Source: Candidatus Binatia bacterium (GTDB lineage: Bacteria; Desulfobacterota; Binatia; HRBIN30). Taken from it: a DNA stretch of 64,000 bases. Below the pieces are notes generated by a model. That model was not told the DNA's origin. It saw nothing but the letters and a program-made list of their open reading frames with translations, and did not search any database. The DNA lies in assembly GCA_038245295.1 (NCBI GenBank), contig JBBRSP010000033.1, positions 1-64,000 on the forward strand, read 5' to 3'. Below, piece after piece: positions 1-64,000 of this stretch. Both the position numbers and the translations under genes were made by a program. The stretch's first letter is position 1. Every line of letters begins with the position of its first letter.

Positions 1-146
1 AGAAGAGGTTGAGAAGTTGACTGAAGATGCTGCAGAATCGGTTCATGGGTGAGTCCTCCTTCGTGGTGCGATTGATTTTGGGAAATCTCAACCGCCTCCT
101 ACGTTCGAGGCTCACCCATTCTCAAGAGCTAATTTGGACAACAGTG
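1..146 (-). mobile_element. Left end of an IS4-family (DUF4372-type) insertion sequence; transposase 5' end at 46..1 runs off the window
   Basis: Minus-strand ATG at 46 with AAGGAGG RBS gives MNRFCSIFSQLLNLF, resembling the SIFSQLL start of DUF4372/IS4 transposases; terminus CACTGTTGTCCAAATT (146..131) resembles ends of that group. Only 15 codons visible. Confidence 0.7.
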
Positions 147-158
147 ATCCATGATGTA

Positions 159-599
159 CTACTCGGTCAACTTCCCCCAGGTATGCCAATGAGTGATGTG
201 TATCCGGATCATCGGATAGTCGCCGATCGTCAATCGCATCGCCCCATATTGCGGGTATCGTTGTCTCAACTCAGCCAGGACTAGGCCATGCTCATCGACG
301 GCGGAAACCCGCTCGGCCAGTCCTTCGAGCTGAACGAAACCCAGTTGCGTCCAGTCGTCTTCGTAGCGGTCCACTACCACTGCACACCGCGGATTCGCGG
401 CGACGTTGCGCAGTCGCCTCAGGGTAGTCGGTGACGGCTTGGGCTTTGCATCGATCGTGAAATATACTTGAGCATCGATCACGACATAACAGACAGGCAC
501 CACATGCGGCGCTCCTGCCGCATCGGCCGTGGCCAAACGCGCGACGCGCTGTCGCGCCAAGAACTCACGAACCGTTCGCGTCAGCGGAGGTGGGCGCAT
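159..599 (-). CDS. PPOX-class F420-dependent oxidoreductase (Rv0121-like)
   Basis: RVARLATADAAGAPHVVPVCY, IDAKPK, LRRLRNVAANP, VDRYEDDWTQL motifs. Confidence 0.85.
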   Translation of the reverse strand: MRPPPLTRTVREFLARQRVARLATADAAGAPHVVPVCYVVIDAQVYFTIDAKPKPSPTTLRRLRNVAANPRCAVVVDRYEDDWTQLGFVQLEGLAERVSAVDEHGLVLAELRQRYPQYGAMRLTIGDYPMIRIHITHWHTWGKLTE

Positions 600-1662
600 C
601 GCTTATTTCCTCGAAAGAATCTTGCGCTTCGGCGTACAGCTCAGCTCCGCGATTGCTGTAGCGCGAAGAGAAGTGGAAGACGACCAGCTGATTCGCACCG
701 ACCGCCTGCGCCAACTTCCCGGCCTGGCGCGCCGTGAGGTGGAAGCGCTTGGTTGCCTCGTCGCGATCTGCATCGAGGAAGGACGCCTCGCAAAACAAGA
801 CGTCGAGGCCTGACGCGATCGTCTGGAGCCGTTCGACGTTGCCGGGATGAAACGCGACATCGACCACATACCCCAGTCGTGTTCCTGGCGTCATCTCAAG
901 GAGACGCCTGCGTAGCTCCCCAATTGTCCAGCTGGCGCTCACGCCTCCGACTGTCGTGACCACCGGGAGTTCGAACGGTTTGCTGTCCGCAGCGCCGGCG
1001 CCAATCGCCTCCTTCAGCTTCCCCAACCAAGCCCCCGGCGCGACGCCAAACGTCGCGAGTGCGTCCTTCTTGACTCTGAGTCGTGGCAGCTCTTCGAGAA
1101 CGTAGGCCAAGCACGGAATACGATGGTCGAGATGCGCCGCTCGAACCTCGAACACTCCGTCGTTGTGAACCACCCCGTGGAAACTCGACGTGAATTCACT
1201 CTGCGGCGCAAAGGCAGCGGCCGCCGGGAGCGCCACCCGACGGACGCCGTCGAAGCCGAGTTCATGAACCTCAATCGTAAAATCGTACCCGTCGACGAGA
1301 TTCCACGTATATGCGGCCAGCTTGCCGCGTACGTTGGAAATGATCCCGGGCGGACCAAAGACCTTCAGAGATGTATTGCGGGCGAGTAGGAGTCGAAGGA
1401 TTCGATCGAAGCCGATGAAATGATCGACGTGTGTATGGGATATGAAGAGGTGTGTGACACGACTCAGATTGGCGGATGGAAGTCGCTCGAGACTGCCGGC
1501 GTCGAAGAGGAATGCTTGGCCCGCCCACTTCAGCCCGACGTAGAGCCCCGGATCGCCAAATGGGCCGTTGACCAGGCGCGGCTCGAGCCCGCAAGTGTCC
1601 GGCAGCCGGGGAGCATCGGGGCCTCCATGCCGAGGCCCGCCGCTCCCCTTAGCGTCCGGCAT
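565..1662 (-). CDS. Ribonuclease Z-like metallo-beta-lactamase fold hydrolase
   Basis: LVNGPFGDPGLY, SHTHVDHFIG (HxHxDH), HLTARQAG, FHFSSRY. Confidence 0.85.
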   Translation of the reverse strand: MPDAKGSGGPRHGGPDAPRLPDTCGLEPRLVNGPFGDPGLYVGLKWAGQAFLFDAGSLERLPSANLSRVTHLFISHTHVDHFIGFDRILRLLLARNTSLKVFGPPGIISNVRGKLAAYTWNLVDGYDFTIEVHELGFDGVRRVALPAAAAFAPQSEFTSSFHGVVHNDGVFEVRAAHLDHRIPCLAYVLEELPRLRVKKDALATFGVAPGAWLGKLKEAIGAGAADSKPFELPVVTTVGGVSASWTIGELRRRLLEMTPGTRLGYVVDVAFHPGNVERLQTIASGLDVLFCEASFLDADRDEATKRFHLTARQAGKLAQAVGANQLVVFHFSSRYSNRGAELYAEAQDSFEEISDAPTSADANGS

Positions 1663-1903
1663 TGATCTCCTGCAGCATGATCGCCGCGGCCTCAGTCATC
1701 ATCTCCTGAAGAATCTCGCGCATGGCTTTTTCTGGAGACTCCAACTTGCCGACGAGTGCCGAAAGAACGGAGAAGTAACGTTCCTTCTGGTCGAGCGGCA
1801 TCAGCGGAACGCGCGCTGCCATGGCGTGGACCAGCCGTTCGTGGGTGATAGCAATGTCGCTGTCCAGGGCTTTCGAGATTTCTTCTTCAGACATCTTGGG
1901 CAT
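1649..1903 (-). CDS. Small helical hypothetical protein (84 aa)
   Basis: GAGG-type RBS, protein-like composition, overlaps start of downstream gene. Confidence 0.65.
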   Translation of the reverse strand: MPKMSEEEISKALDSDIAITHERLVHAMAARVPLMPLDQKERYFSVLSALVGKLESPEKAMREILQEMMTEAAAIMLQEINAGR

Positions 1904-1985
1904 CCTCTCGTCGCTGAGCCGGGCTGCTTAGATTGTGCACCTCGCGGATTCAAGGTAAGCGCCGGCGCGGAACTAAAGGGAATCG

Positions 1986-3557
1986 ATGCGCACTCGCCAC
2001 CTGCCGCGTCTGGTCCTTGGCCTCGCCTATTTGCTCTTCCGGGCAAGTTCCGGCACGGCGGCACGGCTAAATGCCGGAGACACGCCTGTCGATCTCGACG
2101 TCCAAGCCAGCGCTCGCGAGGTCATTGAAGAGAATCGCTCGACGACCCATGAACGAACCGAGTTTGTGGGTCGGATCTCCCTCGCCGTGCCAGTGCTGCC
2201 CGACTTGCTTAGCTTCGAGTCGGTTACGGTAGGGCGCGTCGGCGGGCCAACGATCAAAGCGCAACGCTCCGGTGTGGCTCCGTGGTTCGACGTCTTCCAA
2301 GATATTTCCCCCGTCATCGACTTCGAGGAGTTTTCCCTGTCGTCCCACTTCGGTCCCGTCGACCTGCGCATCGGAAAACAGCGCGTCCTGTGGGGTAAAC
2401 TCGACCGCGCCTCGCCCAATGATCTGCTCAATCCCCTGAGTAGCCTGGATCCCTTTCTGCTCGACGAAGTAGATCGAAAGATTGGAATCCCAGCGCTCGC
2501 CTCGACATATCATCTGCCCGCCGGCGAGCTGCTCAACGAAAGTCGGGTTAGTCTCGTGTGGGCGCCGTGGTTCCTCCCATACCGTCTCCCAACCGCCGAG
2601 TGCGCGGTTTCGGGGCCGGGCGTTCGCTGCGATGCCGAGCGTTGGTTCCCGCCCGCAGCGCTTCCACCCCCGACCTTCCACATCCCCGGCGGCGTGCTGC
2701 CAACCGGTACGGCGGATCAGGGCTTTGACGTGCCTCTCGCCACGACGACAACCAATGGTACGGTTCCTGCGCGGACGCTGGCATCGTCTAGCGTTGGTGC
2801 TCGTTACGCGGCGGTGGTTCGTGACGTCGATGTCAGTACGTACTACTTCCACGGTTTCGATCCGCAGCCAGCGTTTCGCCTCACCGCGCAAGCGGTTGGC
2901 AGCCCGGCTTCCGACCCGCGCAGTCCGCTGCCCGTGTCCAATCTGCACGGCGAAACGACCATCCAACCGGAGTTTGCCCGGATTCATGCTTGGGGTGCGG
3001 ATGCGGGTACGAGTTTTGGAAAGTTCACCGTCCGGACCGAGGCCGCCTACGTGCGTGGCCGCCCATTTTCAAAGGATATCCGGTCTCTCACGAGCGGCTC
3101 AGATTCCCTGACACCTGAGTTGATCAAGGCGCTGGGCCAACTCGCACGCGGTGCCGGACGAGTCGATGTCGCGATCCCCGACTCTTTCGTGATCCACGAC
3201 TCGATCGAGTGGGGCGCCGGTACGGATTACTTGATCGACGATGGTGTCGTTACGATCGAGCTGCGCCAGACCGACGTTCTGCGCAACCACAGTAACCTCC
3301 TCATCCATGATGTCGAGACTCGTGGAACCGTCAGTGTCAGGCGGTCGTTTCTAAATGATAGAATTCAGGCACAGTTTGTTGCATCGCACGGGATCGAAAG
3401 TGACTACTCCCTCTTGCGCCCGCGCCTTCTGTATCGCTTCAATGATCATGTGGCGGTCGAAGTCGGATACCTGTTCTTCGCGGGAAGGAGCAGTTCCGTC
3501 GTCGGGCAGTTCAAGCGCAACGATGAGGGCTGGCTCAGGGTAGAGGTGGACCTGTGA
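1986..3557 (+). CDS. Outer-membrane beta-barrel protein (DUF1302-like)
   Basis: Signal-like N-terminus; DLRIGKQRVLWGKLDRASPNDLLNP motif; C-terminal GQFKRNDEGWLRVEVDL strand. Confidence 0.7.
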   Translation: MRTRHLPRLVLGLAYLLFRASSGTAARLNAGDTPVDLDVQASAREVIEENRSTTHERTEFVGRISLAVPVLPDLLSFESVTVGRVGGPTIKAQRSGVAPWFDVFQDISPVIDFEEFSLSSHFGPVDLRIGKQRVLWGKLDRASPNDLLNPLSSLDPFLLDEVDRKIGIPALASTYHLPAGELLNESRVSLVWAPWFLPYRLPTAECAVSGPGVRCDAERWFPPAALPPPTFHIPGGVLPTGTADQGFDVPLATTTTNGTVPARTLASSSVGARYAAVVRDVDVSTYYFHGFDPQPAFRLTAQAVGSPASDPRSPLPVSNLHGETTIQPEFARIHAWGADAGTSFGKFTVRTEAAYVRGRPFSKDIRSLTSGSDSLTPELIKALGQLARGAGRVDVAIPDSFVIHDSIEWGAGTDYLIDDGVVTIELRQTDVLRNHSNLLIHDVETRGTVSVRRSFLNDRIQAQFVASHGIESDYSLLRPRLLYRFNDHVAVEVGYLFFAGRSSSVVGQFKRNDEGWLRVEVDL

Positions 3558-4516
3558 AGATTCGCTGGGTCGTGGGAACGTTGATTGCGATGTGTCTCTG
3601 TAGCTCGGCCCCAGCAAGTGCGGGTACCCTGGCGCTATCGTTGGATAGGTTGCTTGCCGATGCCAACTGTGATGCCGTCGCCTCTGCCGCGGATTGGACC
3701 GCGTCTATCATCGTCTCTCAACGACCCGCCGAGTATCCCCTATGCCGTAACGCCGATCTTTTTCGCGGCCGCGCCCTCGATGCCCGTGATCTGCAGCTGT
3801 TGGCCAACGACTTATTCGCCTCCTTTGCCCCGGCCTGGACACCGACAACGACTCCGACAGGTGGGACACCGGCAACCGCGACGACGACGCCCACGACCAC
3901 CGTCACACCAACACGAAGCCCGATCACGAGCCGTTCGCCAACAACGACGAGATCGGTAACCCCAACGGCCTCGGCGACGGTAACGTCGACCCAAACGCCG
4001 ACGCCAACTCCGACGGCGACATCCACCTCGACACCGTTCCCAACCAGAACCGCTACGGCAACCCTCAGTCGCACCCCCACACTGACTCGTACCGCGACGG
4101 CCACACCAACGCCCTCTGGGTTGGCTTACCTCCTCTCCGGCGTCTGGGTAGGGAACTGGACCGGCCAGTTTTGCTTTCTCGACGGCCAGCAGTTCCAGCG
4201 ATTGCTCCCGACGACCTATCGCGTGACCGCCATTGATAATCTCGTTGATATCGAGATCGTCGGCGGGGCACGCCTGGTGCGCGGAGCCTCTGTCTCGGCC
4301 GACGGAACAGTCACCTTCCAGTACAAGACCGGCGGGCTTTTCTGCCAGATTACGGGGGTCCAGCAACAGTACGTCTTCGACTACACGTTCCAGTTCCATG
4401 TGAATGGCACTGGCTCCGCGAGTGCGCACTGGACCTACGGCTTCAATACGAATTGCGCGGTATGCGCTGTCGACGACACCGCGACGCTCCATCGAACGAG
4501 CGGCCCTGGCACTTGA
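3554..4516 (+). CDS. Secreted protein: degenerate dockerin/EF-hand-like N-domain, Pro/Thr linker, C-terminal beta domain
   Basis: GTGA overlap with upstream gene; signal peptide; ADANCD...ADW and CRNAD...ARDL; ~95-aa PT tract. Confidence 0.75.
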   Translation: MKIRWVVGTLIAMCLCSSAPASAGTLALSLDRLLADANCDAVASAADWTASIIVSQRPAEYPLCRNADLFRGRALDARDLQLLANDLFASFAPAWTPTTTPTGGTPATATTTPTTTVTPTRSPITSRSPTTTRSVTPTASATVTSTQTPTPTPTATSTSTPFPTRTATATLSRTPTLTRTATATPTPSGLAYLLSGVWVGNWTGQFCFLDGQQFQRLLPTTYRVTAIDNLVDIEIVGGARLVRGASVSADGTVTFQYKTGGLFCQITGVQQQYVFDYTFQFHVNGTGSASAHWTYGFNTNCAVCAVDDTATLHRTSGPGT

Positions 4517-4592
4517 GCCTCTCGGCGCATGACGAGCCGGCGCCGCAACTAGAGTTGCAATCGTTCGTGCTTGATTTTACAGACTCGCTGCC

Positions 4593-5822
4593 ATGGCACG
4601 CGTCAACGACAACTATCTCAAGCTAAAAGCTGGCTACTTGTTTCCGGAAATCGGCCGTCGTGTGTCCGACTTCTGCAAGGCGAACCCCGCGGCGAAGGTC
4701 ATCCGCCTGGGTATCGGTGATGTGACCGAGCCGCTGCCAGCCTCGGTGCGTCAAGCGATGCACGCTGCCGTCGATGACATGGGTGCGCGCAGTACCTTTC
4801 GCGGGTACGGTCCGGAGCAAGGCTATGACTTTTTGCGCGAGGCCATCGCCGAGCATGACTACCGCAGCCGCGGAGCTCGGGTCGAAGCGGACGAGATCTT
4901 CATCTCCGACGGCTCCAAATGCGACACGGGCAACATCCTCGATATCTTCGGGGCGGATAACTCGGTTGCTGTGACCGACCCTGTCTATCCCGTCTACGTC
5001 GACACCAACGTGATGGCCGGCCACACGGGTAACGCCGACGAGCATGGTCGCTACCCGGGCCTGCACTATATTCCCGTCACTGCCGAGAACGACTTCGTCG
5101 CCGAAATCCCAACCGGCAAGGTCGACCTCATCTATCTCTGTTACCCAAACAATCCGACCGGTACGGTAGCGTCGCGAGCGACTCTGACACGCTGGGTTGA
5201 GTATGCCCGCCAAAACGACGCCATCATCTTCTTTGACGCCGCCTACGAGGCCTACATCACCGATCCGCAGATCCCGCATTCGATTTACGAGATCGACGGG
5301 GCTCGTGAAGTGGCGATCGAGTTCCGCAGCTTCAGCAAGACCGCCGGCTTCACCGGAACACGCTGCGCCTTCACAGTTGTTCCGAAAGATCTAATGGGCA
5401 CGACGGCCGACGGTACACGACAGGCCATCCATCCGTTGTGGAATCGTCGTCAAACCACGAAGTTCAACGGCGTGTCCTACATCGTCCAGCGCGGCGCGGC
5501 GGCGGTCTACTCCCCCGAAGGACAGAAGGAAGTACGTGAGCTGATCGCCTTCTATCTCACCAACGCTCGCTTGCTGCGTGAAGGGTTGGCCCAGGTCGGC
5601 ATCCAGGTGTTCGGCGGTGTCAACGCACCCTACGTCTGGCTGAAGACGCCGAAGGGCGCGCCGAGTTGGGATTTCTTCGATCTTCTCCTTCAACGCGCCA
5701 ATCTCGTGGGCACGCCGGGAAGTGGCTTCGGGGCGAGTGGGGAAGGTTACTTTCGCCTCAGCGCCTTCAATAGCCGCGACAACATTGTCGAAGCGGTCGA
5801 ACGCTTCCGCCAGATGGCGTGA
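4593..5822 (+). CDS. dapL: LL-diaminopimelate aminotransferase
   Basis: [45 protein letters not shown] lysine motif. Confidence 0.97.
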
Positions 5823-5845
5823 AGCGCAACCCGCCAGCATCGTTA

Positions 5846-6820
5846 CTAGAACCGATCGGCGAGCCAGTATACGGAATCTTCCGCCGGCAGCAGCCGGCGG
5901 AAGAAGTCCTCGTGTTGCACCTCAGCGACGGTCACGCCCAGCTTGCGCGCGACCTGCTCCGGCGAGATTACCCGCCACATCCAAAAAACGTCCTCGACCA
6001 CGCGTGTCGATACCCCAAGTGCTTCGAGGTCGCTGCATACCGCGGGCTCGATTCCCAGATGGGTTAGTGTCCCAGGGAGGGCCGCCGCGGGGCCCGTGTG
6101 CATCGCGACGATCAATTGCGTCAGGGCGGCCCGATGCCCCGGCAAGTAGCCGTGCTCGATGATGACGAAGAAATCGTAGAGCGTCGTCCCGCGAGCATAT
6201 GCCGCAAGCTCGCCATCCCGACGCGCGACCAGAAAGTGTTCGTCGGGATTGCCTGCATACCGCAGTTGCCCATTCCAATAGTCCTGATCACGCACGACCG
6301 GTCCACGGCGCCCACGGTTGTAGGACTCATAGACGTCACGAACGGCCCCGAGATCCTCAGGTGCAAACGCCGTGATGTCGTACCCGGCTTCCAGGGTGGC
6401 CGTCGATGGCGGTAGATAGACCAGATGCCGCAGTGTGCTCTCCCAACCAAAGCTGCTGTAGAATTTCAGACGCACGGCGAACAGCAGCGATAGATCGAAC
6501 CCCTGATCCTCCATCGTCTGGATGCCCAATCCGAGCAGCTGCGAGGCGAGGTGCCGCTCGCGATACGACGCGGTTGTAAAGACGTTGCCGATTCCGCCGA
6601 CTTCGAGAACAACATCGTTGAAGCGCACCGGTTTGCGGAAGATCTGCAAGGTGCTGACGATACGACCCTGGTCGACCGCGACGAAGCACCGATCATCGCG
6701 GAACTCGGCGTCGTGCTCAAAGTAGCGCGCAAAAAAGGCGCGGTCGTTGAGCCACTCTTTGAGAAGATCGAGTACCGCATCACGTTCGTGGCGTTGGATG
6801 GTTCGAAGTTCAATGCTCAT
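5846..6820 (-). CDS. GNAT (Eis-like) acetyltransferase
   Basis: GGIGNVFTTASYRERHLASQLL, DLSLLFA, FYSSFGW; ATG 6820 preferred. Confidence 0.8.
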   Translation of the reverse strand: MSIELRTIQRHERDAVLDLLKEWLNDRAFFARYFEHDAEFRDDRCFVAVDQGRIVSTLQIFRKPVRFNDVVLEVGGIGNVFTTASYRERHLASQLLGLGIQTMEDQGFDLSLLFAVRLKFYSSFGWESTLRHLVYLPPSTATLEAGYDITAFAPEDLGAVRDVYESYNRGRRGPVVRDQDYWNGQLRYAGNPDEHFLVARRDGELAAYARGTTLYDFFVIIEHGYLPGHRAALTQLIVAMHTGPAAALPGTLTHLGIEPAVCSDLEALGVSTRVVEDVFWMWRVISPEQVARKLGVTVAEVQHEDFFRRLLPAEDSVYWLADRF

Positions 6821-6902
6821 GGTTGCTGGCTTCCCTACCTTGATGCTCCCACTCTGCGGACCCACGCCGGCAATCTTCTTGGCCTGACACGGTCATCGCT
6901 GG

Positions 6903-6958
6903 TTGACATCACTCGTTCCGATCTTAGTCTCGCAGAAGACTTCCGGCGCCGGCAAGTC
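6903..6958 (+). promoter_or_regulatory. sigma70-like promoter and palindrome upstream of the Hsp20 pair
   Basis: TTGACA (6903)-N16-TAGTCT; inverted repeat GACTTCCGGCGCCGGCAAGTC at 6938-6958. Confidence 0.45.
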
Positions 6959-6981
6959 GATCACACAAGGAGGAAAGTGCA

Positions 6982-7428
6982 ATGACGCTGTTCCGCTTTT
7001 CCCGCGGGCTTGACCCCATGGATCGTCTTCTGAGCCTCCAACGCGAGCTCGATAGGGCCTTTCAAAACCCGCATGGGCTGACTCAAGGCCTCTCTGGACG
7101 CGGTGCGTACCCGCCAGTGAATGTCTTCTGGGACAAAGATTCCGCCGTCGTGCGCCTTGAGGTACCTGGCATCGCTGCCGATGCTCTGAGCATTGAAACC
7201 CATGGCCGCACTCTCACGATTGGCGGCAAACGCGACGTGACCGTTCCCGATGGGGCGAGCTTCCATCGTCGCGAGCGCGGCGCTGGGGAGTTCAAACGGT
7301 CGATCCAGCTAAGTGAAGATCTCGATACCAGCCGCGCCGACGCTTCCTACAGGCAGGGCATTCTCACCGTCCGCATCCCGAAGAAGGAAGAAGCCAAGCC
7401 GCGCCAAATCCAGGTGCATGCCGCATAG
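6982..7428 (+). CDS. Hsp20/alpha-crystallin small heat-shock protein
   Basis: YPPVNV, FHRRERGAGEFKRSI, ASYRQGILTVRIPK; AGGAGG RBS. Confidence 0.95.
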   Translation: MTLFRFSRGLDPMDRLLSLQRELDRAFQNPHGLTQGLSGRGAYPPVNVFWDKDSAVVRLEVPGIAADALSIETHGRTLTIGGKRDVTVPDGASFHRRERGAGEFKRSIQLSEDLDTSRADASYRQGILTVRIPKKEEAKPRQIQVHAA

Positions 7429-7463
7429 CTCGACTCGAAGAATTGGATTCGGAGGAAACAATC

Positions 7464-7862
7464 ATGAATGTGCAAGAAGCGAACGTTGCGGCCAAACAAG
7501 AGGCCAAGGGGCCTGAGGCAACGCGCCCCGGCCGTACCTTCGTGCCCGACATCGATGTCTGCGAGACCGCCGATAGCATCCTGATGTGGGCGGACCTCCC
7601 GGGCGTCGACGACAAGGGCGTCGAAATCAGCCTTGCCGATGGCGTGCTGTCGATCCAGGGCAATGTATCCGTGGGCGAATACGAGAATCTGACGCCTGCG
7701 TACACCGAGTACAACATCGGCAATTTCGTCCGACGCTTCAGCGTCTCGGCCGACATCGATGCCGAGCATATCGAAGCGAAGCTGAACAACGGCGTGTTGG
7801 AGCTCAAGTTACCCAAACGCGAGCGCGCCAAAGCTCGCCGCATTCCGATCGTCAGTGCTTGA
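7464..7862 (+). CDS. Hsp20/alpha-crystallin small heat-shock protein
   Basis: PDIDVCET, ADLPGV, AKLNNGVLELKLPK; GGAGG RBS before ATG 7464. Confidence 0.95.
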   Translation: MNVQEANVAAKQEAKGPEATRPGRTFVPDIDVCETADSILMWADLPGVDDKGVEISLADGVLSIQGNVSVGEYENLTPAYTEYNIGNFVRRFSVSADIDAEHIEAKLNNGVLELKLPKRERAKARRIPIVSA

Positions 7863-7981
7863 AATGGCAGCCTCGACGAGCTCGCGGGTGGGTTTTGGTG
7901 GCGAACATCACTGTCGCTGCCGGTCCACCTGCGAGACGCTGCCACTTGGATGTCGGCTCGATTCTGCAAATTAAACCGGCC

Positions 7982-8569
7982 GTGCCTGATCACACCGCCA
8001 CACCGCGCGCGAATCGCGAATTCTTTTCACTCCCCGCCCCCGATCTGGCGGTCCGCCTGTTGGGTTGTACGATCGTGCGGCAACAAGCCTCGGCCATCCA
8101 TCGGGCCCGTATCGTTGAGGTCGAAGCCTATACCGATGATGCCGCTTCGCACGCGGCGGCGCGCAAGCGGACGCCGCGTAACCGCTTGGTGTTTGGTCCT
8201 CCCGGCTTCGCGTACATCTATCTCTCCTACGGCGTTCATCACTGCTTGAACGTTGTGGGGGAGACCGACGGCGTGCCCGGCGCTGTGCTGATTCGTGGTT
8301 TGGATGGCATCGATCGGGCCGCCGGTCCCGGTCTCGCCTGCCGCGCCCTTGGGTTGTCGTTGGACGACAATGGGCGCGACCTGGTGGTCGATCAAACGCT
8401 GTGGATCGAGCCCCCGACCGCCTTTGACGCCGACCACAAGATCATCACCACAACGCGAATCGGCATCAGCAAGGCAAAGGAACTGCCCTGGCGCTTCTAC
8501 CTATCGGGTAGCACGGGCGTTTCGAAGCGTGATCGAGCCGCCGAGCATCTAGCGCGCGGGCCTCGTTGA
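7982..8569 (+). CDS. mpg: DNA-3-methyladenine glycosylase (Aag/MPG family)
   Basis: RIVEVEAY, AYIYLSYGVHHCLNVV, GAVLIR, RIGISKA..PWRF; start uncertain (GTG 7982). Confidence 0.9.
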   Translation: MPDHTATPRANREFFSLPAPDLAVRLLGCTIVRQQASAIHRARIVEVEAYTDDAASHAAARKRTPRNRLVFGPPGFAYIYLSYGVHHCLNVVGETDGVPGAVLIRGLDGIDRAAGPGLACRALGLSLDDNGRDLVVDQTLWIEPPTAFDADHKIITTTRIGISKAKELPWRFYLSGSTGVSKRDRAAEHLARGPR

Positions 8570-8627
8570 TTGCGGAATCTCGGCCTTGACGCAGCGTGGG
8601 CCGACCGCGATCATCGGTTGCCTGTCT

Positions 8628-9272
8628 ATGGCCAACCAATCCCCTGAGGCTACCAACGCCACCGCTCAATCGGTCGACGGCAAATCGAAGGCTCGCCAAA
8701 ACATCGAGTCGATTCTCGTTGCCGTCCTGATCGCCCTGGCGATTCGCTCCACACTCGTCGAGGCATTCTGGGTGCCATCCGGCTCGATGCTGCCGACGAT
8801 CCAGATCGGTGACTATCTCTTCGTCAACAAGGTGGCGTACGCCCTCCATGTCGATGTCCCGTTGGTCAATAAGACCTTCCACTTCGCCAGGTGGCGTGGC
8901 CCGTCGCGCGGTGACATCGCCGTCTTCGTTTCCCCGAAGGATCGCAATCTCGATCTCATCAAGCGCATCGTTGCCGTCGCCGGCGATACGGTCGAGGTGC
9001 GCAAGAAGAAGCTCTACATCAACAACGAAGCCGTTCCCGATCTCGACGCGCACTACAACAAACCTTACGAGACCGATCTGCAACCGCGCGATAACTTCGG
9101 CCCGGTCACGGTTCCCGAGGGCAAGTTCTTCGCCATGGGCGACAATCGCGACGATAGCAACGACAGTCGTTATTGGGGCTTTGCCAATGAGACCGACATC
9201 AAGGGCAAGGCGATGTTCATCTATTGGTCAGGCCTCGGGCGCGTCAATCGCATGGGGCATTGGTTGAACTAG
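8628..9272 (+). CDS. lepB: Signal peptidase I
   Basis: PSGSMLPT, IKRIVAVAGD, GDNRDDSNDSRYWG. Confidence 0.95.
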   Translation: MANQSPEATNATAQSVDGKSKARQNIESILVAVLIALAIRSTLVEAFWVPSGSMLPTIQIGDYLFVNKVAYALHVDVPLVNKTFHFARWRGPSRGDIAVFVSPKDRNLDLIKRIVAVAGDTVEVRKKKLYINNEAVPDLDAHYNKPYETDLQPRDNFGPVTVPEGKFFAMGDNRDDSNDSRYWGFANETDIKGKAMFIYWSGLGRVNRMGHWLN

Positions 9273-9300
9273 CGCCGGCTGCCGCTCAGAAGACGGCTCT

Positions 9301-10173
9301 GTGAAAACAAAAACTCCGGCGAATCCCGCCGACCGGGTCCTGCGGGTACGTCTGCGCGAGCCCCTACGCTTCCCTGATCTGAGCGAACGCCTGGCGATCA
9401 AGGTCTCCGGCATTCCCAACTATACGGCGCGGGCCCACTTCGGCATGTGGCATCGCAAGCTCGGTGCGCCAAACTTCAACACCTTCACCGGCGTCTTCAC
9501 GCCTCTCTACTACGTCGAGATTGAAGCCACCGATGTGCCCATCGATCCGCTGCAGCCGATTTGGGTACGCGGCCAGACCGGCCTGGCGCGTGTCGTGGAT
9601 GCCCAGGGCAACATTGAACACCTGATCCGCGACGGCCACCACGTCGTTCTCGCCGGTGACGGCAAGACCGAGATCGGCCGCGCTCATCTGCTCAACGTCC
9701 TGACCCGTTACGATACCGACCCCGCAAAACGTAAGGTGACGTCGTTGCCTCCCGAGTGGGGCGTCGGTGAGGCCCCCTCCCGCATCGAGACGATGCCCAA
9801 GCTGGAAGATCTGCTGCCTAGCGATCGCTTGCCGGATGCCACGGAGCAGGGCGAGCGTCGTTGGCACTACGGACAGACCGATCCGAACCGCCACGTCAGC
9901 GGCATGGAATATGTGCGGGTGATGGAATCGTTTGCCGCCGAGCTGGCGGCCGATCGGGGTATCACGGTGAAGGACTACTTCTTCGCCGGCGTGAAAATTC
10001 TCTACCGCAAGCCCTGTTTCTCGGGCGAAGGTTACCGGCGTGTCGCCTGGCTCAAGCAAAATGATCCGCTGATCATCGCCGGCGCGATCTACAAGACGGC
10101 CGATGGTCCCAACGCCCGCCCGGCTACCGCCATCGAGTTTCGACTCAAACCGTTCGCCCAACCAACGCCGTAA
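9301..10173 (+). CDS. Hypothetical protein, probable hotdog/acyl-thioesterase-like fold
   Basis: QTDPNRHVSGMEY resembles the D-x-N-x-H-V thioesterase motif; ILYRKPCFSGE. Confidence 0.55.
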   Translation: MKTKTPANPADRVLRVRLREPLRFPDLSERLAIKVSGIPNYTARAHFGMWHRKLGAPNFNTFTGVFTPLYYVEIEATDVPIDPLQPIWVRGQTGLARVVDAQGNIEHLIRDGHHVVLAGDGKTEIGRAHLLNVLTRYDTDPAKRKVTSLPPEWGVGEAPSRIETMPKLEDLLPSDRLPDATEQGERRWHYGQTDPNRHVSGMEYVRVMESFAAELAADRGITVKDYFFAGVKILYRKPCFSGEGYRRVAWLKQNDPLIIAGAIYKTADGPNARPATAIEFRLKPFAQPTP

Positions 10174-10185
10174 GCGGCGCGGTGT

Positions 10186-10497
10186 CTACGCACCGCGATC
10201 GATGCGCTGAACGTGCTCACGTACCACTTCACGCGGGCACAGATACATGAAGGCCTTGCATGCGGCGATGAACACGATCAGGTCGTCGATCTCGCCGAAA
10301 AACGGGACTGTGTCGGGTAACAGATCGATCGGCGAGATGATGTAGACCGCTGTCAGGATCAGAATCGCTTTGGGAAGCCACGAAACACGCGCGTCGCGAA
10401 ACAAGCGCCAGTAGAGCCGCGCGAAGCGCGGCAAGTGGCGCAGTGTTTCCCAGTTGAGGGTTGTCGGCACCTGTGGCGGCGTTGACGGCGTGGCCAT
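10186..10497 (-). CDS. YkvA/DUF1232 membrane protein
   Basis: YIISPIDLLPDTVPFFGEIDDL signature. Confidence 0.9.
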   Translation of the reverse strand: MATPSTPPQVPTTLNWETLRHLPRFARLYWRLFRDARVSWLPKAILILTAVYIISPIDLLPDTVPFFGEIDDLIVFIAACKAFMYLCPREVVREHVQRIDRGA

Positions 10498-10530
10498 GGC
10501 TTGTCCTCTAATCACCGGGGAACGGTCTGT

Positions 10531-13500
10531 CTATGCAGCACCGCACCCGTCCAGCGCGTTGTTCACGGCGCGTAAGATCTCTTCGATGGTGATGGTGCCG
10601 TCGGCATTGCTGTCGCCGGCGATACAACGCGACAGCGGTGCTGCCTCGAGCGCGATGTTGACCATGAGCACCAACTCATCGACGGTCACCGCAACATCAC
10701 CATCGCAATCCCCGGTGCACATCGGTGCGCCCTCGACACTGGCAAACGCCTCGATGCTGGACGACGAGACGCCGTTCGCATCGATCGCGACGACGCCGTA
10801 CCCGTATTGGTGGCCGACCACGACCGTCGCATCGGTCCAGCTCGTTCGTGTGGTCTCGCCGAGCAACTGGCCGTCGCGGATGACTCGATAACCCGACAGG
10901 CCGGTTGTTGGGGACGCTACCCACTGCAACCGGACCGCTGGTTGCGTTTGGTCGACGCTGCTCGCCAACTGAGCTGGTGGTTCGGGCCTGCCAAATTCGA
11001 CGCTGCGGCTATTGTTCGCTTTGCTCGCCTCGACGATCAGGTTCGGCTCGTCGACCAACGCGGTAATGGTATGCAGGCCGCCGCGCTGGACCACATAGGG
11101 AAAGACCACCGACGCACTCCCGTCGAACCGCACTATGGATGCGACCGTGCGACTGCCCAACCGCGTATCGCCTTCAAAGAGCGACAGGTTGACTGGCGGA
11201 TCAGTCGCCAGTGCTTGAATGCCTCGGTTGTGTACCGTGACCGTGATTGCGATCGCATCGTTCACGCTCGGATGAGGATCGGAGACCGTGATCGAGCCAG
11301 GATCCAGGGCTGGGTCGGACAAATCGGCGATGGTGCTAACCTCCACCCGCATTGCCGGATTTGGACCTCCGGTGTGCGCAAAATCGGCGAGGTAGAGTGC
11401 GCCGACGTCTGGGTTGGTATCAGCAGCGATCTGTCGATGTTCGCCGCCGCTGTCGACGCTGCCGAGCGTCCAACTGAAGGATGAAGAGCCCAAGACGCCA
11501 ACAGCAAAACTCAAATCGCCGTCGGTTGGTTTGGCCGATGTGAAGGAGCGGAAGGCGATAATGGCGCGGTTGCCGTCGAGTGGGCGAACCGTCGGTTGCT
11601 CGGCGAACGCAAAACCAACCGCAGAGACACTCCAAACGCCGGCGCGCCGCTGCGCCGCGTATAGGCGGTTGCGATTGCCGTCGTTGGTCTGGTTCAAGGT
11701 GTCATCTGCCGACGCCACGAAGGCGATCAGTGGGTTGCCGGCAGAGTCGAAAGTGAGGCTGGCGGCATGCGCGCTTGCGGCGGCGCCGGTGACGATCTCT
11801 GGTGTTCCGGCCACAGCACCACTTGTGCGTGCGAATACCAACGCGCGGTCACTGCGAGTTGCCAGGGAGCCGTCACTGTCGCGTAGCCATGCGATCGCGA
11901 CCGTACCGGCGCCATCGACGCTCAACGTCAGCTCGAGTGCCGTGGCTGTGGTCGCATCGCTGATTGCCAGTGGCGTGGACCAACTCGTGCCGTCGTAGCG
12001 TGCCGTTGCAACCTCGAGGTGTCCGTTGGATTTGGCACGCAGCCAGGCCAAGGCGGCGCCTCCATGCGCGGCATCGGATCCCAGGGACGGCGCCGCATCG
12101 AGCGCCGTATCTTGGGTCAACGGCTGTGACGTCGACCACTGTGTTCCGTCCCACACGCTCCAGCGCAGGTCTTGGCCACTCAGGAGGTCATCGACTGAGC
12201 CGGCCAGAGCCTGCTCCCGAGATTGCTGATTCTGCACCCAGACGGCGACTGCCCGTCCCGCTGTATAGAACGCTACCTGCGGCTGGCTGATCACCCCAGT
12301 CTCACTATTCAGCGCCTGTACCGCACCCCAGGTCGCTCCGTCGTAGGCGCGGTAGACGAGTTGGTTGTCGCCCGTGCCATTCGAAGCCACCCAGATCGCA
12401 AGCGCCGCGCCGTTTGCGTCGGCCGCGATAGCCGGCTCCGGCGATCGCGTCCGCGCTGCAATTGCGTTCAATCCGGCCGAAGCGGACGTACATCCGCCGC
12501 CGATCGTCGGTCCCGACGCGGTTGTGGTGCTGGCGGAAACGCCGCCGCAATTGACCTCGAGCGGCATGGTGTTGTCGATTTCCAGACACGCCGGCCAGAC
12601 GGTCGCCGGTGTGCGTGAGGCGTCGTAGGTGATCAGTCCGGGGAAAACGGGTTGCGACAAGAACGTCCCCGCCGCCCGGCATTCAACCCCCAGGAGATCG
12701 AAGGTGGATGCGTCGCCGACAATCGCCGGGGTGACGGTTGCCGTGAGGGATAAGTTGGAGTCGATCTGGGCGTCCGTCGATTCGCGCGTCGTATCGCATG
12801 GCTGAGTGACCGCGCACATCTCTACTGGTACGGATGGGCAGCCACTACAGGGCGCGGCCGTGTATGTTGTGCACGCCTGCAACGGTGGAATCGCGATGCA
12901 GTCGTCGTTCGACGATGATTCGGAAGCGGTGTATCCGGCGATCGATAGATGCGCCCCCGACGGGCCTTGCATGGCGACCGAATGGGTTTCGCCGGTCAGG
13001 CCGAACAACTGCGACGCGATGTCGAGTGTTGCGGAACCATTCCACGAATCATCCGTGGCGTAGGACTCGTGCACGCGCACCGAAGCTTCGTATCGCGCAT
13101 CCAGATTGCGCGACACGACACCTCCGCCCGGTGTTGTCACGGACGGCCGGAACGGTACAGAAACCACGAACTCCGGCGAGGCAAGCAAACCGGTAAACGT
13201 GTATCGCAAAGGCGCCGGTCCCTCTGCCGTGAGCGTGGTATTGCGCACGGCAGGGCTGAACCAGCGGCTGGCGAGATCGACGAGCCGCAATTTCGCCTGC
13301 TGCCGCGTTAGCACCGAACCGCGCCGCAACGCCGCCACCTCGAGCGTCAGGTCACCAGCCGCGAGATCATTGATGTTGAAGTCGGCGGTATACGCTTCCA
13401 GGCCGAATGTTTCGTCGTCGGCGATGATCGGCTGACGTGTCGAGGACGTGTTGGCCGCCAGGACATTTGCGCCGTCGAGGATTTGGAAGCGCACCGCATC

Positions 13501-16248
13501 GGCGCCCGATGTTGCTCCGAAGAACGATGCGTCGGCCCAGAAGCGAACGGTCAACGGCGGTAAGCCGACACCCAGCAACGAGGCGAAGTGCGCCGCCGGA
13601 TCACCCCGCAGATCGGTAACCACCACGGCCGCGTCACCCAGGAGCAGACCACCCGGTAGCGCCACACCACCGAGATGGGCCAACTCGACGCCACTCGTCG
13701 GCGGCGTGGTGGCCAGCAATGGCACGATACGGTTGGCTCCCGGCGACAGCAGGACCTCGGTAGTCGGGAAGTATGTCGTGGACGGCGAACAGGTCGGTGC
13801 GCCGGGGCATTGGGCATTGAGTGTGTAACGCCCCGCCTCCAGGCCCGAGAAGCGATAACGCCCGAGATTATCCGTGAATGTTCCGCCGACCGGATTGGCG
13901 TCATCTCCGAACAACTCGACGGGGGCGTTGGCGATGGTGCTGCTGCCGATTTGGACCGTGCCGGTGATGCTGGCTGGCGGCGTCGACAATACCGTAAAGG
14001 CGCTGCAGGCGAGGTCGTTACCGGCCGTGATCTGATCGATGTTCGAAACACACACGTCGGTATTGCCGAGGGCGGCGTCGGCCGGCACCTGAACCACGGC
14101 GCGATAGTGGTGGTTGCTGTCGGCGCTGGCGTCCGCCAGTGGTCGTAGCCCCTGACTGTCCCGCCAGAAGATCCGCACCGTGGCATTGCCGGGCGCCGCG
14201 TTGCCCTCTGCCGTAAAGGGTGTGCCGCGTATGCCGGTGTCGGGCGACAGCTCGAGAGTAGCGCTTGCGGCGGTTGGTGTGGCGGTTGCCGTTGGCTGAC
14301 GCGTCAGCGACGGACGCGACGGTTGGGAACTGGTCGGGGTTGGGCTCAGTGTCTCGGTTGCCGTCGCGGTGATCGTGCGGCTCGGCGTGTTGCTGCGCGT
14401 CGGCGACGGCGACAGGGTTGGCGTCTGAGTCGGCGATACGGAAGGCGTGGTCGTGCGCGTGTCCGTCGGACGTGTGGTCGGGCTCAACGTCGGTGTCGTC
14501 GTCAGGGTAGGTGTCGTCGTGGCCGTCGGCGTGCCTGTCAGGGTCTCGGTCGGCGTCAGGGTCGCGGTGGGACTCAGGCTTGGCGTCAGTGTTGGAGACA
14601 AGGTCGGCGTCATGGTCGGTGTCGTTGTGTTCGTCGGCACTGGTGAGCCGCCGACACACGAGTCCTGCACGCAACCACCCGCCGGCACGAAGATTCCATT
14701 GAGGGCGGCGCAGACCGCGAGCGAGACCGGGGCGTCACACTGCATCGTCGGTTCCAACCGCTGGCAGCAACCGAGGCCATCGAACGTTGGTGTCGCCGTT
14801 GGTGTCGCCGACAGCGATGGGTTCGGTGTAAGCGTCCGCGTCGGTGTGTTCGATTTGGTCGGCGTCAACGTCACCGTGCTCGTCGATGTCGGCGTGCCGG
14901 TGCGTGTTGCCGTGACGGTTCGTGTGCTCGTGCGTGTGGGCGTCGCCGTCGGTGAGCTGGTTGGTGTGCCGGTTTGCGTTGGTGTGCCGGTGACCGAGCT
15001 CGTGGAAGTCGGAGTTCTGGTGGAGGTGCGTGACGGGCTCGACGTTTGTGTCGACGTGGCGCTCGGCGGCAGCGTCCTGGTCGCGGTGCGCGTGATGGTC
15101 ACCGTTGCCGTCGATGACGGGCTCAGGGTGGTCGAAGGTGTTGGTGTGTTGGTGCGTGTTCGTGACGGGGACGGTGTCGGTGTCGTCGTACGCGTCGGCG
15201 TCGCGGTTGCCGTCGCGGTCGGCGTGTGGGTGTTGGTGCGCGTCCGAGTCGACGTCGCGGTCGGTGTTCCCGTCGCCGTGGGTGAGGCCGAGTTGGTGGG
15301 AGTTCTCGTGCGTGTCGGGGAGACGCTGGCGGTCGCCGTAATCGTCGCTGTGCGCGTCGGCGTCCGTGTCGTCGTGCGGCTCGGCGACGGGGTAGGGGAG
15401 TAGGGGATACCCGTGACGGTCAGCGTGAAGCTGCCGCTCTGGTTGCCTTTGCTGTCGACGACAATGACGATCGTTTGCCCACCGCTCAGCATGAGGTTGA
15501 CGCGCGACTGCTTGATTGTGCTGGTGAGATCGTCATTGCATCCGAGCTCGTCACCGGTGCAGGTGCCGAGGTGGACGGAGAGGGTCGTGTCCAGGGCCGA
15601 ACCTTCGGTCGACACCGTATACGCGCCGCCCGCCGGGGCGGTGTAGGTGAATACCGCGTCCGGCGCGCCGCTGCCGCCGTCGCCGCACGATTCGCTGACG
15701 CCGAGATTGGCGGCACACGTCGTCGTGCCGGTAGCGGAAGCGGGAATCGTGCTGCCGAGATCGCGCGGGTCATTGCGAAACGGACGTGGGCAATCTCCAT
15801 TGATTCGCAAAGCGAAGGGCCCGCTTTGGGCGGCAAACCCATCGACCGTGATGATGATCGTATCGCCGGCGGCCAGACTCAGGGCCAAACGCGAGCGCGC
15901 GTCGATCCCCGGGCTGATGTCGTCGTTACAGCCGAGCTCGTTGTGGTGCGTGTCGCGGACGTAGAGAACCGTGTCGAAATTGGTGCCGATGGTGTCGATA
16001 AAATAGGTGCCGGTGCGCGGTGCGGTGTATGTGAATGCCTTCTCCGGGGCCTCGCCACCGCCGCAACTGGAGACATCCTGAGAAGCTCCCGACGTCGTGC
16101 CGCTGAGGTTCGCCGAGTAGACGCCAGTAAGGGTCGTGCATGTTTGTGCCGCCGCACGCCCCATCCCGGAGAGTAGCAGCGCGACCAGCAGGCTCGCTAT
16201 TTTCAAGGTTTGAACAGAAGCTCCCACATCCACCCCGCGATTCGGCAT
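10531..16248 (-). CDS. Giant secreted multidomain protein (2 PPC-like domains, long PT tract, carboxypeptidase-regulatory-like, CARDB, Fn3, C-terminal dockerin-like module)
   Basis: Signal peptide; duplicated FTYTAP..DT.L..LGCNDD; VDEPNLIVEASKANN; CTGDCDGD..VTVDELV..VNIAL..GDSNADGTITIEEI..AVNNAL. Confidence 0.85.
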   Translation of the reverse strand: MPNRGVDVGASVQTLKIASLLVALLLSGMGRAAAQTCTTLTGVYSANLSGTTSGASQDVSSCGGGEAPEKAFTYTAPRTGTYFIDTIGTNFDTVLYVRDTHHNELGCNDDISPGIDARSRLALSLAAGDTIIITVDGFAAQSGPFALRINGDCPRPFRNDPRDLGSTIPASATGTTTCAANLGVSESCGDGGSGAPDAVFTYTAPAGGAYTVSTEGSALDTTLSVHLGTCTGDELGCNDDLTSTIKQSRVNLMLSGGQTIVIVVDSKGNQSGSFTLTVTGIPYSPTPSPSRTTTRTPTRTATITATASVSPTRTRTPTNSASPTATGTPTATSTRTRTNTHTPTATATATPTRTTTPTPSPSRTRTNTPTPSTTLSPSSTATVTITRTATRTLPPSATSTQTSSPSRTSTRTPTSTSSVTGTPTQTGTPTSSPTATPTRTSTRTVTATRTGTPTSTSTVTLTPTKSNTPTRTLTPNPSLSATPTATPTFDGLGCCQRLEPTMQCDAPVSLAVCAALNGIFVPAGGCVQDSCVGGSPVPTNTTTPTMTPTLSPTLTPSLSPTATLTPTETLTGTPTATTTPTLTTTPTLSPTTRPTDTRTTTPSVSPTQTPTLSPSPTRSNTPSRTITATATETLSPTPTSSQPSRPSLTRQPTATATPTAASATLELSPDTGIRGTPFTAEGNAAPGNATVRIFWRDSQGLRPLADASADSNHHYRAVVQVPADAALGNTDVCVSNIDQITAGNDLACSAFTVLSTPPASITGTVQIGSSTIANAPVELFGDDANPVGGTFTDNLGRYRFSGLEAGRYTLNAQCPGAPTCSPSTTYFPTTEVLLSPGANRIVPLLATTPPTSGVELAHLGGVALPGGLLLGDAAVVVTDLRGDPAAHFASLLGVGLPPLTVRFWADASFFGATSGADAVRFQILDGANVLAANTSSTRQPIIADDETFGLEAYTADFNINDLAAGDLTLEVAALRRGSVLTRQQAKLRLVDLASRWFSPAVRNTTLTAEGPAPLRYTFTGLLASPEFVVSVPFRPSVTTPGGGVVSRNLDARYEASVRVHESYATDDSWNGSATLDIASQLFGLTGETHSVAMQGPSGAHLSIAGYTASESSSNDDCIAIPPLQACTTYTAAPCSGCPSVPVEMCAVTQPCDTTRESTDAQIDSNLSLTATVTPAIVGDASTFDLLGVECRAAGTFLSQPVFPGLITYDASRTPATVWPACLEIDNTMPLEVNCGGVSASTTTASGPTIGGGCTSASAGLNAIAARTRSPEPAIAADANGAALAIWVASNGTGDNQLVYRAYDGATWGAVQALNSETGVISQPQVAFYTAGRAVAVWVQNQQSREQALAGSVDDLLSGQDLRWSVWDGTQWSTSQPLTQDTALDAAPSLGSDAAHGGAALAWLRAKSNGHLEVATARYDGTSWSTPLAISDATTATALELTLSVDGAGTVAIAWLRDSDGSLATRSDRALVFARTSGAVAGTPEIVTGAAASAHAASLTFDSAGNPLIAFVASADDTLNQTNDGNRNRLYAAQRRAGVWSVSAVGFAFAEQPTVRPLDGNRAIIAFRSFTSAKPTDGDLSFAVGVLGSSSFSWTLGSVDSGGEHRQIAADTNPDVGALYLADFAHTGGPNPAMRVEVSTIADLSDPALDPGSITVSDPHPSVNDAIAITVTVHNRGIQALATDPPVNLSLFEGDTRLGSRTVASIVRFDGSASVVFPYVVQRGGLHTITALVDEPNLIVEASKANNSRSVEFGRPEPPAQLASSVDQTQPAVRLQWVASPTTGLSGYRVIRDGQLLGETTRTSWTDATVVVGHQYGYGVVAIDANGVSSSSIEAFASVEGAPMCTGDCDGDVAVTVDELVLMVNIALEAAPLSRCIAGDSNADGTITIEEILRAVNNALDGCGAA

Positions 16249-16504
16249 GCAAAGTTCACTCGCGCGACCGTTTACAACACAACGGCGCTCCCTTTTGTAG
16301 ACGGAAATGACGAACTTTTCCTACCCTCGCTGGGCCCTGCCGAAAGTCTTCCGGGGGTTGTTCGACCGGCTGACGCCCGACCCACAACCACAGACCATTT
16401 TCGCACCCCGCACCCCGCACCCCGAAGCCCACCATCTCCTGTTCCGGACTGTTCGCTTGTCCCGCAATCGAATGATATCGGCCAAGCCTCGGAAGGACCA
16501 AGCC

Positions 16505-16963
16505 ATGACCCCACCCCTCGGTCTACTGCGTTTCATTCGCGCCATTCATCTCTGGCATTACACGTCGATCGTGCACCGCTGGGTCTATCGCGCCAGCGGG
16601 GGCAAAGTCGGCTACTCGGCCGGCGCCATCAAGAACCTGTTGCTGACGACGACGGGGCGCAAGTCGGGTGAACGCCGCACGGTGCCGCTCGCCTACTTCC
16701 CCGATGGCGAGACCTTCGTCGTGGTTGCCTCCAACGGCGGCGCCGATCGCGATCCGGCCTGGTGGTTGAACCTCCGGTCCAATCCGAGTGCCGAGGTGCA
16801 GATCGGCGACCGCAACATTGCCGTGACGGCGCGGCTGGCCAGCGATGCGGAACATGCTCGGCTGTGGCCGGAGTTGAAACGGGTCAATCCGTTCTACGCC
16901 GGGTACGAGCAGATTACCGACCGAGCCATCCCTGTTGTCGTGTTGGCAGCTCAGGGCAATTGA
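16505..16963 (+). CDS. Deazaflavin (F420)-dependent nitroreductase family protein
   Basis: LLLTTTGRKSGERRTVPL, VVASNGG..PAWWLNL..NP, TDRAIPVVVL. Confidence 0.92.
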   Translation: MTPPLGLLRFIRAIHLWHYTSIVHRWVYRASGGKVGYSAGAIKNLLLTTTGRKSGERRTVPLAYFPDGETFVVVASNGGADRDPAWWLNLRSNPSAEVQIGDRNIAVTARLASDAEHARLWPELKRVNPFYAGYEQITDRAIPVVVLAAQGN

Positions 16964-17089
16964 AGGTCGCGGTTGTGATGCCGTTCATGATCCGGATGCC
17001 GAGAGAATGGTCGATGTAGCTCTCCCATCTATCCTATCCGTCCTATTGGAACCCACCCGCTTACGCAGCCTCCGTGGACCCGATCGGTC

Positions 17090-17285
17090 GGTAGTGTCTC
17101 AGTTTGACCTGTTGGCGGCTGGCGGCTGGCGGGTGGTGGATCCCATCGCGGAGCGCGCGACTCCTTGGCGCCCATCGCTGGAATCCAAACCCTTAGCGGG
17201 TAAGGTGCCGTCTCCGGGCGCTACGGAGTCGCGCGCTCCGATTGGAGACCATTGGCGGGCGTGGATCCCAAATTGAGACGCTACC
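17090..17285. mobile_element. MITE family A, complete copy (~196 bp)
   Basis: TIR GGTAGTGTCTCAGTTTG / CAAATTGAGACGCTACC; flanking direct repeat GATCGGTC (17082-17089, 17286-17293); homologues at 24664 and 38295. Confidence 0.85.
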
Positions 17286-17356
17286 GATCGGTCGAAAGTC
17301 TTGCGAGTCCTCAGCGCGTTACTGCACGGAGCCTCGCAGAAGACAGCAGGTCCCGT

Positions 17357-18469
17357 ATGGCAGAACCCCTCAAGAATCAGTTTGGCGCCGCCATCCCGCG
17401 CACGATCGCCGCCATGATCGCGGCGGTCTCCCCGCGCTTTGCTACCGACGCTTTCCTGCGCGATGTGCTCTCCGGCTATGAAGCGCTGGAGCTGATGCCG
17501 CGCAGTCGGCACATCGCCGCAGCCCTGCGGCGGCATTTGCCCGACGACTATCCGCAGGCGGTGGCGATTCTTCTCGACTCGGTAGCCCAGGCGAACAAAC
17601 ACATAGCCGCGAATGGGATGACCTCGTTCCTGTTCCTGCCACACACGATGTTCGTTGCGGCCCATGGGCTGGATCACTTCGAGGAATCGATGCGGGCACA
17701 ATACGAGCTGACGCAACGCTTCACCGCCGAGTTCAGTATCCGCCCGTTTCTCGAGCGCCATCCGCAGGCGACTCTGGAACGCTTGCGCGTCTGGGCCAAA
17801 GATCCCAACCAGCACGTGCGGCGGTTGGTTTCGGAGGGAACGCGCCCGCGGTTACCGTGGGCGCCGCGCTTGCGGGCCTTCCAGAAGGATCCGCAGCCGG
17901 TGCTCGAGTTGCTCGAGTTCCTCAAGGACGATCCCGAGCTTTATGTCCGACGCTCCGTCGCCAACAACCTCAACGACATCGGCAAGGATCATCCCGACCT
18001 CCTCACGTCGACCGCACGACGTTGGTTGTCCGGCGCCACCGCGGAGCGTCGCTGGATCATTCAGCACGCCTTGCGCTCCGCTGTGAAGCGCGGCGAGGCC
18101 GGGGCGCTCGATGTTCTTGGTTTCGGTAAGACGGCGGCGGTGGAGGTGCGCAACGCCCGCATCAAACCCAAACGCGTGAAGCTCGGTGGCGCGGTGGCGA
18201 TTGCGTTTGACGTCGCCAACCGCAGCCGGAAAGCGCAACACGTACTGGTCGATTTCCGCGTCCACTTCGTGAAGGCCAACGGCAAGGCGAGCCTCAAGGT
18301 GTTCAAGCTGAAGACGGTCGAGCTGCCGCCGGGCGAGGCGGTGTCGCTAGGCAAGACGGTCTCGCTGGCCGAAATGACAACCCGCAAGCACTATCCCGGC
18401 ACGCATCGTGTCGACGTTCTCCTGAACGGCCGCAGTGAACCTCTCGGCTCGTTCGAGTTGGTGCGGTAG
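17357..18469 (+). CDS. DNA alkylation repair protein (HEAT-like repeat, AlkC/AlkD-related)
   Basis: TQRFTAEFSIRPFL, HVRRLVSEGTRPRLPW, YVRRSVANNLNDIGKDHP. Confidence 0.9.
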   Translation: MAEPLKNQFGAAIPRTIAAMIAAVSPRFATDAFLRDVLSGYEALELMPRSRHIAAALRRHLPDDYPQAVAILLDSVAQANKHIAANGMTSFLFLPHTMFVAAHGLDHFEESMRAQYELTQRFTAEFSIRPFLERHPQATLERLRVWAKDPNQHVRRLVSEGTRPRLPWAPRLRAFQKDPQPVLELLEFLKDDPELYVRRSVANNLNDIGKDHPDLLTSTARRWLSGATAERRWIIQHALRSAVKRGEAGALDVLGFGKTAAVEVRNARIKPKRVKLGGAVAIAFDVANRSRKAQHVLVDFRVHFVKANGKASLKVFKLKTVELPPGEAVSLGKTVSLAEMTTRKHYPGTHRVDVLLNGRSEPLGSFELVR

Positions 18470-18745
18470 GGGCGCTTCGAGAACCGCCCGGCGAAACGGC
18501 GCCACACCCACACGTGGCGGCCGAGGTTGAGCGCGGCGCTACTCGATCCGTTGCTGCGGCGCACGAGCGGCGGCGGCAAGAGCGGGCGGTTCTCGCCCCC
18601 CCCTGCAGGGCTTTGCACGCCGAGTCCCGGGACCCGAACCCCACGCAGAACTCGCGGGATTGCTACCGGAGCCCAAACCCGAGTACAGGTCAGTGAGAAA
18701 CGACGACGAAGGGTTCGATTCGGACGAGACGGGGAAAGAACGCTG

Positions 18746-19420
18746 ATGCCTCGATGGGAGAACGGCTACCTGACGCTCGGCAAATGGGACGGGATCCCGG
18801 TGCGTGTCCACTGGACGACACCGCTGGGGATCATTGTCCTCAGCGGTTTTCGGACCGAGCCAGTCGCCTGGTTGGCGTTGGCCTTCGTCATCTTCGTGCA
18901 TGAGCTCGGACATGCGCTGATGGTTCGCCGTGTCGGTGCCGGGGTGATCTCGATGGACCTGACCGGCATCGGCGGCGAATGCTCGTGGGTGGGCAGCGTG
19001 ACGCCACGCGGGCGCGCGTCGATTGCCTGGGGTGGAGTACTGGCACAGGCTCTCCTGTTGTTCGCCACCGTGGCCTGTGTTGCAGTGCTCGGCCGGCCGG
19101 ATAAGGGGCCGGTACAAGAGATCTATACGGCGTTCACTGCCTCAAACTTTTTGCTGCTGGCGCTCAATCTGGTTCCGGTTCGCCCCCTGGATGGGGTTGA
19201 GGCATGGCGGCTCGTCCGTATCCTTGCGCCAGGGCTGGCGCAGCGCGTGCGTCACGCGCATCGGGCCGTTGACGTGCGCATCGCTAGCCGTCGCCTGGAC
19301 GTCATCGATAAACGCGTCGACACAGGAGTGCTCGATCCGGATCTGGATGCGCAGCTCCAGAAGATTCTGACGCAAGCGGGCGGCAAGCCCTCGGCCAGCG
19401 ATCATCGCGATCCCGTCTAG
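18746..19420 (+). CDS. Site-2 protease / peptidase M50 family
   Basis: HELGH zinc motif, NLVPVRPLDG. Confidence 0.85.
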   Translation: MPRWENGYLTLGKWDGIPVRVHWTTPLGIIVLSGFRTEPVAWLALAFVIFVHELGHALMVRRVGAGVISMDLTGIGGECSWVGSVTPRGRASIAWGGVLAQALLLFATVACVAVLGRPDKGPVQEIYTAFTASNFLLLALNLVPVRPLDGVEAWRLVRILAPGLAQRVRHAHRAVDVRIASRRLDVIDKRVDTGVLDPDLDAQLQKILTQAGGKPSASDHRDPV

Positions 19421-20208
19421 AGCTTGGTGAAGTCCGGCGACCGCCGTTCCCGGAACGCGGCCAGCGCTTCACGGTTGGCCGGGCCACCGCGCAGGGCGGC
19501 GAAGCTTTGATTCTCGTGTTGGCGTGCCGCCTCGAGCGCATCGTGTTGCGCTTCGAGGAGCAGTTGCTTGGTGGCGACGAGGGAGTCGATGGGCATACGG
19601 GCAATTTCCTGGGCGACGCCAAGTGTTTCTTCGAGCAGAGTCGCTAGAGGGCAGACGCGATAGGCAAGCCCGCGTTGCAGCGCTTCCTGGGCGCTCATCC
19701 ACGCCGCCGTGTAGAGCAGGTGCGCCGTGGCCTGCCAGCCAATGCGGGCGGGGAGTAGCCATGTGCTGCCGGCTTCGGCGGTGACGCCGAGACTGACGAA
19801 GGGCGCGCGCACCCGCGCCTCTTCGGCCATGAACACCAGGTCGCAGTGGGGCAGCAGCGTGAGGCCGATGCCGACGCCTATGCCGTTAACCGCGGCCAGC
19901 AGCGGTTTTGGGAAGGACGTTACCGCATCCATGAACGGCTCGAAGCCGTGTGGCTTGCCATCGTTATGCCGGCGGCGCTCGGCCAGCTCGCCGAGATCTT
20001 GTCCGGCTGTGAAAGCGCGGCCTTCACCCGTAAGAACAACCGTCGCGACATCCTTGCTCCCGGCGGCATCGAGCAGGGCGTCGCGTACCGCATCATAGAG
20101 ATCGTCGTTGAAGGCGTTGAGTGCTGCCGGCCGGTTGAGGGTGAGTAGGCGAACGCGACCGCGAGTGTCGCAGCGCAGGGCCGCCTCATCGGATGAAATC
20201 TGGCTCAC
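19417..20208 (-). CDS. Enoyl-CoA hydratase/isomerase
   Basis: LTLNRPAALNAF, AFTAGQDL, PKPLLAAVNGIGVGIG; GTGA coupling to upstream gene. Confidence 0.9.
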   Translation of the reverse strand: MSQISSDEAALRCDTRGRVRLLTLNRPAALNAFNDDLYDAVRDALLDAAGSKDVATVVLTGEGRAFTAGQDLGELAERRRHNDGKPHGFEPFMDAVTSFPKPLLAAVNGIGVGIGLTLLPHCDLVFMAEEARVRAPFVSLGVTAEAGSTWLLPARIGWQATAHLLYTAAWMSAQEALQRGLAYRVCPLATLLEETLGVAQEIARMPIDSLVATKQLLLEAQHDALEAARQHENQSFAALRGGPANREALAAFRERRSPDFTKL

Positions 20209-21086
20209 TGTGCGGCCTCCTCTCGCTCCGGGCTGCCCGACCAACGCCATGCCACGGTGCGGCGCGAGATGCCGAGCATCATGCCGCCGAGCGCTGATGG
20301 ATGCAGGAAGATCGTGTCGGGTTGTTTGCCGGGGCGCTTGTCCGGCGTCGGCTCTACCGTGTGCCCGGCGCCGAGCTCCGCGGCGCGGGCGGCGATCGTC
20401 GCCAGGTCGTCGGCTTCGGCGAAGGCCATGTAGAGGCTTGCACCGACGCGTGCGAAGAACCGTCCCATCGTATTGGCCGGATTGCGCGGCGTGATCACCT
20501 CGATGCGATCCAGCTGGCCGGCGCGGAACAGGGTGAGTGTTCCGTCATAGCCGTAGTGTGGCGAGTTGATCGGCACAAAGGCGCTCGCGTCGAGCCCGAA
20601 CAAACGCGCCAAGCCATCGACGGCGCCCGGCGCGTCATCGACGAGATTGGTGACCTCATAGAAATGGTCGATGGTGCCAATCGCCACCCGTTCTTCGTCG
20701 GGGCTAATGACCAGGCGCAACCCATGACCACCGCTAAGGGCCGCATCGACGTGCAGCTGGCCCGCCTCGTGCGGCGCGTGGACACCGGCGTGGCGCAATT
20801 GTTTCTCCAGAGCTGCCAGATCGGGCGTCGCCACGCCGGCAGCAAACAGGTGGCCGCCGCGCTTGGCGACGGCGTCGGCAACCACGCCGCCGCCGTCGGG
20901 CACGAGGAACTCGATGGCCCCGTTGCCGACGCGATAACGAAAACGCCGCGCCGCCAGAGCGGCTAGACGATCCTCGCTCGCTAGCTCAGCACCGAGAATT
21001 GCAATCCAGCCGCGCGCCGCCGCGGCATGATCCGGCACAGCCATCTGGAGGCGATCGATTCGTGTCAGCACGCTGTTCTCCTTCAT
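20205..21086 (-). CDS. VOC/glyoxalase family protein (two domains)
   Basis: RIDRLQMAVPD, IFLHPSALGGMMLGI. Confidence 0.75.
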   Translation of the reverse strand: MKENSVLTRIDRLQMAVPDHAAAARGWIAILGAELASEDRLAALAARRFRYRVGNGAIEFLVPDGGGVVADAVAKRGGHLFAAGVATPDLAALEKQLRHAGVHAPHEAGQLHVDAALSGGHGLRLVISPDEERVAIGTIDHFYEVTNLVDDAPGAVDGLARLFGLDASAFVPINSPHYGYDGTLTLFRAGQLDRIEVITPRNPANTMGRFFARVGASLYMAFAEADDLATIAARAAELGAGHTVEPTPDKRPGKQPDTIFLHPSALGGMMLGISRRTVAWRWSGSPEREEAAQ

Positions 21087-21234
21087 CCGTTGTCGAACGC
21101 GTAACCCCGTTTACGTTACTCGATCAACGGAGGGGGCGGGAGTGGGCTTTTGTGATCCGAGGTCAGGCCCATCCAAGCAGATGAAAGCGGTTACGCGGTT
21201 GGCGGTTGTGCAGTTCAGCATTGTGGTCCTGGGT

Positions 21235-21260
21235 GGTAGGCGCACGGCTTTAGCCTGCGC
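21235..21260. repeat. GTAG-type REP (GGTAGGCGCA-GGCTTTAGCC-TGCG); further copies 24247-24276, 24306-24330, 28059-28134 (inverted pair), 29161-29178, 63427-63502 (inverted pair)
   Basis: Directly visible near-identical palindromes, all intergenic. Confidence 0.85.
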
Positions 21261-21402
21261 TTCTGCCCGCTCTGGCTCAGCTTCGGCTCCTCAGCCCAGG
21301 CACCCATACGACTTACAAATCTCGTTCCCAACTACTGCCGCAGCGGTTGGCGTATCATCCATGGTTGCGCTGAGCGGCGAGGCGTCGCAGGTGCGCTAGG
21401 TT

Positions 21403-21573
21403 CTACGCCGGAATCGGATCGATACGTTCCAGGCGAACCTTACGATCGGGAGATCCATCGAGCAGTTGCATCGCCGTTCGGCAAGCCGACTCAATTGCCT
21501 CGGCACGTTCCTCGACAGAACGATCTGCCCATGAAGGGGCGGGGATTAGCTTTGGCCAAGGCGAGTCGCCCAT
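21403..21573 (-). pseudogene. Small ORF (56 aa), possible remnant partner of the adjacent nucleotidyltransferase fragment
   Basis: MGDSPW...WADRSVEERAEAIESACRTAMQLL...RIDPIPA*; protein-like, no clear RBS. Confidence 0.35.
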
Positions 21574-21602
21574 ACGGGTCGTCTACACCGATTGGCGGGT
21601 GG

Positions 21603-21737
21603 TCAACAAGTCGAGCCATCCTTGGGATTGGCGGCAACGGTCACGTCGATGTCGGCGGTGAAGCGCGGTTCAGTCCACGCATTTACGGCATGCGCGCCGA
21701 TTATGGCGTAGGCTACGCTGGAGGCTTCGAGGATCTC
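21603..21737 (-). pseudogene. Fragment of a nucleotidyltransferase (toxin-antitoxin type)
   Basis: Manual translation EILEASSVAYAIIGAHAVNAWTEPRFTADIDVTV: G-A-x-A...PRxTxDID motif; no start, early stop, abuts MITE debris. Confidence 0.7.
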
Positions 21738-21758
21738 GTACGAGGCTCAGACCGTCGG

Positions 21759-21930
21759 CCAGCAGGGGGAGATCCCGGTTTTCACCGGGATGACGTTGCT
21801 CCACTTTGGTTTTACGACACACTCGTTAGCCGGGACGGCATCACCAGAACCTCTGTTCCAGAGAAGATCGACAGTCTCGTTCGCCGGAATGCCCCATCCT
21901 CGCCGCCTCGGTTTTCAAATGGACCCACTA
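21759..21930. mobile_element. Composite MITE remnant (half of family B plus end of family C)
   Basis: 21759-21824 matches reverse complement of 29406-29470; 21860-21930 matches reverse complement of 29233-29303. Confidence 0.75.
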
Positions 21931-22014
21931 CACCCTTCCTCTGTCGGATTGATCGAGGTCGTGAATCATGCGCCATAGTGGCGGCGAAGTGATTTCTTGC
22001 AAGGAGGATGTCGT

Positions 22015-22422
22015 ATGGAGCTCACCGGTCGATGTTATTGCGGGGCGCTGCGCTTCAAGGCTGTCGGCGATCCGTTCTTCAAAGGGCAGTGCCACTGTCG
22101 TGAATGCCAGTACATTTCCGGTGGTAATCCGAACGTCGTGATGGGCGTGCCGGCTGCCGGCTTCGAGTATACTCAGGGGACACCGAAACAGTTCCGCCGC
22201 ACCGATCTCGACAATCCCGTCACGCGGGAGTTTTGCGGCGAGTGCGGCACGCACATCCTGGCGAAGGGTGAGCGTATGCCCGGCGTCGTCATCTTGAAGG
22301 TTGGTGTGCTCGACGACCCGAGTGTCTACGGCGCCCCGCAGATGGCCATCTTCACCATCGACAAGCAGTCGTTCCATCACATCCCGGAGGGTGTGCCGAC
22401 GTTCGAGCGAGCGCCTGGCTGA
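22015..22422 (+). CDS. GFA/CENP-V family protein
   Basis: GRCYCG, CHCRECQ, FCGECGT. Confidence 0.92.
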   Translation: MELTGRCYCGALRFKAVGDPFFKGQCHCRECQYISGGNPNVVMGVPAAGFEYTQGTPKQFRRTDLDNPVTREFCGECGTHILAKGERMPGVVILKVGVLDDPSVYGAPQMAIFTIDKQSFHHIPEGVPTFERAPG

Positions 22423-22432
22423 TTCGTTGAAC

Positions 22433-23020
22433 GTGGGGTTGCAGAGGTGGGCGCCGCGCCGCGGCGCGCTCCGATTCGGTAGATCCGGCTTCTTGCGGGT
22501 GGCGGTTGCCGTTCTCCTTTGTGGGGCGGCGCAGACGGCTTCAGCGGAGCTTCTCCGGCGCGCTGTGATCTCCGGCGGCGGCCACGCGTTCGCCGTGACC
22601 GCCCCGAACGCCTGGGTCTTGGACACATCCAGCGGCGCCACCCAGGGGCTCAACGCCGTCTTGTATCCGAAGCAAGGCTCGTGGGAGGACTCACCCGCCG
22701 TCATGTACGTAAGCGCCACCAGTCGCGTGCCGGAGCAACCCTTGGCGAACTTCGTCGGTGCTGAGTTGGCCCGGCTGCGCGCCGCGAATCCCAAGGTCAG
22801 AGCCGCAGCCCTACCGGCAATCCAGACGCACGACGGCAAACGCGCCAGCGTCTGGCACCTGGAAGGCGATCGCTGGGGCAATCACGAAGCGATCGCCTAC
22901 ATCGAGGAGCAATCGGTTTTCGTGACGATCGTGCTGACCGCGCGCCGCGCCGGCGACTACAAAGCGGCGCTCCCCGCCTTCACGGCTCTTGTGAAGACGT
23001 ACGAGGCGACCGTCGATTGA
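22433..23020 (+). CDS. Secreted hypothetical protein
   Basis: Signal-like VAVAVLLCGAAQTASA followed by globular domain; start uncertain. Confidence 0.6.
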   Translation: MGLQRWAPRRGALRFGRSGFLRVAVAVLLCGAAQTASAELLRRAVISGGGHAFAVTAPNAWVLDTSSGATQGLNAVLYPKQGSWEDSPAVMYVSATSRVPEQPLANFVGAELARLRAANPKVRAAALPAIQTHDGKRASVWHLEGDRWGNHEAIAYIEEQSVFVTIVLTARRAGDYKAALPAFTALVKTYEATVD

Positions 23021-23346
23021 TCCACCGGCGCCGCAGAGCCGAAACCCTGATGCCTGGGCTCAGCATGTTGGCCCGAACAAGAATGCATATTTGCAGATCC
23101 GCCTGAGCCCGCTTTGCCCGGCAATTGCGTTCGACGTTGGTGCCTCCTCAGCGCGAACGGAAAACCCTCCTGAAATCAAAGCACCCCGTTCGGGCTGAGG
23201 AGGCCCACTTGGTGAAATCCCATCCGTGGTGCCCTTCGACGTAGCTCAGGGGCACGCCACTCAAAGCCTTGCGCGCATCGTGTACATTCTGCAAAGCCGC
23301 AGCGCCGCGCCCGCCGTTCGTGCGGGGATTGTATCCTGTCGTGCGC

Positions 23347-23363
23347 TTGGCACGGTTTCCGCA
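23347..23363 (+). promoter_or_regulatory. Candidate sigma54 promoter
   Basis: TTGGCACG-GTTTCC-GCA with GG-N10-GC spacing, ~50 bp before ATG 23415. Confidence 0.5.
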
Positions 23364-23414
23364 CTTCGCGTTTGGTCACGATTGTCCAAATCAATACGTG
23401 TGGAGGAACTACCG

Positions 23415-24215
23415 ATGAACGCGATTACACTTCTCAAACAGGATCATCTCGCCGTGGCCAAGCTGTTTCGTGAGTTCGAAGCGGCGGGCGACGGCGCACA
23501 CAAGCACAAGCAACAGATTGCCCAGAAGGCATTCGACGCGCTGGAGCTGCACACCAGGCTCGAGGAGGAATTGTTCTACCCGGCGATCGAAACGGCGGGC
23601 AAGGACGAACACGGACCCTCGGCCGAAGCGGAGCGTATGGTGGCCGAAGCCCGCGAGGAGCACCGCGTCGTCAAGGCGCTAATCAGTCAGTTGAAGGGTA
23701 CGGCGCCGGGTGTTGAGTTCGATGCGACGTTCAAGGTCATGGCCGAGAATGTCGAGCACCATGTGGAGGAGGAGGAGAGCGAGCTGTTTCCTCTGACGCA
23801 GAAGTTGCTGGGCGCGGCCGAGCTCGAAGAAATCGGAGGAAAGATGGAAGCCGTCAAGAAGGAATCATCGAAGCCGTCGCTGATGAGCGAGACGTTTCAG
23901 CAGGCCAAGGACCTCGTCACCAGGGTAGTCGACTCGATGACTGGCGACTCGACGCCGAAGGCGCACGCGCGTCGCGCGTCGAAGGTCCATGTCAAGACGG
24001 CTCGAACCCATAGCAAGGCGGCGAATGCCGGGAAGAAGGTTGTTGCGAAGGCGTCCAAGGCCGCCCGTCCGGTAAAAGCCGCTGCCAAACACGCGGTGCG
24101 TAGCGTCGTTGCCAAGACCAAGAGTGTCGCCAAGAAGGCGAGTGCGGTGAAGCCCGCCGCACGTCGCAAGGTGGCACGCACCGCCACTCGTCGCACCAGC
24201 GCCGCCGCCTATTGA
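23415..24215 (+). CDS. Hemerythrin (HHE) domain protein with Lys/Ala-rich histone-like tail
   Basis: LKQDH, HTRLEEELFYP, EEH, HHVEEEESELFP; C-terminal ~85 aa K/A/R-rich; GGAGG RBS. Confidence 0.88.
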   Translation: MNAITLLKQDHLAVAKLFREFEAAGDGAHKHKQQIAQKAFDALELHTRLEEELFYPAIETAGKDEHGPSAEAERMVAEAREEHRVVKALISQLKGTAPGVEFDATFKVMAENVEHHVEEEESELFPLTQKLLGAAELEEIGGKMEAVKKESSKPSLMSETFQQAKDLVTRVVDSMTGDSTPKAHARRASKVHVKTARTHSKAANAGKKVVAKASKAARPVKAAAKHAVRSVVAKTKSVAKKASAVKPAARRKVARTATRRTSAAAY

Positions 24216-24663
24216 CACTCCCGGAAGCCAAGATCCGTGACGCGGAGGTGAGCGCAGGCTTCAACCTGCGCTCACCCGTTTGCGTTTCTGCCGTGTAATC
24301 AGAAGGGTAGGCGCAGGCTTTAGCCTGCGGAGGTGCGAAGCCGGGCCGAGTGGATTGGTTGACTACGGTCGACCGGGCCGGCGTCAGTCGCCTTCTGGGC
24401 GAATACACGTTCCATCATACCCCGGAGCGAGATCGCTGATCCGTAAGGCCCAACGATCGAAAAAACCTCAATCTTTTCAGACCCTATTCCTGCAAAACTC
24501 CCAAAAACGTTGAGTTCTGGTGGCTAGGTACCCCTAACCCGGTCGCTGAAACGCGATCCTGGGGCTTCCTGGTGCGTCGCCGGCCCGGCGGCGACGGGCT
24601 GAAAATGAACGGCCCAGCGTTATCGGTCCTCTTGGGCTACATGCGGCGCACTCAACTCCCGGT

Positions 24664-24816
24664 ACGCCCGCCGATGGTCTCTAATCGGAGCGCGCCACTG
24701 CGTGGCGCCCGGAGATGGAACCTTCCCCCTACGGGTTTGGATTCCAGCGATCGGCGCCACGCAGTGGCGCGCTCCGCGACGGGATCCACCACCCGCCCAA
24801 CAGGTCAAACTGAGAC
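24664..24816. mobile_element. MITE family A, truncated inverted copy
   Basis: Reverse-complement homology to 17090-17285, ends CAAACTGAGAC; other TIR missing. Confidence 0.8.
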
Positions 24817-24819
24817 GAC

Positions 24820-25893
24820 TCAGACGTCAACTTCGCAGCAATCGCCGAGCAGTAAGCGTTGGCGCGCGTGTTTGCCGCGGACTTTGGCGTTGCGACCGAT
24901 GACGCTGTCGACGAGCGGCGTCTCCAGGTTCAGTACTTCCGACCCATCCATGACGACGCAATTCTTGAGTGTCGCACCGCTGACCCGCACCGCTTCGCCC
25001 AGGGACACATGCGGACCGATCTGCGCGTTCTCGACGAGGGTGTTGGCGCCGATGACGACGGGTCCACGGATGGTGCTGGCAATCACGCGTGCGCCGACGG
25101 CGATCGACACGGTGCCGTCGATCTTCGATGTCGCGTCGATCGTGCCGAGAAGCAACGCGTCGAGACCATCCAGCATCGCGCGGTTAGCATCGAGGAGGTC
25201 TTCCGGCTTTCCCATGTCGGTCCAACGTCCTTCGGCGACAAAGGGGATAACCTGGAGGTCGTGATCGATTAGGTCCTGGATCGCGTCGGTGATTTCATAC
25301 TCATCGCGACGCGAGGGTTTGATGCGGCCAATCGACTCCCAGATGTGATGATCGAAAAGATAAACGCCGACGATCGCCAGGTCCGAGCGCGGCTCGTCCG
25401 GCTTCTCGACGAGGCGGACAATTCGACCGGCCTCGACCTCAGCGACGCCAAAGCGACGTGGATCGTCGACCGGCTTCAGCACGATGACGGCATTGGCGCC
25501 GGCTTCTCGAAAACATTGCGTAGCATTGACCAGGCCCTCCGGGAGAAGGCAGTCGCCGAGGTGGACGATGAACGGCTCGTTACCGATGAAGTCGGTGGCG
25601 CCGGCACAGGCATCCGCCAAGCCGCAGGCTCGCATTTGCATGATGTAGGTTACCTGCGCGCCGAACTTGGCTCCGTCCTGGATGGCCGTTTCGATCAGCG
25701 GCCGACTTTCCGGACTAACCACGATCCCAATCTGCGTGGCGCCGACACAGACGAGATTCTCGATCACGGAATGCAGAACCGGTTTGTTGGCGATCGGCAA
25801 GAGATGTTTTGCCGTGCTGAACGTAAACGGTCGCAGGCGGGTTCCGAGCCCGGCGCAAAGGACAAGTGCTTTCAATGCGTCTCCGGTGACCAC
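24820..25893 (-). CDS. Glucose-1-phosphate thymidylyltransferase, long form
   Basis: AGLGTRLRPFT..AKHLLPIANKP, EKP, EYEITDAIQ, C-terminal hexapeptide region. Confidence 0.9.
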   Translation of the reverse strand: MVTGDALKALVLCAGLGTRLRPFTFSTAKHLLPIANKPVLHSVIENLVCVGATQIGIVVSPESRPLIETAIQDGAKFGAQVTYIMQMRACGLADACAGATDFIGNEPFIVHLGDCLLPEGLVNATQCFREAGANAVIVLKPVDDPRRFGVAEVEAGRIVRLVEKPDEPRSDLAIVGVYLFDHHIWESIGRIKPSRRDEYEITDAIQDLIDHDLQVIPFVAEGRWTDMGKPEDLLDANRAMLDGLDALLLGTIDATSKIDGTVSIAVGARVIASTIRGPVVIGANTLVENAQIGPHVSLGEAVRVSGATLKNCVVMDGSEVLNLETPLVDSVIGRNAKVRGKHARQRLLLGDCCEVDV

Positions 25894-26846
25894 ATGTAGA
25901 GAAATTGCGGCGCCGGCGAGAGCGCGCCGAGCTCGATGTTGAGCAGATTGACTTGCGGCGCGCCGAGCGGTGAACGTGAGTATATGTTCTCGGCATACTC
26001 TTGCGAGCGCCGATAGACCACCACCTGCGCCTCGGAAATCTGTGCGCGTGTCTTGGCGGCGTCGATGGCGTCGTCGAGGTAGCCTATTTCGTCGATCAAC
26101 CCGGCGTCGCGCGCCTGGTTGGCGGTCAGGATGCGTCCGTCGAGCACCTCGCTGTTCGCCTTCGGTCGCCGTTGCTGGACAACGTCGACGAAGCGGCTGC
26201 GCATGTCGGTTAGGATCGTTTGCAGAAGCGCGCGTTCTTCCGGCGTCATCGGGCGCAACGGCGAGCCGACATCCTTGTTGGCGCCGGCTTTGATGGTTTG
26301 GTCCTTGATGCCGATCTTCTCCATCAGGCCCGAGAAGTTGACGCCGGAGAAAATGACGCCGACGCTGCCGGTGACCGTGGTCGGGGTGCTGCGGATTTCG
26401 TCAGCGGCCAACGCGATGTAGTAGGCGCCGGAAGTGCCCATATCGAGCATCTGCGCCACGATGGGTACGTGCTTGGTTGCTTTGAAGGCCATGAGCTCGT
26501 GGTAGATCATGTCGCTGGCGGTCACCGTGCCACCCGGGCTGTTGATGCGCAGGACGATGGCCCGCACGTGTTCGTCTTCGCCGGCGCGCTCGAGATCTTC
26601 GCGGATGGTCGAGGTCAGACTGGGGCGGGAGGACAGCCCGAAGGCCCCTGTGTTCTCGGAATTGCTGATCATGCCGGAGACGTCGACGATGAGAATCTTG
26701 TCGCGCCCTTCGCCGGAGACGGTTTGCTCCTGCAGCGGCTGGGGCCCGCCGCCGAAGGGATTGAGCGAGCCGTGAATGATGAAGCAGCCGGGCAGACCGG
26801 CAAGAGCCACGAAAGCGAAAGCGAGCAACCGACGCGATGATGCCAT
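25872..26846 (-). CDS. sppA: Signal peptide peptidase SppA (36K type, probable lipoprotein)
   Basis: LRINSPGGTV, SGAYYIA, TGSVGVI; LPGC lipobox-like. Confidence 0.92.
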   Translation of the reverse strand: MASSRRLLAFAFVALAGLPGCFIIHGSLNPFGGGPQPLQEQTVSGEGRDKILIVDVSGMISNSENTGAFGLSSRPSLTSTIREDLERAGEDEHVRAIVLRINSPGGTVTASDMIYHELMAFKATKHVPIVAQMLDMGTSGAYYIALAADEIRSTPTTVTGSVGVIFSGVNFSGLMEKIGIKDQTIKAGANKDVGSPLRPMTPEERALLQTILTDMRSRFVDVVQQRRPKANSEVLDGRILTANQARDAGLIDEIGYLDDAIDAAKTRAQISEAQVVVYRRSQEYAENIYSRSPLGAPQVNLLNIELGALSPAPQFLYMWSPETH

Positions 26847-26996
26847 TCCATCTCCCTCGAAAAACCTCGCCAGCATAGGTGGGGCTTGGCGGTGTCACAA
26901 GCGTTTCGCCGCGCCCTTCGGAGAAGAACGATCGACGTCACGCATCTTGCAGCACCGCCGCCGGCTCACTAGACGAAGTTGTCGGAGGGACCGTCG

Positions 26997-28049
26997 ATGC
27001 TCAAACACTCCAATGTCAAGACCTTCTGGGGGGCGCTTGCGATAAGCCTCGCCTGTGCCACGACCGCCATGGCCGCCGGGCAAGTCGTGAAATCAGGCAG
27101 CTATGAGCTGACTCTGCCGCTCGGCCTCGAAGCCGACGCGGCCTACATTCCGGACAACAATCCGCTGACGGCCGAAAAGATCGAGCTTGGCAAACTCCTT
27201 TACTTCGACAAGCGGCTGTCGAAGGACCAAACGATCGCCTGTGCCTCGTGCCACAACCCGAGCCACTGCTTCGCCGACTCGACGCCGACTTCCAAAGGCG
27301 TCGGCGGTTTGCTGGGTCGCCGCAACAGCCCGACCGTGATCAACCGACTGTTTTCCGACAAGCAGTTCTGGGATGGTCGCGCCGCCGACCTGGAAGAACA
27401 GGCCAAGGGACCGCTGACCAATCCCGTCGAGATGGCGATGGCGTCGCACGACGTCGTGGTGACGAACGTCAAGGCTGTGGCGGGCTACGCGCCCTACTTC
27501 GAGAAGGCGTTCGGAAGCGCCGACGTCAACATCGACAAGATTGCCCAGGCGATTGCGTCGTACGAACGCACGGTCGTTTCTGGGAACAGCCCGTTTGATC
27601 GCTACATGGCCGGCGACAAGGCCGCGATGAACGCCGCCGCGGTGCGCGGGATGGAGCTGTTCAATGGCAAGGGCAACTGCAAGACTTGTCACGCCGCGTT
27701 TAATTTCACCGACGAGAGTTATCACAACCTCGGCGTCGGCATGAAAAAGAAGAAGCCCGACCTCGGTCGCTACGAGCAGACGAAGGTTGAAGAAAACAAA
27801 GGCGCCTTCAAGACGCCGACGCTGCGTAACGTGGCGCAGGGTCCGCCGTACATGCACGACGGTTCCGAGAAGACCCTCACCTCCGTGATCGAGTTCTACA
27901 ACAAGGGTGGCACGCCGAATAAATGGCTATCGAAAGAGGTCAAGCCTCTGAAAATGAACAAGCAGGAAGTCGCCGATCTGGTGGCGTTCATGGAGGCATT
28001 GACCGGCGAGGTGCAGAACGCCTCGGTTCCGGCGAGTTTGCCGAAGTAA
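26997..28049 (+). CDS. Di-heme cytochrome c peroxidase / MauG family
   Basis: CASCH and CKTCH; QFWDGRA; FKTPTLRNV; PYMHDG; signal peptide. Confidence 0.92.
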   Translation: MLKHSNVKTFWGALAISLACATTAMAAGQVVKSGSYELTLPLGLEADAAYIPDNNPLTAEKIELGKLLYFDKRLSKDQTIACASCHNPSHCFADSTPTSKGVGGLLGRRNSPTVINRLFSDKQFWDGRAADLEEQAKGPLTNPVEMAMASHDVVVTNVKAVAGYAPYFEKAFGSADVNIDKIAQAIASYERTVVSGNSPFDRYMAGDKAAMNAAAVRGMELFNGKGNCKTCHAAFNFTDESYHNLGVGMKKKKPDLGRYEQTKVEENKGAFKTPTLRNVAQGPPYMHDGSEKTLTSVIEFYNKGGTPNKWLSKEVKPLKMNKQEVADLVAFMEALTGEVQNASVPASLPK

Positions 28050-28144
28050 CGCCTTATGCCGCAAGCTAAAGCTCGCGCCTACCAGCGCCGGCTCGCATTT
28101 TGACGGCATGGTAGGCGCAGGCTTCAGCTTGCGCTGTTACGGTC

Positions 28145-29083
28145 TTATCCGCGAAACGCCGGCAACACATGCTCGGCGAACAGCTTGGCTGGCTCGCGTG
28201 TATCGCGGCCGAAGAATTCCATGATGAACATCGTGCAGCCGCGATCGATGTGACGTTTGATGCGCTCGATGCACTGTGCCGGCGTGCCGGCGATGCTGTG
28301 GGAGCCGCCCGCACCCATGTGTCCGCCGTAGATCTGCGTCGCTTTCTCGACCTTGGCCTTGGCGTCGGCCTCGCTGTCGCCGATCACCACCATACACTGC
28401 TGCGAGATCGTCAGGCTGGCCGGATCGCGATCGATCAGGGCGCAATGTTCGCGTAGCTTGGCCACCTTGTCGGCCAGTTGTGCCTGGTGGATGGCCAGAT
28501 TGTTCCAGATCGTCGCGTGTTGCGCGGCGATGCGCATCAATACCTTCTCGCCGCCACCGCCGATCAGGATGGGCGGATGTGGCTGACGCACCGGCCGCGG
28601 CTCACAGAACACCGACGAAACACGGAAGTGTTTACCCTCGTAGCTGGCCGGGGCGTCTGTCCACATCAGTTTCATCACCGTTGCCGCCTCGTCCAGCTGT
28701 TCGAGACGCTCTTTGACGCTCGGGAACGGGTAGCCGTATCCGGAGAATTCTTGTTCGAACCAGCCGGAGCCGAGCCCGACGATGACGCGGCCGTTGCTGA
28801 TGTAGTCGACCGTCGCCGCCATCTTGGCGAGCAACGCCGGATTACGAAAGCCGATCGGTGACACCAGGGTCCCGAGCTGCACTTTGTGCGTGATCGCCGC
28901 CACCGCCGACAACGCCGTCCATGCTTCGAGGATCGGCAGATGGGGAGCCGGAACGCCGTACAGGTGATCGTTGAACCACACAGAGTCGAAGCCGAGCTCG
29001 TCGAAGGCGACGGCTGCCTGCTGCGTATCGGCCCAGGAGCGTTTGATCTGTGGCAGGGTGACGCCGAAGTGGACTGTAGGCAT
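28145..29083 (-). CDS. LLM-class F420-dependent oxidoreductase
   Basis: GFDSVWFNDH, RNPALLAKMAATVD, GLGSGW, PPILIGGGGEK. Confidence 0.9.
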   Translation of the reverse strand: MPTVHFGVTLPQIKRSWADTQQAAVAFDELGFDSVWFNDHLYGVPAPHLPILEAWTALSAVAAITHKVQLGTLVSPIGFRNPALLAKMAATVDYISNGRVIVGLGSGWFEQEFSGYGYPFPSVKERLEQLDEAATVMKLMWTDAPASYEGKHFRVSSVFCEPRPVRQPHPPILIGGGGEKVLMRIAAQHATIWNNLAIHQAQLADKVAKLREHCALIDRDPASLTISQQCMVVIGDSEADAKAKVEKATQIYGGHMGAGGSHSIAGTPAQCIERIKRHIDRGCTMFIMEFFGRDTREPAKLFAEHVLPAFRG

Positions 29084-29286
29084 GCTTCTTCCTCCGGCGG
29101 CTGCTCTACCACTACCCGTCTATTGTTTGAACCGGCGCACTCGTCCGCCATGCGGCGATCGGTAGGCGCAAGCTTTAGAAGGTGTTTCAAAACTGGCAAG
29201 GCCGGCTTCGACGGGCTCAGATCGCCTCTGTGGGTAGTAGGTCCATTTGAAAACCGAGGCGGCGAGGATTCGTCATTCCGGCGAAG

Positions 29287-29610
29287 GAGACTGTCGATTT
29301 TCTCGGATTCATCATTTGAAACCGCGCAAACACCTCCGTCATACCGGCGAAAGCCGGTATCTCCCAAGCACTTTTGGCCTTCCAGTCGAGGAGATCCCGG
29401 CTTTCGAGTCTGTCGTAAAACTAAAGTGGAGCAACGTCATCCCGGTGAACACCGGGATCTCCCCCTGCTGGACGCCTCGAAAGCTGGCGAGATACCGGCT
29501 TTCGCCGGTATGACGGATAGGTGTGCTCGGTTTCAAATATGGCTTCCGAGTAAATCGACACACTCTTTCGCCGGGATGACGTTCCTTCATATCAGTTTAT
29601 CGACAGTCTC
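29287..29610. mobile_element. MITE family B copy interrupted by a second family B copy
   Basis: Ends GAGACTGTCGAT / ATCGACAGTCTC; colinear with the uninterrupted copy at 34439-34597 once 29406-29569 is removed. Confidence 0.85.
29406..29565. mobile_element. MITE family B, inverted inner copy (160 bp)
   Basis: Ends GAGTCTGTCG / CGACACACTC; 4-bp TSD TTTC (29402-29405, 29566-29569). Confidence 0.85.
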
Positions 29611-29668
29611 TTCGCCGGGATGACCTTGCCGACCCTCGGGAATCAAACGGACCCACTACCACCCTGCT

Positions 29669-31141
29669 TTAGAACGCCAACTGCACCCGCGTCACGATCG
29701 CGTCCTCCGCCTTGCGATTTCCCTTCGAGCCGCCGCCGGTGAAGGTGTTGTTCGAGTAGTTCAGGACGAACTTGATGTTCTTGTTGAGATACCAGTTCGC
29801 GCCGACAACGTACTCCGTGTTGCGTCGCGCTGATCGCTTTGGATCGGCGAATCCCTTGTCGAACGCTTCGCGATCGATCTCGAGTTGCCCGAAGCGGGCG
29901 ACCGCTTCCACCGCACCCCAGTTGCCTTCGAACGGATCGAACGGCAACGTGGGGTTCACGCCTTTGAAGGAGGCCAGCTCGCCGGTGAGCACATACGACG
30001 CCGCGACCTGCCATGCCTGGTTGTTGACCGTTGCTTCGTTGTTGCCAATCCGCACGACCTGATCGGAGTATGTTAACTCACCGAGCAACCCGAACGATTG
30101 GAAGTAGTAGTAAGCTTGCGGCGCCAGACGCGAGTGCTCGCCCACCGCGATGGCGGTGGTGTTGAGATCGGCGCCGGTCTTGTAGCTGAAGAAGGTTGCC
30201 TGACCCGTCGTGCGGTAGCCCGGCAGATCCGGTGAGGCCAGGTTGCCGCGCGCGCGCCCGTAGGTTCCGGCGATGCCCAGACCGAGCCCGCGCAACGGCT
30301 CGACTTCCAGGTTCTTGAACGGCAGCGCAAACACACGGCCGGCGAAGTCCTTCGCATCGTTGACGTCGGTGGCGGAGTTGCCGAGATCGGGCACGCCGTT
30401 GAAGATGCCCAACTGGTAACTCAACGCACCCTCGAACAGCTCGCCGCCGAGTTGCACGCCATTGTCACGTGTTGGGACGAGGTTGGTCGGCAGTCCGCGC
30501 TCGATGAACATGGTGCTGGTTGCCGACTGCAAACGCTCGAGGCCGACGGGTGGCTTGAACTTACCAACGCGCAGCTTGAGCCACGGTACGAAGTTCGTTT
30601 CGACGTAGGCATCAAAGAGGACGAAGTTGGCGCCGGCGAAGTCGGGCATGATGCGGAAGTCGAAGTACTTGCAGACCGTACCCTGCAAATCGAGACGCGC
30701 CCGACGGAAGGTGAACTGGGAGACGTTCTTGTCTTCCGAGTCCTCGATGAAGAAACGTGCATCGGCCTGTATGTACGCTCCAAACTTGAGCTTGTATCTG
30801 CCATCCGCCGAGTTGAGCGAGAACCCATCATTGATCCAACCCGCGAGAGGCTTCTGGTTCTCCAACGTTACTTCGACCTGCCTCTGGTCTTTGTTTAAGC
30901 GCCCAACCGTGTCTTCGAGCTCCTTGATGCGCTTCTGACTCTGCTCGAGCTCTTGCATGCGCCGCTCGACGTCGGCGCTCTTCGCCGGCGCCGCGGCCGG
31001 AGCGGCGGTTGTTTCTGCCGCCTCGGGGGCCGGCCGCTTCGTCTTCTTGGTCGCCGCGGCGTGGGCGGCGACAACACTGGATTGAAAGACCGTGAGGGCG
31101 GCGAGGACCAACCCAACGCGACGCATCCGGTGGGTGCGCAT
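29669..31141 (-). CDS. OprO/OprP-family anion-selective porin (probably sulfate-related)
   Basis: FRRARLDLQG, GKFKPPVGLERLQS, FIERGLPTNL, GANWYLN, terminal QLAF; last gene of sulfate operon. Confidence 0.88.
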   Translation of the reverse strand: MRTHRMRRVGLVLAALTVFQSSVVAAHAAATKKTKRPAPEAAETTAAPAAAPAKSADVERRMQELEQSQKRIKELEDTVGRLNKDQRQVEVTLENQKPLAGWINDGFSLNSADGRYKLKFGAYIQADARFFIEDSEDKNVSQFTFRRARLDLQGTVCKYFDFRIMPDFAGANFVLFDAYVETNFVPWLKLRVGKFKPPVGLERLQSATSTMFIERGLPTNLVPTRDNGVQLGGELFEGALSYQLGIFNGVPDLGNSATDVNDAKDFAGRVFALPFKNLEVEPLRGLGLGIAGTYGRARGNLASPDLPGYRTTGQATFFSYKTGADLNTTAIAVGEHSRLAPQAYYYFQSFGLLGELTYSDQVVRIGNNEATVNNQAWQVAASYVLTGELASFKGVNPTLPFDPFEGNWGAVEAVARFGQLEIDREAFDKGFADPKRSARRNTEYVVGANWYLNKNIKFVLNYSNNTFTGGGSKGNRKAEDAIVTRVQLAF

Positions 31142-31166
31142 GACAAACTCCTTCTAGTCATGGCGC

Positions 31167-31228
31167 GCCTCCGGTGTTTCCGGTCAGCGAGCGCGGTTCG
31201 TCGGAAGGCCTCCCGTCGACGGGTCGGC
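31167..31228 (-). promoter_or_regulatory. Tandem conserved RNA hairpins GCY-GA-[stem-loop]-A-GGC downstream of yezD
   Basis: GCCGACCCGTCGACGGGAGGC (31228..31208) and GCTGACCGGAAACACCGGAGGC (31188..31167). Confidence 0.65.
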
Positions 31229-31238
31229 GTGGGTGGTC

Positions 31239-31430
31239 TTACGCCCGATGCGCCAGGCGCAATCGTTCGGTGCGATCAACCTGCACGACGACGCCGTCTT
31301 GAACGATGACCGTCACCGTTCCAAATCGTAGTCCGCGCAAGGCGTCGCCAATACGATCGAGTACTTCGCCACCGCGTTGGGTGTCTCTTGGATCGATGGC
31401 GGTAGCACTGTTGTCCGTGAATGAGATCAT
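31239..31430 (-). CDS. YezD/DUF2292 family small protein
   Basis: LRGLRFGTVTVIVQDGVVVQVDRTERLRL signature; GAGG RBS. Confidence 0.9.
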   Translation of the reverse strand: MISFTDNSATAIDPRDTQRGGEVLDRIGDALRGLRFGTVTVIVQDGVVVQVDRTERLRLAHRA

Positions 31431-31447
31431 GGGAACCCTCCTCGATT

Positions 31448-33490
31448 TCAGATTTGGTAGTCTTGGACAAAGACGCGCACGCGTCGCGGGAATACGAAGA
31501 CGAGGTCGCCGGTCTTGAGCTGTAACTCGCGGAAACGTTCCTCCGTGAGCTCGACATTGATCGGCAGGCCGAACTCTTTGGCGATCAGCTCGACTTTCAC
31601 CGCCGAGCTGGCGGCGTTGACCCGCAGCACCTCGGCCTCGAGACTCGTCGCATCACGTGGCTCGCGGTCGATGTCGAGCTCGTGCGGCCGCACGTAGGCT
31701 TTCACCGGCCGTGAATCGTCGTGCTGATACTCCGGCATCGCCACTTCAAGGCCGGAGAGCACAGCGCGGCCGCCCTGAACACGACCGTGGAAGACGTTGA
31801 CGTTACCCAGGAAGTCCATGACAAACGCATTGGCCGGATGCTGGAAGACTTCCTGCGGCGTCCCCGCCTGCTCGATGCGGCCGCGATTCATCACCACGAC
31901 GCGATCGGAGACTTCGAAGGCTTCCTCCTGGTCATGGGTGACGAAGACGCTGGTGACGTGGATCTCATCGTGCAGTCGGCGCAACCACTGGCGCAGCTCC
32001 TTACGTACCTTGGCGTCGAGGGCGCCGAACGGTTCGTCGAGCAGCAGCACCTTGGGTTCGGCGGCGAGGGCGCGGGCCAGAGCGACACGCTGGCGTTGGC
32101 CGCCGGAGAGCTGCGTCGGCGCTTGTTTGCCGAGGCTGTCGAGTTGGACGAGCCGTAACAGCTCGTGCACGCGCTCCTGAATCGCCGCTTCCTTCCACTT
32201 CCGCACGCGCAGGCCGAAGGCGACGTTCTCGAAGACGGTCATGTGGCGGAACAGGGCGTAGTGTTGGAACACGAAGCCGACGTTGCGCTCGCGCACCGAA
32301 CGATGCGTTGCGTCTTCGTCCTCGTAGTGGATTGCGCCCTGGTCCGGTGTATCGAGGCCGGCGATGATCCGCAGCAGCGTCGTCTTGCCGGAGCCGGACG
32401 GGCCGAGGAGAGCCAGCAGCGAGCCGTGCGGTACATCGAGGCTGACGTTGTCGAGGGCGACGAAATTGCCGAAGCGTTTGGTGACGCCTTGAACCGAGAT
32501 TCCCACGGGTGCTTGCTCCTGCTCTTGCGGCAATTGTGGTGCCGCTCCCGGACCGACCGACTCAACGAAACGTGGCGCAGCGGTTGTGTCGAGCTGTGAC
32601 TCATCGGGCGCCGCCTCGCGCTTGCGGTTGGCGAGATCGCTGCGCGTCTTCCATTCGAGCCCCACTTTGATGGCCAGGGTAACCAGCGCCAGCGAGCACA
32701 GCAGGGACGCGAGCGCGAACGAGCCGGGGTTGTTGTACTCCTGGAAAAGCTTCTCGACGCGCAACGGCATAGTGTCGGTTTGGCCGGCGATATGCCCGGA
32801 GACTACGTAGACGGCGCCAAACTCACCCATAGCGCGGGCGTTGCAGAGGATGATGCCGTAGAGCAGGCCCCACTTGATGTTCGGCAGTGTAATGCGACGA
32901 AACATGTAGAGGGCACTGGCGCCGAGACTGACGGCGGCGGTCTCTTCCTCCGAGCCGATGGCTTCCATGACCGGGATGAGCTCGCGCGCCACGAACGGAA
33001 AAGTCACGAAGGCGGTGGCCAGGATCAGGCCTGGCGTGGCGAAGATGATCTTGATGTCGTGCTCGCGTAGCCACGGGCCAAAGTATCCCTGCAAGCCGAA
33101 GATCAGCACGAACATGAGGCCGGCGACCACCGGCGAAACGGCGAACGGCAAGTCGACCATCGCCGTCAGCAACGTGCGTCCGGGAAACTTGAAACGCGCA
33201 ATCAGCCAGGCTGCCGCGATGCCGAAGACCAGATTGGCGAGGACGGCGCCCGGGACGACGCGCAGAGTCAGCAGGATGGCGCTCAGCGTGTCGGCATCGT
33301 TGACCAGATTGTTCCAGTAGGTGGCCGGACCCTTGGCGAACGCTTCGTAGAAGACATTGACCACGGGAATCAGGATCAAGATGCCGGTGACGACGATGGC
33401 GGCGCCAATCAGGACCAAGCGAACGGCGGGCGAATCTTCTTGGGCGCGCCGGCGTGGTAGACCGGTGGTGGCCGCGAGCTCAGTGGCCAT
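31448..33490 (-). CDS. cysW-cysA: Sulfate ABC transporter CysW permease fused in frame to CysA ATPase
   Basis: [25 protein letters not shown] (CysW); [33 protein letters not shown]-like end (CysA); no stop between. Confidence 0.9.
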
Positions 33491-34304
33491 TGTTCTTACT
33501 CCAATGTTCGAGACGATTGATCACGACGAGTAGAGTCAGCGACATGAGCATCAGCACGACGGCGATCGCGGCGGCCTCGCGATACTTAAACTCTTCGAGC
33601 GCTGCGACGATCAGCACGGGAGCAATTTCCGTCTTGAACGGCATGTTGCCCGAGACGAAGACCACCGAGCCGTACTCCCCGAGGCCGCGCGCGAAGGCGA
33701 GGGCGAAGCCGGTGACGATGGCCGGCAGGAGCGCCGGAATGATGACGCGGCGGAACGTCTGCCAGCGTGTCGCACCCAGGCAAGCGGCGGCTTCTTCAAC
33801 TTCGGCTTCGAAGTCTTCCAACACCGGCTGCACGGTGCGCACGACGAAGGGCAGACCGATGAACACCAGGACCAGCACGATGGCCAAACGCGAGTAGGAT
33901 CCCTGGATTCCCAGAGGCACCAGGAACTGTCCGAGCCAGCCTGTTTTGACATAGAGGCTCGAGTACACCAGTCCGGCGACCGCCGTCGGCAGCGCAAACG
34001 GCAGGTCGATGATCGCATCGAAGAACCGTTTGAAAGGAAACTGGTAACGCACCAACACCCAGGCGACGAGCAGGCCGAGGCCGACATTGACCGCGGCGGC
34101 GATGAACGAGGTCGTGAACGTCAGCGCGTAGGCGGCCCGCGCGCGTGGAGTCCACACAGCGCCGACGAACTGCTCGAGGCTTAGCGTGCCGGCCTTGGCG
34201 AACAGGGCGAGCAACGGCAAGAGGACGAGCAGTGTCAGGTAGAAGAGGGTGTACCCGAGACTCAGTCGGAATCCGGGAAGCACTCGTCGGTTCACATCGA
34301 TCAT
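33480..34304 (-). CDS. cysT: Sulfate ABC transporter permease CysT
   Basis: [38 protein letters not shown]. Confidence 0.95.
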
Positions 34305-34394
34305 GTTTGCAGCTCCTCGCATCTCGGCGCGCGGCTCCTGAGCGCTCCCTCTCCCAGCTCAAGGGATTCACGGCATCTGTGAGAGGGTTGGGGT

Positions 34395-34656
34395 CAATGT
34401 CGTTAAGTTCGCGAGAGAAGTGCGTCGTCCCGGCCTCCAAGTCTGTCGACTTTCTCTGATTCATCGTTTGAAACAGCGCAAACATCCCCGTCATACCGGC
34501 GAAAGCCGGTATCTCCCCAGCATTCTCGGCCTTCCACTCGAGGAGATTCCGGCTTTCGCCGGGATGACGTTGCGTCATTTCAGTTATCGACAGTCTCCTC
34601 CGCCGGTATGACGAGGCTCCGCATTGGCCCGCACCCTCGCTAACTTAACGACATTT
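34395..34656. mobile_element. Miniature element (family D) with IS4-like ends, set inside CCCTCTCCC-type palindromes and hosting a family B MITE
   Basis: IR CAATGTCGTTAAGTT (34395-34409) / AACTTAACGACATTT (34642-34656). Confidence 0.65.
34439..34597. mobile_element. MITE family B, intact copy (159 bp)
   Basis: Ends AAGTCTGTCGA / TCGACAGTCTC; 4-bp TSD CTCC (34435-34438, 34598-34601); internal inverted pair of CGTCAT-CCGGC-GAAA-GCCGG palindromes. Confidence 0.85.
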
Positions 34657-34767
34657 ACCCCGACCCTCTCCCACCGGCTGACTCCCCGTCCAAGGTGGGA
34701 GAGGGGGCGCTGACTTTCCAGCTGGAATGGGTGACCGGTGGTCATGACTACTGGCGGATTACGTGGG

Positions 34768-35811
34768 CTACCGACCAGGCTGGTAGATCTTGTCGAAGAT
34801 CTTTCCTTCGACGAAGAACTTGTTGTAGGCGTCGGTCCAATCGGTGGCGATCGTCGTCACCGGGAACAGCTTCAAATCGGGGAAGGACTGGGCGTGGCGC
34901 TGTTTCACCGCGGCATTGATCGGCCGATAGAAACGTTGCGCGATGATCTCCTGGCCGGCGTCGGTGTAGAGAAAGTTCAGATATGCCTCCGCCACTTCAC
35001 GCGTACCCTTGCGGCGGACATTCGAATCGATGACGGCGAGCGGTGGTTCGGCGAGGATGCTGATCGGTGGGTAGACGATTTCGAGATCGCCACCGGACTC
35101 GTTCACTTCAGGGTAGGCCTCATTTTCCCAGGTCAGGTGCACGTCGCCGATCTTCTTCTGCGCGAAGGTGATGGTTGAGCCGCGCGCGCCCGAGTCGAGA
35201 ACCGGCGTTTGCTTGTACAGGGCGGTGATGAAGTCGGTGGCCTGTTGTTCGCTGCCTCCGCGCTGTGTCACCGAGCCCCAGGCGGCCAGCAAGCTGAGCT
35301 TGCCGTTGCCGGAGGTTTTCGGATTCGGAGTGACGATCTCGATTCCCGGCTTGATCAGATCGGGCCAGTCCTTGACGCCCTTGGGATTGCCCTTGCGGAC
35401 GACGAACACGATGGTGCTGGTGTAGGCGACCGAGTTGTTCGGCAGGCGCTGTTCCCAGCCATTGGCGAGCAGGCCGGCTTTTTGAATGGCTTCGGTGTCG
35501 GGCCACAGGGCCAGCGTGGCGACATCCGCATCCAGGCCGTCGACGATGGCGCGCGCCTGGGCGCCGGAGCCACCATGCGACTGCTTGATGGTGACGGTTA
35601 CGCCCTTGGTTTTGGCGTAGTCGGCGATGAACGCCTGGTTGAGCTCGCGCCACAGCTCGCGGGTTGGGTCGTAGGAAACATTGAGCAGCTCGACCGAATC
35701 GGCGGCTGGGCTGCTGTGTGGTGATGCCAACGCGACGACAAGGCCACTGGCGGCGGCAAGGGCGAACCGGGCGGCACTCTTCCAGAACGGGCGGTTGGTA
35801 GTCATGTCCAT
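34768..35811 (-). CDS. sbp: Sulfate ABC transporter substrate-binding protein
   Basis: LLNVSYDPTREL, QSHGGSGAQAR, PNPKTSG, WENEA; AAGGAG RBS before ATG 35811. Confidence 0.96.
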   Translation of the reverse strand: MDMTTNRPFWKSAARFALAAASGLVVALASPHSSPAADSVELLNVSYDPTRELWRELNQAFIADYAKTKGVTVTIKQSHGGSGAQARAIVDGLDADVATLALWPDTEAIQKAGLLANGWEQRLPNNSVAYTSTIVFVVRKGNPKGVKDWPDLIKPGIEIVTPNPKTSGNGKLSLLAAWGSVTQRGGSEQQATDFITALYKQTPVLDSGARGSTITFAQKKIGDVHLTWENEAYPEVNESGGDLEIVYPPISILAEPPLAVIDSNVRRKGTREVAEAYLNFLYTDAGQEIIAQRFYRPINAAVKQRHAQSFPDLKLFPVTTIATDWTDAYNKFFVEGKIFDKIYQPGR

Positions 35812-35888
35812 GCTCTCCTTCAAATCCGTCTTCGGTTTTCGGATAAAACGCGGCGCGTCGGCGTTCGGCAGATGCCGGCGCGACAATG

Positions 35889-35923
35889 AAAAAGGCCCGG
35901 GAGGATGAACCTCTCGGGCCTTT
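35889..35923 (-). terminator. Intrinsic terminator (attenuator) in the sbp leader
   Basis: AAAGGCCCGAGAGG-TTCAT-CCTCCCGGGCC-TTTTT on the minus strand. Confidence 0.85.
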
Positions 35924-35947
35924 GGATTCGCAGCGATGTGTTCGGAG

Positions 35948-36052
35948 TTAACGAGCAGCGGAACAGAACACGGCGCGACCGTCGGCGCGAGAGGCCTCCC
36001 AGGCCTTCGTACAACAACACATACAACCGACAGTTTGGCGCGGAGCGTTCAT
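35948..36052 (-). CDS. Cys-rich leader peptide (34 aa) of the sulfate operon
   Basis: Manual translation MNAPRQTVGCMCCCTKAWEASRADGRAVFCSAAR*; TGT-ATG-TGT-TGT-TGT at 36025..36011; stop 25 nt before the terminator. Confidence 0.8.
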   Translation of the reverse strand: MNAPRQTVGCMCCCTKAWEASRADGRAVFCSAAR

Positions 36053-36061
36053 TGGCGGCCG

Positions 36062-36090
36062 CATCTACGCGAAGCAAGGCAGGTGGTCAA
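36062..36090 (-). promoter_or_regulatory. sigma70-like promoter of the leader/sulfate operon
   Basis: TTGACC-N17-TAGATG, ending 9 nt before the leader ATG. Confidence 0.6.
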
Positions 36091-36114
36091 GGGTGGACCG
36101 GGAATAAATCTGGG

Positions 36115-36265
36115 ATGCCCTTCGAGACGCCGCCAAACATCCTTCGAGACGGCAACGAAAGAAGGTGCCTCCTCCGGAGGCGGCTCCTCAGGGCGAGCGG
36201 TCTTGGGAAGTTTCCGTTCGGGCTGAGGAGGCGCCATCGTTTCAGGCGCCGTCTCGAAGCCCACC
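36115..36265. repeat. CCTTCGAGACG...CTCCTCAG / CTGAGGAG...GTCTCGAAG palindromic repeat cluster; relatives at ~23130-23250, 29182-29220, 49386-49476
   Basis: Inverted arms visible; CCGTTCGGGCTGAGGAGGC present at both ~23186 and ~36214. Confidence 0.7.
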
Positions 36266-36269
36266 GTAG

Positions 36270-37577
36270 CTAGGGCGCCGCGCCTCCGGACGATAGGTCC
36301 AGCTCGGCGCTGATTTCTTCCAGTGTCTTGCCGCCGGTTTCCGGGGCGTATCGCAGTACGACGAGTCCGCCGACGACCGGTCCGACGGCCATGATCGCGA
36401 CGGCGTATGGAATGCCGATGCGATCGGCGAGCCAGCCAATGGCCAGCGGGCTGACGATTTCGGTGAAGCGGCCGAAGAGGTTGGTGGTCCAGCTGTATCC
36501 GGTGGCGCGAATCTCGGTTGGGAAGAGCTCGGTGGCAAAGGTGCTGGTGGCCGAGTTGGCACCCAGGAAGCCGATGACGGCGGCGGCCATCAAGGCGGTC
36601 TGTACGCCCAGGCTCTTGGATGGAATCCAGAACAAGGCAAAGACGGCCACTGCCGTGAACAAGTAGTAGTAGCCGCAGCTGAGGCGGCGACCGAAGCGAT
36701 TCATGCAGTAGCCGGACAGTGGGGCGCCAATCACGAAGGCGAGAAAGTAGGCGCCGGCGACGACGAGCGTATAGTCTTTTGGCCCGAAACCAAGGTTGCG
36801 CGACGCGTGGATCGTCCAAAAGGTGACCGCCGGTGCGGCGACGAGGTGGTTACAGTTCCAGATCAACGTGACGAGCAGGGAGCGGTTGCGGTAGCGCTTT
36901 CGAAACGGCACGAAGATGTTGCTCAGTTGCTCGCCGAGCGAGTTGTATGTCTTGCCGGTGTCCTGCAGATGCTCGAAGCGACGCGTCTCGCGCATGCCGA
37001 GGCGCACGAATAACACCAGGGCCACCGGGATGAGCCCGAGCAGATACATTGTCTGCCAGTCGTAGGCGGAGAGGATCCACCGCGCCGTGAGGAATTCGAT
37101 GATTGTGCCGAGAGCCGCCACGCCAGCCAGGAGCGAGATGCCGAAACTGCGCCAGCGAGTCGGGTACTCTTCGCCGATGATGATGAGGGCCAGAGCAAAC
37201 TCAGCCGCTAGGAAGATGCGAGCGCAGAACTGCCACAGCGTGAAGGCTTCGATGCTTTGCGCATATGCCGTGAGGCCGGTGAACGCGGCATAGCCGAGGA
37301 TCGTCAGCGAGATGATCGGCCGCCGGCCGAAGCGGTCGGCGAGCATCAGGATGAAAAACGACACGACGGCGCCGATGCGGATGATCAGGTTGACCAAGCC
37401 CCACTGGGTGTTGTTGAGGCTGTAGGTTTTCTGAATGATCGGGGCGACGGTCGACAGAATGGCGATGTTGAAGGCATCGAACATGGTGGCCGAGACCAAC
37501 ATGCCCATCAACGCCCAGAGGTAGGGCGTCATCGTGTCGACTTCGGTGCTCGCTGCCTGCGTCGTGCCGGTACTCAT
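36270..37577 (-). CDS. MFS transporter
   Basis: LADRFGRR, EEYPTRWR, TELFPTEIRATG, PETGGKTLEEI; many hydrophobic helices. Confidence 0.93.
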   Translation of the reverse strand: MSTGTTQAASTEVDTMTPYLWALMGMLVSATMFDAFNIAILSTVAPIIQKTYSLNNTQWGLVNLIIRIGAVVSFFILMLADRFGRRPIISLTILGYAAFTGLTAYAQSIEAFTLWQFCARIFLAAEFALALIIIGEEYPTRWRSFGISLLAGVAALGTIIEFLTARWILSAYDWQTMYLLGLIPVALVLFVRLGMRETRRFEHLQDTGKTYNSLGEQLSNIFVPFRKRYRNRSLLVTLIWNCNHLVAAPAVTFWTIHASRNLGFGPKDYTLVVAGAYFLAFVIGAPLSGYCMNRFGRRLSCGYYYLFTAVAVFALFWIPSKSLGVQTALMAAAVIGFLGANSATSTFATELFPTEIRATGYSWTTNLFGRFTEIVSPLAIGWLADRIGIPYAVAIMAVGPVVGGLVVLRYAPETGGKTLEEISAELDLSSGGAAP

Positions 37578-37667
37578 TCGGCCGCCGCTCTAACAGAAGC
37601 GTTCTCCCGCTACTACCGGAGGAGATGCTCCACGAAATGGGTCCTGTCCCCTTTTTGGGTCGAACGG

Positions 37668-38225
37668 CTAACGCAAGCTGAAACTCGGCACGGGCGCCTG
37701 AAACACTGGCACAAACACGTCCGCCATGACGGCGGGCATGCGACGGCTTGCCTCGGCGATCGTCTCAGCCCCGGCGCCCCGCACCTCCTGCCCGCCTCTC
37801 GTCTTGGCGAAGGCGACCACCTGCAGCCGTTTCATCAGCTTCGAGTAGTTGGTGGTGATCTCGCGATTGAAACGGTATTCCCCGTGTGGGTCGAGGCTGA
37901 CGTTGAGGTCGAGATCGAAACTGTCGAGTGCTCTCCCATCGTCGCCTTCCACAAAGGCGGTGACGACCATCCGCACGCCATCGACCTTGGCATCATACGG
38001 GTTGATGAGTCGTCCCCGAATCACCAGCGCATGATCGTTGGGGGCGCGCATCTGCTGTATGTCGCAACCCAACAGGCCGTACTCGGCGAATCCCCCGAGA
38101 CCATTTTCATGGGCCGTTTGCGTCGCCGCGGCGGGCTCATCGGCTGATTCGCCGTAGGCGAAAAGAGCGCCCCCGCCAACTAACAGCATGACTCCGAGTC
38201 GTTGCAACCAACGGAACGACCTCAT
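37668..38225 (-). CDS. Secreted/membrane-anchored hypothetical protein (FxLYD-like beta domain)
   Basis: AGGAGG RBS, signal-like N-terminus, IRGRLINPYD..VDGVRMVV. Confidence 0.6.
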   Translation of the reverse strand: MRSFRWLQRLGVMLLVGGGALFAYGESADEPAAATQTAHENGLGGFAEYGLLGCDIQQMRAPNDHALVIRGRLINPYDAKVDGVRMVVTAFVEGDDGRALDSFDLDLNVSLDPHGEYRFNREITTNYSKLMKRLQVVAFAKTRGGQEVRGAGAETIAEASRRMPAVMADVFVPVFQAPVPSFSLR

Positions 38226-38294
38226 GCGGACCCTCCTTCGCCCCGCCGGGATATGTACACGCAAGCTGAGTCCCTGCAAACAGGGGCCTATCCG

Positions 38295-38481
38295 GGTAGT
38301 GTCTCCATTTGGGTCCACACCCACCGATAATCTCTAATCGGAGCGCGCCACTGCGTGGCGCCCGGAGACGGAACCTTACCGCTACGGGTTTGGATTCCAG
38401 CGATGGGCGCCACGCAGTGGCGCGCTCCGCGACGGGATCCACCACCCGCCAGCCGCCAACAACTCAAACTGAGACACTTGC
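38295..38481. mobile_element. MITE family A, inverted near-complete copy
   Basis: GGTAGTGTCTCCATTTG ... CAAACTGAGACAC; internal sequence homologous to the 17090 and 24664 copies. Confidence 0.85.
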
Positions 38482-38519
38482 CCTTTCCGACGTCGGATTG
38501 ATCGCGCGCGCGGGCGTCT

Positions 38520-38550
38520 CCACAAAAAGGGTCCTGTCCCCTTTTTGTGG
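38520..38550 (-). terminator. Repeated hairpin, likely terminator (second copy ~37630-37658)
   Basis: CCACAAAAAGGG-TCCTGTC-CCCTTTTTGTGG just after the LysR stop; near-identical copy after the 37668 stop. Confidence 0.65.
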
Positions 38551-38554
38551 GCGG

Positions 38555-39424
38555 CTATTTGCCGAAGGCGATTCGGAAGGCAGCTTCTATCCAGTCGGCA
38601 GCGGCGCGGATCGGGGCGGCCTTCTTGAGATCGCGGTGCATGACGATCCATGGGGTGCGTGGCGGGATCGGACTCGGGGGCGGGACGGCAATGAGCACCG
38701 ACTCGTGCTTGGCGAAAGCCTCGGGGAGCAGCGCGATGCCGGCGCCGGCAACAGCGGTCCGCAGAAGGGCGCGGGTGCTGCCGGTGCGCAAGCGTGCGGC
38801 AAGGCCAGCTTCTTCCATCCATCGGAGCTCCGGGATGCGGCCGTAACTTTCGTCGTCGAGTAACAAGCGCTCGTCGCGGACGGCGAGTGCGGCGGGATCA
38901 CGGCCCGCGAGATAGGAGCGGCTGGCGTAGAGGCCGAGACGGATGAGCGGCAGTCGACGGGCAACAAGACTGTCGCCCACCGGACGCACCATGCGTACGG
39001 CGAGATCCGCTTCGCGGGCAGCGAGGCTGACGATGTCGGCGCGTGTGCTCAATTCAACCCGCAGCTTCGGGGCGCGCTGCCACAGCAGGGGTAGTGCCGG
39101 GGCCAGAATATCGGCGACGACCATTTCCGTTGCTGTGATTCGCACTGGCTCGGTCGCTTCCCCCGAGCGCAAAGCCGCGGCGGCACGTTCGATCTTGGCG
39201 ACCTCCATACCAACACCTGCCGCCAGCGCGACGATCTGCTGTCCATGTGTCGTCAGGCGCACCCCGTCGCGACGCCGATCGGTGAGACGCAATTCGAGAT
39301 CGTGCTCCAGCGCGTCCAACCGCCGTGCGACCGTCGAGATCGACACGCCCAAGTCCTGCGCCGCGCCACTCAGGGAACCCGCTGCGGCGACGGTGATCAG
39401 ATATGACAGATCGGTCCACTGCAT
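38555..39424 (-). CDS. LysR-family transcriptional regulator
   Basis: WTDLSYL..AGSLSGAA..LGVSISTVARRL HTH; READLAVR. Confidence 0.93.
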   Translation of the reverse strand: MQWTDLSYLITVAAAGSLSGAAQDLGVSISTVARRLDALEHDLELRLTDRRRDGVRLTTHGQQIVALAAGVGMEVAKIERAAAALRSGEATEPVRITATEMVVADILAPALPLLWQRAPKLRVELSTRADIVSLAAREADLAVRMVRPVGDSLVARRLPLIRLGLYASRSYLAGRDPAALAVRDERLLLDDESYGRIPELRWMEEAGLAARLRTGSTRALLRTAVAGAGIALLPEAFAKHESVLIAVPPPSPIPPRTPWIVMHRDLKKAAPIRAAADWIEAAFRIAFGK

Positions 39425-39550
39425 CGGTGATGCTTGTATGCCGCGCGTGCCGCAAAAGGAAAGCTGGTTCCCGCGATTTGCAGTGTTGCCAGGCGCGGCG
39501 TCTCCATAGGCTCACGCAACAAGAGAGCGGTGCCAGACAAGGAGGTGCGT

Positions 39551-40588
39551 ATGACTACGAACAACAGCCGTGTGATGCGGCAGCTCAACCGTCCAGAGCC
39601 GGGTCGGCTGGTGTGGAGCGAAGTACCGCGACCATCACTGCCTGGGCCGCGGGCGGCTTTGGTCCGGCCGGTCGCTGTGACCTTGTGCGATATCGACCGG
39701 CTCATGGTCAGTGGCCACTTCCCTGTGCCACGCGAGATTGGACTGGGGCATGAGTTCGTGGCCGAGGTTCTCGAAGCCGGCGACGCGGTGCGAACGATCG
39801 CGGTTGGCGATCGTGTTGTCGTGCCGTTTCAGATTTCGTGTGGTGAATGTGATCGTTGCACGCGCGGCTTGACGGCGCATTGTCGTGCGGTGCCGCCGCG
39901 ATCGCAGTACGGCTTTGGCCCGATGGGTGGCGACGTCGGTGCAGCATTCTCCGATTGCGTCATGGTGCCGTTTGCCGACGGCATGTTGATGCCCCTGCCC
40001 GTCGGCGTAGCACCCGAGGCGGCGGCCTGTGCCAGCGACAATCTCGGCGACGGCTGGCGTGCCGTCGCACCGGCGCTGCGTGATCTGCCCGGTGCGGAGG
40101 TGCTGATCCTCGGCGGCATCGGCAGCGTGCCGCTGTTTGCCGTCGATGTGGCGCGCGCCTGCGGTGCCGGTCGCGTCGACTATCTCGATACGGATCGGCG
40201 CCGTCTCGAGATTGCCGAGAAGCTCGGGGCCCGGGTACTCGAAGGTCCGCCGCCCGACTCGGTCGGCCAATACGACCTCACCGTCGACGGCACACTCTTC
40301 GACCCGAATGGCTTGGCTTGTGCGTTACGCTCGTTGCGGCCGCACGGGATGTGTGTCGGTGTGACCATCTACCTGCAAGATCCACACATCCCGTATTTTC
40401 AGATGTACAGTCGCGGCGCGCGTTTGGAGACCGGTCGCGTCAACGCCCGGGCGGCGATGCCGGCGGTGCTTGATTTGTTGCAGGCCGGCCGCATCACGCC
40501 GCAGCTCGTGAGTGAAGCGGTGCTGCCGTTCGACAGTGCCTTCGAAGCTCTCATGGAGCCGACACTGAAGCCGGTGTTCGTTCGTTGA
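39551..40588 (+). CDS. Zinc-dependent alcohol dehydrogenase
   Basis: GHEFV, CGECDRC..C; AAGGAGG RBS; divergent from LysR. Confidence 0.92.
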   Translation: MTTNNSRVMRQLNRPEPGRLVWSEVPRPSLPGPRAALVRPVAVTLCDIDRLMVSGHFPVPREIGLGHEFVAEVLEAGDAVRTIAVGDRVVVPFQISCGECDRCTRGLTAHCRAVPPRSQYGFGPMGGDVGAAFSDCVMVPFADGMLMPLPVGVAPEAAACASDNLGDGWRAVAPALRDLPGAEVLILGGIGSVPLFAVDVARACGAGRVDYLDTDRRRLEIAEKLGARVLEGPPPDSVGQYDLTVDGTLFDPNGLACALRSLRPHGMCVGVTIYLQDPHIPYFQMYSRGARLETGRVNARAAMPAVLDLLQAGRITPQLVSEAVLPFDSAFEALMEPTLKPVFVR

Positions 40589-40615
40589 TCAGACGCGAGT
40601 CGCCGAGCGCGCCGA

Positions 40616-40825
40616 TCAGCGGCGTACGAAACAACGCGGGCGAAATTTCTGCACCAACTGTTCGGCGCGGGCGCGCGACTCGTCATCGAGGATTTCATCG
40701 GCTTGCCAACAGCGCAGCAGCGCAAGCACTTCCTGGCGGCGTTCACCGCTGCGCGCCCGCTGTAGCACCGCCTCCATGGCGGCGACCGGGCGACGCATGT
40801 CGATCTTCTTCTGTGTTTCCATCAT
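40616..40825 (-). CDS. Small hypothetical protein (69 aa)
   Basis: Fills the gap between two genes; helical composition; no motif recognised. Confidence 0.45.
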   Translation of the reverse strand: MMETQKKIDMRRPVAAMEAVLQRARSGERRQEVLALLRCWQADEILDDESRARAEQLVQKFRPRCFVRR

Positions 40826-41085
40826 GAGAAGGCCACTTACCGTGGCGAAGTTACGTCGAGGTTACAGAACGATGAAGGTCGATAACCAGAGCTGCGTTTC
40901 GATTCGGTTGTAGGGCAAAGCCCGTGTCGAAAGTGGCGAGTCGAACCGGGGCGAAAGGTCGGACCGAATACCATCCGTGTATCCCGGCCATTGGGCCGCA
41001 TGCTTACCGATCATTCCCCGGCCCGTGCCCTGCCTGACAATTGGAACGCAGGCGAGGGCACGGGCGGGGGCGAAGGCTGGGCTGA

Positions 41086-43413
41086 CTACGGAACGACGTG
41101 GAAATTTCCCAGCAGGATGTACATCTCATCTTCGGTCGTCACACCGCCGCGCAGGGTGCAGGCGTCGCAGTCGCCGTCGCCGGCACCAACGCTCGAGTCG
41201 CAGGCGGCGTTGCTGCCGTTGCAGAGCTGGTTGTGATGTGGACCGCCGATGCAGCGTGTTTCGCTCACCGGACACGGGCCACCCGGGGCAATCGCCATCG
41301 GCGGCGCCGGGGAGGTCGAGAAACGCTTCACGGTCGACGGATCTGTGGCGCCGTTGTCGTACAAGGCGCAGAACTTGTAAGTACGGTTGGTGCTGTCGGC
41401 ACCGGTCAAGCTCAGCGGCGGGTTGTACTTCAAGCGCACTGGATCGTTGTACTGCGTGCTGATGTAGATCGGCGGACCGGCATTTGGCAGGCACCCCCCG
41501 GCCGCTGTGCAGGTCGCATTGGGCGGCCCCCAGATGCGGAACAACTTGCCGCGCTTATGGGTATGTGAGGTGAGCTCAGAAACCTGAGCATTCACCGGGA
41601 ACTTGTAGGTGCGACAATACTCGCGCGTCGAGAACGGCGGGACGTTCTCTACGAAGATCTCGGTGCTGTCGAAGACCGCTTGCACCGGATAGTTCTGATC
41701 CGTCGGGCCGGCGAAGAGCAGGTTGTAATACTGTTCCATGGTCGTATCGACGCCGGTCAGGTTGAAGGCGTGCGAGTTCCATACGACGATGCCCTTGAGC
41801 GGTAAAGTGTTGTAGACGCCGTCGGGGTAGGTGGTGCTCGACAGGGGTTCCTGTGACCCGCCGAATGTCGGCGCGACGTTATTGGCGAAGCCATAGTCGG
41901 GGGGGCCGTAGAAGATGCAGGCGACACTCGAACGGATCTCGCCCGTACAGCCACTACGCGGCCCGCAGTTGCCACCGGCCGGTGGTGCCACGGTTGGCTT
42001 GGTGGGATCGCAGGTCATGCCGTCGTTCGGGCCACCTTTGCACGACCAATAGCCCCAACCACCATCGGTCCAGTCGTAGGCCCCACGATACATGTGGATG
42101 ATACTGTGATGCGATTGCGGGTCCTGTGCCAACGTCGACGAGTGATAGCGGAAACACTGTTGCGCGGCGCCGCCGAGATAGTCCGGGCAAGGCGTGAGAG
42201 CGCTGGCCGGCACCTTGCCGGTGAGGTCGATGTAGGTGGAGTAGCACACCTCGTCTTCGCTCTGCGCCGGCAGGGGCCAGGGCGGCGCGTAGAGTTGCAC
42301 GCCGGCGCTGCTGGCCGGTGCGGCGGGGGGCGGAATCTTTTGCGGCCCCGCCGGCGGCAGGCAGCTTGCCAACAGCGGTGCCGTGCCTTCCACGACGCCG
42401 CCGACGGGCGCGCCGGCGCGAATCCACAGACGCAACGCGGCAAGCGAATCGGCGCTGATGGGTGGGTTGCCGCCTGCCGGCATCGGCGAGCCGGCGATAC
42501 TTGGGCCGTTCGGCGCCAACGTCGCCGCTGCCAACTTGTTGTACAGGAAGCTCAAATCCTGATCGCCCGGTTCGATACGATCGAGTGTGCTGATGCTCGA
42601 GGCGCGGTTGACCAGATCCGCATAGGCGCTGGCGGGCCGCAGATCCAAGCCGCCGGCCGGCGCGTCGCTACCGTGGCAGATGGCATTGGTGCAACCGCCA
42701 TCTTGCAAGATCACCTTCTGGAGTGCTTCCCAGGTCGAGTCGTAAACGGTCCCGGCACAGCTCCCGACCGTGCAGCTCGTCGTGCAACCATCATTGTTAT
42801 TGAGGTTCCCGTCGTCGCACGCTTCGCCCGCTTCGACGATCCCGTTGCCGCACATGATCGGGCATGAGGTTGGCGCGGCCGCTTTCTTGGCGCGCACCAG
42901 ACCGGATTGATTCTTGGTGTACTGGCCGCCGAACTGAGAGCAGAACCATTCGTTTTCGACGCGGAAGAAGAACCACACCGAGTCCTGCGCGCTGCTCGGC
43001 GCCCAGCTCCAATTTGGTCCGCCGCCGATCACCTTGAGCAGGCCGCCGCCGCTGGCGGTCTTGAAGGTCACCGACTTGATGCCGCCGCGTAAGCCCAGAC
43101 GATCCGTATATTTGTAACTCGTGTATATGCCGCTGCGTCGTTTCCACAACGCGGGGTCCAGCGTAATGAGCTCACTCTTGCCGTCACCGCCGACAACCAG
43201 GACCTGCGTCGTTACCGTGGAAGGGTCATGCGACGGAACGATCGTAATTTGCTTCTCGGACACGAAGCTGAAGCTACGGCGTGCCGAGACTCCATCGTTG
43301 CGCACCACCAAGGCCTTGCCGGCCATGGGGAACTTCTGCGAGTGCGCGTCCGCGCTTCCAGCCGCGAGCAGCGTCACGAGCGTCAACACGGCGCCGATGT
43401 AGAGTCTCTTCAT
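41086..43413 (-). CDS. Secreted protein: beta domain + Myxococcus-type Cys-rich repeat + cytochrome c-like domain + copper type II monooxygenase-like domain
   Basis: Signal peptide; CGNGIVEAGEACDDGN; CTNAICH..SPMP..WIRAGA; SHHSII, SHTHKRG, EDEMYIL. Confidence 0.75.
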   Translation of the reverse strand: MKRLYIGAVLTLVTLLAAGSADAHSQKFPMAGKALVVRNDGVSARRSFSFVSEKQITIVPSHDPSTVTTQVLVVGGDGKSELITLDPALWKRRSGIYTSYKYTDRLGLRGGIKSVTFKTASGGGLLKVIGGGPNWSWAPSSAQDSVWFFFRVENEWFCSQFGGQYTKNQSGLVRAKKAAAPTSCPIMCGNGIVEAGEACDDGNLNNNDGCTTSCTVGSCAGTVYDSTWEALQKVILQDGGCTNAICHGSDAPAGGLDLRPASAYADLVNRASSISTLDRIEPGDQDLSFLYNKLAAATLAPNGPSIAGSPMPAGGNPPISADSLAALRLWIRAGAPVGGVVEGTAPLLASCLPPAGPQKIPPPAAPASSAGVQLYAPPWPLPAQSEDEVCYSTYIDLTGKVPASALTPCPDYLGGAAQQCFRYHSSTLAQDPQSHHSIIHMYRGAYDWTDGGWGYWSCKGGPNDGMTCDPTKPTVAPPAGGNCGPRSGCTGEIRSSVACIFYGPPDYGFANNVAPTFGGSQEPLSSTTYPDGVYNTLPLKGIVVWNSHAFNLTGVDTTMEQYYNLLFAGPTDQNYPVQAVFDSTEIFVENVPPFSTREYCRTYKFPVNAQVSELTSHTHKRGKLFRIWGPPNATCTAAGGCLPNAGPPIYISTQYNDPVRLKYNPPLSLTGADSTNRTYKFCALYDNGATDPSTVKRFSTSPAPPMAIAPGGPCPVSETRCIGGPHHNQLCNGSNAACDSSVGAGDGDCDACTLRGGVTTEDEMYILLGNFHVVP

Positions 43414-43535
43414 TCGGATTGATCCCTCGCGGCAACGTTACTTCATCAGCGGGACCTTTGGAAACCCGAGAACGCCGTCGGGCGGAAATCGTGCTTTAGC
43501 GGCGCCTAGGCTGCCTCATCCGTCAAGGTCGCCAA

Positions 43536-44309
43536 CTATTTGCCCGTCCACTGCGGTGCGCGCTTTTCGATAAACGCACACATGCCTTCCTGGGCGTCCG
43601 CCGCAAGGGCGTTCATGCTCATGACTTCCTTGGCATAGGCGTACGCCTTTGGCTGATCGAGATCGATCTGCGTATAGAATGCCTGCTTGCCGATCTGCAG
43701 GGTCAACGGGCTGGCTTTTACGATGTGCTCGGCGAGGACGCGAACGGCATCATCGAGCTCGCTCGCCAGCACGGCGCGATTGATCAGACCCCAGTCGGCG
43801 GCGGTGGGCGCGTCGATCATCGTGCCGGTGAGCAGCATTTCCATGGCTCGCTTGCGCCCGATGGCGCGGCTCAACGCCACCATAGGCGTGGTGCAGAAGA
43901 GGCCGATGTTGACGCCCGGCGTGGCGAACTTGGAATCCTGTGACGCGATGGCGAGATCGCAAGTGGCGACCAGTTGGCATCCTGCGGCCGTCGCGATGCC
44001 ATGCACCTTGGCGATTACCGGCGGGCGGATCGTCTGGATCGTCTCCATCAGTTGCGTGCAGACATCGAAGATCTCGCGATAGTCGGTCAGGCTGCGGCCG
44101 CTCATCTCCTTCAAGTCGTGCCCGGCAGAGAAAGCCGGACCACTGCCCGCGAGTACGATGACACGCGTTGTCGCGTCGGCGGCAAGCTGACGCATGGCAT
44201 CGATGAGCTCGCGCATCGTCGCCAGAGACAGCGGGTTGCGCCGTTCGGGACGATTGAGGGTGATGGTCGCAATGGCGCCGCGATCGATGCGGATGTTTTG
44301 GAAGTCCAT
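43536..44309 (-). CDS. Enoyl-CoA hydratase family
   Basis: AFSAGHDLKE, ATAAGCQLVATCDL, TPGVNIGLFCTTP. Confidence 0.93.
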   Translation of the reverse strand: MDFQNIRIDRGAIATITLNRPERRNPLSLATMRELIDAMRQLAADATTRVIVLAGSGPAFSAGHDLKEMSGRSLTDYREIFDVCTQLMETIQTIRPPVIAKVHGIATAAGCQLVATCDLAIASQDSKFATPGVNIGLFCTTPMVALSRAIGRKRAMEMLLTGTMIDAPTAADWGLINRAVLASELDDAVRVLAEHIVKASPLTLQIGKQAFYTQIDLDQPKAYAYAKEVMSMNALAADAQEGMCAFIEKRAPQWTGK

Positions 44310-44350
44310 GGCTGGCGATTGTCGCTCCGACGGGAGGTATTTGCCAACCC

Positions 44351-44466
44351 CCCTCGCCCGTGCCCGCGCCCGTGTCCCCGCCCGCGTTCGCCGGAATCGA
44401 AACTACGGAAACGTTGGAACTGAGCACGGGCACGGGCACGGGCGAGGGCGCGGGCGCGGGCGCGGG
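44351..44466. repeat. Inverted hexamer tandem arrays (CCCGTG)n ... (CACGGG/CGCGGG)n; shorter relative at ~41015-41075
   Basis: Directly visible. Confidence 0.75.
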
Positions 44467-44525
44467 ATGAGGGCTTCCGCCGCCCGAATTGGTGGCTTAG
44501 GATGCGGCGTTCAGAGGAGGACACG

Positions 44526-45545
44526 ATGCAAGTCGGCATGATCGGGTTGGGGCGCATGGGCGCCAACATGGTGCGCCGCTTCCTACGCGGCGGCCACACG
44601 TGTGTGGTGTACGACGTCTCCCCCGATTCGGTACAGGGGCTGGCCAAGGAAGGTGCGAGCGGTGCCATCTCTACCGCCGACTTCGTGTCGCAGCTCGCCA
44701 AGCCACGCGTCGTCTGGCTGATGGTGCCGGCGGCCGTTGTCGACTCGGCGCTGGAAGATCTTCTGCCGCATCTCGAGCCGGGCGACATCGTCATCGATGG
44801 CGGCAACTCGTATTATCGCGATGACGTCGATCGAGCCGCCAAGCTGGCCGAGCGTGGATTGCACCACGTCGATTGCGGCACCAGCGGCGGCGTCTTTGGT
44901 CTCGAGCGCGGCTACTGCCTGATGATCGGCGGTGAAACCGACGTCGTACGTCATCTTGATCCGTTGTTTGCGACACTCGCCCCAGGGGCGGGCTCGTTGG
45001 AACGCACGCCTGGTCGCGACAAGCTCGGGGGCACGGCTGAGCAAGGGTACCTACATTGCGGTCCCAATGGCGCCGGCCATTTCGTGAAGATGGTGCACAA
45101 CGGGATCGAGTACGGCTTGATGGCCGCCTATGCCGAAGGCCTCAACATCTTGCGCCACGCCAACATCGGCAAACGCACACATGCCGCCGACGCCGAGACG
45201 ACGCCGTTACGCACGCCGCAGTATTACCAGTACGACTTGAACCTGGCCGACATCACCGAGGTGTGGCGCCGCGGCAGTGTGGTGTCTTCGTGGTTGCTCG
45301 ATCTTACCGCCAGCGCGCTCGCCGCGGATCCGCAGCTCGAGCGCTTCGGTGGCCGCGTGTCGGACTCCGGCGAAGGGCGCTGGACCCTCGAGGCTGCCAT
45401 CGATGAGGCAGTGCCGGCCCATGTTCTGGCTGCCGCGTTGTTCGAGCGCTTCAGCTCGCGCGGCGAAGCCGACTTTCAGGATCGCGTCTTGTCCGCTCTG
45501 CGTTTCGAATTCGGCGGGCACGTCGAGAAAGCAAAAGACAAATGA
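44526..45545 (+). CDS. gnd: 6-phosphogluconate dehydrogenase (decarboxylating, short type)
   Basis: [32 protein letters not shown]. Confidence 0.95.
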
Positions 45546-46912
45546 GCCTCCCCCGTTCCGACGCCCTGGCGTTTTTCGGCGCCACCGGCGACCTGGCTTA
45601 CAAGAAGATTTTCCCGGCCCTGCATGCGATGGCGCGCCGAGGCCATCTGGACTTTCCCGTCATCGGCGTATCGCGTGGCGGCTGGAGCTTGGATCGCCTG
45701 AAGCAGCGCGCCTATGACAGCATCAGCGAGCACGGTGGCGGTATCGACGAGGCAGCCTTCAAACAGTTGTCGGAGCAGTTGCGCTTCGTCGGCGGCGACT
45801 ACGAAGACCCCAACACGTACACGGCATTGTGCGAAGCGCTGGGTGGGGCGCAGCAGCCGGCGTATTACCTGGCGATTCCGCCGAGTGCGTTCGGCAATGT
45901 CGTGCAGGGGCTCGGGCACTCCGGTTGTGCCAAGAACGCCCGCGTCATCCTGGAGAAGCCGTTCGGTCGCGATCTGTCGTCGGCGCAAGAGCTCAACCGC
46001 ACCCTGCACACGATCTTCGACGAGTCGGCCGTCTTCCGCATCGACCACTATCTCGGCAAGGAGCCGGTGCAGAACCTGCTGGTCTTCCGCTTCGCCAACA
46101 CCTTCCTGGAGCCGATCTGGAACCGGCGCTACGTCGAGAGTGTACAGATCACCATGGCCGAGAGTTTCGGCGTGCAGGGCCGTGGCCGCTTTTACGAGGA
46201 AGCCGGCGCGGTGCGCGATGTCATCCAGAATCATCTCCTACAAGTCATCGGTTACCTGGCGATGGAGCCGCCGATCGGCACGTACCAGGAGTCGATTCGC
46301 GACGAGCAGGTAAAACTGTTCCGCGCCATCCGCCCGTTGCAACCGCAGGATGTCGTGCGCGGGCAGTTCCGCGGCTACCGCCAGGAAGAGGGCGTCGCCC
46401 CCGATTCGAATGTCGAGACCTTCACCGCGGCGCGTCTCTACATTGATTCGTGGCGCTGGGAGGGTGTGCCGTTCTTCCTGCGTGCCGGCAAATGCCTGCC
46501 GATGACCACCACCGAAGTGCTTGTGACACTCAAGCGTTCGCCGCTGCGCAAGCTGGCCGGCGAGGAAGCCAACTACTTTCGTTTCCGCTTGAGCCCGGAT
46601 GTCACCATCGCCGTCGGCGCACGCATTAAGAAAGTCGGCGAGCAGATGATTTCCGAGCCGACCGAGCTGAAGCTGGTGCATCATGCCGATGGCGAAGAGA
46701 TGGATGCGTACGAGCGCCTGCTTGGCGATGCCATGCACGGCGACTCGACCTTGTTTGCGCGGCAAGACGGCGTCGAAGCGGCGTGGGCCATCGTCGAACC
46801 GATTCTCGGCAACGTCGCACCGCTGCACGAGTACGAACCGGGGACGTGGGGACCACCGGACGCGGCACGCTTGCCGGGCGATGTCGGCGGATGGCACACT
46901 CCGCTAGCGTGA
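45542..46912 (+). CDS. zwf: Glucose-6-phosphate dehydrogenase
   Basis: [21 protein letters not shown]. Confidence 0.97.
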
Positions 46913-47691
46913 TGCCCATGGGGGAAAACGCTAGCTCGCAGATCAAGATTCTGGCCGACACGCAGGCTCTCGTCGAAGCGGCCGCCGAGTATTTCGTGAC
47001 GGTGGCGGCGCAGGCAACCGCTGCCACCGGCCGCTGCGTGATTGCGTTGTCGGGTGGCTCCACACCCAAGAGCCTGTATGCGCTGCTGGCGACGCCGACC
47101 TGGGCGAAGCGTGTCGACTGGTCACGCCTGCACCTGTGTTGGGGCGACGAGCGTTGTGTGCCGCCGGAGGACGCCGCCAGCAACTATCACATGACACGCG
47201 AGGCACTGTTGGACCACGTGCCGGTGCCGTCGCAGAACATCCATCGAATCCACGGGGAGATCGAACCCGTCGCCGCGGCGTCGATGTACGAGAGCGAGTT
47301 GCGCGGGCTGTTCGGTACACCGGAGGGCCCGCCTTTACTGAAACCCGATACGCGCTTCGATCTAGTCCTCCTCGGTATGGGCGCCAACGGTCACACGGCG
47401 TCGCTATTCCCCGGTCTCGCGGCGGTGCAAGAGACCGGGCGATGGGTGATGGCCGAATACGTCGCCGAGGTGTCGATGTGGCGTGTTACGCTGACACCGC
47501 CCGTGCTCAACGCGGCGGCCGATGTGATCTTCCTCGTTTCCGGTGCCGATAAGGCATCGATGCTGGCGCGTGTTGTCGCCGCTCCGCGGCAACCGGATGT
47601 GTTGCCGGCGCAAGCGATCGCTCCCGCTGCGGGGACGCTCCGGTGGCTTGTCGACACAACCGCGGCGGCTGATTTGACGAGTGAAGAGTGA
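46909..47691 (+). CDS. pgl: 6-phosphogluconolactonase
   Basis: [30 protein letters not shown]; start within 46909-46918. Confidence 0.95.
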
Positions 47692-47859
47692 AGTTACCCC
47701 TGAGGATTACTTCATGAAGATCCACGAGCATTTCGACTAGCGTCGCGTTCGTATCAGTCTCAATGCGACGCGCACCAGGGGCACGCCAGACTGCCGCCCA
47801 CGTAAGGTTTTGTTGACAGTGGTAGGCCGTCGACCGTAACTGGGGCGAGAAGGGGAAAA

Positions 47860-48720
47860 ATGCACCGGCCTCTGCTGCAGATATTCGTCGTGCTGTTGAT
47901 AGGCGCTGCGTGGGTGGCGCCCGCCTGGGCTAGTGGGACGATCAACGGGACAGTCACGTTGCTTGGCGCGGTTGGCTCACCACCGGTGGACCGCGCGCGC
48001 TTGCGCCTCTTGTACGGAAGAACTGTGCGCGGGCGCACCCAGACCGATGCGAACGGAACCTATTCGTTTGATCCCGTTGCCCCCGGCACCTACCGGATTG
48101 AGTTTTGGAAAGCCGGGTTTCTGAAGGTTGTCCAATCGGACGTAATCGTCACCGACGCCGTCACGACGGTGAATGCGGCACTGCCGGCCCACCTGCGACT
48201 GATGAGCGTGTGTTCGATGACGCCGAGCGCAACACGGCGCTGGCGCGTGCGCAACCGGCTCGACCTGCCGATCCGTTTCCAGTGGAAGATCGACAGCGGC
48301 CAACGCGGCACGGCGGTGGCTCCACCATCCTCATCCAAGGCCTTCAGCTTCTTCGAAGCGCCGACGGTGGCGAACCAGAACGTCGCTTCGGTTTACGTCG
48401 ATGTGATCTCCGTCAATCACCGTCGCAACGTCGGCCGACGCTGTGGCCGGAGCGCCGCCTCCGTCGCGGTGAGCGTGACGGACGCAAACGGCCCCATCGC
48501 CGATGCGATCGTCACCATCACCGATGACGCAAGCGCTGACAATCGCAACGGGGTGACGGAGGCCGACGGCACGGTGGAGTTCTCCCAGCTGCCGACGAGT
48601 GAACCAATCACCGTTTCCGTCGCGTCGACATCCAGGACTGCCGCCGTGCGCATTCCAAGTCTCATCGACGGCGCCAACTTCGTTCCGGTGACTCTGCCCG
48701 CAGCGTCGATCGTTCCGTAG
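47860..48720 (+). CDS. Secreted protein with carboxypeptidase-regulatory-like domains
   Basis: Signal peptide; TDANGTYSF..VAPGTYRI; TEADGTVEF..LP. Confidence 0.7.
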   Translation: MHRPLLQIFVVLLIGAAWVAPAWASGTINGTVTLLGAVGSPPVDRARLRLLYGRTVRGRTQTDANGTYSFDPVAPGTYRIEFWKAGFLKVVQSDVIVTDAVTTVNAALPAHLRLMSVCSMTPSATRRWRVRNRLDLPIRFQWKIDSGQRGTAVAPPSSSKAFSFFEAPTVANQNVASVYVDVISVNHRRNVGRRCGRSAASVAVSVTDANGPIADAIVTITDDASADNRNGVTEADGTVEFSQLPTSEPITVSVASTSRTAAVRIPSLIDGANFVPVTLPAASIVP

Positions 48721-48839
48721 TTGACTGCAACTCGGCCGCGCCGGCTGTTTTCAAACTTCGACGATTGCGCTGCGCCGGTTTCCCATGCAATGCGCCGGGG
48801 GAGACCGTCAGTTGTTACGCCCTAAGAAGGAGAGCTCCT

Positions 48840-49349
48840 ATGAGTACGTTCGCCACCATCTCGCAATTTTCCCGAATGCTGAAGAACCTCGACCAATGGC
48901 TCCAGACAGCCACCGCGTACGCGCAAAAGAAGGGGTTTGAGCCCGATGTGCTGGCGCAAGCCCGCCTCGCTCCTGACCAATACGCGCTGGCGCAGCAGAT
49001 TCAGTCGGCGTGTGATTCCGCCAAGTTTGCCGCGGCCTATCTCTCAGGACAGAAGGCACCGTCGCATCCAGATACGGAGAAGACGATCGCCGAGCTGCAG
49101 GCCCGGGCGCAGACGGTCGTGAAGTACCTTGATGGCTTCAAGGAGTCCGACTTTGCCGGCGCTGAAGAGCGCTCGGTGTCGCCGGCGTGGATGCAGGGCC
49201 ACTCCGTGCGCGGCGATGTCTACATCAATCGTATCGCCGTGCCGAATTTCTACTTTCACGTCACGACCGCCTACGCGATTCTGCGCCACAACGGCGTCGA
49301 GGTGGGCAAGCGGGACTTCATCGGTGTGCAGAGCTGGACTGAGTTTTAA
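48840..49349 (+). CDS. DUF1993 family protein
   Basis: RLAPDQ, PNFYFHVTTAYAILRHNGVEVGKRDF. Confidence 0.93.
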   Translation: MSTFATISQFSRMLKNLDQWLQTATAYAQKKGFEPDVLAQARLAPDQYALAQQIQSACDSAKFAAAYLSGQKAPSHPDTEKTIAELQARAQTVVKYLDGFKESDFAGAEERSVSPAWMQGHSVRGDVYINRIAVPNFYFHVTTAYAILRHNGVEVGKRDFIGVQSWTEF

Positions 49350-49596
49350 GGCAACGCCGGAGCGTTGCGCCGCGATATAAAGGGGGGGTCTCAAAACTGG
49401 CTAGGCCGGCTTCGAGAGGCTCAGCCTGAGCGGGTGCTCGGTTGATTTCTTAGACATTTGTTCCGCTCGCCCTGAACTACTATCGCCGAAAGTCTTTGCC
49501 TAGGGACGCACTAGCTGCAGCTCCCAAACTAACAGGAATTGCCACCACGAAGTGATCATGCCCGGCAGTCGTCCAAGGGGGCGGAAAGGCAAGCGC

Positions 49597-49740
49597 TCCC
49601 TCTCCCACTTCCAGCGAAATCTTAGAAGGTGGGAGAGGGTCGGGGTGAGGGCCCGCGGATGTCATCTGGATTTGCCCATAAGCCCTCACCCCGGCCCTCT
49701 CCCAGCTGTCGCAACTCCGCTCGAGCTGGGTGAGGGAGTG
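49597..49740. repeat. CCCTCTCCC / GGGAGAGGG-GGGGTGAGGG palindromic repeat pair (same family at 34347-34394 and 34657-34707)
   Basis: GGGAGAGGGTCGGGGTGAGGG and CCCTCACCCCGGCCCTCTCCC arms. Confidence 0.8.
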
Positions 49741-49855
49741 TTGTCTGCCGCAGTATCCAGTGCCCTTCTTGGCTTTGCGGGCGAAGCCCACGCTATGCGC
49801 GCCGAAGGGCGAGCCCAAGTTGTGAGACACCTTCTTCAGCCTGCGCCTCGCACTC

Positions 49856-50227
49856 CTACGAATATCCCAGTCGATCGATCTCATCGTCTTCCATGCCGAA
49901 GTAGTGGCCGAGCTCGTGGATGATGGTGCGTTCGATTTCGCGCTGCAGGCGACTGCGGGTGGGAAAGGCCGCGACGAGTGGCTCGTAGTACAGGATGATG
50001 CGGGACGGCAGGGTGACTGGCTCGCTTACATGGTGTTCGGTCAGTGGCACGCCGTCGAACAGCCCGAAAAGAGTGTCTCGTCGTGGGTCCATCCCAAGCT
50101 CACGCAGGGTGCGGGCGTCGGGTCTGTCTTCGACAACGACCGGCACCGTGTCGAGATGGCGCGCGAACTCCCGGGGCAGTCCATCCAGGACCTCACGGAT
50201 GAAGTCTTCGAACGTTGCACGATCCAC
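49856..50227 (-). CDS. Zincin-like metallopeptidase (DUF1025)
   Basis: LFGLFDGVPL, HELGHYFG. Confidence 0.9.
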   Translation of the reverse strand: MDRATFEDFIREVLDGLPREFARHLDTVPVVVEDRPDARTLRELGMDPRRDTLFGLFDGVPLTEHHVSEPVTLPSRIILYYEPLVAAFPTRSRLQREIERTIIHELGHYFGMEDDEIDRLGYS

Positions 50228-50323
50228 GCCCTCACAACTACGCAGCGCCGGGCGATAACGGAAGAGCCTTCCGCTCCCCTTCGCCTTCGCCGGTGCGGAT
50301 AGACTGCCGCGGCGATCGCCCGA

Positions 50324-51469
50324 TCATTTCAACTGCTTGCGAAACGTCGCGCTGGCAAGGCTGAGGATCACCACGCCGTAGACCAGTAGAATCGCCGCCT
50401 CGTCCTTGAGCTCCCACCAGCCGACACCCTTGAGGAAGATGCCGCGCACGATGCTGATGTAGTATCGCAGGGGGATCAGATACGTGAACTTCTGCACCAT
50501 CTCGGGCATGCTGGAAATCGGAAACATGAAACCTGAAAAGAACATGTTCGGCAGAAGCAGGAACTGGCCGGTCATCGACGCTTGCTGCTGCGTGTTGGCG
50601 ATCGACGAGACGACGAGTCCCATTCCCAGGCACGTGAGAATGAACAGCAGGCTGAGTCCGAACAGCAGCGGTACGCTGCCGCGAATCGTCACGTCGAACC
50701 AGAACGTTCCTGCCAGCAGGACGATCACCATGTTGAGGTAGCCGAGGCCGATGAATGGAATCGCCTTCCCCAGGATGAGCTCGAAGGAACGAATCGGTGT
50801 CACGATGAGTTGCTCCATCGTGCCGTGTTCCTTCTCACGCACGATGGCCACAGCGGTGAGAATGACCAGCGACTCCATCAGCAGCACACACATGATGGCC
50901 GGCACCATGAAGCGCACGCTGCGCAGCTCCGGGTTGTACCAGACGCGCGGTTCGACGTTCATCACCGGATGCTCGACCAGTTTGGCGATGCCGCCGCGAT
51001 CCGGGAACGCCACCTCGATGGCGCTGCTGACGGTGATCTGTTGCAGATAGGCGGCGGCGATGGTGGCGATGTTCGAGTTGCTGCCGTCGACGGCGGCCGA
51101 CACGCGCACCGAAGCGCCGCGTTTGAGCCGCGACGAGAAGTCCGGCGGGATCGTCAACGCCAGGCGCACGCGACCGCGATCGAGCAGGTAGGTGATGTCG
51201 GCCGTTCTCTCGCAACGGCCGGCGACGTGGAAATAGCCGCTGTTCACGAGGCGATCGACGTAACTGCGGCTGGCGGCGGACTGGTCGAAATCGCATACCG
51301 CCATGGCGATGTCGTCGACGTCCTGCGCCACGACGTAGCCGAAGATGAACAGCTCCATGACCGGCATGAACAGGATCATGCCGAACATGCGCCTGTCGCG
51401 GGTCATCTGGATGACTTCCTTCCATAAGATGCGGAAGATGCGCGACAGCGATGCGGTGAAGGCGTTCAT
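50324..51469 (-). CDS. ABC-2 exporter permease (YbhR-like)
   Basis: WYNPEL, IVREKEHGTMEQL. Confidence 0.92.
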   Translation of the reverse strand: MNAFTASLSRIFRILWKEVIQMTRDRRMFGMILFMPVMELFIFGYVVAQDVDDIAMAVCDFDQSAASRSYVDRLVNSGYFHVAGRCERTADITYLLDRGRVRLALTIPPDFSSRLKRGASVRVSAAVDGSNSNIATIAAAYLQQITVSSAIEVAFPDRGGIAKLVEHPVMNVEPRVWYNPELRSVRFMVPAIMCVLLMESLVILTAVAIVREKEHGTMEQLIVTPIRSFELILGKAIPFIGLGYLNMVIVLLAGTFWFDVTIRGSVPLLFGLSLLFILTCLGMGLVVSSIANTQQQASMTGQFLLLPNMFFSGFMFPISSMPEMVQKFTYLIPLRYYISIVRGIFLKGVGWWELKDEAAILLVYGVVILSLASATFRKQLK

Positions 51470-52653
51470 CCGAGCTTCTCCTGAAAACGATTGGCGCTCA
51501 GCCCGACGATGACGACGCCGAACAACAGTAGTAGCAGCGCTTGCGGCCACAGGACTTCGAGGCCAACGCCTTTCAGGTAGATGCCGCGGATGGCGGTGAC
51601 GAAGTAGCGGCCCGGGAACAAGTAGGAGACGACACGGACTCCGAGTGGCATGGTCTCGAGAGGAAAGGCGAAGCCGGACAACAGAATTGACGGCATGAGC
51701 GAGATGAAAATTGCCGCCAACATCGCTGCTTCCATCGTGTCGGCGATGGTCGATACGAAGACGCCGAGCCCGAGCGAAGCAACCAAATAGAGAAAGGCGA
51801 AAACGCCGAGCTGCAACAGGCTGCCGCGAATCGGCACTTCGAAGATCACGTAGCCGGCGACGACGATGATGGTCAGATCGATGAAGCCAATGATCAGGTA
51901 GGGAATCAACTTGCCGATCATCATCTCCAGCGGGCGGATCGGCGAAACGAGAATCTGTTCCAGCGTGCCGCGCTGTTTCTCCTTGACGATGCTGAGGGCG
52001 GTGAGCATGGCGCCGACGATCATCATGATCACCGCGATGACTCCCGGGACGATGAAGTTGACGCTCTTCAACTCGGGATTGTACCAGATGCGACTTTCGA
52101 CATCGATCAGCGGCATCGCCTCGTGGCGCCCCACCTTGGGCTGCGCGTATTGTCCGATGACACCGAGCAGATACCCCTGCGCGATTGTCGCCGTGTTTGA
52201 ATCGGCGCCGTCGACGATGGCTTGCAGCGTCGGTACCTCGCCGCTGGCAAGTTTGGCGGCGAAGTCGCGCGGGATGACCAACGCGGCGCGACTCGCGTCG
52301 GTGGCGAGATCCTCGTTGATCTGTTTGGGGTTCGTGGCTTCACGGACCAACCGGAAGTAGCGCGAGCTGAACAGCCGCTCGGTGAGCTGCCGGCTCTGCA
52401 CCGAACGGTCGTAGTCGAGCACCGTCAGCGGCACGTTGTCGACGTCGTAGCGGATGCCGTAGCCGTACATAATCAACATGCTGATGGGATACAGAAAAGT
52501 CAGGAATAGACTGCCACGATCGCGCAGGACGTCGATGAACTCGCGCCGCATGATGGCACGAATCGTCCGCGCCGACAGGAATCGACGACGCTCCCTGTCC
52601 CGCATTTCCTGTGGGGGAGAGTTGGCGTGATGGCGATCGATGTCGCGACTCAT
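51466..52653 (-). CDS. ABC-2 exporter permease (YbhS-like)
   Basis: DGADSNTA, WYNPEL, EKQRGTLEQ. Confidence 0.92.
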   Translation of the reverse strand: MSRDIDRHHANSPPQEMRDRERRRFLSARTIRAIMRREFIDVLRDRGSLFLTFLYPISMLIMYGYGIRYDVDNVPLTVLDYDRSVQSRQLTERLFSSRYFRLVREATNPKQINEDLATDASRAALVIPRDFAAKLASGEVPTLQAIVDGADSNTATIAQGYLLGVIGQYAQPKVGRHEAMPLIDVESRIWYNPELKSVNFIVPGVIAVIMMIVGAMLTALSIVKEKQRGTLEQILVSPIRPLEMMIGKLIPYLIIGFIDLTIIVVAGYVIFEVPIRGSLLQLGVFAFLYLVASLGLGVFVSTIADTMEAAMLAAIFISLMPSILLSGFAFPLETMPLGVRVVSYLFPGRYFVTAIRGIYLKGVGLEVLWPQALLLLLFGVVIVGLSANRFQEKLG

Positions 52654-53597
52654 GCCGCCGTCCGTTCGATGATGGCAACGAAGGCGTCCTCGAGTGAGGG
52701 CTCGATCCGTTCCAGGTGCTCGATGGCAATGTGTTGCGCTTCCAGCTTCTCGCGCACCGCCCGGCGCGCCGCTTGTTCATCGTCGGCGGTCAGATGCAGC
52801 CGATCGCCAAACAGCGCGACACCGCCGAGGCGCGAGTCGCCTTTCAACGCGGCGTAGGCGCCCATCAAGTCGCTGCACACGAGCTCGAGCAAGGCCTGCT
52901 GCATGTGACGTCGCTTGAGCTCGTCGGGACTGCCGGTGGCGACGACGCGTCCGGCGTAGATGAGTGCCAGCTGGTCGCAGTGCTCGGCTTCGTCCATGTA
53001 GTGGGTTGTGACGAACACGGTGATGCCGCGCGCCGCGAGATCGCCGATGAGCTCCCAAAAATTACGTCGCGATGCCGGATCGACGCCGGATGTCGGCTCG
53101 TCAAGAAACAAGATCGGTGGCTCGTGCAGCACGGCGCAACCGAGAGCCAGACGTTGACGCCAGCCGCCGGCGAGCTCGCTGGTGCGTGTATCCTCGCGGC
53201 CGCTGAGGCCGGCCATATCGAGAGCCCAGGCGATGCGGTTGCTGCGCTTCTCGCCGTGTACGTTGTAGATGCCGGCGAAGAACCGCAGGTTCTCCTCGAC
53301 GGTGAGATCTTCGTAGAGCGAGAACTTCTGCGACATGTAGCCGATGCCCTGTTTGAGCTGTTCGGTCTGCCGCATGATGTCGAAGCCGCCCACCGTTCCG
53401 CCGCCCTCGGTTGGTCGCAAGATGCCGCACAACATGCGGATGGTGGTCGACTTGCCGGCACCGTTAGGGCCGAGGAAGCCGAAGACCGAACCGGAGGGCA
53501 CCTGCAGGTCGATGTGATTGACGGCGATGAAGTCGTCGAAGCGACGTGTCAACCCGTGCACATCCACGGCAAGCTGGGGCAACGCCGGATCCTTCAT
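52650..53597 (-). CDS. ABC transporter ATP-binding protein
   Basis: GPNGAGKST, GYMSQKFSLY, LDEPTSGVDP. Confidence 0.95.
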   Translation of the reverse strand: MKDPALPQLAVDVHGLTRRFDDFIAVNHIDLQVPSGSVFGFLGPNGAGKSTTIRMLCGILRPTEGGGTVGGFDIMRQTEQLKQGIGYMSQKFSLYEDLTVEENLRFFAGIYNVHGEKRSNRIAWALDMAGLSGREDTRTSELAGGWRQRLALGCAVLHEPPILFLDEPTSGVDPASRRNFWELIGDLAARGITVFVTTHYMDEAEHCDQLALIYAGRVVATGSPDELKRRHMQQALLELVCSDLMGAYAALKGDSRLGGVALFGDRLHLTADDEQAARRAVREKLEAQHIAIEHLERIEPSLEDAFVAIIERTAA

Positions 53598-54550
53598 GCC
53601 GCGGCTGTCGTCTCGCCGTGCTCGGCGCGGTAGCGAGTCAGATAGGCGAGGAAGACGTCTTCGAGGGACGGCTCGATGATGCGCCAGCTGTCGACACCAA
53701 CGCCGGCGGCGCGTGCCGCGGCAACCGCGGCCTCGGCGTCGAAACCCTGGCGCGGCACACTGACGTGCAGGTCCTTGCCGAACGCGACGGCGTCACGCAG
53801 AAGCTCGACGTCCTTCAACAAGTGGCGCGCCCGCCGCGGATCGTGGCAGCGGAGATCGAGAACCATGGTGCCCAGGCTGGCGCGCAGCTCGTTCGGCCGG
53901 CCGCAGGCAATCAACTCTCCATCGATGAGGAAGCCGATGCGATGACAGCGCTCGGCCTCGTCCATGTAAGGCGTCGACAGGAAGATCGTCGAGCCTTCTT
54001 GCAGGAGGTCGTAGAGGATCAGCCAGAAGTCGCGACGCGACAGCGGATCGACGCCGATCGTCGGCTCGTCGAGCAACAGAATGCGCGGTTGGTGGACGAG
54101 ACACGTCGACAGGCTGAGCTTCTGCTTCATGCCGCCGGAGAGATTGCGCGCCAGCCGATCCTGGAACGGTCCGAGTCGGCTGAAGTCGAGCAAGCGCTGC
54201 ACGCGCGCCTTCTGCTCGGAGCGCGGCACATGCCAGATCTCGCAGACATAGTGGAGGTTCTCGGCGACGGTGAGATTTTCGGACAGACTGAAGCGCTGCG
54301 ACATGTAGCCGATGCGCTCCTTGACGCCCGCCGGATCCTGGGCGACGTTGATCCCGTCGATCTCGATGCGGCCGCCGCTCAGGCTGAGCAGGCCCGTAAG
54401 GATACGCAGGAACGTTGTCTTGCCGGCGCCGTCGGGGCCGACGAGGCCGAACAGCTCACCCGGCGCCACCGTTAGCGACACGCCACGCAGCGCCGGTACG
54501 TCGCCGTAACTTTTCTGAACGTTGTGCGCCGCGATGGCCGCCTGGCTCAT
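53594..54550 (-). CDS. ABC transporter ATP-binding protein
   Basis: GPDGAGKTT, LSGGMKQKL, LDEPTIGVDP. Confidence 0.95.
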   Translation of the reverse strand: MSQAAIAAHNVQKSYGDVPALRGVSLTVAPGELFGLVGPDGAGKTTFLRILTGLLSLSGGRIEIDGINVAQDPAGVKERIGYMSQRFSLSENLTVAENLHYVCEIWHVPRSEQKARVQRLLDFSRLGPFQDRLARNLSGGMKQKLSLSTCLVHQPRILLLDEPTIGVDPLSRRDFWLILYDLLQEGSTIFLSTPYMDEAERCHRIGFLIDGELIACGRPNELRASLGTMVLDLRCHDPRRARHLLKDVELLRDAVAFGKDLHVSVPRQGFDAEAAVAAARAAGVGVDSWRIIEPSLEDVFLAYLTRYRAEHGETTAAA

Positions 54551-55560
54551 TTCGTCGCCAGCGCCGGGGCGTTCGGTTGGATGGTAATCTCGCCGTCCGC
54601 CGGCATGCCTGGTTTGAGCGCGCCGTTGCGATTCTGCAGCTCGATTTTGACGCGATAGACGAGTTTGACCCTCTCATCCGGTGTCTGGATGTTCTTTGGT
54701 GTGAACTCCGACTTCTCGGCGATGAAGGCGACCTTGCCTTCGAACGGTTCGTCGGGGAAGGCATCGACCGCGACCTTGGCCGGCATTCCAAGGGCGATGC
54801 GACCGAGGTCGCGTTCGCTGACATAGAGGTTGAGCCACGGGCGTTGCATGTCGCCGAGCGTAAAGATCGAGGTCCCCGGCGCGACGGTTTCGCCGGCTTC
54901 GCGGTTGCGCGACAACACGCGCCCGGCGAGCGGCGCGTGTAAGGTGCAGCGACTCAGTTGCAACTCGGCAAGAGCGACCGACTTCTCCGCCTCGCGCACC
55001 CGAGCCCGTGCTTCCTCCAGCTCTTCGGCGCGAGTTCCTTCTTTGAGCATCGCCAACTGTGCCGTGGCCCGGTCGCGTGTGCCTCTGGAACTCTCGAAGG
55101 CCATATTGACGCGATCGAGCTCGCTCTGGGAGACGACCTTCTGGTGATGCAACTCGCGGATGCGTGCCAGTTCGGTTTGCTGCATGGCGAAGTCGGAGTT
55201 CGCCGTATCAACCGCGGCGAGGGCCTGGTCGATCTCCTGGCCGCGTGGTCCTTTGAGCATCATCGCATAACGAGCGTCGGCAGCCGCTTTGCCGGCCTCG
55301 GCACGTTCGCGCTGCAGGCGATACTCGCGATCATCGAGACGGGCAATTGGATCACCTTTATCGACGGCGTTGCCCTCATCGATCAGGCGCTCGTTGATCG
55401 TCCCGGGCACCTCGAAGGCGACATCGACCTCGGTAATTTCGATGATACCGGAACCACGGATTATATTGGCGTTGCTGCCGTGATCGGCGGACCAACGCCA
55501 CCAAACAACAGTCACCGCGAGCGCAACAAGGATCAAAACAGGGACGACACGCCGAGCCAT
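54547..55560 (-). CDS. HlyD-family membrane fusion protein (YbhG-like)
   Basis: N-terminal TM, coiled coil, EFTPKNIQT..ER..LVYRVK, LKPGMPAD. Confidence 0.92.
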   Translation of the reverse strand: MARRVVPVLILVALAVTVVWWRWSADHGSNANIIRGSGIIEITEVDVAFEVPGTINERLIDEGNAVDKGDPIARLDDREYRLQRERAEAGKAAADARYAMMLKGPRGQEIDQALAAVDTANSDFAMQQTELARIRELHHQKVVSQSELDRVNMAFESSRGTRDRATAQLAMLKEGTRAEELEEARARVREAEKSVALAELQLSRCTLHAPLAGRVLSRNREAGETVAPGTSIFTLGDMQRPWLNLYVSERDLGRIALGMPAKVAVDAFPDEPFEGKVAFIAEKSEFTPKNIQTPDERVKLVYRVKIELQNRNGALKPGMPADGEITIQPNAPALATK

Positions 55561-55657
55561 AAGTCTCCTTAGCCTGAGGACTTACAGCATAGGGGCCTTT
55601 CTAATGTAACCGGGGCAGATCCGGGCCGCTCGCCATGGCGCCCGGATGAGCAACGGC

Positions 55658-55984
55658 TCAGCAAGTCTTGAGTAGCGCGATGAGCCCGTCGAGACGCTCC
55701 TCGAGTCGCTGAAAGTCAGCGCTCATGTCGTCCAGATGATTGAGACGCGCGGCGACTTCCATCGAGGCGGCCAGGTCGAAGGCCTCGGCGGTCTCGAAGT
55801 TGGAGATCGATCCCTTCAGTCCGTGCGCTGCGGCGGCGATCTCGACGGCGTTGGCGGCGGCGACGGCGTGGCGAAGTCTGGCGATCTGTTTTGGCACGTC
55901 TTCGACAAAGATTCCCGCCACCTCGCGCAGCAACTCCGCGTCGCCGCCGAGGCGGGCCAGGAGATCTTCCAGCGAACTTGGCAT
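55658..55984 (-). CDS. Stand-alone Hpt phosphotransfer protein
   Basis: RLGGDAELLREV, AAHGLKGS. Confidence 0.9.
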   Translation of the reverse strand: MPSSLEDLLARLGGDAELLREVAGIFVEDVPKQIARLRHAVAAANAVEIAAAAHGLKGSISNFETAEAFDLAASMEVAARLNHLDDMSADFQRLEERLDGLIALLKTC

Positions 55985-56064
55985 CTGGCGAGCGTGTATC
56001 ACACCCGCGATACCCCAACATCCGTTCTTTGACATGCGCTGGTCGTGGGATATGAGGGCCCACT

Positions 56065-57813
56065 GTGACGAGCTTGCGAACGCTACTGGTCGAAGACGAT
56101 GCGACGACACGCCGTCTCCTGCAGTCGACCCTGGAAGGGCGCGGCTACGCCGTCACTGCCTGCGCCGATGCCGAAAGCGCCTGGGAAAAATGCCGGCACG
56201 AAGCGTTCGAGATCATGGTGCTCGATTGGCTTCTGCCGGGGATGGATGGTCTCGAGTTGTGTCGCCGCTGGCGCGCTCATCCCGACGGTGATCGTAGTTT
56301 TGTGATCATCCTCACGGGGCGTGACCAGCCGAGTGATCTGCAAGTTGTGCTCGATGCCGGCAGCGACGACTATCTGACCAAACCGCTCGACATCCCACGC
56401 CTGCAGGTTCGCCTGAGCATTGCCGAGCGCCAAATCGAGCACCGTCGACAGCGTAGGCTGGCGGAAGGGAACGCGGCGCGATCGCTCGCCGAGCTGCAGA
56501 AGGCGCACGATGACCTGCTGTTGGTGCTCAACCAGCTGCGCATCGGCTGCGTGATCACCGACGCCGACGGTCAAATCACCTTCTTCAGCGAGGTTTGCCG
56601 GGAGTTGTTCGATGTCTCGCCGTCGCAGGTTCTCGGGCACAGCTGGCAATCCGCGCTGCCGGTGACCCGCGAGGTGCAAGCCGAGCTGCAGCGCATGGTC
56701 GGGCTGCCGCGGCATGATCGCGTTAAGGTCGTGGCGCACGGCGAGGCGGCCAGCGGGACGCGCTTCTCGATCGAAATCGAAGTCAAAGACGATCCGGCCG
56801 ACGCCCAACGTCGGATGTTCTTCGTGTACGATATCAGTGAAGTGCATGACCTGCGCCGTATGCTCAGTGGGCGCGCCCAGTTCGAGGATCTCATCGGCAA
56901 GAGCGAACCGATGCTGCGTGTGTTCCAGCTCATTCGTGACGTCGCTGCCGTCGATGCGACCGTGCTGATCGAAGGGGAGACCGGCACCGGCAAGGAACTC
57001 GTCGCCCGCGCCCTTCACGTGACGAGCGTGCGACGTGATCGCCCGTTCATTGCTGTCAACTGTGCCGGCCTGACGGAATCGCTTCTCGGCTCGCAGCTCT
57101 TCGGCCACAAGCGCGGTGCCTTTACCGGTGCCATCGAGGATCACAAAGGTCTGTTCGAAGCGGCCGACGGTGGGACGGTCTTCCTGGACGAGATCGGCGA
57201 TGTGCCGCAGAGCGTGCAAACAATGCTGCTGCGCGTGCTGCAGGAGCGCGAGGTTGTGCGTCTGGGTGAAACCAAGCCGCGCAAGATCGACGTGCGAGTC
57301 GTGGCGGCAACGCATCACAACCTGACCGAAGACGTCGCCAAGGGAAGTTTTCGCGCCGATTTGCTGTATCGCATACGGGTCGCGCGCATCCATTTGCCGC
57401 CACTGCGGCAGCGTCGGCAGGACATCCCCTTGCTTGCCGCTGCCTTTTTGCGCGAGTTTCGCGCCACGACCGGGAAACGTGTCGAAGACTTTACGACCGA
57501 GGCCATGTCGTTGCTCCTCAACTACGACTGGCCCGGCAACGTGCGCGAGCTGCGCGGTGCCATTGAATTCGCCATGATCCGCGCCGCCGGCAGTATGATC
57601 GGCTCGGCCGACTGGCCGCCGGAGATGCAGATCGGGGCGGACGGTGTTTCCGACGTGCGGATGAACCTGCCGCCGGGAGCCGACGAGGCGCAACGTATTC
57701 TGGCGGCGCTGGAACAATCACGCGGTAACCGCGTTGTTGCCGCCCGTCTTCTCGGTATGAGTCGCGCGACTCTGTACCGGCGCCTGAGCGAGCTCAATCT
57801 CGAGGTCAAGTAA
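56065..57813 (+). CDS. sigma54 enhancer-binding response regulator (REC-PAS-AAA+-Fis HTH)
   Basis: [13 protein letters not shown]-like [45 protein letters not shown]. Confidence 0.95.
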
Positions 57814-57815
57814 GC

Positions 57816-57911
57816 TGTCGCAGTGAGACGCGTGTGCCTGTCTCGCGTCGATGGCGGGCAACCCTTCAGTGCAACGGAGAGAACCGAGCGGGCGTTGGCA
57901 TGCGATGTGCA
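57816..57911 (+). promoter_or_regulatory. sigma54 promoter with candidate upstream activator box
   Basis: TGTCGCAGTGAGAC (57816-57829); TTGGCATGCGATGTGCA (57895-57911, GG-N10-GC). Confidence 0.7.
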
Positions 57912-57925
57912 AAAGTTCCATTCGC

Positions 57926-58372
57926 ATGTCGAACTCCCAACCGCTGGTTCTCGTCGTTGACGATAACCCTGCCAACCGGCAATTGGCGACTCTGATGCTC
58001 CGGCGCCTCGGCTACGTGGCCATCATCGTTGGCGACGGCTACGAAGCGTTACGCCAATGCACGGCGCAGCAGTTCGACGCCATCCTCATGGATTGCATGA
58101 TGCCCGACCTTGACGGCTACGAAACGACCGTCGAGATCCGTCGCATCGAAGGACAGCGTGGCACGTCGTATCGAACGCCGATCATCGCAGTGACGGCGAA
58201 CGCGGCGCCGGGCGATCGCGAGCGCTGCCTGGCTGCCGGTATGGACGATTACGTCACCAAGCCCGTGCGTTTGCAGCAGCTGCGGGAAGCCGTCGAGCGC
58301 TGGGTGGGGCGTGCCGATGCGGGCGACCCAGTTACCGATGTTCCCGCCGAAACAATCCTCGTGTCGTCGTGA
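57926..58372 (+). CDS. Single-domain response regulator (REC)
   Basis: VLVVDDN, LMDCMMPDLDG, IIAVTANA, AGMDDYVTKP. Confidence 0.92.
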   Translation: MSNSQPLVLVVDDNPANRQLATLMLRRLGYVAIIVGDGYEALRQCTAQQFDAILMDCMMPDLDGYETTVEIRRIEGQRGTSYRTPIIAVTANAAPGDRERCLAAGMDDYVTKPVRLQQLREAVERWVGRADAGDPVTDVPAETILVSS

Positions 58373-58655
58373 GACGCAAGGCGCCTCATGCTCTCGATTA
58401 GGCATCCGTGGCCTGATCGTGGTTGGTCACGGGTTGGATTACGCTTCGCAGAACGCCACGCCAGGCGCCCGGGTTCGCCGGTGTCGGCCGATCCAAGTGC
58501 GCCGTTGAACCGCAGAATGACACGAGAAAATCCTTGAATAAGGTTCGGCGATCAGGTTGAGTGCCCTAGTCTGAGTGGGTCAGGTTGCGCTGGTCAGAGT
58601 AACTCTGTGAAGTCCCTCCGGTGCGGCCCGGATTCCGAAGCGAGGCGGGGAAAAC

Positions 58656-61600
58656 ATGAGACGTGGTGAATTAGACGGCTTGGGCGTCCGTTTGGGCGCA
58701 AATCGGTTCGGCTCAGGTGCCCGACAACGAGGCATGGCGGTCGTGATCTGGACGCTTTGTCTACTTGCCGGGCCAGCCGTGGTGCGGGCCCAAACAACGC
58801 AGCAGTTTTGCGATAGCGTCCCGCTGACCACGACAGACTGGTCTAGTACCGTCAGCCTCACTCGGTTCAACTCGGCCCTTGGACTGCTCACCAACGTCAA
58901 CCTCGCGGTCACGGCAACGATGGTGCAGGACATCAAGCTAGAGAGCCTGGATGCCGCCCCGGCAACCGTTACCGGCACCGGCAACGGAACCATCACCGTA
59001 AATCCCCCGACGGCCCCCGACATTGTCGCCAGCCCGCAGAACGTCGTCGTTCACAACTACACCGCCTTCGATGGTATGACCGACTTTGGCGGCACCTCCG
59101 GCAGCACCGATCTGGGCGTCACGAATTCCACCGTCAGTTCTCGCAATCCGTACACCCCGACGAGCGATTTCGTCGGCGCCGGCAGCGTTACGATGCCGGT
59201 GACGGCCACCGCGACCTTCAATTCCACGGGTGCCGGCAACATCTTGAGCCAGGTTAACACATCTGCCTCTGTTACCGTTTGCGTTACGTACACCTACACG
59301 CCACCGACGGCGACGCGCACGCAGACGGCCACGGTGACGCAAACGCGTACCGCCACCAGCACGCCCAGCAGCACGGCGACGCGTACACCGACCCTGTCGC
59401 CAACGGTTACCGGGACAGCGACGGACACGGCAACACAAACGCCGAGCCGCACGATCACAAATACCCCGACCATCACCAATACGCCGACATCGACCGGGAC
59501 GCCGACATCGACCGGAACACCAACGTCGACCGGAACATTCACCAGCACCGCGACAATCACCGGCACACCGACGCAGACCGGCACGCCGACCGACACGGCG
59601 TCGCCGACGTCGACGCCGACCATCACGATCACACCGACCATTACCGATACACCGACCATAACCGCGACGCCGTCGATCACGCAGACGCCGACCATTTCGG
59701 GCACGCCGACTCGTACTGGTTCACCAACCAGCACCGGAACGGCGACACGTACCGCGACGCCGACGCGGACCAGCACTCCGACGGTGACGCGCACGCCAAC
59801 CATCACGGCGACGCGCACCAGCACCCCGACGCCGACCACGACGCCGGGCAACTCACTCAGTTTCTGCCAGGGCGTCGTCATGCAGACGACGAACTGGAAT
59901 GCGGTGATCTCTCTGCCGAAGTACGATCCGGCCAACGGCACGCTGATCAGCGTTTCGGTCGAGCTCACCGGTTCGATCCTGCAGGATCTGCGCATCGAGA
60001 GTCTCGACTCGTCGCCGTCCAACGTGACCGGTGTCGGCACGGGAACGATTACATTGAATCCACCGTCCGGGCCGGTGATTGTCTCGTTGCCACAGAACGT
60101 CGTCATGGCGAGCTTCACAGGCTTTGACGGAGTCATCGATTTCCTTGGTACGTCTGGCGGGACCTACCTGGGGCAGTTCGCCCAGGATTTCACACAGCGC
60201 AATCCGTATCTGCCGATTGCCGACTACATCGGCCCCGGCACGGTCAACATGCCGATCACCGCGGCTGCCAACTTCAGCGCCATCGGCTCCGGCAACCTGA
60301 TTACCCAGGCGAATACCATGGCCGCTGCTAGTGCCTGCATCGCCTACACGTTCATGCCGCCGACGCCGAGTCCGACGCCGTCGATCACCCCGACGATCAC
60401 TCAGACAGGGACGGTCACCCAAACGCCGACGCGCACCTGGACGCCAACGCGGACCCCGACGCTGATGCCGTCGGCGACGCCGACGCCAACCGGAACACGC
60501 ACACCGACTGCGTCTCCGACACCGACGCCGACGCCGACGATCACCAACACCCCGACACGTACAACGACGCCGATTGCGACGGGCACGTCGACGCGCACCA
60601 TGACCTTTACCCGCACATCGACACCAACCGTAACGCCGACCCGCACGACGACCGTGACGCCTGTGCCGGCATCGCTGGGCGACTTTGTGTGGTTCGATTC
60701 CAATGCCAATGGCATCCAAGACTTCGGCGAGGCCGGCGTCAGTGGGGTTACCGTCAACCTCTACAATGCCAGCAACGTGATCGTTGCCACGACGACCACC
60801 GATGGCAGCGGCCTCTACCACTTTACGAACCTGACGCCCGGCTCCTATTCGGTGGGATTCGTGAAGCCGGTGGGCGCGTCGCTGAGTCCGGCAAACCAGG
60901 GCGGCAACGACGCCGTCGACAGCGATGCGGATGCGGTGACGGGGCGCACGGCCGCTGTGACATTGGCAGCCGGCGATAACAATCTCACCCTCGATGCCGG
61001 TTTGTTCGTGACGGTAAGCGCGTCGCCTACTCCAACGCGAACCCCGACGCCGAATGTGCTCGCGGCTCTCGGCGATTTCGTCTGGCTCGACTCGAACGCC
61101 AACGGCGTGCAGGATTTCGGCGAGCCGGGAGTGAACGGCGTGACGGTAAACTTGCTGAATGCCAGCAACATGCAGATCGCCACGACGACTACGGACCCGA
61201 GCGGCGCCTACCATTTTACGAATTTGCAGCCGGGCACCTATACCGTCGTATTCGTGAAACCCAACGGAGCGTCGTTCACCCGGGCAACCCAGGGTGGTAA
61301 TACGGCTCTCGATAGCAACGCCAACACAACCACCGGCGCGACGAGCCCGGTGACTCTAGCGGCCGGTGACAACAACCTGACGATCGACGCCGGGTTGGTT
61401 GCTGCAAGCGTTCCGACCGTGACACCGACGCCAGGTAGCGTGCTCGCCGCTCTGGGTGACTTCGTGTGGTTCGATACCGATGCGGACGGCATTCAGGATG
61501 CCGGCGAAGTCGGTGTGAATGGCGTCGTCGTTAACCTGTTCAATAGCGGTGGGCAGATCATCGCCTCGACGACGACAAGCCCGGCTGGTGCCTACCTCTT

Positions 61601-63155
61601 CAGCAATCTCACGCCAGGTACCTACTCGGTCGGTTTCGTGGCGCCGAACGGCCTGGTGCTCAGTCCACAAACCCAGGGCTCAAATAGCGCCGTGGATAGC
61701 AACCCGGATCGAACGACGGGCCTCACGGCGCCCGTCACGTTGGTTGGTGGCGAGACCAACCGCACGATCGACGCTGGACTCTATCAACCGGCTGAGCTGA
61801 GCAACTTCGTATGGAACGACAACAATAGGAACGGCATTCAGGATCCGGGCGAGACCGGTGTGCCGGGTACCGTCGTGCAGCTTTTCAATGCGACGACCAA
61901 CCAGCTCTTGGCAACGCAAACGACCGGTAGCGACGGCCTCTACGACTTTACGAATCTTGCGGCGGGGAATTACTATGTGCAGTTCACGCCCCCGCCTGGG
62001 TTCACGTTCACCACGCAAGGAGCGGGCGGCGACCCTGCCCTCGACAGTAATGCCAACCCGACTACCGGCAGGACCGCCGTTGTGACCCTGGTCGGTGGCC
62101 AGAACGACCCGACCATCGACACCGGGCTTTTCCAGCCAACTTCCGCCGCGGATCTACGTATCCTCAAGTCGCACTCGGGCTCCTTTGTCGCGGGCGGTGC
62201 GGGGACCTACACGATCACTGTCACCAACCTAGGCCCGGCGACAACCAATGGCCCAATCACTGTAACCGATACGTTGCCGGCAGGGTTCTCCTACGTCAGC
62301 GGCACGGGTAGCGGCTGGTCATGTGTCGGCAGCGGCCAGGCAGTCACATGTACGAAGTCGACTGCAATCAGCGCCAACAGCATGACCTCGTTGAGTCTGG
62401 TTGTTTCCGTCAGTGCGACTGCCTGTTCGCTCAGCACCAACGTTGCCAATGTAAGCTATGAGGGTGACACCAATAGCGCCAATAACAATGCGGCAGACCC
62501 AACTAACGTCATGAACGCCAGTTGCGTGCCGTTTACCCCCACAAGAACACCCACTGTCGTGGCGCCGACGCAGACGCCGGAGCCGACACTTCCGGTTGGT
62601 GTGCCGACGCGCACCGCGACCGCGACACCGACGGCACTGCGCACCGCAACCCTGCCACCTTCCGACGGCCCATGCCTGGGGACACACAAGCTTAAGTTGA
62701 TCTGGTCGGCGTCGTCCCCCGGCCGTCTGCAGATCAGCTTCTCGGCAACCAAGTGTCCGCCACCGCCGCGGTGTAACTTGCCGGTGATCAGCGGCTCGGT
62801 TGTCGAGCCACCTATCCTGATGCGGTTAACGTCCGCGAACGGGGTCGTGCTTGACGAAGAGCTCCCGGGCGCGCCACTGACGTCGGGCGGCTCGTGTCCC
62901 GGTGGCGTGGATTCATTCTGCCAAGCCCAGTCGTTGGAGTTCCACACCGATCGCGTGCACTTCGTCTATGGGAAGGATGGCTCGACGACGATTCGCGGCA
63001 AGCTCGTCAAGCCGCTCGATCCGCCGATCTTCCCAACGTTGAGCTCGCCGCTAACGATGGTTGTCAGCGATGCGACAGGCATGCGCGCCAACATCACGTA
63101 CTTCTACTGCAAGTCGCGCATCTCGAGCCGTGGCGCGACTGTGCAGTGCTACTAG
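58656..63155 (+). CDS. Giant surface/secreted protein: 2 choice-of-anchor E-like domains, PT tracts, 4 SdrD-B-like repeats, DUF11, Cys-rich C-terminal domain
   Basis: TTDW..SL..F/Y..GTL domain twice; LGDFVW.D.N.NG.QD.GE.GV four times; ADLRILK..YTITVTNLGP..VTDTLP; start may be 58734. Confidence 0.88.
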   Translation: MRRGELDGLGVRLGANRFGSGARQRGMAVVIWTLCLLAGPAVVRAQTTQQFCDSVPLTTTDWSSTVSLTRFNSALGLLTNVNLAVTATMVQDIKLESLDAAPATVTGTGNGTITVNPPTAPDIVASPQNVVVHNYTAFDGMTDFGGTSGSTDLGVTNSTVSSRNPYTPTSDFVGAGSVTMPVTATATFNSTGAGNILSQVNTSASVTVCVTYTYTPPTATRTQTATVTQTRTATSTPSSTATRTPTLSPTVTGTATDTATQTPSRTITNTPTITNTPTSTGTPTSTGTPTSTGTFTSTATITGTPTQTGTPTDTASPTSTPTITITPTITDTPTITATPSITQTPTISGTPTRTGSPTSTGTATRTATPTRTSTPTVTRTPTITATRTSTPTPTTTPGNSLSFCQGVVMQTTNWNAVISLPKYDPANGTLISVSVELTGSILQDLRIESLDSSPSNVTGVGTGTITLNPPSGPVIVSLPQNVVMASFTGFDGVIDFLGTSGGTYLGQFAQDFTQRNPYLPIADYIGPGTVNMPITAAANFSAIGSGNLITQANTMAAASACIAYTFMPPTPSPTPSITPTITQTGTVTQTPTRTWTPTRTPTLMPSATPTPTGTRTPTASPTPTPTPTITNTPTRTTTPIATGTSTRTMTFTRTSTPTVTPTRTTTVTPVPASLGDFVWFDSNANGIQDFGEAGVSGVTVNLYNASNVIVATTTTDGSGLYHFTNLTPGSYSVGFVKPVGASLSPANQGGNDAVDSDADAVTGRTAAVTLAAGDNNLTLDAGLFVTVSASPTPTRTPTPNVLAALGDFVWLDSNANGVQDFGEPGVNGVTVNLLNASNMQIATTTTDPSGAYHFTNLQPGTYTVVFVKPNGASFTRATQGGNTALDSNANTTTGATSPVTLAAGDNNLTIDAGLVAASVPTVTPTPGSVLAALGDFVWFDTDADGIQDAGEVGVNGVVVNLFNSGGQIIASTTTSPAGAYLFSNLTPGTYSVGFVAPNGLVLSPQTQGSNSAVDSNPDRTTGLTAPVTLVGGETNRTIDAGLYQPAELSNFVWNDNNRNGIQDPGETGVPGTVVQLFNATTNQLLATQTTGSDGLYDFTNLAAGNYYVQFTPPPGFTFTTQGAGGDPALDSNANPTTGRTAVVTLVGGQNDPTIDTGLFQPTSAADLRILKSHSGSFVAGGAGTYTITVTNLGPATTNGPITVTDTLPAGFSYVSGTGSGWSCVGSGQAVTCTKSTAISANSMTSLSLVVSVSATACSLSTNVANVSYEGDTNSANNNAADPTNVMNASCVPFTPTRTPTVVAPTQTPEPTLPVGVPTRTATATPTALRTATLPPSDGPCLGTHKLKLIWSASSPGRLQISFSATKCPPPPRCNLPVISGSVVEPPILMRLTSANGVVLDEELPGAPLTSGGSCPGGVDSFCQAQSLEFHTDRVHFVYGKDGSTTIRGKLVKPLDPPIFPTLSSPLTMVVSDATGMRANITYFYCKSRISSRGATVQCY

Positions 63156-63189
63156 TTCTCGCTCCCCACCGATCGCGTGGCGGGGCGAC

Positions 63190-63295
63190 AGTCTCGGTGA
63201 GACAGTTGCCGCGCCGCGGGTGTCTTCGCTGAGACAATCGTCCGTGTGACTTCAGTGTCGCCGCTCCCCAATTCGTGCGTGGCATGTCCGTTGCA
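63190..63295 (+). promoter_or_regulatory. sigma54 promoter with palindromic activator boxes
   Basis: GTCTC-GGT-GAGAC (63191-63203), TGTCTTCGCTGAGACA (63221-63236), TGGCATGTCCGTTGCA (63280-63295). Confidence 0.75.
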
Positions 63296-63305
63296 TTTGG
63301 AGCCG

Positions 63306-63397
63306 TTCTAAGCTCGTGCGAGAAATCGTATGGGCTTCAAGCGGCGCCAGCCTTGGTCCACCCCCCCCCTTCGGACCCTGGTTGGCGCCGTTTTGAA
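63306..63397 (+). ncRNA. Candidate sigma54-dependent small RNA
   Basis: Hairpin AAGCTCGTGCGA-GAAA-TCGTATGGGCTT, then long hairpin with an A-C9-TTC loop followed by TTTT; begins at the predicted +1; no credible ORF. Confidence 0.65.
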
Positions 63398-63515
63398 TTT
63401 CTGGTGCTAAATCTCTCGGGAGATCTGCGCAGCCTGAAGGCTGCGCCTACCAATGCGCAGCGACACGTGCGGGGTAGGGGTAGGCGCAAGCTTCAGCTTG
63501 CGGTGGAGCCGCTAC

Positions 63516-64000
63516 CTACTTGCAGTTCGATTGATAGATCTGGTCGAGTTTGCCGCGCAGGTCGACGTCGCTCAGCCCTGGCATCGCCGGCTTCAGTTGG
63601 TCGAGGAGTTTGCACGCCTCGGCTTTCTGATTCATTTGGACCATGACGCGCGCCACGTTGTAATGGGCTTCGTACCACGGCGCATCGCCGGCGCGGCTGT
63701 CTTTCAACAACTTCTGCCAGAGGTTTAGCGCGTCGGGCCAACGTTGTTCCTTCTCGGCGATGCGCGCCAGGCCGCGGATGGCCGAGAACGAGTCGGATTT
63801 CGAGGTGAGCGCCTGCGTGTAGAGCTCGTTGGCGCGTTTGACGTCGCCGGTGTTCTCGTAGAGGCGCGCCAAGGTCAGACTCTTCTTGGTGGCGGCATCA
63901 CCTTCGCCGGGCAATTGTTCATACAGACGCAGGGCAACTTGCTGGGCCTGCACGTTGGCGTTGGGGTCCTGAGCGTTGCGGCGTGCGCCTTCGCGGACAA
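63516..64000 (-). CDS. TPR-repeat protein, 3' part (start outside window)
   Basis: Frame open to the window end; LARLYE..GD..RA..LY..AL and W..A..LW TPR-like helices. Confidence 0.8.
   Translation of the reverse strand, partial: VREGARRNAQDPNANVQAQQVALRLYEQLPGEGDAATKKSLTLARLYENTGDVKRANELYTQALTSKSDSFSAIRGLARIAEKEQRWPDALNLWQKLLKDSRAGDAPWYEAHYNVARVMVQMNQKAEACKLLDQLKPAMPGLSDVDLRGKLDQIYQSNCK

What the first reader, a model, noticed from the sequence alone, without database searches (positions are those of the whole stretch)
35889..36090. Unannotated poly-cysteine leader peptide plus attenuator controlling a sulfate-uptake operon
Seen: on the minus strand, TTGACC-N17-TAGATG is followed 9 nt later by an ATG with no Shine-Dalgarno, opening MNAPRQTVG-CMCCC-TKAWEASRADGRAVFCSAAR* (36052..35948; too short for the ORF track). 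All five Cys codons are TGT, unusual in a GC-rich genome. A terminator GGCCCGAGAGG-TTCAT-CCTCCCGGGCC-TTTTT follows, then sbp. Inside the leader, 17 nt past the Cys run, CCTCTCGCGCC (35994..35984) is complementary at 10 of 11 positions to the terminator 5' arm, and it overlaps a small AGGCCT-GGG-AGGCCT hairpin. Established: this is the layout of trp/his-type ribosomal attenuators, and leaderless poly-Cys sORFs act as cysteine-responsive attenuators in mycobacteria. Inference: stalling at Cys codons under sulfur starvation frees the antiterminator and turns on sulfate import. I know of no description of this for a sbp-cysTWA operon in this kind of Gram-negative lineage, and no CysB-type regulator is adjacent.
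Basis: partly seen in the sequence, partly recalled or inferred. Interest (0 to 1): 0.92.

Follow-up and report, generated by a model that had tools for sequence, protein, structure and literature searches.

The report
Cysteine-sensing switch before sulfate-uptake genes
A tiny cysteine-rich reading frame and a stop-hairpin sit in front of the sulfate-uptake genes here and in many related uncultured bacteria, and likely let the ribosome switch these genes on when cysteine runs short, a known kind of control not previously described in this form for sulfur uptake.

Summary
A 34-codon ORF (36052-35948, minus strand) with a Cys-codon run follows a promoter-like box and precedes a GC-rich terminator and sbp-cysT-cysW/A-porin. 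The same leader family lies upstream of 26 of 30 sbp loci from relatives and in 43 of 151 genomes of the class (Ca. Binatia). It also precedes cysK-cysE and other sulfur genes, and a second copy lies in this genome. In a metagenome scan blind to frame, terminator and downstream gene, 63 of 64 starts were in frame with the Cys run and 57 of 60 hits had the terminator. Four segments pair as 1:2, 2:3, 3:4 and 1:4, each with compensatory changes. Best reading: a classical ribosome-mediated transcription attenuator that senses Cys-tRNA on a leaderless or nearly leaderless mRNA (0.85). No expression data were available. The ingredients are in print: poly-Cys sORFs control the M. smegmatis sulfate operon (no terminator shown), and a Cys-uORF with a terminator is predicted for Rhodobacterales cysS. 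New here: the RNA family, the lineage, its use across a sulfur regulon with no CysB found, and a second Cys-tailed ORF in tandem in many relatives.

The parts
36085..36090 (-). -35-like box TTGACC
   Evidence: A TTG-box lies 36-41 nt before the start codon in 73 of 79 distinct candidate leaders (the box was part of the selection rule).
36062..36067 (-). -10-like element TAGATG (family consensus YATAAN, usually no -7 T)
   Evidence: A at the -11 position in 84% and T at -7 in 7% of 73 leaders; these positions were not selected for.
35948..36052 (-). 34-codon leader ORF, no Shine-Dalgarno; predicted leaderless or nearly so (+1 near 36053)
   Evidence: An SD-like word precedes 3 of 73 leaders. 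Start in frame with the Cys run in 63 of 64 metagenome hits. The exact peptide is not among 15 billion predicted proteins.
36011..36025 (-). Control codons C-M-C-C-C (all TGT)
   Evidence: 2-5 Cys per run in 73 leaders; 208 TGT to 47 TGC. One tRNA-Cys(GCA) in the genome.
35995..36005 (-). Segment 1 (pairs with segment 2, or with segment 4)
   Evidence: 1:2 pairs in 93% of cells. 1:4 pairs in 95% of cells in 35 leaders and 89% in 84 further leaders.
35984..35994 (-). Segment 2, antiterminator arm (pairs with the terminator 5' arm)
   Evidence: 2:3 pairs in 94% and 91% of cells, with 5 of 10 pairs changed on both sides in each set.
35924..35980 (-). Predicted inner helices that extend the 2:3 antiterminator and span the stop codon
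   Evidence: Folding prediction only; not tested by covariation.
35910..35920 (-). Segment 3, terminator 5' arm
35885..35904 (-). Segment 4 (35904-35894) and U-tract: predicted intrinsic terminator
   Evidence: 3:4 pairs in 97% of cells, 6 of 11 pairs changed on both sides. U-rich tail in 70 of 73 leaders; terminator found in 57 of 60 evaluable metagenome hits.
34768..35811 (-). sbp, sulfate ABC transporter binding protein
   Evidence: NF008022 and TIGR00971 above cut-off.
33480..34322 (-). cysT permease (likely start 34304)
   Evidence: TIGR02139 above cut-off.
31448..33490 (-). cysW-cysA in one ORF
   Evidence: TIGR02140 and TIGR00968 both above cut-off in one 680-aa ORF.
29669..31141 (-). 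Porin O/P family gene, likely last gene of the sulfate operon
   Evidence: PF07396 above cut-off; co-transcription is inferred.

Best explanation
This is a conserved leader of a Cys-codon ORF and four mutually pairing RNA segments that likely works as a classical ribosome-mediated transcription attenuator, letting the sulfate-uptake operon be transcribed only when charged tRNA-Cys is scarce. Shown: the ORF, the Cys run, the pairing potential 1:2, 2:3, 3:4 and 1:4, their conservation, and the link to sulfur genes. Inferred steps: (a) RNA polymerase starts 0-5 nt before the AUG and a ribosome loads without a Shine-Dalgarno; (b) when cysteine is short the ribosome stalls on the UGU run and covers segment 1, segment 2 captures segment 3 before segment 4 emerges, and transcription reads through to sbp; (c) when cysteine is plentiful the ribosome crosses segment 2 and runs on about 20 codons to a stop 27 nt before segment 3, breaking the inner helices, so 1:2 and 3:4 form and transcription ends at the U-tract; (d) if segment 1 is free while 2:3 is formed, it would zip onto segment 4 and probably also terminate, keeping an untranslated leader off. 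The peptide itself is probably not the functional product.
For: Conservation: 26 of 30 sbp loci; 43 of 151 class genomes, with up to four separate copies in one genome. Independent link to sulfur genes: of 41 new model hits (E<=1e-6, not in the training set), 25 precede sbp/cysT, 3 cysK, 1 O-acetylhomoserine sulfhydrylase, 2 end at contig ends and 10 precede other or unknown genes (my tally). Pattern-found leaders also precede a cysteine dioxygenase-like gene and DUF2061. Metagenome scan without terminator, frame or gene in the pattern: 63 of 64 in frame, 57 of 60 with terminator, 47 of 64 followed by a sulfur gene; 9 contigs too short, 5 ending after a small ORF, 3 other (52 distinct sequences). 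Compensatory changes in all four helices, above shuffled and slid controls. In 41 of 84 leaders the terminator keeps an A.C mismatch whose A pairs in 2:3 (74 of 82) and whose partner column pairs in 1:4 (76 of 83), so both rival helices are selected apart from the terminator. Folding of the transcript before segment 4 emerges, with a 10-nt 3' ribosome cover: 2:3 dominates in 27-34 of 35 leaders with the A-site on the last four run positions, in 0 of 35 at 4-7 codons past the run, and in 13 of 35 without a ribosome. The same genome has ilv and aromatic leaders of the same layout, box 39 nt before the start. Non-Cys residues change where the RNA pairing allows (W/R/Q at one position).
Against: No transcript, ribosome or reporter data. 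At equilibrium on the full leader, 3:4 beats 2:3 in most leaders even with the ribosome on the last Cys (mean 0.90 against 0.07), so read-through needs kinetic trapping. In the truncated model 2:3 also forms with the ribosome upstream of the run (24 of 35), 1-2 codons past it (32-33 of 35) and at the stop (22 of 35), so the model alone does not give a clean Cys-only switch. The unconstrained minimum-energy fold is 1:4 plus 2:3, not the terminator. The segments are highly conserved and the sequences are kin, so the covariation counts overstate. Spacing from the last Cys to segment 2 is 16 nt in 43 of 73 leaders and varies in the rest. One leader (L011) has a single Cys and an ORF running into the terminator. 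Ten of 39 evaluable new hits precede genes with no clear sulfur link.
Confidence: 0.85

Rival explanations
1. The leader senses cysteine through the ribosome, but the hairpin and U-tract are not the regulated step: control would be Rho-dependent, translational or by mRNA decay, as shown or proposed for mycobacterial poly-Cys sORFs.
For: The one dissected mycobacterial case is translational (10.1101/834739). Rho is present here. Equilibrium folding does not give a clean switch.
Against: The terminator and U-tract are kept in 57 of 60 independent hits. The sbp SD lies about 75 nt beyond the terminator, outside all four segments. 2:3 is selected at a cost to 3:4.
Confidence: 0.07
2. The RNA is a protein- or metabolite-binding antitermination switch (T-box- or riboswitch-like); the UGU repeats would be an RNA motif and the ORF incidental.
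For: The last Cys codon is TGT in 35 of 35 aligned leaders and TGT is enriched overall. The downstream codons look RNA-constrained.
Against: No Rfam match at the leader at E<=5. Start codons stay in frame with the run in 63 of 64 hits, against about one in three per start by chance. TGT and TGC interchange, and runs are interrupted by whole codons (CMCCC, CTCC, CRC, CWCC). The stop lies 16-23 codons after the run in 34 of 35 leaders.
Confidence: 0.04
3. The ORF makes a functional Cys-rich peptide (metal binding or modified-peptide precursor) and the hairpin is simply its own terminator, with sbp driven from a separate promoter.
For: The peptide motif CCC-TKAWEASRA looks conserved.
Against: The conserved residues coincide with segments 1 and 2 and change non-synonymously where pairing allows. 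N- and C-termini vary in length and sequence. The unit moves among sbp, cysK and other sulfur genes. Only about 80 nt separate terminator and sbp here, and the scanner found no promoter in 35000-37500, though it also missed the upstream one.
Confidence: 0.04

Closest known systems
Classical trp/his/thr/ilv ribosome-mediated transcription attenuators (described in 10.1101/834739, passages; details recalled)
   Same: Leader ORF with a run of end-product codons, 1:2 / 2:3 / 3:4 hairpins, U-tract terminator before the operon.
   Different: Control amino acid is cysteine; no Shine-Dalgarno; the ORF continues about 20 codons past the run and stops between segments 2 and 3; segment 1 is a near-full complement of segment 4.
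Mycobacterial poly-Cys leaderless sORFs, the 'Cys ribulon' (10.1101/834739, passages and text parts 3-4 of 6; PMC1262725 passages; PMC12501120 passages)
   Same: Leaderless, consecutive Cys codons, several loci per genome, includes the sulfate-binding-protein operon (Ms4533) and cysK-cysE.
   Different: In the described cases the Cys tract is C-terminal. The dissected case is translational (SD sequestration, termination excluded), and no conserved terminator was found for the cys leaders. Here the run is mid-ORF with a conserved terminator and antiterminator. In 4 of 19 actinobacterial sbp loci fetched, C-terminal Cys ORFs were seen whose peptides do not resemble this family.
uORFC-8-2 motif, Rhodobacterales cysS (PMC8632094, passages)
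   Same: Gram-negative; Cys-codon uORF plus predicted intrinsic terminator; presumed stalling-dependent read-through; untested.
   Different: Found only before cysS; two tandem Cys codons, mostly UGC, inside the first stem. Here 2-5 Cys, mostly UGU, before sulfate uptake and cysteine synthesis genes. The sequences were not compared.
Deinococcus deserti leaderless cysS leader peptide (PMC4007540, passages)
   Same: Leaderless Cys-containing leader peptide proposed for transcription attenuation.
   Different: 10 aa, two Cys, cysS only; no hairpin set described in the passages read.

Membership tests
Classical ribosome-mediated transcription attenuator | Short leader ORF with clustered codons for the amino acid served by the downstream operon | tested here: met
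   downstream sulfur genes.
Classical ribosome-mediated transcription attenuator | Intrinsic terminator (GC hairpin plus U-tract) between leader ORF and first gene | tested here: met
   Sequence and covariation level only.
Classical ribosome-mediated transcription attenuator | Antiterminator mutually exclusive with the terminator | tested here: met
   2:3 helix; the model was not fitted to this helix.
Classical ribosome-mediated transcription attenuator | Geometry: a ribosome stalled on the control codons frees segment 2; one that passes on does not | tested here: inconclusive
   Fits in the truncated-transcript model, but 2:3 also forms at flanking positions and at the stop, and loses to 3:4 at full-length equilibrium.
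Classical ribosome-mediated transcription attenuator | Leader is translated and termination changes with charged tRNA | not testable with these tools
   Needs reporter, Ribo-seq or 3'-end data.
Mycobacterial poly-Cys leaderless translational attenuators | Two or more clustered Cys codons in the first ORF of a cysteine-related operon | tested here: met
Mycobacterial poly-Cys leaderless translational attenuators | Transcript starts at the AUG/GUG | tested here: inconclusive
   Box-to-start distance of 36-41 nt and an SD-like word in only 3 of 73 predict a 0-5 nt leader; no 5' mapping.
Mycobacterial poly-Cys leaderless translational attenuators | C-terminal Cys tract that pairs with the downstream SD region, without an intrinsic terminator | tested here: not met
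   The run is 16-23 codons before the stop in 34 of 35 leaders; the terminator is conserved; the SD lies outside the paired segments.
uORFC-8-2 (Rhodobacterales cysS) | Located upstream of cysS, two tandem mostly-UGC codons | tested here: not met
   Downstream genes identified were sbp, cysK and others (cysS was not among the queries); UGU dominates.
uORFC-8-2 (Rhodobacterales cysS) | Sequence or structure similarity to the motif | not tested
   The motif alignment was not retrieved.
T-box / S-box and other Rfam cis-regulators | Match to an Rfam 15 covariance model | tested here: not met
   No match over the leader at E<=5.

The most novel reading that the evidence does not exclude
Binatia run their sulfur-starvation response without CysB, through a mobile leaderless Cys attenuator copied in front of sulfate transport and cysteine synthesis genes. 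In many species it is the first tier of a two-tier ribosomal cysteine sensor. The second tier is an SD-led ORF with a Cys-bearing tail, usually ending Ala-Ala-stop and followed by a C-rich Rho-loading-like stretch (31 of 88 distinct sbp loci; C exceeds G by more than 8 in the next 60 nt in 25 of 31, against 8% of 2603 ordinary genes). The 1:4 zipper acts as a built-in fail-safe terminator.
Probability: 0.3. Interest if true: 0.72.

Novelty: new variant of a known kind. Interest (0 to 1): 0.55.

Why it matters
Cysteine is the amino acid for which a classical terminator/antiterminator attenuator has been predicted (cysS, PMC8632094) but, in the papers read here, not demonstrated. This family gives over a hundred natural variants with a complete four-segment switch that can be tested in a reporter host or in vitro. 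It suggests that leaderless translation can be coupled tightly enough to transcription to drive termination control in a Gram-negative lineage. It points to how an uncultured, widespread class controls sulfur uptake with no CysB found. It also flags several unknown small proteins and porins as candidate sulfur-starvation genes.

Tried and rejected
Rfam: no family over the leader; only weak miRNA-type hits on palindromic repeats. The consensus scanner missed both promoter and terminator. One real hit carries a record label outside Binatia (L044), but its genome has an Sbp 78% identical to the window's, so it is not taken as spread to another phylum; the lineage of L120 was not resolved. Phylum-wide model search: 4 of 151 genomes; three are in the class and the fourth is an ordinary terminator after a gene. 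37 sbp loci from three other phyla (centres labelled planctomycete, acidobacterium, myxococcus; 8, 15 and 8 of 101 genomes each) showed no model hit better than 12 bits and no convincing Cys leader within 1.5 kb; sbp may be an inner gene there. 'MASSCCCR' on contig C30 was rejected as lying inside a gene on the other strand. The intact cysK, cysE and O-acetylhomoserine sulfhydrylase genes of this genome show no such leader in 500 nt upstream. Sequencing runs: no RNA holder listed. A consensus pause site 10-17 nt after hairpin 1:2 occurs in 29 of 35 leaders (consensus recalled) but is too common in GC-rich DNA to count. Mutual-information ranking put few of the helix pairs at the top. Literature searches that found no description of this family: (open-access library only). 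Table 1 and the supplements of 10.1101/834739 were not visible and may describe terminators at other mycobacterial loci.

Full report
What is in the window. On the minus strand, TTGACC (36090-36085), a 17-nt spacer and TAGATG precede an ATG at 36052 that opens a 34-codon ORF with the run C-M-C-C-C, all TGT. Twenty-seven bases after the stop lies a hairpin of 11 positions with one A.C mismatch, then TTTTTCATT. Eighty-two bases further on begins sbp, followed by cysT, a fused cysW-cysA ORF and a porin O/P gene. The leader matches no Rfam family, and the exact peptide is not among 15 billion predicted proteins.

Conservation at sbp. Sbp homologues were found in 35 of 61 related genomes, and the best 30 of 37 places were fetched. 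Twenty-six of the 30 carry the same leader. L014, L016, L019 (cut by a contig end) and L030 do not, and L011 is degenerate, with one Cys. A titled record of this family is labelled Candidatus Binatia (L045). A covariance model built from 35 leaders hit 43 of 151 genomes of the window's class. It hit only 4 of 151 genomes drawn across the phylum: three in the class and one ordinary terminator. I therefore read the lineage as Binatia, an uncultured group (PMC8262859, search listing and abstract start only). No such leader was seen at 37 sbp loci from three other phyla.

Promoter and start. Among 79 distinct candidate leaders, 73 have a TTG-box 36-41 nt before an ATG (51) or GTG (22) that is in frame with a run of 2-5 Cys codons. 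The other six are the degenerate L011, a tandem second copy, two leaders without a matched box and two false hits. The box was part of my selection rule, but the unselected positions give a -10 element YATAAN at a 17-nt spacer (A at -11 in 84%, T at -7 in 7%), and only 3 of 73 have an SD-like word. By standard sigma-70 spacing (recalled) this puts +1 zero to five bases before the start codon. The same genome has an ilv leader before an acetolactate-synthase-like gene and an aromatic leader before a DAHP-synthase-like gene, each with the box 39 nt before the start and a terminator (the two gene names are my reading of the N-termini). SD-less attenuator leaders are thus the habit of this organism.

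An independent test. A metagenome scan used a pattern of box, start codon, Cys run and segments 1-2, with free spacing, no terminator and no gene. Of 64 hits (52 distinct sequences, some shared with earlier loci), 63 have the start in frame with the run and 57 of 60 long enough have the terminator. Forty-seven are followed by sbp, cysT or cysK; 9 contigs were too short, 5 ended after a small ORF and 3 were other. Among 41 new genome hits at E<=1e-6, 25 precede sbp or cysT, 3 cysK (with cysE in one operon), 1 an O-acetylhomoserine sulfhydrylase, 2 contig ends, and 10 other genes: porins, an ABC ATPase, unknown small proteins (my tally). Pattern-found leaders precede a cysteine dioxygenase-like gene and DUF2061. 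The window's genome has a second copy on contig C4 before a mosaic ORF holding a cysK fragment, while its intact cysK, cysE and sulfhydrylase genes show no such leader. No CysB reaches the family cut-off (best 103 against 436 bits); one Rrf2-family regulator and Rho are present.

RNA anatomy. Segment 1 (36005-35995) resembles segment 3, and segment 2 (35994-35984) resembles segment 4, so four helices are possible. In 35 leaders, cells paired were 93% for 1:2, 97% for 3:4, 94% for 2:3 and 95% for 1:4. For each of the three structures counted, 0 of 500 shuffles reached the covariation score and slid controls were lower. In 84 further leaders aligned to a model that knew only 1:2 and 3:4, 2:3 paired in 91% and 1:4 in 89% of cells. 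These sequences are kin and mostly conserved, so the shuffle counts overstate, and mutual information ranked few helix pairs at the top. The most telling detail is that 41 of 84 terminators tolerate an A.C mismatch whose A pairs with segment 2 in 74 of 82 leaders and whose partner column pairs with segment 1 in 76 of 83. The window's own mismatch behaves the same way.

Does the geometry switch? With the transcript cut just after segment 3 and a ribosome covering 10 nt past its A-site (footprint recalled; 6 and 13 nt also run), 2:3 dominates in 27-34 of 35 leaders when the A-site is on the last four run positions. It dominates in 0 of 35 at 4-7 codons beyond and in 13 of 35 with no ribosome. 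Against a clean switch: 2:3 also forms with the ribosome before the run (24 of 35), just past it (32-33 of 35) and at the stop (22 of 35), and on the full leader 3:4 wins at equilibrium in most leaders. Read-through therefore needs 2:3 to be kinetically trapped. Termination in cysteine plenty needs 1:2 to refold behind the ribosome, or 1:4 to zip up and act as the hairpin; that duplexes ending at a U-tract can terminate is recalled, not tested. These steps are inferred.

Rivals. A functional peptide is unlikely: conserved residues sit on segments 1-2 and swap W/R/Q where pairing allows. A pure RNA sensor is unlikely given the frame conservation. Mycobacterial-type translational control is unlikely for this leader because the SD lies outside the paired segments.

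A second tier in relatives. Of 88 distinct sbp loci, 42 have the terminator directly before sbp, as in the window. Thirty-one have a further ORF with at least one Cys in its last 16 residues (25 end Ala-Ala-stop; some tails read CCCCCCAA or CC..CC..AA), and 15 had neither by my rule. The 60 nt after these stops average 27 C to 15 G, with C exceeding G by more than 8 in 25 of 31, against 8% of 2603 ordinary genes (many of the 31 are close kin). C-rich, G-poor stretches are typical Rho loading sites (recalled), so a tna-like second sensor is possible. It is absent from the window's locus.

What is known. Canestrari et al. (10.1101/834739; passages and text parts 3-4 of 6; Table 1 and supplements not visible) showed translational attenuation by a poly-Cys leaderless sORF, excluded termination at that locus, and listed Ms4533 among cysteine-responsive proteins, with mechanisms at other loci undetermined. 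Ms4533 is the subI homologue (PMC12501120, passages). Seliverstov et al. found actinobacterial Cys leaders without terminators (PMC1262725, passages). The uORFC-8-2 motif is a predicted Cys-uORF with terminator before cysS in 145 Rhodobacterales examples (PMC8632094, passages). A leaderless two-Cys leader precedes D. deserti cysS (PMC4007540, passages). Passages of PMC13236596, PMC2965389, PMC13096801, PMC4633059 and PMC8079986 added no terminator-type Cys attenuator. Nine searches of the open-access library found no description of this family; subscription papers were not searched.

Verdict. The feature is real and well conserved, and most likely a Cys-tRNA-sensing classical attenuator (0.85). 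It works like trp/his attenuators and meets the sequence-level membership features. It is not a member of the mycobacterial translational class. Each ingredient has precedent; the family, the lineage, the regulon-wide use and the tandem second ORF are new. Interest 0.55.

Noticed in passing
L026, L165, L166, L169, L170, L178, L181, L182, L192, L197, L198, L203, L205, L291 and others, between terminator and sbp: Second SD-led small ORF with a Cys-bearing tail, usually ending Ala-Ala-stop and followed by a C-rich stretch; one subfamily has an RWLRxKRHLR motif and no Pfam match. Possible Rho-dependent second cysteine sensor. L014 and L016 have only this type.
   Followed up: partly
G000:C4:111693 minus (L031): Second copy of the leader in this genome (VNAVRINCCCCCTKAWESSRA...), before a 34-aa ORF and a 300-aa mosaic ORF with a TauD-like N-terminus (my reading), an unknown segment and a cysK fragment; looks like a decayed sulfur locus.
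   Followed up: partly
L044, L075, L187, L202, L331 and the C4 mosaic ORF: Unknown 90-130 aa protein family (motif like LAVLxDA) repeatedly downstream of Cys leaders, no Pfam match; candidate sulfur-starvation protein.
   Followed up: no
G000:C27:77726 plus; G000:C32:249 plus; L212: Leaderless-type ilv and aromatic-amino-acid leader peptides with terminators, same promoter-to-start spacing as the Cys leader.
   Followed up: partly
window 31448-33490: cysW and cysA are one ORF joined by a linker of about 45 aa; separate ORFs in L037. Genuine fusion or assembly effect not tested.
   Followed up: no
window 34490-34568, about 29340-29590, 36157-36257; also upstream of cysK on G000:C18: Palindromic intergenic sequences (REP-like) inside and around the operon; the first two resemble each other and the cysK upstream repeat by eye.
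   Followed up: no
L193 (and L299): Two leaders of this family in tandem, about 610 nt apart, before cysK-cysE in L193; two model hits also in L299.
   Followed up: no
L011, L014, L016: An XRE-cupin-like regulator gene (SutR-like, name recalled) lies directly upstream of sbp in the loci where the leader is degenerate or missing; possible replacement of RNA control by a protein regulator.
   Followed up: no
L268, L270, L273, L276: Actinobacterial sbp homologues with a C-terminal Cys sORF about 260 nt upstream, 4 of 19 loci, matching the published mycobacterial type.
   Followed up: partly
window 38555-39424: LysR-family gene 2.5 kb upstream of the leader, below cut-off for all named families and with no CysB family among its best 25 matches.
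   Followed up: partly

Follow-up and report, generated by a model that had tools for sequence, protein, structure and literature searches.

A two-hairpin RNA encoded near the end of the 64,000-nt stretch of Candidatus Binatia DNA analysed here (the window; contig JBBRSP010000033.1, positions 1 to 64,000) very likely represents an undescribed family of small regulatory RNA genes belonging to one taxonomic family of the Binatia. An annotation made from the letters alone (the original prediction) had described palindromic boxes, a -24/-12 element and two hairpins at this place, and we recovered all of them at the positions it gave (Table 1).

The RNA and its neighbours

Using Pfam, we identified the genes around the RNA (listed 5' to 3'): a sigma54 activator gene 5.5 kb upstream, a single-domain response regulator gene, the gene of an SdrD_B/DUF11 protein, the RNA locus and a convergent gene encoding a TPR protein. 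This convergent gene and a REP pair were also what the original prediction had seen downstream, and the repeat indeed recurs across the genome. We examined whether the RNA element is itself a REP-like genome-wide repeat and ruled this out, as it has one copy in the genome and one per member (two in tandem in relative G007). The locus was seen in one of two DNA sequencing runs, with no listed differences, and no RNA run was listed as containing it; neither result speaks for or against expression.

The large secreted protein upstream ends in a domain of about 155 residues (window 62676-63152), for which Pfam gave no match in the window protein. The same domain ends six large secreted proteins (frames of 1,153-3,351 codons), with other copies at G000:C10, C31, C13 and C3, and possibly serves in sorting or anchoring.

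Table 1. Features of the window around the RNA gene
Feature	Position	Strand	Basis and remarks
Enhancer-binding protein (receiver, PAS, sigma54 activator, HTH)	56065..57813	+	Pfam; orthologues in the order
Second, weaker half-site set and sigma54-like site	57822..57911	+	half-sites score 11.1 and 10.5, the promoter 8.4
Large secreted SdrD_B/DUF11 protein, 1,499 residues; upstream neighbour of the RNA	58656..63155	+	Pfam
Enhancer box 1, palindrome with TGAGACA half-site	63191..63205	+	about 83 nt before the -24 element; half-site score 14.5
Enhancer box 2, palindrome with TGAGACA half-site	63221..63237	+	about 51 nt before the -24 element; half-site score 13.4
Sigma54 -24/-12 promoter element	63280..63295	+	strict consensus; top enhancer-box rank
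Predicted small RNA, about 90 nt	63306..63394	+	ends inferred; fold; best window match to the relatives' model
Hairpin 1: 12 bp, 3 G-U, GAAA tetraloop	63310..63337	+	fold; 6 of 9 modelled pairs changed on both sides in the relatives
Hairpin 2: 18-19 bp, 2x2 internal loop	63339..63393	+	fold; 11 of 22 modelled pairs changed on both sides in the relatives
13-nt apical loop with C9, likely recognition site	63360..63372	+	alignment; unpaired probability 1.00
Palindromic repeat pair, genome-wide; outside the RNA gene	63427..63503	.	many copies on many contigs

RNA structure and coding potential

The plus strand of positions 63306-63400 folded at -53.3 kcal/mol with a z-score of -8.55 that was reached by 0 of 200 shuffles, the minus strand folded at chance level (z -1.36, 21 of 200 shuffles), and the sense strand was the better folder in all ten units of the family. 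By our own rule, hairpin 2 is the most stable among the ten hairpins of the genome with a loop of six or more C. While both hairpins of the original prediction stood, its U-run shrank to 4 nt and no terminator was found; the terminator scan, which returned no site at the RNA, has a loop limit of 8 nt that lies below the size of this loop. The statement that there is no credible ORF held: a 26-codon ATG frame begins inside hairpin 1 and is not kept in relatives. We rejected a coding role for the locus, no reading frame being conserved across relatives. One base is lost in the 3' arm of hairpin 2 in G022 and G024, with another lost in the 5' arm in G024; such losses shift any reading frame, yet the stem is kept. 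An Rfam scan of the window at E up to 10 gave no match over the element, in line with the earlier view that it could not be assigned to a family. The RNA gene is very probably real and non-coding.

Homologues in related genomes

We searched for homologues by sequence, by model and by loop pattern. A DNA similarity search against 40 relatives gave short weak matches only and a one-sequence model run on 51 genomes gave none, and both missed true members. In G007, a promoter behind the activator orthologue drives a non-coding stretch with two tandem two-hairpin units, followed by a convergent gene. G010 carries the same boxes, promoter and loop as the window, on a contig with orthologues of the window HlyD (71%), ABC (69%) and TPR (56%) genes. 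A 10-nt loop search yielded 468 matches in 30 genomes, 180 of which were folded, and added G008 and G018. Across 401 genomes of the class, a 14-letter loop pattern then hit 9 of 25 genomes in the taxonomic family (reversed control, 0) and 8 of 375 outside it (reversed control, 23 matches); eight of the nine in-family genomes fold alike. The search of related genomes that was proposed with the original prediction thus gave homologues in 8 of the 25 other genomes of the taxonomic family, single-copy save for the tandem pair of G007; in its own genome the RNA is single-copy.

Covariation and structure conservation in relatives had been set as tests, and the two-hairpin fold is kept, with covarying stems, in eight genomes. 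Aligned without the window copy, the eight relatives had 96.3% of cells paired and 17 of 31 pairs changed on both sides (0 of 500 shuffles), pair-change counts that are not independent and overstate independence, as five of the eight belong to one genus. Slid-alignment controls were 50-60% paired, and RNAalifold of the relatives returned the same two stems. Once the window copy and the second unit of G007 had been added by fitting, changes on both sides came to 24 of 31 pairs; a fitted alignment of this sort leans to structure. The loop of hairpin 2 is identical in eight of nine units of the relatives and differs by one letter in G008; the final nine letters of the loop, a run of six C followed by UUC, are identical in all ten family units, and its computed unpaired probability in relatives is 0.79-0.99. 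The hairpin 1 loop is short and non-C in 10 of 10 units (GAAA in the window, others including UUCG in relatives).

Rfam gave no match at E up to 1 in eight loci, five distinct members being among them. Run on 26 genomes, a model of all ten units turned up no additional member, its scores dropping from 63 bits to 23.5. Nor did we find one beside 16 further copies of the gene with the C-terminal domain, at 52 loci surrounding relatives of the activator and of the TPR gene, or in the 1.5 kb behind 29 orthologues of the convergent TPR gene; exact loop patterns had 0 matches in metagenome contigs and 0 in viral contigs. Patterns joining a promoter and a C-run matched in 3 of 26 and 14 of 401 genomes, and 48 times in 52 genomes against 31 in the reversed control, mostly by chance (the 52-genome tallies include the unpublished G199, on which no claim depends). 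C-loop hairpins of G006, G011, G017, G025, G028, G036, G038, G033 and G125 failed the family model and are not members, and the loop matches of G016, of G031 and of seven genomes from beyond the order have folds unlike that of the family. The 131 loop matches of G005 are mostly another repeat, with a paired C-run (five loci inspected). These palindromic repeats with C-runs, found in G005 and at L486 (G020), resemble the upper hairpin 2 of the relatives, and it is possible that the loop was derived from a repeat of this type.

Membership of the window copy

We tested the window copy against a model built without it, which gave 21.8 bits, the best of 14 window matches (next, 16.5), with an E-value of 0.0023 for 64 kb that becomes about 0.2 when scaled to the genome. 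Over 19 loci, only the members and the window copy passed E 0.01 with the model built without the window. Filtered genome-wide searches with the relatives' model missed the window copy. When it was compared with each of the eight relatives, the score was reached by 3, 5, 15, 15, 38, 106, 179 and 369 of 1,000 shuffles, so that pairwise likeness is clear for G008 (3/1,000) and G018 (5/1,000) only; the window loop is unlike that of other members in its first four letters.

The neighbourhood is also shared. As in the window, a gene with the C-terminal domain stands directly upstream of the RNA in G018 (40%) and G014 (39%), the stop codon being 207 nt from the C-run in G018, 299 nt in G014 and 208 nt in the window. 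Because the genome has six copies of the domain, of which five resemble the window gene more (41-55%) than the matches of G018 and G014 do, this synteny holds at the level of the gene family. In all, the kinds of neighbour common to the window and members are the activator (G007), HlyD, ABC and TPR genes (G010) and the C-terminal domain gene (G018, G014). From model score and shared neighbours, we are confident that the window copy is a divergent member of the relatives' RNA family.

Sigma54 promoter and candidate activator

The -24/-12 element is one of 20 strict-consensus sigma54 sites in the 6.63-Mb genome and the only one without a same-strand gene downstream, the other 19 having a gene 29-520 nt on (rough gene calls). 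The TGAGACA half-sites upstream of it start at 63198 and 63230, spaced by 32 bp. Of 51 genomes of the order, eight have an orthologue of the activator. In five of these eight, the stop codon is followed by TGAGACA/TGTCTC boxes and a sigma54 site; in the remaining three, these elements stand before the gene (one), lie 5.7 kb off (one) or were not seen (one). We trained a half-site matrix on 43 distinct promoters beside activator relatives, taken from 144 loci of genomes and metagenomes, with at least 4 half-site matches at 100-220 nt behind the activator gene; these promoters lead mostly into mRNAs. Scored with this matrix for upstream enhancer boxes, the window promoter came out on top of the 605 sigma54-like sites in this genome. 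Eight of the 605 have two half-sites, and the enhancer score of the window promoter was matched by 0.015% of 20,000 random windows. Two observations count against linking it to this activator: of the 158 training half-sites, 157 lie farther from their promoter than box 2 does, and about 20 enhancer-binding proteins are encoded in the genome. The second, weaker set of sites lies directly behind the activator gene, with the response regulator gene starting 30 nt on. In G007, the RNA itself is directly behind the activator orthologue. The proposal that the RNA is an output of the neighbouring enhancer-binding protein is thus supported, because the promoter has the binding-site pattern of that protein's family and because of the arrangement in G007, and we consider it likely that sigma54 and this protein drive the RNA promoter.

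Similar sites occur elsewhere. Sigma54 promoters with paired half-sites of the activator family lie at G000:C24:67087 and C24:42866 (both minus strand), before unknown proteins of 85 and 76 codons, and the G000 C10 gene with the C-terminal domain has a sigma54 site and two enhancer half-sites of the same type. At L093-L123 and related loci from other Binatia records, the activator's promoter drives a conserved secreted protein of 163 residues that presumably resembles fasciclin.

Promoter types across the family

Three of the nine genomes with the RNA (that of the window, G007 and G010) combine the boxes with a sigma54 site whose distance from the loop is similar in all three, so the original prediction of sigma54 control stands for these three but not as a property of the whole family. 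The six members from genera g9 and g15 have neither boxes nor a sigma54 site; five of them have a sigma70-like site (TTG-17-TA..T), in four cases at the same distance from the loop. An activator orthologue was found neither in these six genomes (95-99% complete) nor in G010 (81% complete). The RNA is absent in 7 of 8 relatives that have the activator.

Comparison with known small RNAs

We compared the Binatia RNA with four described systems, using the excerpted texts of the papers cited. Pxr of Myxococcus and its relatives is described there as an RNA of about 100 nt whose sigma54 promoter and enhancer lie behind the gene of an NtrC-like regulator, with three stems and a functional C in the loop of the first; it has tandem paralogues in some genomes, some of them with two stems only, occurs in long and short processed forms, controls fruiting-body development and is reported as confined to the Cystobacterineae (PMC5684412, PMC5568312, PMC11928866). 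The placing of promoter and enhancer downstream of an NtrC-like regulator recurs here, adjacent in G007 and 5.5 kb off in the window, whereas in the Binatia RNA, which has two conserved stems, it is the second that carries the C-loop. Both the Rfam model and the published description, as excerpted, set this RNA apart from Pxr. The Pxr model (RF01812) had 0 matches in the genome at E up to 10, with controls that included no myxobacterium, and none in the window scan.

The C-rich apical loops of the 6C RNA of Actinobacteria (RF01066) pair with G-rich leaders without RNA chaperones, according to the excerpts of PMC6486639. Like 6C as described there, the Binatia RNA is short, has a C-rich apical loop and comes from a high-GC bacterium, and Hfq was not found in the five members tested (5 of 14 controls were positive); unlike 6C, which has two conserved C-loops, it has one, on the second hairpin, and it belongs to another phylum. 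The 6C model had no match in the window at E up to 10, and none of five members passed its cut-off, a test of low sensitivity in which the Corynebacterium control also stayed under. In Xanthomonas, sX13 has stable stems whose apical C-rich loops repress mRNAs with G-rich motifs, Hfq being dispensable (PMC3771888, in the excerpted part). The stable stem with an apical C-rich loop is shared; sX13, as excerpted, has three C-loops, shows no Rfam or sequence match to the RNA here, and has no sigma54 link that we noticed in that text.

GlmY/GlmZ of the Enterobacteriaceae offer the precedent for a promoter swap, as conserved small RNAs with sigma54 and an enhancer or with sigma70 depending on the lineage (PMC3045617, excerpted text); their activator site is TGTC-N10-GACA, in contrast to the TGAGACA arrays here, and there is no Rfam match. 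Taken with these systems, the Binatia RNA is wired like Pxr and, by analogy, probably works like 6C. It has the conserved exposed C-loop on a covarying stem that marks the C-loop pairing class (6C and sX13 type), which we use as a working class and not as one family.

Proposed action and targets

The explanation that we favour would run as follows. The receiver-PAS enhancer-binding protein would bind the two TGAGACA boxes and open the sigma54 promoter, as the conservation of its binding sites suggests. The resulting stand-alone RNA would be about 90 nt long and, as covariation in relatives shows, folds into two hairpins, of which the long second stem, by computation, keeps the 13-nt C-rich loop open. 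As in 6C and sX13, the loop may then pair with G-rich sequence close to where several mRNAs begin, lowering their translation without Hfq. In relatives in which no activator was detected, the same RNA would be made from a sigma70-like promoter. We favour this whole account, by a small degree, as an activator-driven sigma54 RNA whose C-loop pairs with G-rich mRNAs; that the RNA acts by pairing with G-rich mRNA is, by analogy, a somewhat firmer proposition, and the mechanism is then probably the already known pairing of a C-loop with a G-rich leader.

The non-coding, trans-acting RNA of the original prediction is supported by the covarying homologues, the near-fixed loop and the differing downstream genes. 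The downstream gene is convergent in the window and G007, encodes HlyD in G010 and encodes a nucleotidyltransferase in at least five of six others. Because downstream genes vary, no frame is kept and the loop stays open, we read the element as a trans-acting RNA with a working loop.

Pairing of the C-rich loop with ribosome-binding sites, also part of the original prediction, did not gain support: a partial target search found no conserved target. Among 5,425 called genes, 110 have GGGGG at -20 to -4, compared with 57 that have it farther upstream, a count inflated by a gene caller that favoured G-rich starts. There are 11 perfect 9-nt complements of the loop in the genome, including the RNA's own locus, and several lie near gene starts. 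Among 73 candidate frames, no family with a real start site was shared. We discarded pilP, whose preceding G-run is absent in all seven other members with the gene, an ECF sigma gene (no match in five of five members), and a 12-nt loop complement in G010 that is not at a gene start.

Alternative explanations

A real RNA whose loop binds a protein and does not pair with mRNA, serving as a decoy or sponge of Rho, for example, or of some other RNA-binding protein that prefers C, would fit a loop of near-fixed length and sequence on stems that vary, the doubled unit of G007 (decoy RNAs carry repeated sites) and the failure to find a conserved mRNA target. That target search was partial, a single loop per RNA makes a weak sponge, and the C-loop RNAs that have been put to the test work by pairing as far as the excerpts of PMC6486639 and PMC3771888 go; for sX13, the excerpted text also records that compensatory changes failed to restore regulation (PMC3771888). 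We regard this protein-binding alternative as unlikely. Less likely still is a more speculative form of it, in which the loop would titrate a C-preferring factor such as Rho, the promoter would have moved between sigma54 and sigma70 with gain or loss of the activator, and hairpin 2 would perhaps stem from a palindromic repeat. Equally doubtful is convergence, by which the element in the window would be a genuine C-loop RNA under sigma54 control that resembles the relatives' family but is not homologous to it. The low model score and weak pairwise likeness of the window copy, and the abundance in the order of unrelated C-loop hairpins behind sigma54 sites, speak for such convergence; against it, the order of the two hairpins, the loop length and the last nine loop letters are shared, as are three separate kinds of neighbours, the box type is that of G007 and G010, and other C-loop hairpins fail the same model.

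Two further readings tie the element to adjacent genes. A cis-acting leader or attenuator would account for the same-strand nucleotidyltransferase gene that follows about 100-800 nt on in at least five of six g9 and g15 members, and for the several members without a clear U-run; with a convergent next gene in the window and G007 and an unrelated HlyD gene in G010, it is very improbable. The hairpins might instead do no more than terminate or shield the mRNA of the gene upstream or of the convergent gene, the promoter being a chance match. Three members do lie just behind a large secreted-protein gene, three other operons of the genome end in C-loop hairpins, and C-rich stem-loops have been proposed as terminators (PMC6486639, excerpted text). 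Yet the upstream gene is directed away in G008, G020, G022 and G024, all members except G014 have a promoter-like site of their own at a comparable distance, and the minus strand folds at chance level, which leaves this terminator role with slightly less room than a cis leader.

Other C-loop elements and significance

We noted further elements with C-rich loops. Three paralogous sigma54-driven operons (G000:C1:260219-260720, G000:C36:34086-34600 and G000:C38:37929-38430), encoding two small membrane-like proteins each, all end in a hairpin with a changed stem and a CCCCUC loop; the C1 copy matches the 6C model weakly, its 31.2 bits falling short of the cut-off. Genus g18 has a separate conserved small RNA (L233, L234, L235 and L260 of G033, G193, G037 and G027) in which the sigma54 site is followed by a free C-run, a C-loop hairpin and a terminator, with a gene just downstream that is probably bioD-like, judging by a motif. 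At L084:9502-9620 and L085:10712-10831 (G028, G025), the promoter behind the activator orthologue is followed by a long hairpin whose loop is C8 or C9; this hairpin fails the family model and precedes the gene of a PAS-containing membrane protein. At L025 (G025) and L259 (G036), a long C-loop hairpin and a related frame of 80 residues come after a sigma54 site; Pfam gave no match for the frame of G025. Longer non-coding stretches with several C-rich loops lie behind sigma54-like sites at L020:1501-1860 (G125) and L249 (G011).

In the open papers, we found no work on small RNAs of Binatia or Binatota. The family reported here is new to the literature, very probably real and of a known C-loop kind. 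With it, small RNAs backed by comparative evidence would be on record for the large uncultured class Candidatus Binatia. Since a candidate activator and the binding motif of its family come along with the RNA, the circuit is testable in a reporter host. It would also be a second case, after GlmY/GlmZ, of one RNA made with sigma54 in some lineages and sigma70 in others.
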